Assembly: GCA_005222975.1 (NCBI GenBank)
Contig: NJBI01000048.1
Span: 1-27,028 of the forward strand
Source of the DNA: Promethearchaeota archaeon Loki_b31
Lineage (GTDB): Archaea; Asgardarchaeota; Lokiarchaeia; Sigyniarchaeales; SOKP01
Direction of reading: 5' to 3'
DNA length: 27,028 bases
Part shown: one piece after another, positions 1 through 27,028 of the stretch
How positions within the stretch are numbered: position 1 is the stretch's first letter
Layout of the letters: every line of letters begins with the position of its first letter
The notes under the pieces: model-generated
What the model saw: only the letters and a program-made list of their open reading frames with translations
Told to the model about the DNA's origin: nothing
Database searches by the model: none
Position numbers and translations under genes: made by a program

Positions 1-1573
1 TTTAGGAGGTTGTTTCCGGATTCAAAAGGCTCCTTGAACTTTTTATTGTGAAATTCCATGTTTGAATGCTGTGCCTTTGAGAGCCCTGGATTCTGTTTAA
101 AAAATTCTACGAAGCGTAGGATATCATCTTCGTGCTTTTTAATCGTACGGATTGCCGCATTCAATTTCTTGGAATGTGTGTGGTCTTCCTTGAGGTCTTT
201 AATTTGATGACCGTTAATCTCACCGGGAGGGAGCCTGCTTATCTCTCCAACCAATAGCGTCATTTCTCGATACTTTTTTAATTCAGAGTGACATGTCAAA
301 AGCGAAGCGAGTTTTTCCTTACGCTTGAGAGTTACATTTTCCGGTTGAAAAAAGATCACGTGAGAATCGTAGTAGAATTTAATGCTCTCGTCATCAATTG
401 GCTTGCGAAGTTCGAGAAAAAAGGTTTTTAACTTTTTTAAAAGCTCCTTTTTTACTCGGAGCATGCCCTTCTCAGTGAAGCGTTTTTTAGGCATGACCTT
501 AAGCATTGCATCGGAAAAATTGAATTCCGGGTCGCCAGAACCCTCTAGCTCCTTTATAACTTCTTGCAATTCCTGAAAGAACTGGTCTGGAGCGGTTACT
601 TTTAAAAGGTCCATTACTCTAAAGGTAAGTTTAGCACACTTCGAGCTCGAATCGTGGTCAGATTTAACTTTGGGCGGGTTACCTATAACTTTCAATAGTA
701 ATGAGAAATCAAGCCCGTCTTTGATAAGCTTTTGGATGGAATTGACCCAATTTCTTAATGAACGCAATTCTCGTCTTTCCGCATCGAACCGCTTCTCACG
801 ATATTTCTGAAGATCAGCTTTAATCCCATTGTTTAATAGCTGCATGACGTGAAAGAGGTCAATTTGGATGACCTCTTTTCCATACACCTGCGATATTGCT
901 CCAAGAAGAATCGGAGAGAAGTCGCAAGTTATTAGCCCAGGAGAAACGCCTAATTCTTTTAAATAGGTTAAAATCCGAACGGCATGTTCTAAGATCTCAT
1001 CTCTGACAATGTGAGTAAGTAAGTCCCGTTTTTTTGCTTGGTCAGCGATAATGAGACCACAGGCTTTTTTTTCCCAATTACATCTCTTCCGGTGGAAGTA
1101 TATGTGCCATCAATCGTGACTGTCTTAATTGATTCGGGATGTTCTAAGGTCTTTTCTCGATTTACTGATTTTAAATAATCTGTTGAATAGCGTTTTATCC
1201 AAGAATTTACCGTATCGACAGGTACCTCCACCTCGTGCGAATTTTTGAGCACGTGAGCGATCTTTTTTCCTGAGATGTTGTCTCTAAAATAACGCTCTAA
1301 TGCATAATGGATAATTGAGGGAGCATATTCTAATTTGGAGGGATAATCAAGGTGTTTTGGAGAGAACGAATGACCACAGGTTTCACATTCAAAGTAATTT
1401 ATTTTTATGCGGAGAAAACGTTTCTCCCGAGGCGCTCCAAGGTCAGGAAGCAATCGCTTATAACTCGAGCGTATCTTTAATACTAAAGAACGACATTCCG
1501 GGCATGCTCCGTCAAAATACTCTTCCACAGGAATGTCATGATAAGATGTTTTAACAACCGTCTTAAAGTTCAT
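1..1573 (-). CDS. ISL3-like DDE transposase, orfA+orfB joined by a -1 frameshift near 1064-1072; 3'-partial, about 524 aa inside the window
   Basis: Frame 0 (1573-989) has a Zn finger CPEC..CETC, an HTH-like segment and the first catalytic Asp (TVTIDGT). My translation of the -1 frame is open from 1109 to base 1: KKACGLIIADQ...LITCDFSP...IQIDLFHVMQ...QPENVT...AIRTIKKHEDDILRF...SNMEFHNKKFK, giving the second Asp, the DxFH motif and the catalytic Glu of ISL3 enzymes. Confidence 0.85.
1040..1072 (-). promoter_or_regulatory. Putative programmed -1 frameshift signal (A_AAA_AAG plus a small downstream stem TGGTC...GACCA)
   Basis: Minus strand reads GGG AAA AAA AAG CCTG TGGTC TCATTATCGCT GACCA; it lies in the 1109-989 overlap of the two open frames. 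Confidence 0.65.
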
Positions 1574-1580
1574 ATTTAAG

Positions 1581-1629
1581 AGGGTGTGTTATCGTGATAA
1601 TATTAGGGTGTGATATGCTCGTGATATCT
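1581..1629. repeat. Imperfect tandem repeat upstream of the transposase
   Basis: AGGGTGTG at 1581 and 1605; TCGTGATA at 1592 and 1619; dyad TTATC-GT-GATAA at 1589-1600. Confidence 0.55.
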
Positions 1630-1809
1630 TTCATGAGAAAAATTTTTATTTTTTCACATCTACAAAAAACTTAACATTTAATCCAAAAAAGCCATAAAAT
1701 AAAAACAATTATTTCTATAGTCTATTTATTATAACTATTTCATTTTTTAATTTAATAATTAAATTAATTTAATAATAAAATTTCATTAAAAGTCGCGGGA
1801 GAAATCTTA

Positions 1810-4689
1810 ATGGAAGAAGTTTATTATAATATGGGTTTAGAGCAAATCTATAAAAAGTTTCAGACTAATCCGAATAGTGGATTAACGAACGATGAAGCGC
1901 AAAAAAGGTTAGAGCTTTATGGCTTAAACGAAATACCAAAGGCGTCTAAAGGGTTCATCAAAATTTACCTTGCTCCGTTGTTCAACTGGTTAATTGTAAT
2001 TTACTTAATAGGCGCTCTATTTTTATTTTTGTCCTCTTTTTTTGGTGGCAAAGGTAATATGACCTTTATTTTATTAACCCTTGTGATTGTAGGTCTTAAC
2101 TGTATAGTTGCGATTATTCAACAGTATAGAGCTACGAAAAAATTGAACGCTTTAAGAGAAATGACTGCACCAACATCCACAGTTATTAGAGATAGCCAAA
2201 AGAGAGATATCCCAACAAAAGAGGTAGTAGTTGGCGATTTATTAGTATTAAAACAAGGCGATAGGATTCCTGCAGACGGAAGAGTAATTCAATCTTCCAA
2301 TTTAGAGGTTAATGAATCTAGCCTTACTGGCGAATCCGAACCTGTAAGAAAGCTTCAAGAGGGTATAGCTTTAGGAAAAGAAGATATTTCAATTGGAGAT
2401 CGTAAAAATATGACCTATTACGGAACTTTTATCGCGACTGGCAATGCTACAGCAATCGCAGTAAAGACAGGTAAGGACACTGAAATCGGAAAGATCTCGC
2501 AAGGGTTAGAAGAGGCTGGAACGAGCGAAATCCCTATTCGAGAGAAAATGAACAACTTCGGTAAATGGTTGGGAATAATCGTAGTCGGATTTTGGCTTCT
2601 TATAATATTAATTGTATGGGGGGCTACAGGTGAATTAGAATTCGTAAAAAGTTTGAATTCTGCTATGGATCTACTTCCAATTAACATCCCTCTTCTTGTT
2701 ACAATTATTTTACTTACGGGAGTTTTAGCTATGGCTCATCATGGCGTTATTGTTAGAAATTTAGCCTCAGTAGATAGTTTAGGCCGAGTAAGTGTAGTTT
2801 GCAGCGATAAAACTGGCACACTAACAAAAAATCAAATGAGTATTCCATTTATTTGGACAAATGGGGCAACTTATAAGGTTACAGGAAGTGGTTATAGCCC
2901 TGAAGGCGAAATAATATTAGTTGACAATCCAAAAAATCCTATTTATGTGAAACATATAGATGATTTTCCACAGCTTAAATTACTATTAACTTCGGGATTT
3001 TTAAACAATAATTCAGCTTTAGTAAAGAACGAGATTGAGATTTCAGGTAGAATTATTCCAAACTGGACAGTCGTTGGCTCTCCAACAGAGGGGGCCTTAA
3101 TGGTTATATTCCAAAAAGGCATGGGCGATTATTTCCTCGAAGAATTTGAATATACTAAAGAATATCCATTTGATTCGGAAGTAAAACGGATGACCAAAGT
3201 TTACAAGAAAGAAGATAAATTTTACTCCTTTACTAAAGGAGCAAGCGAAATCTTAATTCCATTATGCAATAAAGTGTTGTATAAAAGCCAAGAATTAGAT
3301 TTCGTTGATGAAATTAAAAATAAAGTAATGAAAATAGCAAATACCTATGCTGAAAGAGGATTTAGGATTTTAAGTTTATGTTATAAAAAATTAGATGTAT
3401 TTCCCCCAGAAGACGATAAAAGTAGGGAATTGTGCGAATCAGATATGATCTATATCGGTTTTGTAACGATTTTAGATCCCCCTAGAGACGGTGTAAAAGA
3501 AAGCGTCGAAGAATGTCATGCTGCTGGAGTCGATGTGGTAATGATCACCGGAGACTCACCTGCTACTGCAAAGGCAATTGCTAAGCAAATTTCTATCATT
3601 CAAAATGATGACGATATTGTAGTAGAGGGTAAAGATATAAAAAAAATTCGTTCATTTTTCGATTTTAGTAAAATTAAAGTATTTGCTAGGGTATCCCCTA
3701 AACACAAACAAGTGATTATAGAAAGATATCAAAATGCTAATAAAGTTGTCGCTATGACGGGAGATGGCGTAAATGATGCATTAGCTCTAAATATGGCAGA
3801 TGCAGGCGTAGCTATGGGTATACAAGGAACTGACGTTGCCAAAGAAGCGAGCGACATGGTAATAAGCGACGATTCTTTTACCTCAATCGTAACAGGAATA
3901 GAAGAAGGTCGGGGTATTTTTGCTCGTATTAGGGCAGTTGTTTTCTTTTACATAGCAATTAATGTATTCGAGGGCATCGTCCAATTTATTTTATCCATAA
4001 TATTAGGCTTCCCATATTTTTTAGACACTATTTTTTATTATCAATGGATCTTTCTTGCCATTACAGTACATATGTTTCCAGGTCTTATACTAACTTTCGA
4101 TACGACATCTAAAGATGTGATGAAGCAAAAACCTCACAACGAAGAAGAAATTCTTTCTAAACACACGATGATTTTATTGTTTGCTTTCGGAGCTTTTTTG
4201 GCGCTAAGCATGGTAGTAGTTTACTTTACAACCATTACTGGACTTTATCCAGTTTTTCCAGAGAATACAAATTTTGGCGATTGGGACTGGGCTTATCTTT
4301 TTTCACCTGAAACACTTCTTGATCCTTTATTAAACCCTGGCGTTTTTTTGAACGAAGTAAAAACGCTAACGATGTTAATGGTGACGATCTTCTTCTGCGA
4401 GTCATTTTTAGTGTTTCAAATAAGAAGACCGAATAAATCTTTGATAAAAAGCATAAAAGAAGATAGCACTAAATTCATGTACATATTAATTGGATTGTTA
4501 TTCGGTTTATTCCTCGTGCTAATGTATGTTCCTGGAGTTCAAATTGCCCTTGCCTCGGTGGGTTTAAACTTTATGTTTATGTATCTTACTTGGTTGGATT
4601 GGTTAGTATGCTTTTCAATTTCGCTAATCTGCATAGTATCTTTTGAATTAGTTAAATATTTCGCTCGAAAGAAGGGCATCTATTTCTAA
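1810..4689 (+). CDS. P-type ATPase, P2A/SERCA-like scaffold with a non-canonical membrane transport site
   Basis: LTGES, DKTGTLT (D333), KGASE, DPPR, MITGD, FARVSP and TGDGVND motifs, about 10 TM segments; TM4 reads LLPINIPLLVT. Confidence 0.95.
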   Translation: MEEVYYNMGLEQIYKKFQTNPNSGLTNDEAQKRLELYGLNEIPKASKGFIKIYLAPLFNWLIVIYLIGALFLFLSSFFGGKGNMTFILLTLVIVGLNCIVAIIQQYRATKKLNALREMTAPTSTVIRDSQKRDIPTKEVVVGDLLVLKQGDRIPADGRVIQSSNLEVNESSLTGESEPVRKLQEGIALGKEDISIGDRKNMTYYGTFIATGNATAIAVKTGKDTEIGKISQGLEEAGTSEIPIREKMNNFGKWLGIIVVGFWLLIILIVWGATGELEFVKSLNSAMDLLPINIPLLVTIILLTGVLAMAHHGVIVRNLASVDSLGRVSVVCSDKTGTLTKNQMSIPFIWTNGATYKVTGSGYSPEGEIILVDNPKNPIYVKHIDDFPQLKLLLTSGFLNNNSALVKNEIEISGRIIPNWTVVGSPTEGALMVIFQKGMGDYFLEEFEYTKEYPFDSEVKRMTKVYKKEDKFYSFTKGASEILIPLCNKVLYKSQELDFVDEIKNKVMKIANTYAERGFRILSLCYKKLDVFPPEDDKSRELCESDMIYIGFVTILDPPRDGVKESVEECHAAGVDVVMITGDSPATAKAIAKQISIIQNDDDIVVEGKDIKKIRSFFDFSKIKVFARVSPKHKQVIIERYQNANKVVAMTGDGVNDALALNMADAGVAMGIQGTDVAKEASDMVISDDSFTSIVTGIEEGRGIFARIRAVVFFYIAINVFEGIVQFILSIILGFPYFLDTIFYYQWIFLAITVHMFPGLILTFDTTSKDVMKQKPHNEEEILSKHTMILLFAFGAFLALSMVVVYFTTITGLYPVFPENTNFGDWDWAYLFSPETLLDPLLNPGVFLNEVKTLTMLMVTIFFCESFLVFQIRRPNKSLIKSIKEDSTKFMYILIGLLFGLFLVLMYVPGVQIALASVGLNFMFMYLTWLDWLVCFSISLICIVSFELVKYFARKKGIYF

Positions 4690-4761
4690 TATCTTATTTT
4701 ATTTTTGACAAAACTGCTTTTTTTCGTTAATTTTTTAAAATTTGTAGAAATCTTAGTATTT

Positions 4762-5307
4762 ATGATTAAAGGAAAGCGAATTAAGTTTGCCCCTATTGAA
4801 AGGAAACATATTGATAATTTTCTAAAGTGGTTTAACGATCCGGAAATTACGCAGTACGTTACGATGTATAAACCAATGACGAGAGACATGGAAGAAGAAT
4901 GGTTCGATTCGCTTAAACACAAAGAAAATGCCATATATTTCTCAATTCTTTTATTGGATCAAGAGGAACCTGAAAAAATCGTTGGAAATTGCGCGATTCA
5001 AGACATAAACTCCAAAAATCGAGCGTGTTCGTGTGGTATTACTATCGGAGAAAAGGAATATCAAAACAAAGGTTTGGGAACAGAAGCGATGGAAATGCTC
5101 GTAGAGTATGGTTTCAACACATTAAATATGAATAGAATCGAATTAAGTGTTTACGAATTTAATATTCGCGCTTACAAATCATATCAAAAAGTAGGATTTG
5201 TCGAGGAGGGAAGAAAACGACAAGCAAGGTATCATAATGGCAAGTATTACGACGAAATAATAATGGCAATCCTAAGAGAAGATTGGGAAAGTAAAAAGAC
5301 AAATTAA
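4762..5307 (+). CDS. GNAT N-acetyltransferase, RimJ/RimL/SpeG-like
   Basis: YQNKGLGTEAM acetyl-CoA motif, FNTLNMNRIEL.V...N.RA...Y.KVGF..EG. ATG 4762 is preferred over TTG 4705 because TTTTTTAAAA lies at 4731-4740. Confidence 0.9.
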   Translation: MIKGKRIKFAPIERKHIDNFLKWFNDPEITQYVTMYKPMTRDMEEEWFDSLKHKENAIYFSILLLDQEEPEKIVGNCAIQDINSKNRACSCGITIGEKEYQNKGLGTEAMEMLVEYGFNTLNMNRIELSVYEFNIRAYKSYQKVGFVEEGRKRQARYHNGKYYDEIIMAILREDWESKKTN

Positions 5308-5316
5308 AGAATGAAG

Positions 5317-6363
5317 TTATTTCTCTAATTCTTTAAAGTAGGGGATAATTTTATCCCGAAATATTTCATAGACTTTATTTGTATCGGGTCCTCTGTTCAT
5401 TAGACTCATATGCGTAGCTCCGGCTTGTTTATATTTTTCTATACTAGATATAACATCATCAACTGTACCTAAACAATTGGTGTCTTGCAGAATTGTTTCG
5501 GGTAATCGATCTAAATTATTTAAATACTCTAATGATTTGAGATTGCTCATCTCAAAATCATGAACATTAATATCTTCTGGTAAATTTAGACCTGGATATG
5601 CTTCATTTGTAATAAACGAATTTAAGAGATAAGTAGACTTAAAGAATTCACATCGTTTTAATGCATTATCTGGATCTTCATTATCAATTGCTACAAAACA
5701 ATCATATACATAATCAATTTCAGAGGGACTTCGACCCACTGCTTTTGCTGCATTAAAAACTTCTTTTTTCTTCTCTTTATAGAGCCATGGCGGCTGATAA
5801 AGTGGGTACCATCCATCTGCTAATTCTCCAGTTAATTGTCGCGTTTTGGGGCCATTAGCAGCAATATAAATTGGTGGATTCTTTTGAACTGGTTTTATTT
5901 GAATATAAGCTTTCTTTATTTCTCCCCAGAATTCACTCTTTCTATTGACTCTTCTTTTAGTCCAGAATTCCCTCAATAGGATAATATATTCTCGTAATTT
6001 TGAGACAGATTTATTTCTGTTTAAGCCATACATATCAATATTCATTGCTTCACCTGCTCCAAGCCCAATCATACCTCTGCCATTAGATATTTGGTCTAAT
6101 GTAGCTACTTTATGTGCCATTAATGCTGGATGGAACCGATGACAATCAGAGACGCCTGTACATAATTTTATTTTTTTTGTTATCATTGCTAAGGATGTTA
6201 AAAAACAATAAGCATCATAGCATGTGCCTGGACCTGGAGGTAACATTACCGTATGATCTGCATAAAAAACACCAAAAAAGCCACACTCCTCGGCCTTTTT
6301 TGTCCCTTCGAACATATATTCAAGACGAGGTGTTGGTACGGGGATATGAAAACTAAACTTCAT
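5317..6363 (-). CDS. LLM-class (luciferase-like, likely F420-dependent) oxidoreductase
   Basis: GFFGVFYADH, RFHPALMAHKVATLDQISNGRGMIGLGAGE, PPIYIAANGP, GELADGW. ATG 6363 follows GAGGAG; alternative start TTG 6375. Confidence 0.9.
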   Translation of the reverse strand: MKFSFHIPVPTPRLEYMFEGTKKAEECGFFGVFYADHTVMLPPGPGTCYDAYCFLTSLAMITKKIKLCTGVSDCHRFHPALMAHKVATLDQISNGRGMIGLGAGEAMNIDMYGLNRNKSVSKLREYIILLREFWTKRRVNRKSEFWGEIKKAYIQIKPVQKNPPIYIAANGPKTRQLTGELADGWYPLYQPPWLYKEKKKEVFNAAKAVGRSPSEIDYVYDCFVAIDNEDPDNALKRCEFFKSTYLLNSFITNEAYPGLNLPEDINVHDFEMSNLKSLEYLNNLDRLPETILQDTNCLGTVDDVISSIEKYKQAGATHMSLMNRGPDTNKVYEIFRDKIIPYFKELEK

Positions 6364-6522
6364 TAATCTAATCAAACTCCTCTATTATTGTTTAAGATTT
6401 TAAAAAACTTTTTCGCAATTAATATTTTAATTCAATACTTTTAATAAATTTAAAAATTCAAGAGATTTATAAAATCTTTAGAATTTCTTTATTATATCAA
6501 GAAAATATATGGAAGTGATAAA

Positions 6523-7644
6523 ATGGATATGGATATAAAAATCGGGACAGAGGGGACATTTATCCCTCCTTTTGATAGGGGTATTGAAACCATAAAGAGA
6601 ATCGAGAATAGTGGCTATGATTCAGTGTGGTTTGCAGACCATTTAATGGGGTGGATTCCAGAATCAATATGGACTCCAGACCTTATTAAAATGTCAACAA
6701 TTCAGAAAAGTCCACATGATTTTTACGATGTTTTTTCTGTAATGTCAGTGGCAGCTTGGAACACTAAAAATGTTAATTTGGGTACGAGTGTTACAGAAAC
6801 TTTTAGGAGACATCCAGCTGTTCTAGCCCAAATTTTTATAACATTAGATCATATATCAAAAGGGCGATCAATTCTCGGCATTGGTGCGGGTGAAGGAGAA
6901 AATGTTATTCCATATGGTATAAAATGGGAGAAACCTGTTAGCAGATTGGAAGAAGCAATAAGAATAATAAAACTCCTTTGGGAAAATGAAGGAAAAGTTA
7001 GTTATGATGGGAAATTTTGGAAATTAAAAAATGCTGTCCTTTCTGTAAAACCTTATGAAGAAGGAAAATATCCTCCTATATGGATTGCTGCACACGGACC
7101 TAAGATGTGTGAATTGACGGGGAGATTAGGCGATGGTTGGTTACCCACAAATTTTGATCCTAAAACATATAAAGAAAAGCTTGATATTATTCAGAATTCT
7201 GCCAAAAAAGTTGGACGTAATCCAGAAGACATTACACCTGGGTTATGGTGTAATATAATTATTGATGAGGATCATAGTGAATGTGATAAATTGTTAGAAT
7301 CAGCTTATGTGAAAAATTATTGCTTAATTCAATCGAATGAATATTTTGAAAAATTTGGTATTTCACACCCATTTGGTAAAGATTTTTACGGCCTTCTTGA
7401 TTATATCCCAACAAACTACGACCGAGAAACTATGCTTGAAGCTTTGAGTAAGATACCAACAGAATTGTGCAATGAATCCATTTTACATGGCACACCAGAT
7501 GAAATTATATCTAAAATTGAAGACTATGCTAAGGTTGGTTTAAAACATATCGTTCTTTATAATATAACTTATAATTGCGATATTACTAAAATAAAAAGTT
7601 CATTTGGATGTATAAAGAAAATATTACAATATTTCAAGGGCTAA
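6523..7644 (+). CDS. LLM-class (likely F420-dependent) oxidoreductase, resembling phthiodiolone-ketoreductase-like proteins
   Basis: GYDSVWFADHLMGW, RRHPAVLAQ..TLDHISKGRSILGIGAGE, PPIWIAAHGP, GRLGDGWLP. Confidence 0.9.
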   Translation: MDMDIKIGTEGTFIPPFDRGIETIKRIENSGYDSVWFADHLMGWIPESIWTPDLIKMSTIQKSPHDFYDVFSVMSVAAWNTKNVNLGTSVTETFRRHPAVLAQIFITLDHISKGRSILGIGAGEGENVIPYGIKWEKPVSRLEEAIRIIKLLWENEGKVSYDGKFWKLKNAVLSVKPYEEGKYPPIWIAAHGPKMCELTGRLGDGWLPTNFDPKTYKEKLDIIQNSAKKVGRNPEDITPGLWCNIIIDEDHSECDKLLESAYVKNYCLIQSNEYFEKFGISHPFGKDFYGLLDYIPTNYDRETMLEALSKIPTELCNESILHGTPDEIISKIEDYAKVGLKHIVLYNITYNCDITKIKSSFGCIKKILQYFKG

Positions 7645-7681
7645 ACTTTAGGAAATATTTACATAAAACTAATTTTTTTTA

Positions 7682-8455
7682 CTATTCTTTAAATCCTTGA
7701 CAGAAAGAATTCACATTTTTAGGTAATACATCGTGATTATAGCCGCCCTCTAATAAAGCATATCTCCGCCCTTCGCATAGCTTTTCAGAATATTCTTTCA
7801 TTAACTTTCCTAACTCAAAATAGTCTTCGGGATATAAAAGATGTCCCCAGTCTTCAATTCCTTGATCGAAACCAGCTGAAGCCACAAAAATATCAATATT
7901 ATCTAATTCTTCCATGTAGTTCTGAACTTCTTTAATATAACCTGTTCTTCCGCTCGAATCAGGATTAAGGATTTTAACTCGAAAGTTATCATCTCTAAAG
8001 GTTAAGATATTGATGTTACCATCACCAGTGTGTAAATCGAAATCAAGCACGAAAGCTGATTTAATTTTACCCTCAGAAAACAATTTTAACAGACTTATAC
8101 TAATGTTATTGAAGTAGCAAAAACCCCAACACGAGTCAGCAGATGCGTGATGTCCTGGAGGTCTGACAACCGCAAAGATTGGATTATGACTATAAGCTTC
8201 TTCGCCAGCTAAGATGGCACCACCAGCAGCAAGCGAAGCAAGTTCGAATAACAATGCATCGAGTTTAACATAGTTGTAATGTCTTTCAGAATGGGCTCTT
8301 AAAATATCATCCTTCGATGCGGGTTTTGGTGTTATAAATTCATATTCTTTATTACTTGACAATAAATCTATTATTCCTTCTAAGCGACCTGGTGAAGCAG
8401 CTGGGTCTAATGCGTAACTTGAATTATAATATCTTTTGTGAAATACAATCTTCAT
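7682..8455 (-). CDS. Compact histone-deacetylase-family Zn-dependent amidohydrolase
   Basis: RPPGHH, GFCYFNN, DFDLHTGDG, SAGFD and LEGGY motifs are all intact. Confidence 0.93.
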   Translation of the reverse strand: MKIVFHKRYYNSSYALDPAASPGRLEGIIDLLSSNKEYEFITPKPASKDDILRAHSERHYNYVKLDALLFELASLAAGGAILAGEEAYSHNPIFAVVRPPGHHASADSCWGFCYFNNISISLLKLFSEGKIKSAFVLDFDLHTGDGNINILTFRDDNFRVKILNPDSSGRTGYIKEVQNYMEELDNIDIFVASAGFDQGIEDWGHLLYPEDYFELGKLMKEYSEKLCEGRRYALLEGGYNHDVLPKNVNSFCQGFKE

Positions 8456-8582
8456 TTTTTTTCAATCTTAATTTTAAAACGAATTATAATTGAGATATAA
8501 TTACATTTATAAAAGCAAGTAATGATATAATATTATTTTAATTATTATCTCAAATTTCAAATGTATAAAGGAAGTTATATAA

Positions 8583-9689
8583 ATGACAGAAGAAACACAA
8601 GATTTATATCGTAATTTACAGATTCATTTAGACCAATTTCCAATAGGCTTTCCTGCCACAAAATCAGGCGTAGAATTAAGAATATTGAAATTACTCTTTA
8701 ATGAGGAAGAAGCGTTCGTTGGAACAAAATTGAATTGGACATATGCTACTTTGGAGCAAATCTATAAGAGAATAAATAAGAATAAAATGTCGATAGCTGA
8801 GCTAGAGAAAACGCTTGATAGTATGGTCAAAAAAGGCACGCTTAATTTTAAAACAGAGAACGAGACGAAATTCTATGCTAACATCCCTTTAATTGTTGGG
8901 ATATTCGAGTATCAAGTTAATAAACTAATTAAAAATTTCATAGAAGATTTTTCGGAATACCTAACAACTGTTTTTGGAGCCGAATTATTGGGGACAAAAA
9001 TATCGCAGTTTCGTACAATACCAATTGAAGAAAGTATTACCCTTGAAAACCATGTAGCTAATTACGATGAATTAAAAATCGTAATTGAAAATTCTGTAGA
9101 ACCTATTGGCGTAGCAAATTGTGTCTGTCGACAAAGTAAAGACCTAATCGGTGAACCTTGTAAACAAACGGATATGCGCGAATCATGTTTATATTTTGGA
9201 ACTGTTGGGCAATTGTTTCTTAGTCAAGGATGGGCGCGCCCTATTAATAAAAAAGAAGCTCTTGAAATCTTAAGGAAGGCTGAGGATAATGGATTGGTTA
9301 TGCAAGCGGGAAATACAGAGCAACCAGAATTTATGTGCGCTTGTTGTCGTTGCTGTTGCGAGATCTTAACCAAAATGAATCTAATCCCTCGACCTTCTCG
9401 AATAATATCGAGTAATTTTTACGCAGAAGTAAATCCTGATTTATGTACGGGTTGCGGTACTTGTATAGAGCGATGTCCAATCAATGCGTTTAAAGTTACT
9501 GATGGTATATCAAAAGTTATTCTTAAACGATGCATTGGTTGTGGAGTCTGTGTTCCAACTTGTCCCGAGGAGGCTATTCAACTCAAGAAAAAAGATACTG
9601 AAGCGATTCCACCTAAAACTAAGGAAGACCTTTACGCTATGATCATGAATAAGAAACAAGAATTAAGAAAAAAAAATAAAAGAAAGTAA
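8583..9689 (+). CDS. Cys-rich 4Fe-4S dicluster protein
   Basis: CVCR...C...C and MCACCRCCC cluster plus two CxxCxxCxxxCP motifs (CTGCGTCIERCP, CIGCGVCVPTCP). Confidence 0.88.
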   Translation: MTEETQDLYRNLQIHLDQFPIGFPATKSGVELRILKLLFNEEEAFVGTKLNWTYATLEQIYKRINKNKMSIAELEKTLDSMVKKGTLNFKTENETKFYANIPLIVGIFEYQVNKLIKNFIEDFSEYLTTVFGAELLGTKISQFRTIPIEESITLENHVANYDELKIVIENSVEPIGVANCVCRQSKDLIGEPCKQTDMRESCLYFGTVGQLFLSQGWARPINKKEALEILRKAEDNGLVMQAGNTEQPEFMCACCRCCCEILTKMNLIPRPSRIISSNFYAEVNPDLCTGCGTCIERCPINAFKVTDGISKVILKRCIGCGVCVPTCPEEAIQLKKKDTEAIPPKTKEDLYAMIMNKKQELRKKNKRK

Positions 9690-9709
9690 GAATAATTAAT
9701 TTTTAACTT

Positions 9710-10663
9710 TTATAATCTTTTACTGAGTATTTTTATCATATCCTTTGTCATCGCTTCAAGGTCGTACTCAGGATTCCAACCCCATTCTTCTCGAGCAAGC
9801 GAATCGTCAATTGTTTTAGGCCATGAATCGGCAATTGCTTGTCTAAAATCGGGTTTATAATCAATTTCAAATTCGGGAATATGTTTCTTGATTTCTGCTG
9901 CGATCTCACCAGCGGAAAAACTTATTCCAGTCAGGTTATAAATGCGGCGTTTTAATTTTGAATTATCTGCTTCTAAAAGATCAATCATACACTTGTTACA
10001 ATCTGGCATGTATAACATAGGCAATACGGTATCTTCTTTTAGAAAGCACGTATATTTTTTGTTTTTGATAGCCTCGTAGAAAATCTCCACTGCATAATCT
10101 GTAGTTCCACCACCTGGTAAGGTTTCACTGCTAATAATTCCCGGCAATCTTATGGATCTTATATCAAGATTATATTTATTATAATAATATTCTGCTAAGA
10201 GTTCTCCCGCTACTTTGGTTATACCATACATCGTAGTCGGTTGCAGCACCGTAATATTAGGTGTGTTCTCTCTGGGTGTTGTAGGACCAAAAGCTGCTAT
10301 TGAGCTAGGCCAAATAACTCTATCAATTTTGTAACTTCTCGCAACTTCTAGGACATTAATTAAACCGTTTAGATTTATATCCCAAGCTGTTTGAGGCATT
10401 TTCTCTCCTGTGGCTGATAAAATTGATGCCATGTGAAAGATTGTATCAATTTCATACTCAAAAATAACTTTGGCTATAGAATTCTTGTCTAAAGCATCCA
10501 AATAGATGACTGGTCCCGATTTTTTAATAGCTTCAGGAAGAGGTGTTCTCCTCCCAGTAGCTATTACGTTTTTACCACCGTACTCTTTCCTTAATGCCGG
10601 CACAAGCTCGGATCCTATCTGTCCGGCCGAACCTATTACAAGTATTTTTCTACTCATATTCAT
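9710..10663 (-). CDS. tdh: L-threonine 3-dehydrogenase, SDR/NAD-dependent epimerase type
   Basis: GSAGQIG Rossmann motif, PSSIAAFG, YGITK catalytic YxxxK and the GGGTTDYAVEIFY signature of SDR-type TDH; kbl is nearby. Start could be ATG 10663 or 10657. Confidence 0.85.
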   Translation of the reverse strand: MNMSRKILVIGSAGQIGSELVPALRKEYGGKNVIATGRRTPLPEAIKKSGPVIYLDALDKNSIAKVIFEYEIDTIFHMASILSATGEKMPQTAWDINLNGLINVLEVARSYKIDRVIWPSSIAAFGPTTPRENTPNITVLQPTTMYGITKVAGELLAEYYYNKYNLDIRSIRLPGIISSETLPGGGTTDYAVEIFYEAIKNKKYTCFLKEDTVLPMLYMPDCNKCMIDLLEADNSKLKRRIYNLTGISFSAGEIAAEIKKHIPEFEIDYKPDFRQAIADSWPKTIDDSLAREEWGWNPEYDLEAMTKDMIKILSKRL

Positions 10664-10782
10664 CAATTTTAAAGTTCATAATTCTGAGTAAATATAATGA
10701 CATTCATAATTCACTTAATTAAAAAAGGTTTATCCATTTACATAAAAATCTACCCAGACAGTCATTGGATAGTCTAATAAAG

Positions 10783-10800
10783 TATATAAAAAAAAAAAAA
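10783..10800 (+). promoter_or_regulatory. TATA box running into an A13 homopolymer upstream of the surface-protein gene
   Basis: TATAT followed by A13 (10788-10800); GTG start at 10812. Confidence 0.55.
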
Positions 10801-10811
10801 CTCATGTATTT

Positions 10812-11696
10812 GTGAACTCAAAGATAAAAATTGCACTAATTATTGTTTTAATAACAATTTCAGTAGGCATAAGTTCAATTCTTTTCAACGTATTAATTAT
10901 ACTAGAAACAAGAAATAATCCTATTAATAGAGCACCTGTTATTTCTAACTTACCCGATCAGACCGTATATAAAGATTATACATTATTAGATGCTTTCGAT
11001 CTTGATAATTATACAATTGATCCAGATTCAGACTTATTAACTTATTCAATCATTGGTAATACTAATCCCCTATGTGGTATAAGTATAGATAATGAAAGCA
11101 GAATTGATATAATACCTACGAGTGATTGGACTGGGTTTTCAAACATAACAATTCAAACATCAGATGGAAAATTAAATGCAAGCGATAGTTTTATAATTAA
11201 TGTAATCGAAGTAGAGTATTTCTTGGGGATAAAAGAAGGCGACATATTTATTTGGGAGGTTGAAAAGGTTAATATTACTAATTTTAATGACATATTTGGG
11301 TTTGAACCTAATTTTGGGGAAGGAGATTTATGTAAATTGATAATTCATGATATAAATGAAGATATTATCTTGTGGATTCTACAGGCTGAGTTTTGGGAAT
11401 ATGGTTCTAATTGGGAAGAAAGTGGAAGTGTTGTAAATTTTAGAATATATAAAAATCCCGCAAATTTTAACGATGAACTTTTTTTACCTATACCTGTTAA
11501 TATATATCTTCAAGAAATTATAACTCATTTTCCTGTAGAATATTATCTTACAGGGATGTCCCTATTTAAAGATGGAATAAGTGATACTGGTAAAGACTAC
11601 ACATGGCAGAAAGAATATAACACAAATGGAGCGATGATAACTGAATCTTTCCTTGATGAGTATGATAATGTAATTGTAAGACTTCGATTACTCTAA
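10812..11696 (+). CDS. Membrane-anchored extracellular protein with a cadherin/Ig-like domain and an uncharacterised acidic C-terminal domain
   Basis: N-terminal hydrophobic helix; NRAPVISNLPDQTV...DLDNYTIDPDSDLLTYSI...ITIQTSDG...SDSFIINV pattern of cadherin-like repeats. Confidence 0.75.
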   Translation: MNSKIKIALIIVLITISVGISSILFNVLIILETRNNPINRAPVISNLPDQTVYKDYTLLDAFDLDNYTIDPDSDLLTYSIIGNTNPLCGISIDNESRIDIIPTSDWTGFSNITIQTSDGKLNASDSFIINVIEVEYFLGIKEGDIFIWEVEKVNITNFNDIFGFEPNFGEGDLCKLIIHDINEDIILWILQAEFWEYGSNWEESGSVVNFRIYKNPANFNDELFLPIPVNIYLQEIITHFPVEYYLTGMSLFKDGISDTGKDYTWQKEYNTNGAMITESFLDEYDNVIVRLRLL

Positions 11697-11703
11697 ATTA
11701 AAG

Positions 11704-12201
11704 TCATAAGGCCGAGGATCCATTTTTTTCTAAATATATACTGAGAAGTAAACAAATGGTAAAATAGATAGATAAAGCAAATGGGAAACGAATTTCATTA
11801 CTAATATATAGGTTTCTATATACAGTTACATATTCAGGACATCCTTAGACATCCTTAGACATCCTTCTTTATTGACCCGTAACTGAGGGTCTTAACATTA
11901 CCATATAGGCAATGCTAAATTGGAATGAAATTCCTGTAATGCAGATTCGTAACCGAATGCTTTACAATCTATTTTTTGGAGTAGAAACCCTTTTCTCCAA
12001 TCGAGGGAACTCCTCTATAATATAACCAATATTTTATTAAAATCCCTTGCTTCTCTTAAATTCTTTAACTTTAAAAGATGCCGATAATACCCATCTTCAT
12101 TTTCCGCAAATAAGGTGTAATTTTTATATTGAAAAAAGGTTTTTTATCTTTTAAAACTGAAGTGAGAGAAGGTTTTCTAAATTATTTAATTTATCAATCA
12201 T
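11704..12201 (-). pseudogene. Possible decayed gene of unknown family
   Basis: TTTATAAT box (12227-12220) precedes ATG 12201 (MIDKLNNLENLLSLQF*); broken frames follow and end in a hydrophobic stretch (IRFPFALSIYFTICLLLSIYL). No homolog recognised. Confidence 0.25.
11838..11867. repeat. 3 x 10-bp tandem repeat GACATCCTT(A/C)
   Basis: GACATCCTTA GACATCCTTA GACATCCTTC read directly from the sequence. Confidence 0.9.
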
Positions 12202-12542
12202 TTAAAATAAGATAGTTCTATTATAAACATATTTTTTTCTAAATAAATACTGAGAAATAGTAAAATAAGCATTGATTAACATGCTTTACATAACACAATT
12301 ATTTAAATCTTGTCCAGTTTTGTCGAGATTTTTAGCAACTATGAATTACACTTATCACAGTAAAGATAATACTTATCAGTCAATTTGATCTTTTTTTTCA
12401 CCTTAATAGAATTGCGATTATTGTTCTAAAATTAGCAATTTAAATAGCCACAAAAAACGATTCAAAAATCTCTCAGAATTACTTAACATTTAGAAATAAG
12501 AGAACCCATGAGATATTTTCTCGTGCATTTCATCAAACCTTT

Positions 12543-14303
12543 TTAACTCTTTGTTTGTTTGTCCAACAAAGTATCTATAAAATTTTCAAGTTCCCTTTGT
12601 TCTTTATCTTCCTTTTCTAATTTGGTTGAACACTCTTCACATTTTTCCACGTTTTGCTCTACTTCTTTTCCGCAAAATTTGCAATAATATTTATGAATTG
12701 TTCCTTTATTTTTGAGTGATTTTTTTATTTTACGTAGTCTTGAGCCTGTTTTTATGATTTTTATTTCTTTTTTAGTATTTTGCTTTAGTTCTTCTCTATT
12801 TAGTTTAATATCTGGTTTATCTTTATCCTTTAATCTCTTTAGAATTTGTTTGTTTTTTATATTCACTTCTCCCCGTTTTAACCAGTGTCTTTCGATATAC
12901 GGAACCCAAAGTAGAAATGGTCTCTTTACAGAGTTTACGCGGGCAATGCATTGTCCTTCTTCTAGAATTGACAAATAATCTTCATTTTCCTCTTCAAGAT
13001 TCAGTATTTCACGGAGGAGACTCCTCTGCATATAACTTTTAAATACAATCAAAACGCCACAATTAGCTAAAATTTCTTCACTTACTTGAGGGCGTGTGGC
13101 AATTGAAATCAAACACTCGCCGGTACCTCGTTGTAAAAGTGCGATATCTTCTAAGTAAGTTGTCAATTTGGATTGGGACGATAAATCTTTTGGTGCAAAA
13201 TATTGTACATCTTCGATAATTGTCAGATGCTTTATGCCTTTGAATTGATACGCTCCTTGTGTGAGATTTTTATCCCATAAATATTTTAAAACCATATTTA
13301 GAAAAAATAGAGCATCTTCTTTTTCTCCACCTAATCGGATAATAGAGCTTAGATCGATTAGAATATTCTTGTCAAATAGTTCTTTTATGCTCAGTTTATA
13401 CCGTGTAGCAAAAATGGCTTTTAAAGGTCCTAATGAAAATCTTCTAATTCTATTCTTAATACTAACTAGACTTTGATGTAGCATAGGGATATTTCTTTTC
13501 TCATTTTCTAGATACTGTTCACATTGATTAAAAAATCCTTTCCAGTTTTGATATTGTGGATTACTACAAACTATTGTTAAAATATCTACTAAAACTTTTT
13601 GCATTTGTGGTGAAAATTCTGCGTGTTCGTCTAGAAATTGTCCACTCTTCAGAATGTCAAAAATTCTCTCCGCGTGAATTTCTGGATTAGCCCCCTCAGG
13701 ATTAAATATATTTATTGAGAAATTTTCTCCAGGTTTAATTATTAACAAATCCTCAATTATATCTTGTAAAAAAGTGTATTCTCCCTTAAATTCTACTAAT
13801 AAGAAAGGAATATCATAGCATTTCTTAAAGTTGGTTAAAAAAAATTGTAAAAAATTGCTCTTACCTGAACCCGTAGTACCACATACGAACATATGTCTTT
13901 CAAGATCTTTAAGTGAAAGAAAAAACTTGTGTTTCTTCCTTTCTTTTCTCATTATCTTTCCAATTTTAATAGAACCTTTTCTTGCTCTATATCTTGAAGG
14001 GGCTTTCAATTCAATAATGTCTTGGTCAGAAATAAAAAAAGATTTAATGAATACAAAAACAGAAAAAAATAGTAATAATTGTGAAAATCCACTAAAAAGT
14101 GCGGTTTCAACAGATTCTCCTATGCCTGAAAGAATAAATGAGCCCAAATTTGAAAAGAAAATTGAACACATGATTAACAACAAGATAAATATTATGTACT
14201 GAGATTTACGGGGGTTATATTCCCTAATCTTTGAGATGTAAAAGAGTATAGTGATTACAAATAAAATTAAGGTTAGAACGAAATAAATCTCTAAAGGAAA
14301 CAT
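12543..14303 (-). CDS. Membrane-anchored HerA/FtsK-superfamily (DUF87-like) ATPase with a C-terminal zinc ribbon
   Basis: Three N-terminal TM helices; RHMFVCGTTGSGKS Walker A; LTIIEDVQ Walker-B-like; QRGTG..ISIATRP; Lys-rich linker; CKFC-x8-CEEC. Confidence 0.85.
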   Translation of the reverse strand: MFPLEIYFVLTLILFVITILFYISKIREYNPRKSQYIIFILLLIMCSIFFSNLGSFILSGIGESVETALFSGFSQLLLFFSVFVFIKSFFISDQDIIELKAPSRYRARKGSIKIGKIMRKERKKHKFFLSLKDLERHMFVCGTTGSGKSNFLQFFLTNFKKCYDIPFLLVEFKGEYTFLQDIIEDLLIIKPGENFSINIFNPEGANPEIHAERIFDILKSGQFLDEHAEFSPQMQKVLVDILTIVCSNPQYQNWKGFFNQCEQYLENEKRNIPMLHQSLVSIKNRIRRFSLGPLKAIFATRYKLSIKELFDKNILIDLSSIIRLGGEKEDALFFLNMVLKYLWDKNLTQGAYQFKGIKHLTIIEDVQYFAPKDLSSQSKLTTYLEDIALLQRGTGECLISIATRPQVSEEILANCGVLIVFKSYMQRSLLREILNLEEENEDYLSILEEGQCIARVNSVKRPFLLWVPYIERHWLKRGEVNIKNKQILKRLKDKDKPDIKLNREELKQNTKKEIKIIKTGSRLRKIKKSLKNKGTIHKYYCKFCGKEVEQNVEKCEECSTKLEKEDKEQRELENFIDTLLDKQTKS

Positions 14304-14694
14304 TTAATGCTTATTCTAATAATACTTTTTTAAAATACACTAATTGTTTAAGTATCCAGCTCTAAAACTAATCTAAATACACTTAAAAATGTTAATTTTA
14401 TTCTTTATTAAATAATTTTTATAATTGATTAATTATTTAAGGCTTTTTATGGCTTCTTGTATTATTTGTTAAAAAATATTAAGGCAATAAAAGTAGTTGA
14501 TGAATCGACTATGAGAAAAATTAACAAACTGTATCAAACGCAGTTCGGGATGCGAACGGTTGAGATTCTGGAGATAAGACTTAAACACTATCTTGAGTGT
14601 CCTTTCATTATAGTTCCAAGCGTTTTGGAAGAATTAAAAAGTTAGTTATTATTCAAAGATCATACTCATATATTTCAAACAAATTTAAGGTGAT

Positions 14695-15885
14695 ATGATG
14701 AATAGAGATCCTGTTGCTTTTCTTAAAGAGGACATGACCGAATTAAGAAGAAGCAATCTAGAATGGATTATTCGATATTTAGAAGGAGGTTCTAAGCCGC
14801 ACTGCATTGTAAATGGAAAAGAAGTATTGATGCTTAATACAAATAATTATTTGGGATTAGCTACACATCCAAAAGTTGTTCAGGCGTCAATTGACGCTAC
14901 TAAAAAATATGGGGCAGGGGCAGGGGCAGTTCCTGTAATTGCAGGTAGTTTTGATTTAACCCGTGAATTTCAAGAGAAATTTGCTAAATATAAAGAAGTG
15001 GAAGCGTCGCTCTTATGTCAAACTGGTTTTGCAGTTAACTCAGGATTAATTCCTATGTTGGTTGGGAAGCCCGATATAGTAGTCTCAGACGAATTAAACC
15101 ATGGTTCTATTATTGATGGCGTTAGATTGTCTGGTGCGAAGCGGGTCATTTATAAGCATAGGGACATTCCAGATTTAGAAAAACAATTAAAAGAAGCTGA
15201 AAAAGGAGGAGCTAGAAGAATTTGCATCATTACTGATGGAGTCTTTAGCATGGATGGAGACATGGCTCCTTTAGATAAGATTGTTAACGTAGCAGAAGAT
15301 TTTGGAGCGATGATATTCGTGGATGATTGCCATGGCGAAGGCGTTCTTGGAGAAGGTAAAGGCATAGTCGCACATTTCAATTTGCAAGGGAAGGTTCACG
15401 TGGAAGGGGGCTCAATGAGCAAGGGCTTCGGAGTGTTTGGTGGTACCGTCGCTGGTTCTAAAGACTTAATTGAATTCTGTAAAAACAAAAGTAGAACATA
15501 TTTGTTAAGCACAGCGCATCCACCTGGAGTAGTAGCAGCTAACATCGCTTCAATAGAAGTTGTTGAAAGCGAACCTCAACACGTTAAAGCAGTCTGGGAA
15601 CATACTAACTATTTCAAGAAAGAAGTTCAAAGTATGGGATATGACACGGGAAGATCAGAAACTCCAATCATTCCTTTGATTATTGGTGATCCTGGTAAAG
15701 CTCAAGAACTCGCAAGAATCTTGTTCGAAGAAGAGAATATCTATGGCACACCAATAGTCTTTCCAATGGTCGCACGAGAACTCTCAAGAATAAGAGTGCA
15801 AATGAACGCCTTACTTACTAAAGATGACTTGAACACAGCTTTAAGTTCTATCGAAAAAGTTGGTAAGAAGTTAGATATAATTTAA
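14695..15885 (+). CDS. kbl: Glycine C-acetyltransferase (2-amino-3-ketobutyrate CoA ligase), PLP class II
   Basis: NNYLGLA, SDELNHGSIIDG, TDGVFSMDGD, VDDCHG and SMSKGFG (PLP Lys); SD AGGTGA at 14688-14693, so the start may be 14698; tdh is nearby. Confidence 0.85.
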   Translation: MMNRDPVAFLKEDMTELRRSNLEWIIRYLEGGSKPHCIVNGKEVLMLNTNNYLGLATHPKVVQASIDATKKYGAGAGAVPVIAGSFDLTREFQEKFAKYKEVEASLLCQTGFAVNSGLIPMLVGKPDIVVSDELNHGSIIDGVRLSGAKRVIYKHRDIPDLEKQLKEAEKGGARRICIITDGVFSMDGDMAPLDKIVNVAEDFGAMIFVDDCHGEGVLGEGKGIVAHFNLQGKVHVEGGSMSKGFGVFGGTVAGSKDLIEFCKNKSRTYLLSTAHPPGVVAANIASIEVVESEPQHVKAVWEHTNYFKKEVQSMGYDTGRSETPIIPLIIGDPGKAQELARILFEEENIYGTPIVFPMVARELSRIRVQMNALLTKDDLNTALSSIEKVGKKLDII

Positions 15886-15889
15886 ACAA

Positions 15890-15946
15890 ACTTTTTTATT
15901 TTCTTGTTTTTCCTTAGCTAATAGGAGAAAAGGCTAGCCGTTTTCT
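15890..15946 (+). terminator. Oligo-T terminator-like tract after kbl plus an inverted repeat
   Basis: CTTTTTTATTTTCTTGTTTT follows the stop; AGAAAAGGCTAGCCGTTTTCT dyad at 15926-15946. Confidence 0.45.
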
Positions 15947-16304
15947 TAAATGTAAAATAAAGAGAAAATAAATAAATACAAAACTTAGTTTATATAATTT
16001 TTTCGTAGTGCTTAAGTTTGTCTTTACATTTTTAACAATTTCCATGAAATCACTAGATAATCTGATCATTTCTACTTAAGCGGCATCTCTATGACCCGAG
16101 AACGCTATTCTTCCATTTTCAGAATTAAAGATTTGGGACATTATTTAAACATTTTAAATTTTTTAGGAAGAATTGGAATGCCAAGTTCCTTAATTGCCTT
16201 GAAATCTTCTCGTAGGGCGATGATTAACAAATCTAAAAGCCCACTGTCTTCAGCTAGATCTCTTTTTCTCATTCTATTCCCTTCTTCCTCTCTATAAGAT
16301 TATC

Positions 16305-16592
16305 TCATAAGATTTTTTCAAAGTCTTCTATAGTTAAATTAGAGGGAATACCAAGTTGAGACATCTTTAGAATGAGATCATGCAAAGGAATTCTGGCAAT
16401 TTCTGCTGCACGTTCAATGGAGATTTCCTTTAGCATATATTTTTGGAGAGCAAAATTTAAACGCTCTTGCTGTAATCCTTCAATTAAGATTTTTCTTACT
16501 AATGCTGATCGATCTAAATTTTCTTGTTCAGCAAGCTCCTCAAATTCCTTGATTAAATCTTCATCTAATCTCAAATTCATTTGTTTGGTCAT
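16305..16592 (-). CDS. UPF0175-family antitoxin with an N-terminal ribbon-helix-helix domain
   Basis: QMNLRLDEDL...LDRSALVRKIL RHH pattern; Y..KEISIERAAEIA HTH-like segment; ATGA overlap with the PIN gene stop and a GGAGG SD. Confidence 0.85.
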   Translation of the reverse strand: MTKQMNLRLDEDLIKEFEELAEQENLDRSALVRKILIEGLQQERLNFALQKYMLKEISIERAAEIARIPLHDLILKMSQLGIPSNLTIEDFEKIL

Positions 16593-17116
16593 TTAATTTC
16601 CTCCGTTGAGTTATTTATATTATTTTTAATAATTTCTTTTGCTTTTTTATAGAAGAATTTTACAACTTCTGGTTTTAATACTTTAATAAGAGCAAGCTCT
16701 TCGAATGATTTTGTAAAGCTCTCATAATCAATAACAGATTTTTTAAGAAGATCTAATAGAATTACTTCAGAGGTTTTAGGTTTTAAACCTATACTTAAAG
16801 CTAGATTTAAAGCTTTATGATCGTCAGTTACAAGAATAACTCCATCTTTTAGGCTTATTTCTATGGTATCTTTTTCGCCTTGTCCTAAATTTTTAGTTGT
16901 AAAAAAATTCTTTAATTTATAACTACTTTCCCTGATTTTTTTATTTTCAATATTTCTATTCAATATCTTAGCATCTTCAAATTGGTCAATCGCTTCTATT
17001 AATTCATTTTTTACAGTTTGACTAACAATTACTTCTCCTAATTTCGTAAGTTTTTCCTTTAAGTTAATTTTAGTCAAATATATTAATGAACAAGCATCAA
17101 AAATAAATTTAGTCAT
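16589..17116 (-). CDS. PIN-domain (VapC/DUF3368-like) toxin
   Basis: IFDACSLIYL, TVKNEL, LGQGEKDTI and LVTDDHKA acidic PIN motifs; coupled to the UPF0175 gene. Confidence 0.85.
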   Translation of the reverse strand: MTKFIFDACSLIYLTKINLKEKLTKLGEVIVSQTVKNELIEAIDQFEDAKILNRNIENKKIRESSYKLKNFFTTKNLGQGEKDTIEISLKDGVILVTDDHKALNLALSIGLKPKTSEVILLDLLKKSVIDYESFTKSFEELALIKVLKPEVVKFFYKKAKEIIKNNINNSTEEIK

Positions 17117-17123
17117 TAATTTT

Positions 17124-17155
17124 AATGTAGCATTGCTAGCATTTATATCTTTTTA
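17124..17155 (-). promoter_or_regulatory. Toxin-antitoxin promoter (TATA) with a palindromic operator candidate
   Basis: Minus strand AAAAAGATATAAAT, then near-palindrome AATGTAGCATTGCTAGCATT (17124-17143, + strand) just before ATG 17116. Confidence 0.6.
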
Positions 17156-17253
17156 TATCATTTCATAGTATTCCTTTTCTTTTTTCTGCTTGGAAGATCG
17201 TTAAGAACTCTTGGCTAAAATCTTGCTTAATAAATCTTTTGAATCTTTTTTTT

Positions 17254-18540
17254 CTATTTTCTGATTTTATTATCAGTCTTTTCTAGTGCTTCGTAAACCA
17301 AATTGTTAATTCTGAGATAATCAATTGGAAAAATCCAGTCGCTGTTTTCGGGACAATATTGTGTTAAGACTATTGAGATTACTTGATTCGTAGGATCTAT
17401 ATTAAAGAATGTATTAAACGCTCCACCCCAACTATAATCTCCAATTCCACTTCTTGACATATTTTCTGCTATTTTCACATGTACACCCAATCCAAATCCA
17501 TATCCTTCGTTTCTTTTTATCGCTTCATTATCTTCATATTTCATATACTGCATATCCAGAAAAGTGTTATTATTCGGTAATTGATTAGATGTCATCATCT
17601 CTATTGTTTCCTTAGATACAATTAGGTTATCTTTATTTCTTCCTCCATTTAGCATCATTATACAAAATTTCATGTAATCTTCCAATGTGGATAGCAATCC
17701 TCCCCCACCTGACAAGTACGGGATTCTATGTTTGAATCCTTCATAAATAGCCCCTTTTACTTCGATTAACTTGTCGTCTTGATTTTTTGTGTATACTTTT
17801 GTTAATCGCGTCCATTTTTCCTTAGGAACGTAAAAATCAGTATCATTTATACCTAGTTTATCAAAAATGTGTTCTTTAAAAAAAATATCTAATTTCTTTC
17901 CTGAAAGTACTTCAATTAGGAAACCCAAGATTTCATGACTGAAAGCATACCACCAATGTTTTCCTGGAGCGAAAGCAAGAGGGAGTGTGGCTAAACACTT
18001 ACTAAATTCATCTAACGGTGGCATCATGGGGAACATATCTAGTTTTGTTTTTAGCCTGTTTTCACCAGTAAAGCCGAATTTCTCTCCATATAGCTTGTCT
18101 ACTGGAAGTTCATCAGGATCGTCACCATAACTAAGTCCAGATGTATGAGTAAAAAGCTGTCTAATGGTTATTGGGTTCTTAATTTCTTCTAATTCAGTTT
18201 CACCAGTTTTATCATCATAAGATTTCAATACTTTAAGATTTTTAAACTCAGGAAGATATTTTTCAAGTGGATCATCTAATTCAAATTTCCCCTGTTCGTG
18301 AAGAATTAATGCAGCCAAACAAGTAATTGGTTTTGTCATCGAATATATTCGGAAGATATCATCAAAAGCGATTGGGATCTGATTTTCTTTATCTTTCCAA
18401 CCAAATTTATTACAATATACCAGTTTATCTCGATGATAAATTGCACAAAGAACGCAACCAGTTATGTTGTCATCTATATAAGTCTGAAATTCAAGTGATA
18501 GTTTTTTAAAAGCTGCAGGATTTATTTGTTTAATTTTCAT
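17254..18540 (-). CDS. Serine hydrolase, beta-lactamase class C / family VIII esterase-like
   Basis: FRIYSMTK (SxxK), LFTHTSGL, PLAFAPGKHWWY, SGGGGL and WGG motifs; no signal peptide. Confidence 0.92.
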   Translation of the reverse strand: MKIKQINPAAFKKLSLEFQTYIDDNITGCVLCAIYHRDKLVYCNKFGWKDKENQIPIAFDDIFRIYSMTKPITCLAALILHEQGKFELDDPLEKYLPEFKNLKVLKSYDDKTGETELEEIKNPITIRQLFTHTSGLSYGDDPDELPVDKLYGEKFGFTGENRLKTKLDMFPMMPPLDEFSKCLATLPLAFAPGKHWWYAFSHEILGFLIEVLSGKKLDIFFKEHIFDKLGINDTDFYVPKEKWTRLTKVYTKNQDDKLIEVKGAIYEGFKHRIPYLSGGGGLLSTLEDYMKFCIMMLNGGRNKDNLIVSKETIEMMTSNQLPNNNTFLDMQYMKYEDNEAIKRNEGYGFGLGVHVKIAENMSRSGIGDYSWGGAFNTFFNIDPTNQVISIVLTQYCPENSDWIFPIDYLRINNLVYEALEKTDNKIRK

Positions 18541-18693
18541 TAAAAGAAATAAGCTTTTCTGGTTTAAATTACTTTTTACGACGATTCAATTAAATACCAT
18601 TTTGAATAAATGCCAAAATCTATGCTAATTATTTTTACGTAATATCTTTTAAAGTAAGTTTGCTTTCTCTAATTCAGATAGGGAGGAATTATT

Positions 18694-19488
18694 ATGCCGT
18701 ATTTTGATAATGATGGAATAAAAATCTATTACGAAATAGAAGGAGAAGGTCCACCAGTAGTAATGAATCATGGATTTTCTGGAAATCTTGAACTTAAATG
18801 GAAAGAAACAAATTGGGTTGAAACTTTAAAACACAACTATAGGTTAATTCTTCTAGATTGCCGAGGCCATGGAAAAAGTGATAAACCTCATGGTGATTCT
18901 TATTATGGGCAAAAAATGACTGAGGACATTATTAAACTTATGGAACACCTATCTATTGAAAAAGCTAATTTTTTTGGTTACTCTATGGGCGCTCACATAA
19001 CATTTCGAATATTATTGACTAAACCTGAGATTATTATTTCTGCTATTCTTGGAGGATTTGTTTTAACTTTAAATGATAAACAAATATCAAAGGATATAGA
19101 AAGAATAAAAAGGATAATCGAAGCGTTTAGGGCAGAAAGAATCGATCAAGTTAAAAAGCCCATGGCTCGTGCATTCCGTATGGTCGCAGAATTAAGAGAA
19201 AATGATTTACTTGCTTTAGCTGCTGTACAGGCTGGCTGGCTTAAAGATTGGTATGAAACTATGACATCACCTGCCCAAATGAGAGGATCTCTTAAAAAGA
19301 TTAAAGTGCCTGTAATGACTGTTGTAGGTTCTACAGAGCTTCTCCCCGGAGATAAAACCTTAGTAGCTCAATTAGTTCCAGATGCGTGTCACTTTCAAAT
19401 CCAAGGGAAAGATCACTTAACAGCTACGAGTGATCCCAAATTTCATATGGTTGTCAAAGCGTTTCTGGATTTCGTTAATAATCAGTAG
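18694..19488 (+). CDS. Alpha/beta-fold hydrolase
   Basis: HGFSG oxyanion motif, DCRGHGKS, GYSMG nucleophile elbow, C-terminal DHL; SD GGGAGG at 18681-18686. Confidence 0.92.
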   Translation: MPYFDNDGIKIYYEIEGEGPPVVMNHGFSGNLELKWKETNWVETLKHNYRLILLDCRGHGKSDKPHGDSYYGQKMTEDIIKLMEHLSIEKANFFGYSMGAHITFRILLTKPEIIISAILGGFVLTLNDKQISKDIERIKRIIEAFRAERIDQVKKPMARAFRMVAELRENDLLALAAVQAGWLKDWYETMTSPAQMRGSLKKIKVPVMTVVGSTELLPGDKTLVAQLVPDACHFQIQGKDHLTATSDPKFHMVVKAFLDFVNNQ

Positions 19489-19528
19489 GTTGATTTATTT
19501 ATCTTTCTATTTTATATTAAATTTTAAA

Positions 19529-20533
19529 CTAGTTATTCAAATTGTTAGTGAATTTTAGTTTTGCGCTTTCAAAAAATTCGTATCCCTCCGAGAATGGGCA
19601 TACCTTTATACAAACTGAACAACCTAAAGTCTCACTAAAATAAGGAAAACACTTTTTTAAGTCAATACATGTGCTTCTTTTCCCTATCACTTTTTTTTCT
19701 TCCCAGATTGCACCAACTGGACATTCTATAACGCATTTATTACAAATTTTGCAATATTCTTCTATCCATTTGTGTTCTAAAGAGTCGGTAAATTCAAAAC
19801 TCTTATTTTCTATGTAAATTGGGGCTAATCTTAGGCGAGGGCCAAATTCTGGAGTAATTAACAACCCTTGACGACCTTGCCACCCCATTCCAGATTTTCC
19901 ACCTAAGGGCGGCGTTAAAGTTAAACCCCTAAGAGGATGGTTAGACTGACATCGAATTCCCTTAGTTCTTAGCCAATCAGCAATATCGTTGACAGCTATT
20001 CCCAATTTTGCGTAAATTCGCATTGCTTCTTTCCCGGCCGATACATTTGGAGCAGTATCAATCTTTTTTTTGTCCATCTCCATCATAAAGATAAGGACAT
20101 AGGGAAATAATACCAATTTATCTCTAAAAATTAGCTCCTTCGATAATTTAGTGAAACCGATTTTGACAATCCCCCATCTATCGCGAGAATATCGGTTTAA
20201 ATCCTCCCATAATTTAGGATTAATATTATCTTCTACATTTCGCGTAGGATCTTCTAAATAAGGATAAAGTACTTTGAAACTTTTTTTCACAGAAATCATT
20301 ATTTTAATTATGTAATTCCCGGCAACAACAGGTAAAGCCCTTACCATATTTTTTAACTGCTTTTTTTTTATTTTAAGGTTTATTTCTTTTTTTGCTCTTA
20401 ACTCAGCGATTATCGTAAATCCATCTTGCGGCGAATTTTCCGATGCTTTTAAGACGGAGACGCCAGATTCCAAAGCATCTTTAATGAATTTTTGTTCAAT
20501 TTTTAAATTAACACTTGATTTATTTCGAGGCAT
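19529..20533 (-). CDS. Reductive-dehalogenase-like corrinoid/2x[4Fe-4S] protein (RdhA/QueG superfamily), no TAT signal
   Basis: MEMD..I..AP...Y, GMGWQGRQGLLITPEFGPRLRL, CKICNKCVIECP and C-x9-CSVCIKVCPF. Confidence 0.8.
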   Translation of the reverse strand: MPRNKSSVNLKIEQKFIKDALESGVSVLKASENSPQDGFTIIAELRAKKEINLKIKKKQLKNMVRALPVVAGNYIIKIMISVKKSFKVLYPYLEDPTRNVEDNINPKLWEDLNRYSRDRWGIVKIGFTKLSKELIFRDKLVLFPYVLIFMMEMDKKKIDTAPNVSAGKEAMRIYAKLGIAVNDIADWLRTKGIRCQSNHPLRGLTLTPPLGGKSGMGWQGRQGLLITPEFGPRLRLAPIYIENKSFEFTDSLEHKWIEEYCKICNKCVIECPVGAIWEEKKVIGKRSTCIDLKKCFPYFSETLGCSVCIKVCPFSEGYEFFESAKLKFTNNLNN

Positions 20534-20604
20534 GTTAATACTCTAATTCATTAACTTTAATATAAAATTATACAAAAACAAATTGAAATTGATTAAGTAT
20601 TTCC

Positions 20605-21999
20605 TTATGACGATTCTTTTTGGACGAAGCTTAAGATAAAAATTCCTATTGCCATTATAATGGCTACAGAGATCATCGCCCATCCGTATGCCGCCTTGCC
20701 TATTACATCGTAAGTTAACATAACAGTGCCCCAAACAAATGGACCTATTGCTGAAGAGAGTTTTCCGCTTAACTTAGAAAAACCAAAAAATTCTCCGAAC
20801 TTTTCTTTAGGAGCAAGTTCTGTTACCATAATTCGTTGCGCTGTCCATGTTCCTCCTAAAGCTGGTCCGGCTACCATTCCCATAATAATACTAAACACAA
20901 AAGGGAGATTGGCACCAACCTCGATAGATGGTGTTGTAAATACTAATACAATCCCAATTGTTAATGCAACACCCCATAAGGCGCCTACCAGGTAAAATGT
21001 TTTCTTTGCGCCATATTTTTCACCAAACTTTCCAATAAAGTAAGTAAAGGCAACAGCAGAAAATGTCGAAATTATTATAAAAAGTATGGCATAAAATGTT
21101 GATGAAGTTCCCCCAGTTCCAATAATTAAACCATCAGTAACAAGTAGAGTCATATAAAGAACTATAACATTAGCAACATCAGCAACAAAGAAATAACCTA
21201 TAATAAAGATAAACATTGATTTATGTTTTCTAATATCTTTAAATGTACTACCTAGCTGCTTAAAAGTATTGCCGATTAATTTACCTATTGGGGGTCTTTT
21301 ACCCTTTTTCTGCTTTTCACGAACATAAAGAAATGGTATTGCACAAACTAAAAATAGAATCATGGGTAGAACAAATGTGAACCAATGACCTGTATAACCA
21401 TATACTACAGGTCCTTGTGAAGGATCAGTGTTCATATCATTTAATAAGCGTATTAAAGGCAACATGATTAAGAGAGAAATAATCGTACCAAAGTAGCCCC
21501 AAGCAACTCCAAATCCAGCAACCTTTCCAATATCTTCCCTTTTAGCAATAAATGGAAGCATTGCGTCATAGAACATTAAACTAAATTGATAAGCAACATT
21601 AGCAATGACAAAAAGCAGCAAAACAATCGTAAGATCATGGTAAAATCCAATTAAACTCGTAAAAAGAAGGATAATCCCTGTTAGGCTTATAACAAAAGGT
21701 TTACGCTTTCCTACATTATCACTCAGTGCTCCTAAAATAGGTATACATATAGCTACTGCTATCTGCATAATCAAGGCAACAACACCAAAGAGAAAACTAA
21801 CACTACCATAAGGCAGTCCATATTCTACTTGGCCTATCACCAGCACATAACGATTAATTATTAGGCTAACAATTACCATGGAATAAATCGTATTTGCCAA
21901 ATCGTACATAGCCCAAAAAAACACGTTACGCTTTGATGTTGTAGTTTCTACTTCTATTTCTTCGTTATTTATATCTAACGACATTTTAATCGTTTTCAT
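20605..21999 (-). CDS. MFS transporter, UMF1/Atg22-like
   Basis: WAMYDLAN, LGALSDNVGKRK, FYDAMLP, GWGYFG-like (AWGYFG), GEFFGFSKLSGKLSSAIGP; about 12 TM segments. Confidence 0.88.
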   Translation of the reverse strand: MKTIKMSLDINNEEIEVETTTSKRNVFFWAMYDLANTIYSMVIVSLIINRYVLVIGQVEYGLPYGSVSFLFGVVALIMQIAVAICIPILGALSDNVGKRKPFVISLTGIILLFTSLIGFYHDLTIVLLLFVIANVAYQFSLMFYDAMLPFIAKREDIGKVAGFGVAWGYFGTIISLLIMLPLIRLLNDMNTDPSQGPVVYGYTGHWFTFVLPMILFLVCAIPFLYVREKQKKGKRPPIGKLIGNTFKQLGSTFKDIRKHKSMFIFIIGYFFVADVANVIVLYMTLLVTDGLIIGTGGTSSTFYAILFIIISTFSAVAFTYFIGKFGEKYGAKKTFYLVGALWGVALTIGIVLVFTTPSIEVGANLPFVFSIIMGMVAGPALGGTWTAQRIMVTELAPKEKFGEFFGFSKLSGKLSSAIGPFVWGTVMLTYDVIGKAAYGWAMISVAIIMAIGIFILSFVQKESS

Positions 22000-22116
22000 A
22001 TAGGAAATTTTATTTAATAGCTTTTGTAATCCATTTTCTTATAAATTTTGTGTCATCTGAATTAATGTTCTTCAGATTCTATTAAAAAAAAATCAAATTA
22101 AGATTCTTATTTTTTT

Positions 22117-22701
22117 CTATAGAGGTTTAGCTAAAATTGCTTTTACTCTAAGATTCTTAAAATCGCTCGTTGGAGCAGGTTTAATTAAACATACAGTATC
22201 AGCGCCTCTACCAGTACCCGCAACTGCGATTATGTCTCTTTCAAGGTCGGGGATTAGTCCTGCATCGCAAATTGTAGCTGATATCTCTATGCAAACCTTA
22301 ACTCCCTGACTGAAGTGGTATCCTAACATTTTAGCTAATAAATCAACAAATTGCCAAGCCTCTTTTTTCAATCTTAATCCTCTTTCAATACCACTCATTG
22401 AATGCGTTCCAATATGAAATTTTAAGCCAAGTTCCTTAAGACTATTCAATTTTTCATCTGGAAATTCTTGTCTTGTTGTACTGTTTACAAAATAACAGGC
22501 ATGGGTCACAATCATTATGTTATAGTCTTTTGGGTTAAAAATTTCGGCAGCTTTTTCGGCGGTAGTTCCTGTGGTACTGGCGATAACGATATCCTTTATA
22601 CCAAATTGATCAGCGTATTTTTTCGCAATTTCTAAAGCTTTATGAGAATTCTGTGGTCCGCCCTTTTCAAAATACGTAATTTCTAAATTTAAATCTGCCA
22701 T
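22117..22701 (-). CDS. Pyruvate-kinase C-terminal alpha/beta-fold protein (COG1751-like)
   Basis: YFEKGGPQN, IVIASTTGTTA, SGIER, GVKVCIEI..DAG and AGTGRGADT motifs. Confidence 0.82.
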   Translation of the reverse strand: MADLNLEITYFEKGGPQNSHKALEIAKKYADQFGIKDIVIASTTGTTAEKAAEIFNPKDYNIMIVTHACYFVNSTTRQEFPDEKLNSLKELGLKFHIGTHSMSGIERGLRLKKEAWQFVDLLAKMLGYHFSQGVKVCIEISATICDAGLIPDLERDIIAVAGTGRGADTVCLIKPAPTSDFKNLRVKAILAKPL

Positions 22702-22839
22702 TTTTTAAGTAAACTCCTTTATTTATTTAGCTTATAGAAACAATTATATTTTATGTAATTATCTATTTTAAAATTCATGAATTGTTCTTTGAATTTTAAG
22801 ACAAATATTCAAAAAAAGAAAAATGTATTATAGAAATAG

Positions 22840-23637
22840 TTATTTAATTTTTTTAGCTTCCTCTATCCAATCTTCAATCATGTTTAATGTTGGAGGTCTT
22901 CTAAACATATCAGGTTTTTCTTTATCTAATTTCATTATGCGATCTAGAGTGTTATTAGGATTACGTTGAGCTAATTCTTTAACGGAATCAATTCCAATTT
23001 CATTAATCACTTCAGCGTATTCAGGACCTATGCCTCCAATTCTCATTAAATCAGCGTGTTCAGCCCACTTATCGATTAATTTTTCTGAAATCTTTGTTTT
23101 TTCTGCTAAGTTTTTAATTCCATCTCTGTCTAATCCTATTAAACTCTCAACGTCAAGAAATCCTGCTTTTTCCATAGTTATTCCATATTTTTTACCGATT
23201 CCCTCAATCTCAATAATCGGGGTTTCCTTAGGACTTGTCTTAGTTTTCTTCACATTATACATATCTTTTGCCGCATTAATCCAACCTTCAATATCTTCAA
23301 CTGTTGGTATTTTTCTAATAACATCAGGTTGCTTCTTGTCAAACTCAATAATTTTATCTAAAGTATTCTTAGGATTTCGATAGGCAAGTTCTCTTGTAGA
23401 ATCAATACCAATTTTATTTAAAACTTCTGAATATTCAGGTCCAACACCTTTAATTACCATTAATTCTGTTTGATCTTGCCATTTTTCAAGTAATTTTAAA
23501 GAAATACTTGTTGTTTTAGCAAGTTCTTTAATTTCGCTCCATTTTAACGGTATTAGGTCTTCAACATTTGCAATAGCAGCTTTTTCTAGTTTCTTTGCAT
23601 ATTTTTCTCCAACGCCTTCAATCTCAATAATTTTCAT
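22840..23637 (-). CDS. Tandem double DUF4332 (helix-hairpin-helix) protein
   Basis: Two repeats of about 125 aa, each IIEIEG.G.KY...W...LM.I.G.GPEY.EV...GIDS..ELA.RNP...PT...IE.WI..AK. Confidence 0.85.
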   Translation of the reverse strand: MKIIEIEGVGEKYAKKLEKAAIANVEDLIPLKWSEIKELAKTTSISLKLLEKWQDQTELMVIKGVGPEYSEVLNKIGIDSTRELAYRNPKNTLDKIIEFDKKQPDVIRKIPTVEDIEGWINAAKDMYNVKKTKTSPKETPIIEIEGIGKKYGITMEKAGFLDVESLIGLDRDGIKNLAEKTKISEKLIDKWAEHADLMRIGGIGPEYAEVINEIGIDSVKELAQRNPNNTLDRIMKLDKEKPDMFRRPPTLNMIEDWIEEAKKIK

Positions 23638-23942
23638 AGTTTTTCTTCTCTTTTTCTTAAATTAGTTTTTTAATATATGTAATATAAATATAAATTCCAT
23701 GTTTTAAAATATTATTTCATTTTTTATAAAAAGAGCATTTGACATTGATTGTTTGTAGGTTTTAACCAAATTAATTCTAAATAAACTTAGATGTAAGATA
23801 TGATATAATTGAATATCATTAGAAGAGAGTTTCAGAATTAACCTTTTAAGAGCTCTTTATTAACTTCAATTATGCATAATTTTAAATACGATATAATGTG
23901 ATCAAATTTAATTAAAATTTAATTAGAATTTAGGTATAAAAA

Positions 23943-25367
23943 ATGAGTGAAGAGAAATTATCTTTTAAAGAAAAAACCTTATTTGCCACGAGTAGCTTTC
24001 CTGATCAATTAACATATCAAGCATTTACTATATATGTTTTTACTTTTTATTTTGCTGTTGTAGGTCTAAGTATGTTGGAAATCTGGATTGGATTTGTTCT
24101 ATGGGGTGCGTGGAATATGGTTAATGATCCCCTCTTAGGTGCATTGAGTGAAAGAACTAAACAAAAAGGTAAGTTAGGAAAACGGAGATTCTATTTAATT
24201 ATCTCATTTCTCCCATTATCTTTAATGATGGTGCTATTATTTACGGTTCCTGCAAATTTTGAGTTTATTTACTTTATTCTTATAATTTTTGCGTTTGAAT
24301 TCTTTTATACAATGTTTTCAGTTAACACTAATGCGGTATTTCCTGAAATGTTTCCAACCGAAAAAGATAGAGCCGCAATTAATGTGTTCTTAAAGAGTTT
24401 TACAATGATTGCTGTAATTATTGCTTCTCTTGTTCCTACATTTGTGATATCTCCTTTAGTTCCGACACTTGATAAACTTGATCCAGGATACGCAGCCCAA
24501 GTCGCTAGTATTAAATCAATGTATATTATGGCGGGTATAATTTTGTTTGTGATTGTACTAATTATGGCAATTTTGTTTGTGTTCTTTTCTGTTCAAGAGA
24601 TAGACGAAGATACAACTGCGTTTGAAAAACGACCATCTTTTATTCAATCCTTGAAAACAACTTTTTCAAATAGAACTTTTATAAAATTTACTTTGGGAAA
24701 CATGCTTATTTGGTATTGCTTTAATGTTTTATTAACTGTATTCCCTTTATTTGCAGTTTATATTCTTGGACATGTCGAAGGATCTCTTATGATAGGCATT
24801 ACATTGATGATAACTTTACTTTCTGCTGCAATATTTATGCCAATACAGAGTAGGATTAGATCTAAAATTGGGACTCGAAAAGGATTGATGATAGGTTTAG
24901 GAATCTGGATAATAACCTTATTCCCATTAATTCTTTTATCAAATAATGAAGTGAGTCGAATATTAGCAATGGTTATATTTTTAACCATGGGTTTTGGTCT
25001 ATCATCAGCATTATTTTATATTGATTTAATTCATGGAGATATTATAGATGAGGATGCCCTTAAATTTGGTGTAAAAAGAGCCGCGAGTTATTACGGTGTT
25101 AATGCATTTATCCACCGGTTTTCAACGATTCTTGGCATTACAACTATAGCTATTATATTTTCAGGAACTGGTTGGAGTGAATATCTACCTAATATTACTG
25201 ACCCATCCTTACTCTTTTTGAGGGACTTTGGCTTGAAAGCATTAATTTTTGTGTTTCCCTCAATAGCGCTTGTAGGAGCGATTCTTTTCTTTAAATTTTA
25301 CGGTTTACATGGCGATAGACTTGAGAAAATGAGAGAAGAGTTACAAAAACATCCAGAATTAAAATAA
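23943..25367 (+). CDS. MFS transporter, glycoside-pentoside-hexuronide (MelB-like) family
   Basis: WNMVNDPLLGALSERT, GKRR, FPEMF, DIIDED..GVKRAASYYG; about 12 TM segments. Confidence 0.88.
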   Translation: MSEEKLSFKEKTLFATSSFPDQLTYQAFTIYVFTFYFAVVGLSMLEIWIGFVLWGAWNMVNDPLLGALSERTKQKGKLGKRRFYLIISFLPLSLMMVLLFTVPANFEFIYFILIIFAFEFFYTMFSVNTNAVFPEMFPTEKDRAAINVFLKSFTMIAVIIASLVPTFVISPLVPTLDKLDPGYAAQVASIKSMYIMAGIILFVIVLIMAILFVFFSVQEIDEDTTAFEKRPSFIQSLKTTFSNRTFIKFTLGNMLIWYCFNVLLTVFPLFAVYILGHVEGSLMIGITLMITLLSAAIFMPIQSRIRSKIGTRKGLMIGLGIWIITLFPLILLSNNEVSRILAMVIFLTMGFGLSSALFYIDLIHGDIIDEDALKFGVKRAASYYGVNAFIHRFSTILGITTIAIIFSGTGWSEYLPNITDPSLLFLRDFGLKALIFVFPSIALVGAILFFKFYGLHGDRLEKMREELQKHPELK

Positions 25368-25502
25368 TTATTCTCCTTTTTCTTTTTTTTCATATATTTT
25401 TAACCTAATCTTTATTTTTTGTAAACATCCATCAAAATACGATACTTGTAACTTTGTGTGATCAATTTATTGAATTCGAACAAAAAAAGGAAATTTTTAA
25501 TG

Positions 25503-25632
25503 ATTTTTGTCGGTGAAATGAATTTTAGAACAGAATTATTTAATGATTGAAATAGAACATAATCATTATCGAAAAGAGAAAAAACATCATAAATAAAACA
25601 ATAGACATTAGGCGTCATTTTTGTCGGGTGAA
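25503..25632. repeat. Dispersed direct repeat ATTTTTGTCGG(G)TGAA x2
   Basis: Copies at 25503-25517 and 25617-25632 in the intergenic region. Confidence 0.65.
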
Positions 25633-25711
25633 GATTAGTTTAAAAATATATGTTTTTTTTTATTTTTTCATATTTAATTTAATTTAAAATTAACTTCGAA
25701 CAATCTAAATA

Positions 25712-26869
25712 ATGAATAGTAAAGAAAGAGTATGGGCAGCGTTAAATCTCGAAGCCATAGATCGTATTCCAATCCACTCTGTAGCAGTTGATGGAGTCAT
25801 ATGTGATGAAGTGTTGGGAAAACCACCTAGAAGCGCATTTGATGTTTTTGATGAACTTGAACAACAATACCCTGACGACTGGGTCGACCGAGTCAATAGC
25901 ATCATGACGGAAATCGAAATAAATGTATTTTCACGAGCGATAGAAACTGCGGCTGCTATTGGTTACGATACATGCGGAGCCGGATATATACCCTTTAAGT
26001 TTAAAAGTAAAGAAGAAATGACCGATATATTTGGTCGAAAATATAAAATCATTAATCTCGACGGAAATATCTTTCCTTATTATGTTGACGGTCAGATTAA
26101 AAATCAAGAAGATTGGGACAATTTTCCTAAGCCTGACTTAAACGAACACTTTAGGCGAGCCAAAAAGTTTTTCAGAACAATTCAAAGACATAAAAAAAAG
26201 TTCCTGAACCCTGATTTTTGCATGATGGCTCAAGATGATTTCGCCAGCGTATTTCCTCCCGTATGGCAAGGAATGGGAATGAGCGCATTTGCAAGAGCTT
26301 TACGTAAAAATCCGAAATTAATTCAAGAAAGGTTTGAACAAACTACAGAATTTGTATTAGGCGTTTTTAAAGTTTACGCGGACTGTGGAGCGAAGATATT
26401 CTTCGAAGGTGGAGATATTGCATTTAAAAGTGGTCCACTAATTAATCCCAAATACATCGATAAATACATTTTACCTTGTATGAAACGAGTCACAGAAGCA
26501 GTACACGAGTGGGGAGGGAAAATTATCTTCCATTCGGACGGTGACATCACTTCACTGCTTGATTTCGTGCTTGAAGCCGGTTTTGATGGTTTGCATTGTC
26601 TTGAACCACCCTATGTAGATTTAGAATTAGTAAAAAAGAAAGTTGGCGATAAATTATGCCTTCTTGGCAATATTGACACGTCTCATATTCTAGTAAAAGG
26701 AACCAAGAAAGAAGTTGAAGATGCTGTGAAATACGCAATTAGAAAGCTTGGTCGTGGAGGAGGCTATATGTTATCTCCTTCTAATTCCCATCCAGATATG
26801 ACTTATCAAAATATTAAATGGATGATTGAAGCCACTAAGAAATATGGCGTCTATCCGTTGAAATTATAA
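25712..26869 (+). CDS. Uroporphyrinogen decarboxylase / MtbA-CmuA-fold protein
   Basis: MNSKERV..DRIP, GDIAFKSGPLINP, IFHSDGD, LLGNID, GGGYMLSPSNS. Confidence 0.88.
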   Translation: MNSKERVWAALNLEAIDRIPIHSVAVDGVICDEVLGKPPRSAFDVFDELEQQYPDDWVDRVNSIMTEIEINVFSRAIETAAAIGYDTCGAGYIPFKFKSKEEMTDIFGRKYKIINLDGNIFPYYVDGQIKNQEDWDNFPKPDLNEHFRRAKKFFRTIQRHKKKFLNPDFCMMAQDDFASVFPPVWQGMGMSAFARALRKNPKLIQERFEQTTEFVLGVFKVYADCGAKIFFEGGDIAFKSGPLINPKYIDKYILPCMKRVTEAVHEWGGKIIFHSDGDITSLLDFVLEAGFDGLHCLEPPYVDLELVKKKVGDKLCLLGNIDTSHILVKGTKKEVEDAVKYAIRKLGRGGGYMLSPSNSHPDMTYQNIKWMIEATKKYGVYPLKL

Positions 26870-26874
26870 ATATT

Positions 26875-27028
26875 TTATTTTTTTATACCTAAAATTTCTT
26901 TAGCTTCATCGACAGTAGCGACTTCTTTTCCGATTTCTTTAGCTATTCTAACCATTCTTTTTACTAGTTGAGCATTACCTTGAGCAAGTTCTCCTTTTCC
27001 ATAATAAATAGTATCTTCCAAACCAGTC
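26875..27028 (-). CDS. Beta-keto acid cleavage enzyme (BKACE/DUF849, Kce-like), 3' end only
   Basis: My translation: TGLEDTIYYGKGELAQGNAQLVKRMVRIAKEIGKEVATVDEAKEILGIKK*, with the GLED and N..LV..AT..EA..ILG motifs. Absent from the ORF track. Confidence 0.88.
   Translation of the reverse strand, partial: TGLEDTIYYGKGELAQGNAQLVKRMVRIAKEIGKEVATVDEAKEILGIKK

Follow-up and report, generated by a model that had tools for sequence, protein, structure and literature searches.

An apparently Asgard-restricted offshoot of the P2-type ATPases with a rewritten transport site, probably serving a small cation

P-type ATPases are sorted into families by their transport sites; so far, every new site has gone with a new cargo or with transport in a new direction. 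The P2A Ca2+-ATPases, which include Listeria LMCA1, SPCA1/PMR1 and SERCA, carry PEGLP in TM4, N..TD in TM6 and QE in TM2, and in SERCA a gating Glu and a bridging Asp coordinate Ca2+. The P3A plasma-membrane H+-ATPases, such as AHA2 and Pma1, have an Asp in TM6 and an Arg in TM5. The P4 flippases (Drs2, ATP8A1/2) are characterized by PISL in TM4 and DGET in the A domain, and the TM4 motif of P5A is PPELP; P5 ATPases (ATP13A2/Spf1) also contain extra N-terminal membrane helices. In the P1B-4 Co/Zn/Fe ATPases, which have 8 TM helices and SPC in M4, the M6 motif is HEGxT and its His helps to bind the transition metal. PPALP has been given as the TM4 motif of P5 (PMC10654040). The Mycobacterium Ca2+ uptake pump CtpE, the P6 type, keeps PEGL and has Ile in place of the TM6 Asp (PMC10654040). 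More prokaryotic P-type families are expected according to this 2023 review, and P6 was named on grounds similar to those considered here (PMC10654040). A survey of Asgard transporters files the P-ATPases of these archaea as putative Ca2+ and Cu pumps.

The window analysed here is a 27,028-nucleotide stretch of a Promethearchaeota archaeon Loki_b31 contig (NJBI01000048.1). The names of homologs indicate a Lokiarchaeial genome, in agreement with an earlier note on this DNA that had allowed for an Asgard host. The P-type ATPase gene and the motifs of its product, P0001, are located as follows.

1810..4689, + strand: P-type ATPase gene (P0001; paralog A, PINIP type, Asgard clade), a single open frame of 959 aa
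2119..2124, + strand: TM2 Q104-Q105 (Q/E-E in canonical P2, P3A and P3B pumps)
2326..2337, + strand: A-domain TGES dephosphorylation loop, residues 173-176, from motif position
2677..2691, + strand: TM4 P290-I-N-I-P294, the unwound part of the helix, from motif position and an AF2 helix break at 287-291
2806..2820, + strand: DKTGT, residues 333-337, with the phosphorylated Asp333, from motif position; invariant in A1
3757..3777, + strand: TGDGVND, P-domain hinge motif, residues 650-656, from motif position
3961..3975, + strand: TM5 N718-V-F-E721-G (NVFEG, residues 718-722), in which NxxE of Ca2+ site I is kept, from alignment
4051..4083, + strand: TM6 FLAITVHMFPG, residues 748-758, from alignment; His754 codon at 4069-4071
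4390..4404, + strand: TM8 FFCES, residues 861-865, from alignment; Glu864 codon at 4399-4401

Translation and alignment reproduce every element that the earlier note had listed: the coordinates, PINIP, the 42-residue spacing between I291 and D333, His754 in TM6, QQ in TM2, N718 and E721 in TM5, and the TM8 Glu. The protein is composed of the Pfam domains Cation_ATPase_N, E1-E2_ATPase (E = 4.7e-49), Cation_ATPase, Hydrolase and Cation_ATPase_C. It scores 293 bits with the P-type superfamily (HAD-IC) model TIGR01494, for which the cut-off is 62.3, and contains all of the superfamily motifs (DKTGT, TGES, TGDGVND and DPPR/MITGD). TGES is kept in 116 of 120 close homologs. Judged from these motifs, the machinery of the catalytic cycle is intact.

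An AF2 model of P0001 (pLDDT 81.7, pTM 0.73) contains 10 membrane helices, as read from its helix list, with the TM4 helix broken at residues 287-291. The 50 best Foldseek matches listed for this model are SERCA, SPCA and Na,K- or H,K-ATPase, all of which are P2 pumps, and the predicted fold resembles that of SERCA, TM4 being unwound. The closest sequence match in the PDB is a P2A Ca2+-ATPase (E about 1e-117). P2A pumps, including a canonical pump encoded on contig C50 of the same genome, are the best matches in both sequence and fold, sharing with P0001 the Cation_ATPase_N and Cation_ATPase_C domains, TGES, 10 TM helices, the TM5 NxxE and the TM8 Glu. In the HMMER alignment with the Listeria Ca2+-ATPase, PINI lies opposite PEAL and AITVH opposite NLVND, without gaps.

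The transport site is different. P0001 has P-I-N-I-P where P2A pumps have PEGLP in TM4, A..VH (Ala, Tyr or Phe followed by His across the clade) where they have N..TD in TM6, and QQ instead of QE in TM2. Column equivalences were obtained from a 68-row alignment of clade representatives, canonical pumps and P3A and P3B rows, and the SERCA residue numbers are those that we take to belong to its columns. In this numbering, E309, G310, N796, T799, D800 and E109 of SERCA are I, N, A, V, H and Q105 in P0001, and N768, E771 and E908 (E864 in P0001) are unchanged. The residue following the TM4 Pro is Ile in 23, Phe in 3, Val in 3, Trp in 2 and Leu in 1 of the 32 clade members and never Glu, whereas it is Glu in 31/32 canonical pumps; the next residue is Asn in 29/32 clade members and Gly in 29/32 canonical pumps. 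The His754 column contains His in 31 of the 32 members, whereas 30/32 canonical pumps and the P3A and P3B rows have Asp there. The N796 column contains Tyr or Phe in most clade members. In TM2, Gln is invariant at position 104, and position 105 is Gln in 27/32 members and Glu in none, as opposed to Glu in 29/32 canonical pumps. The TM5 Asn and Glu are found in 28 and all 32 members, respectively, and the Glu864 column is Glu in 30/32 (canonical pumps: Gln in 19, Glu in 12).

All 120 close homologs of P0001 carry P[IL]N[IL]P in TM4, none has PEGL, and the TM4/TM5/TM6/TM8 signature persists in the 32 clade representatives down to about 33-40% identity. Because the clade as a whole is fixed for these substitutions, the PINIP site is, on sequence grounds, far beyond chance and is not a one-off decay; the conserved subfamily suggested earlier is borne out. 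No description of the clade was found in the literature on Asgard P-type ATPases or FUPA families, consistent with the earlier view of the subfamily as uncharacterised. Clade members are usually arranged as a tandem pair. The genome of P0001 encodes another paralog that is 39% identical and bears the same signature, a CPC heavy-metal pump, and the canonical PEGL/N..TD pump on contig C50, so P0001 is not its sole candidate Ca2+ pump.

In the main tree, which covers the clade and canonical P2, P3A and P3B pumps, the clade is monophyletic at 100/100 with a stem of 0.3 substitutions per site, and it joins the canonical P2 pumps against P3A and P3B with support of 100/99. An additional quick tree was rooted with P1B. 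P0001 falls below the cut-offs of both P2A equivalog models (427 bits against 703 for TIGR01116 and 468 against 798 for TIGR01522), with which the canonical C50 paralog scores 588 and 605 bits; P1B models give 163-228 bits. With the gating Glu and the TM6 Asp also replaced, it is very likely that P0001 is no standard Ca2+ pump, as the earlier note had proposed.

The named members of the clade are almost all from Asgard archaea (Loki-, Hel-, Hod-, Hermod-, Odin- and Promethearchaeota), and 17 of the 33 Asgard families sampled contain a clade-level match (best match E <= 1e-190). Clade-level scores were absent from the 302 genomes searched in two other archaeal phyla (0/151 in each). The TM4 signature was likewise absent from all 80 generic P2 loci of other phyla, a control set collected by a contig search with generic DKTGT and GDGVND patterns; PE is found in 78 of these loci and PQ or PN in 2. 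As far as its named members go, the clade is apparently restricted to Asgard archaea. One member, P0136, is labelled ‘Korarchaeota’. An Arf/Ras-type GTPase adjoins the pump on its contig, so this label may be wrong.

P0001 and its relatives are probably working P-type ATPases that form a deep, conserved, uncharacterised and apparently Asgard offshoot of the P2 (Ca2+/Na+/K+ pump) lineage and carry a small cation. In our reading, P0001 would be a single-site pump for such a cation and neither a Ca2+ nor a lipid pump. Mapping onto SERCA suggests that Ca2+ site II is abolished, with the gating Glu replaced by Ile, Phe or Trp and the TM6 Asn by Tyr, Phe or Ala. At the TM2 position that in SERCA forms part of the wall of the cytoplasmic entry funnel, the Glu of the P2, P3A and P3B rows is Gln here. 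One site-I-like pocket would be left, formed by Asn718 and Glu721 from TM5, Glu864 from TM8, His754 from TM6 and the new Asn292 from TM4; by homology to SERCA, these five side chains are expected to face it together. His754 would stand in for the bridging Asp of Ca2+ pumps. One small cation would be taken from the cytoplasm in E1, occluded upon phosphorylation of Asp333 and released outside in E2P. Several points weigh against this reading: His754 might have a structural role or act as a fixed counter-charge instead of binding the ion, the models with the highest scores are still those of Ca2+ pumps (468 bits for the PMR1-type model, though far under the cut-offs), and the gene neighbourhoods hold no hint of the cargo.

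For the cargo of this small-cation pump, a borderline divalent metal (Mn2+, Fe2+ or Zn2+) is tentatively ranked first, because a Glu/Glu/His/Asn set is typical of sites for such metals. The P1B-4 pumps, a distant family with another architecture, offer a precedent in the His of the equivalent core helix M6. A P1B metal pump is already encoded in the genome, which makes a further metal exporter less necessary.

Second in rank, and a possible cargo, is H+, either alone or in exchange for a monovalent cation. His is a classic proton carrier, and His754 together with two buried Glu residues would provide a protonatable cluster. In a proton pump of this kind the hydrophobic TM4 residue might act as it does in P3A, and the pump might energise the plasma membrane of Asgard cells or regulate pH there. 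Two prokaryotic P3A H+-ATPase-type genes (L092 and L093) that pass the TIGR01647 cut-off have PVAMP and PVAQP in TM4; like P0001, they combine P-x-x-x-P and a hydrophobic residue after the Pro with a non-polar residue, Ala, at the N796 position. The loss of E109, E309 and D800 (SERCA numbering), which are conserved in the sampled P2 pumps, would fit a cargo of lower charge, and the near-universal presence of the pump, often in two copies, suggests a housekeeping ion. However, the TM6 Asp is retained in P3A pumps and the Glu residues of TM5 and TM8 are gone, the reverse of the clade, which has Tyr or Phe where P3A has its TM5 Arg. P0001 scores 343 bits with TIGR01647, for which the cut-off is 615, and five conserved polar ligands exceed the needs of a proton.

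It is unlikely that P0001 still transports Ca2+ or Mg2+ through the site-I residues only, with a changed stoichiometry or direction as in P6/CtpE. The PMR1-type and SERCA-type models score best, and the TM5 NxxE and TM8 Glu are kept. CtpE, a prokaryotic P2-like offshoot that has lost the TM6 Asp and is nevertheless a Ca2+ importer, is a precedent both for altered transport behaviour and for a new family (PMC10654040). The comparison of P0001 with this bacterial pump is by motifs alone, and P0001 has His rather than Ile in TM6 and lacks the PEGL that CtpE keeps (PMC10654040). In the clade, the gating Glu and the bridging Asp are both missing, and the same genome already contains a canonical PEGL/N..TD pump. 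The nitrogen of His is also a poor ligand for Ca2+ and Mg2+.

A large or organic cargo is improbable, and we consider it highly improbable that P0001 pumps a lipid, polyamine or peptide in the manner of a flippase or a P5 ATPase, possibly as part of the archaeal stem from which eukaryotic P4 or P5 descend. This idea draws on the Asgard host, on a P-x-polar-x-P arrangement like that of P5A and on the Ile that directly follows the TM4 Pro, as in P4. The Ile is present, as the earlier note had observed, but its use as a mark of flippases was dropped, since P3A pumps also have a hydrophobic residue there. The TM4 match to P4 is limited to this residue: P0001 has TGES rather than DGET, a second TM4 Pro and the TM5 NxxE. 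TGES, the TM5 NxxE and the TM4 P...P spacing are cation-pump features, which argues against a flippase. The aromatic residue, Tyr or Phe, that is common in the N796 column of the clade would fill the pocket, not open it for a large cargo. In addition to its 10 TM helices, P0001 begins with the P2-type Cation_ATPase_N domain, and its PINIP differs from the PP(E/A)LP of P5. Affinity to P4 and P5 was judged from family-model scores. P0001 scores 110 bits with the P4 model TIGR01652 (cut-off 431) and 240 bits with the P5 model TIGR01657 (cut-off 618), similar to the 106 and 209 bits of the canonical PEGL pump from the same genome. The genome, 92% complete, gave no match to PF03381, the model for Cdc50-type beta subunits, in a search that lacked a positive control, the model being silent in all control genomes as well. 

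The link to P4/P5 origins raised earlier is not supported by these scores, by the Foldseek matches or by the placement of the clade with P2 pumps, and on present evidence the clade has no bearing on the origin of flippases. There is very little probability that the large-cargo pumps found only in eukaryotes (P5 and/or P4) go back to this clade as their surviving archaeal stem. In that scenario an Asgard pump on a P2 scaffold would already have put a hydrophobic gate in place of the gating Glu and shifted the polar group one residue on, to just behind the gate, P-I-N-I-P would resemble the P5A P-P-E-L-P, and the eukaryotic descendants would have diverged too fast for sequence scores to reveal the connection.

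Members of the clade are annotated everywhere as "Ca2+-transporting ATPase". Knowing the cargo would correct this systematic mis-annotation of pumps that lack the Ca2+-binding residues, give the P-type tree one more family and reveal the way in which the ion is handled in Asgard cells. The clade occurs widely among the closest archaeal kin of eukaryotes, and its many conserved copies suggest that the ion is important to Asgard cells.

The gene is flanked by the following features.

1..1684, - strand: the greater part of an ISL3-family insertion sequence (about 1.8 kb), from a DDE_Tnp_ISL3 match
1685..1809, + strand: remaining native spacer upstream of the P0001 gene, from alignment with L005 and L006
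4705..5307, + strand: GNAT acetyltransferase (Pfam Acetyltransf_3), 16 nt downstream of the P0001 gene

The insertion sequence has terminal inverted repeats of about 24 bp, and a second copy is located at C15:21382-23068 (98% identical over 1687 bp). It occupies the spacer between the P0001 gene and its tandem partner, paralog B, on contig C9. The contig break lies inside the element, the end of C9 and the start of C10 overlapping exactly by 19 nt, and both element and break part the P0001 gene from paralog B. The remaining spacer is conserved with the inter-ATPase spacer of the relatives L005 and L006, and it probably carries a promoter and a ribosome site that belong to the gene itself. A decayed or non-transporting pump, either a regulatory ATPase or a gene drifting towards a pseudogene, is scarcely credible despite the insertion 125 nt upstream, given the open frame, the intact catalytic motifs, the conserved spacer and transport-site residues that are among the best-conserved columns of the clade, which we read as purifying selection on the site.

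Gene neighbourhood was rejected as a guide to the cargo, since conservation does not reach past close relatives. The downstream GNAT gene is syntenic only in the close Lokiarchaeial relatives L006 and L005, in the latter split into two ORFs, and is not conserved beside the distant members P0128, P0129 and P0142. Another distant member, P0124, is adjoined by a different GNAT gene in divergent orientation.

The 959-residue P-type ATPase P0001 is encoded by an uninterrupted frame at 1810–4689 on the forward strand of the window, whose G+C content is 33%. Translation places every motif listed in the earlier note where that note had put it (all forward strand, P0001 numbering):

Residues 104–105, QQ
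Residues 173–176, TGES
Residues 290–294 (nt 2677–2691), PINIP of TM4
From D333, DKTGT, with I291 42 residues upstream
Residues 650–656, TGDGVND
Residues 718–722, NVFEG
Residues 748–758, FLAITVHMFPG, including H754
Residues 861–865, FFCES

The Pfam domains make up a complete P2-style set (Cation_ATPase_N, E1-E2_ATPase, Cation_ATPase, Hydrolase and Cation_ATPase_C). When P0001 is aligned to the Listeria Ca2+-ATPase with HMMER, PINI falls on PEAL and A-I-T-V-H on N-L-V-N-D without gaps, column equivalences that are upheld by a 68-row alignment. The AF2 model (pLDDT 81.7, pTM 0.73) contains 10 membrane helices, the fourth of which (TM4) is unwound over residues 287–291, and the best 50 Foldseek matches listed are SERCA, SPCA, Na,K- or H,K-ATPases throughout.

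The sequence P[IL]N[IL]P occupies the equivalent position in all 120 of the closest database relatives (71–100% identity), none of which keeps PEGL. An exhaustive HMMER search over 1.84 billion cluster representatives returned ~45 that bear the signature (hydrophobic-Asn after the TM4 Pro, TM6 His, TM5 Glu and TM8 Glu). Most of these score above the canonical PEGLP / N..TD pumps, which first appear near 545 bits; a few full-length signature members and several fragments lie below ~545 bits. Residues were counted within the alignment for 32 full-length clade members and 32 canonical P2 pumps, at columns to which we assign the following SERCA position numbers:

E309: clade Ile 23, Phe 3, Val 3, Trp 2, Leu 1, never acidic; canonical Glu 31/32
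G310: clade Asn 29/32; canonical Gly 29/32
E109: clade Gln 27/32, never Glu; canonical Glu 29/32
N796: clade mostly Tyr or Phe; canonical Asn 30/32
D800: clade His 31/32; canonical Asp 30/32
N768: clade Asn 28/32; canonical Asn 30/32
E771: clade Glu 32/32; canonical Glu 30/32
E908: clade Glu 30/32; canonical Gln 19, Glu 12

P3A and P3B sequences of the alignment likewise have Asp in the D800 column. Judged by sequence, the P0001 signature is a conserved family trait and not decay; of PINIP and the TM6 His, whose conservation the earlier note had wished to see checked, PINIP holds across the clade as a hydrophobic residue followed in most members by Asn, and the His is kept in all but one member.

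The highest NCBIfam scores of P0001 are to P2 families (PMR1-type 468 bits, fungal IID 429, SERCA-type 427), all well under the equivalog cut-offs, followed by P3A (343), P5 (240) and P4 (110). The canonical PEGL pump of the same genome scores a comparable 106 bits with the P4 model and 209 with the P5 model, and therefore the clade has no special affinity to either family; the second signature paralog (paralog B) scores 97 and 228 bits. An IQ-TREE phylogeny (ultrafast bootstrap and SH-aLRT) was built from 49 rows: 24 from the clade, 22 canonical P2 pumps (among them the PEGL pump of this genome and P2C-like sequences), and P3A and P3B genes from named genomes. Eight clade members and the P1B sequence were left out, and the canonical set was thinned. 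Clade monophyly is supported at 100/100, with a stem of 0.3 substitutions per site, and P3 splits from clade plus canonical P2 at 100/99. With P3 as outgroup, 21 of 22 canonical rows form the sister group of the clade, a placement that has no more than moderate support. A faster tree of 68 rows with a P1B root also recovers the clade as monophyletic. Because clade and canonical P2 rows lie together apart from P3, the clade is, on this tree, a deep offshoot of the P2 lineage, of provisional rank among families. The link to P4/P5 origins raised in the earlier note is not supported by the family-model scores or by this grouping with P2.

Clade sources are named as Lokiarchaeota, Promethearchaeota, Helarchaeota, Hodarchaeota, Hermodarchaeota and Odinarchaeota, and a single contig (GCA_012974725.1) carries a non-Asgard label, Korarchaeota. 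That label is doubtful because, two genes downstream of the pump, the contig encodes a small GTPase of the Arf/Ras/Roc type (8548–9129 of locus L100), a finding that suggests outdated taxonomy or a mis-binned contig. Within the window's phylum, 371/400 genomes have a match at E <= 1e-100, a count that includes canonical pumps, and the best match reaches clade level (E <= 1e-190) in 17/33 families. No clade-level match was found in 151 + 151 genomes of two archaeal phyla other than Thermoproteota and the window's own. The TM4 signature is absent from 80 generic P2 loci of diverse bacteria and archaea, 78 of which have PE. A description of the clade was not found in the searchable literature; a 2023 review lists families P1–P6 and expects further prokaryotic ones (PMC10654040), and in a survey of Asgard transporters the P-ATPases are classed as putative pumps for Ca2+ and Cu. 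The Asgard host considered and the uncharacterised subfamily proposed in the earlier note both stand, as does the view that P0001 is probably not a Ca2+ pump.

P0001 combines an intact catalytic core and a SERCA-like fold with fixed substitutions. By analogy with SERCA, the ligating side chains that belong to site II alone would be lost to bulky hydrophobics, potential ligands would persist at four of five site-I positions with the bridging Asp replaced by His, and the unwound TM4 would carry a new Asn. The TM2 Glu kept in all other sampled pump families, at a position we take to be part of the SERCA entry funnel, appears as Gln in the clade. On this analogy we read P0001 as a putative single-site small-cation pump with an ordinary E1/E2 cycle. 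Transition-metal sites are usually Glu/Glu/His/Asn-like, and in P1B-4 pumps metal is bound by a His of the corresponding core helix; export of Mn2+, Fe2+ or Zn2+ is our tentative first choice of cargo. Transport of H+, or H+/monovalent exchange, ranks second as a possible but doubtful reading: the hydrophobic TM4 residue also occurs in P3A proton pumps, but these retain the opposite ligand set, keeping the TM6 Asp where the clade has His. Ca2+ or Mg2+ transport with changed stoichiometry seems improbable, although the P6/CtpE family offers a precedent (PMC10654040). A large cargo is very improbable. The gene neighbourhoods of the clade members examined gave no hint of cargo.

The genome encodes four P-type ATPases, and an insertion sequence divides its two signature genes:

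Window 1810–4689, forward, P0001 (PINIP, TM6 His)
Contig C9, 189–3071, reverse, paralog B, 960 residues (PINLP, SGES for TGES, GDGIND, TM6 GIVHSLPA)
Contig C50, canonical pump (PEGL / NIATD)
Contig C81, about 3556–5713, CPC-type P1B heavy-metal ATPase
Window 1–1684 plus C9 1–~128, ISL3-family element, ~1.8 kb, between both signature genes
Contig C15, 21244–23068, second ISL3 copy, 98% identical
Window 4705–5307, GNAT (Acetyltransf_3) gene, immediately downstream of P0001

Paralog B is 39% identical to P0001 and is preceded by a 320-residue ORF, an order matched in the Lokiarchaeial relatives' loci L005 and L006. In related Lokiarchaeial genomes the signature paralogs stand side by side, the PINLP type leading, with a GNAT gene and a pair of genes for luciferase-like oxidoreductases after them; here the pair are still neighbours. 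The ISL3 element has terminal inverted repeats of ~24 bp (GGATTAAATGTTAAG...) and is the cause of the assembly break between C9 and the window's contig, whose ends share an exact 19-nt overlap. The 125 nt remaining upstream of the P0001 gene are conserved with the relatives' inter-gene spacer, and the gene probably retains its own expression signals. The GNAT gene, syntenic in the Lokiarchaeial relatives, probably has no functional tie to the pump, since the L005 copy (7934–8493) is broken into two ORFs.

Two closed single-contig genomes of the same order as the window's genome, G135 (4.4 Mb) and G138 (6.0 Mb), contain clade members; the two copies in G135 lie ~0.55 Mb apart, not in tandem. 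At its C terminus the P1B ATPase on C81 has a Cys-rich stretch containing two CxxC pairs, a zinc ribbon-like and unusual metal-binding extension.
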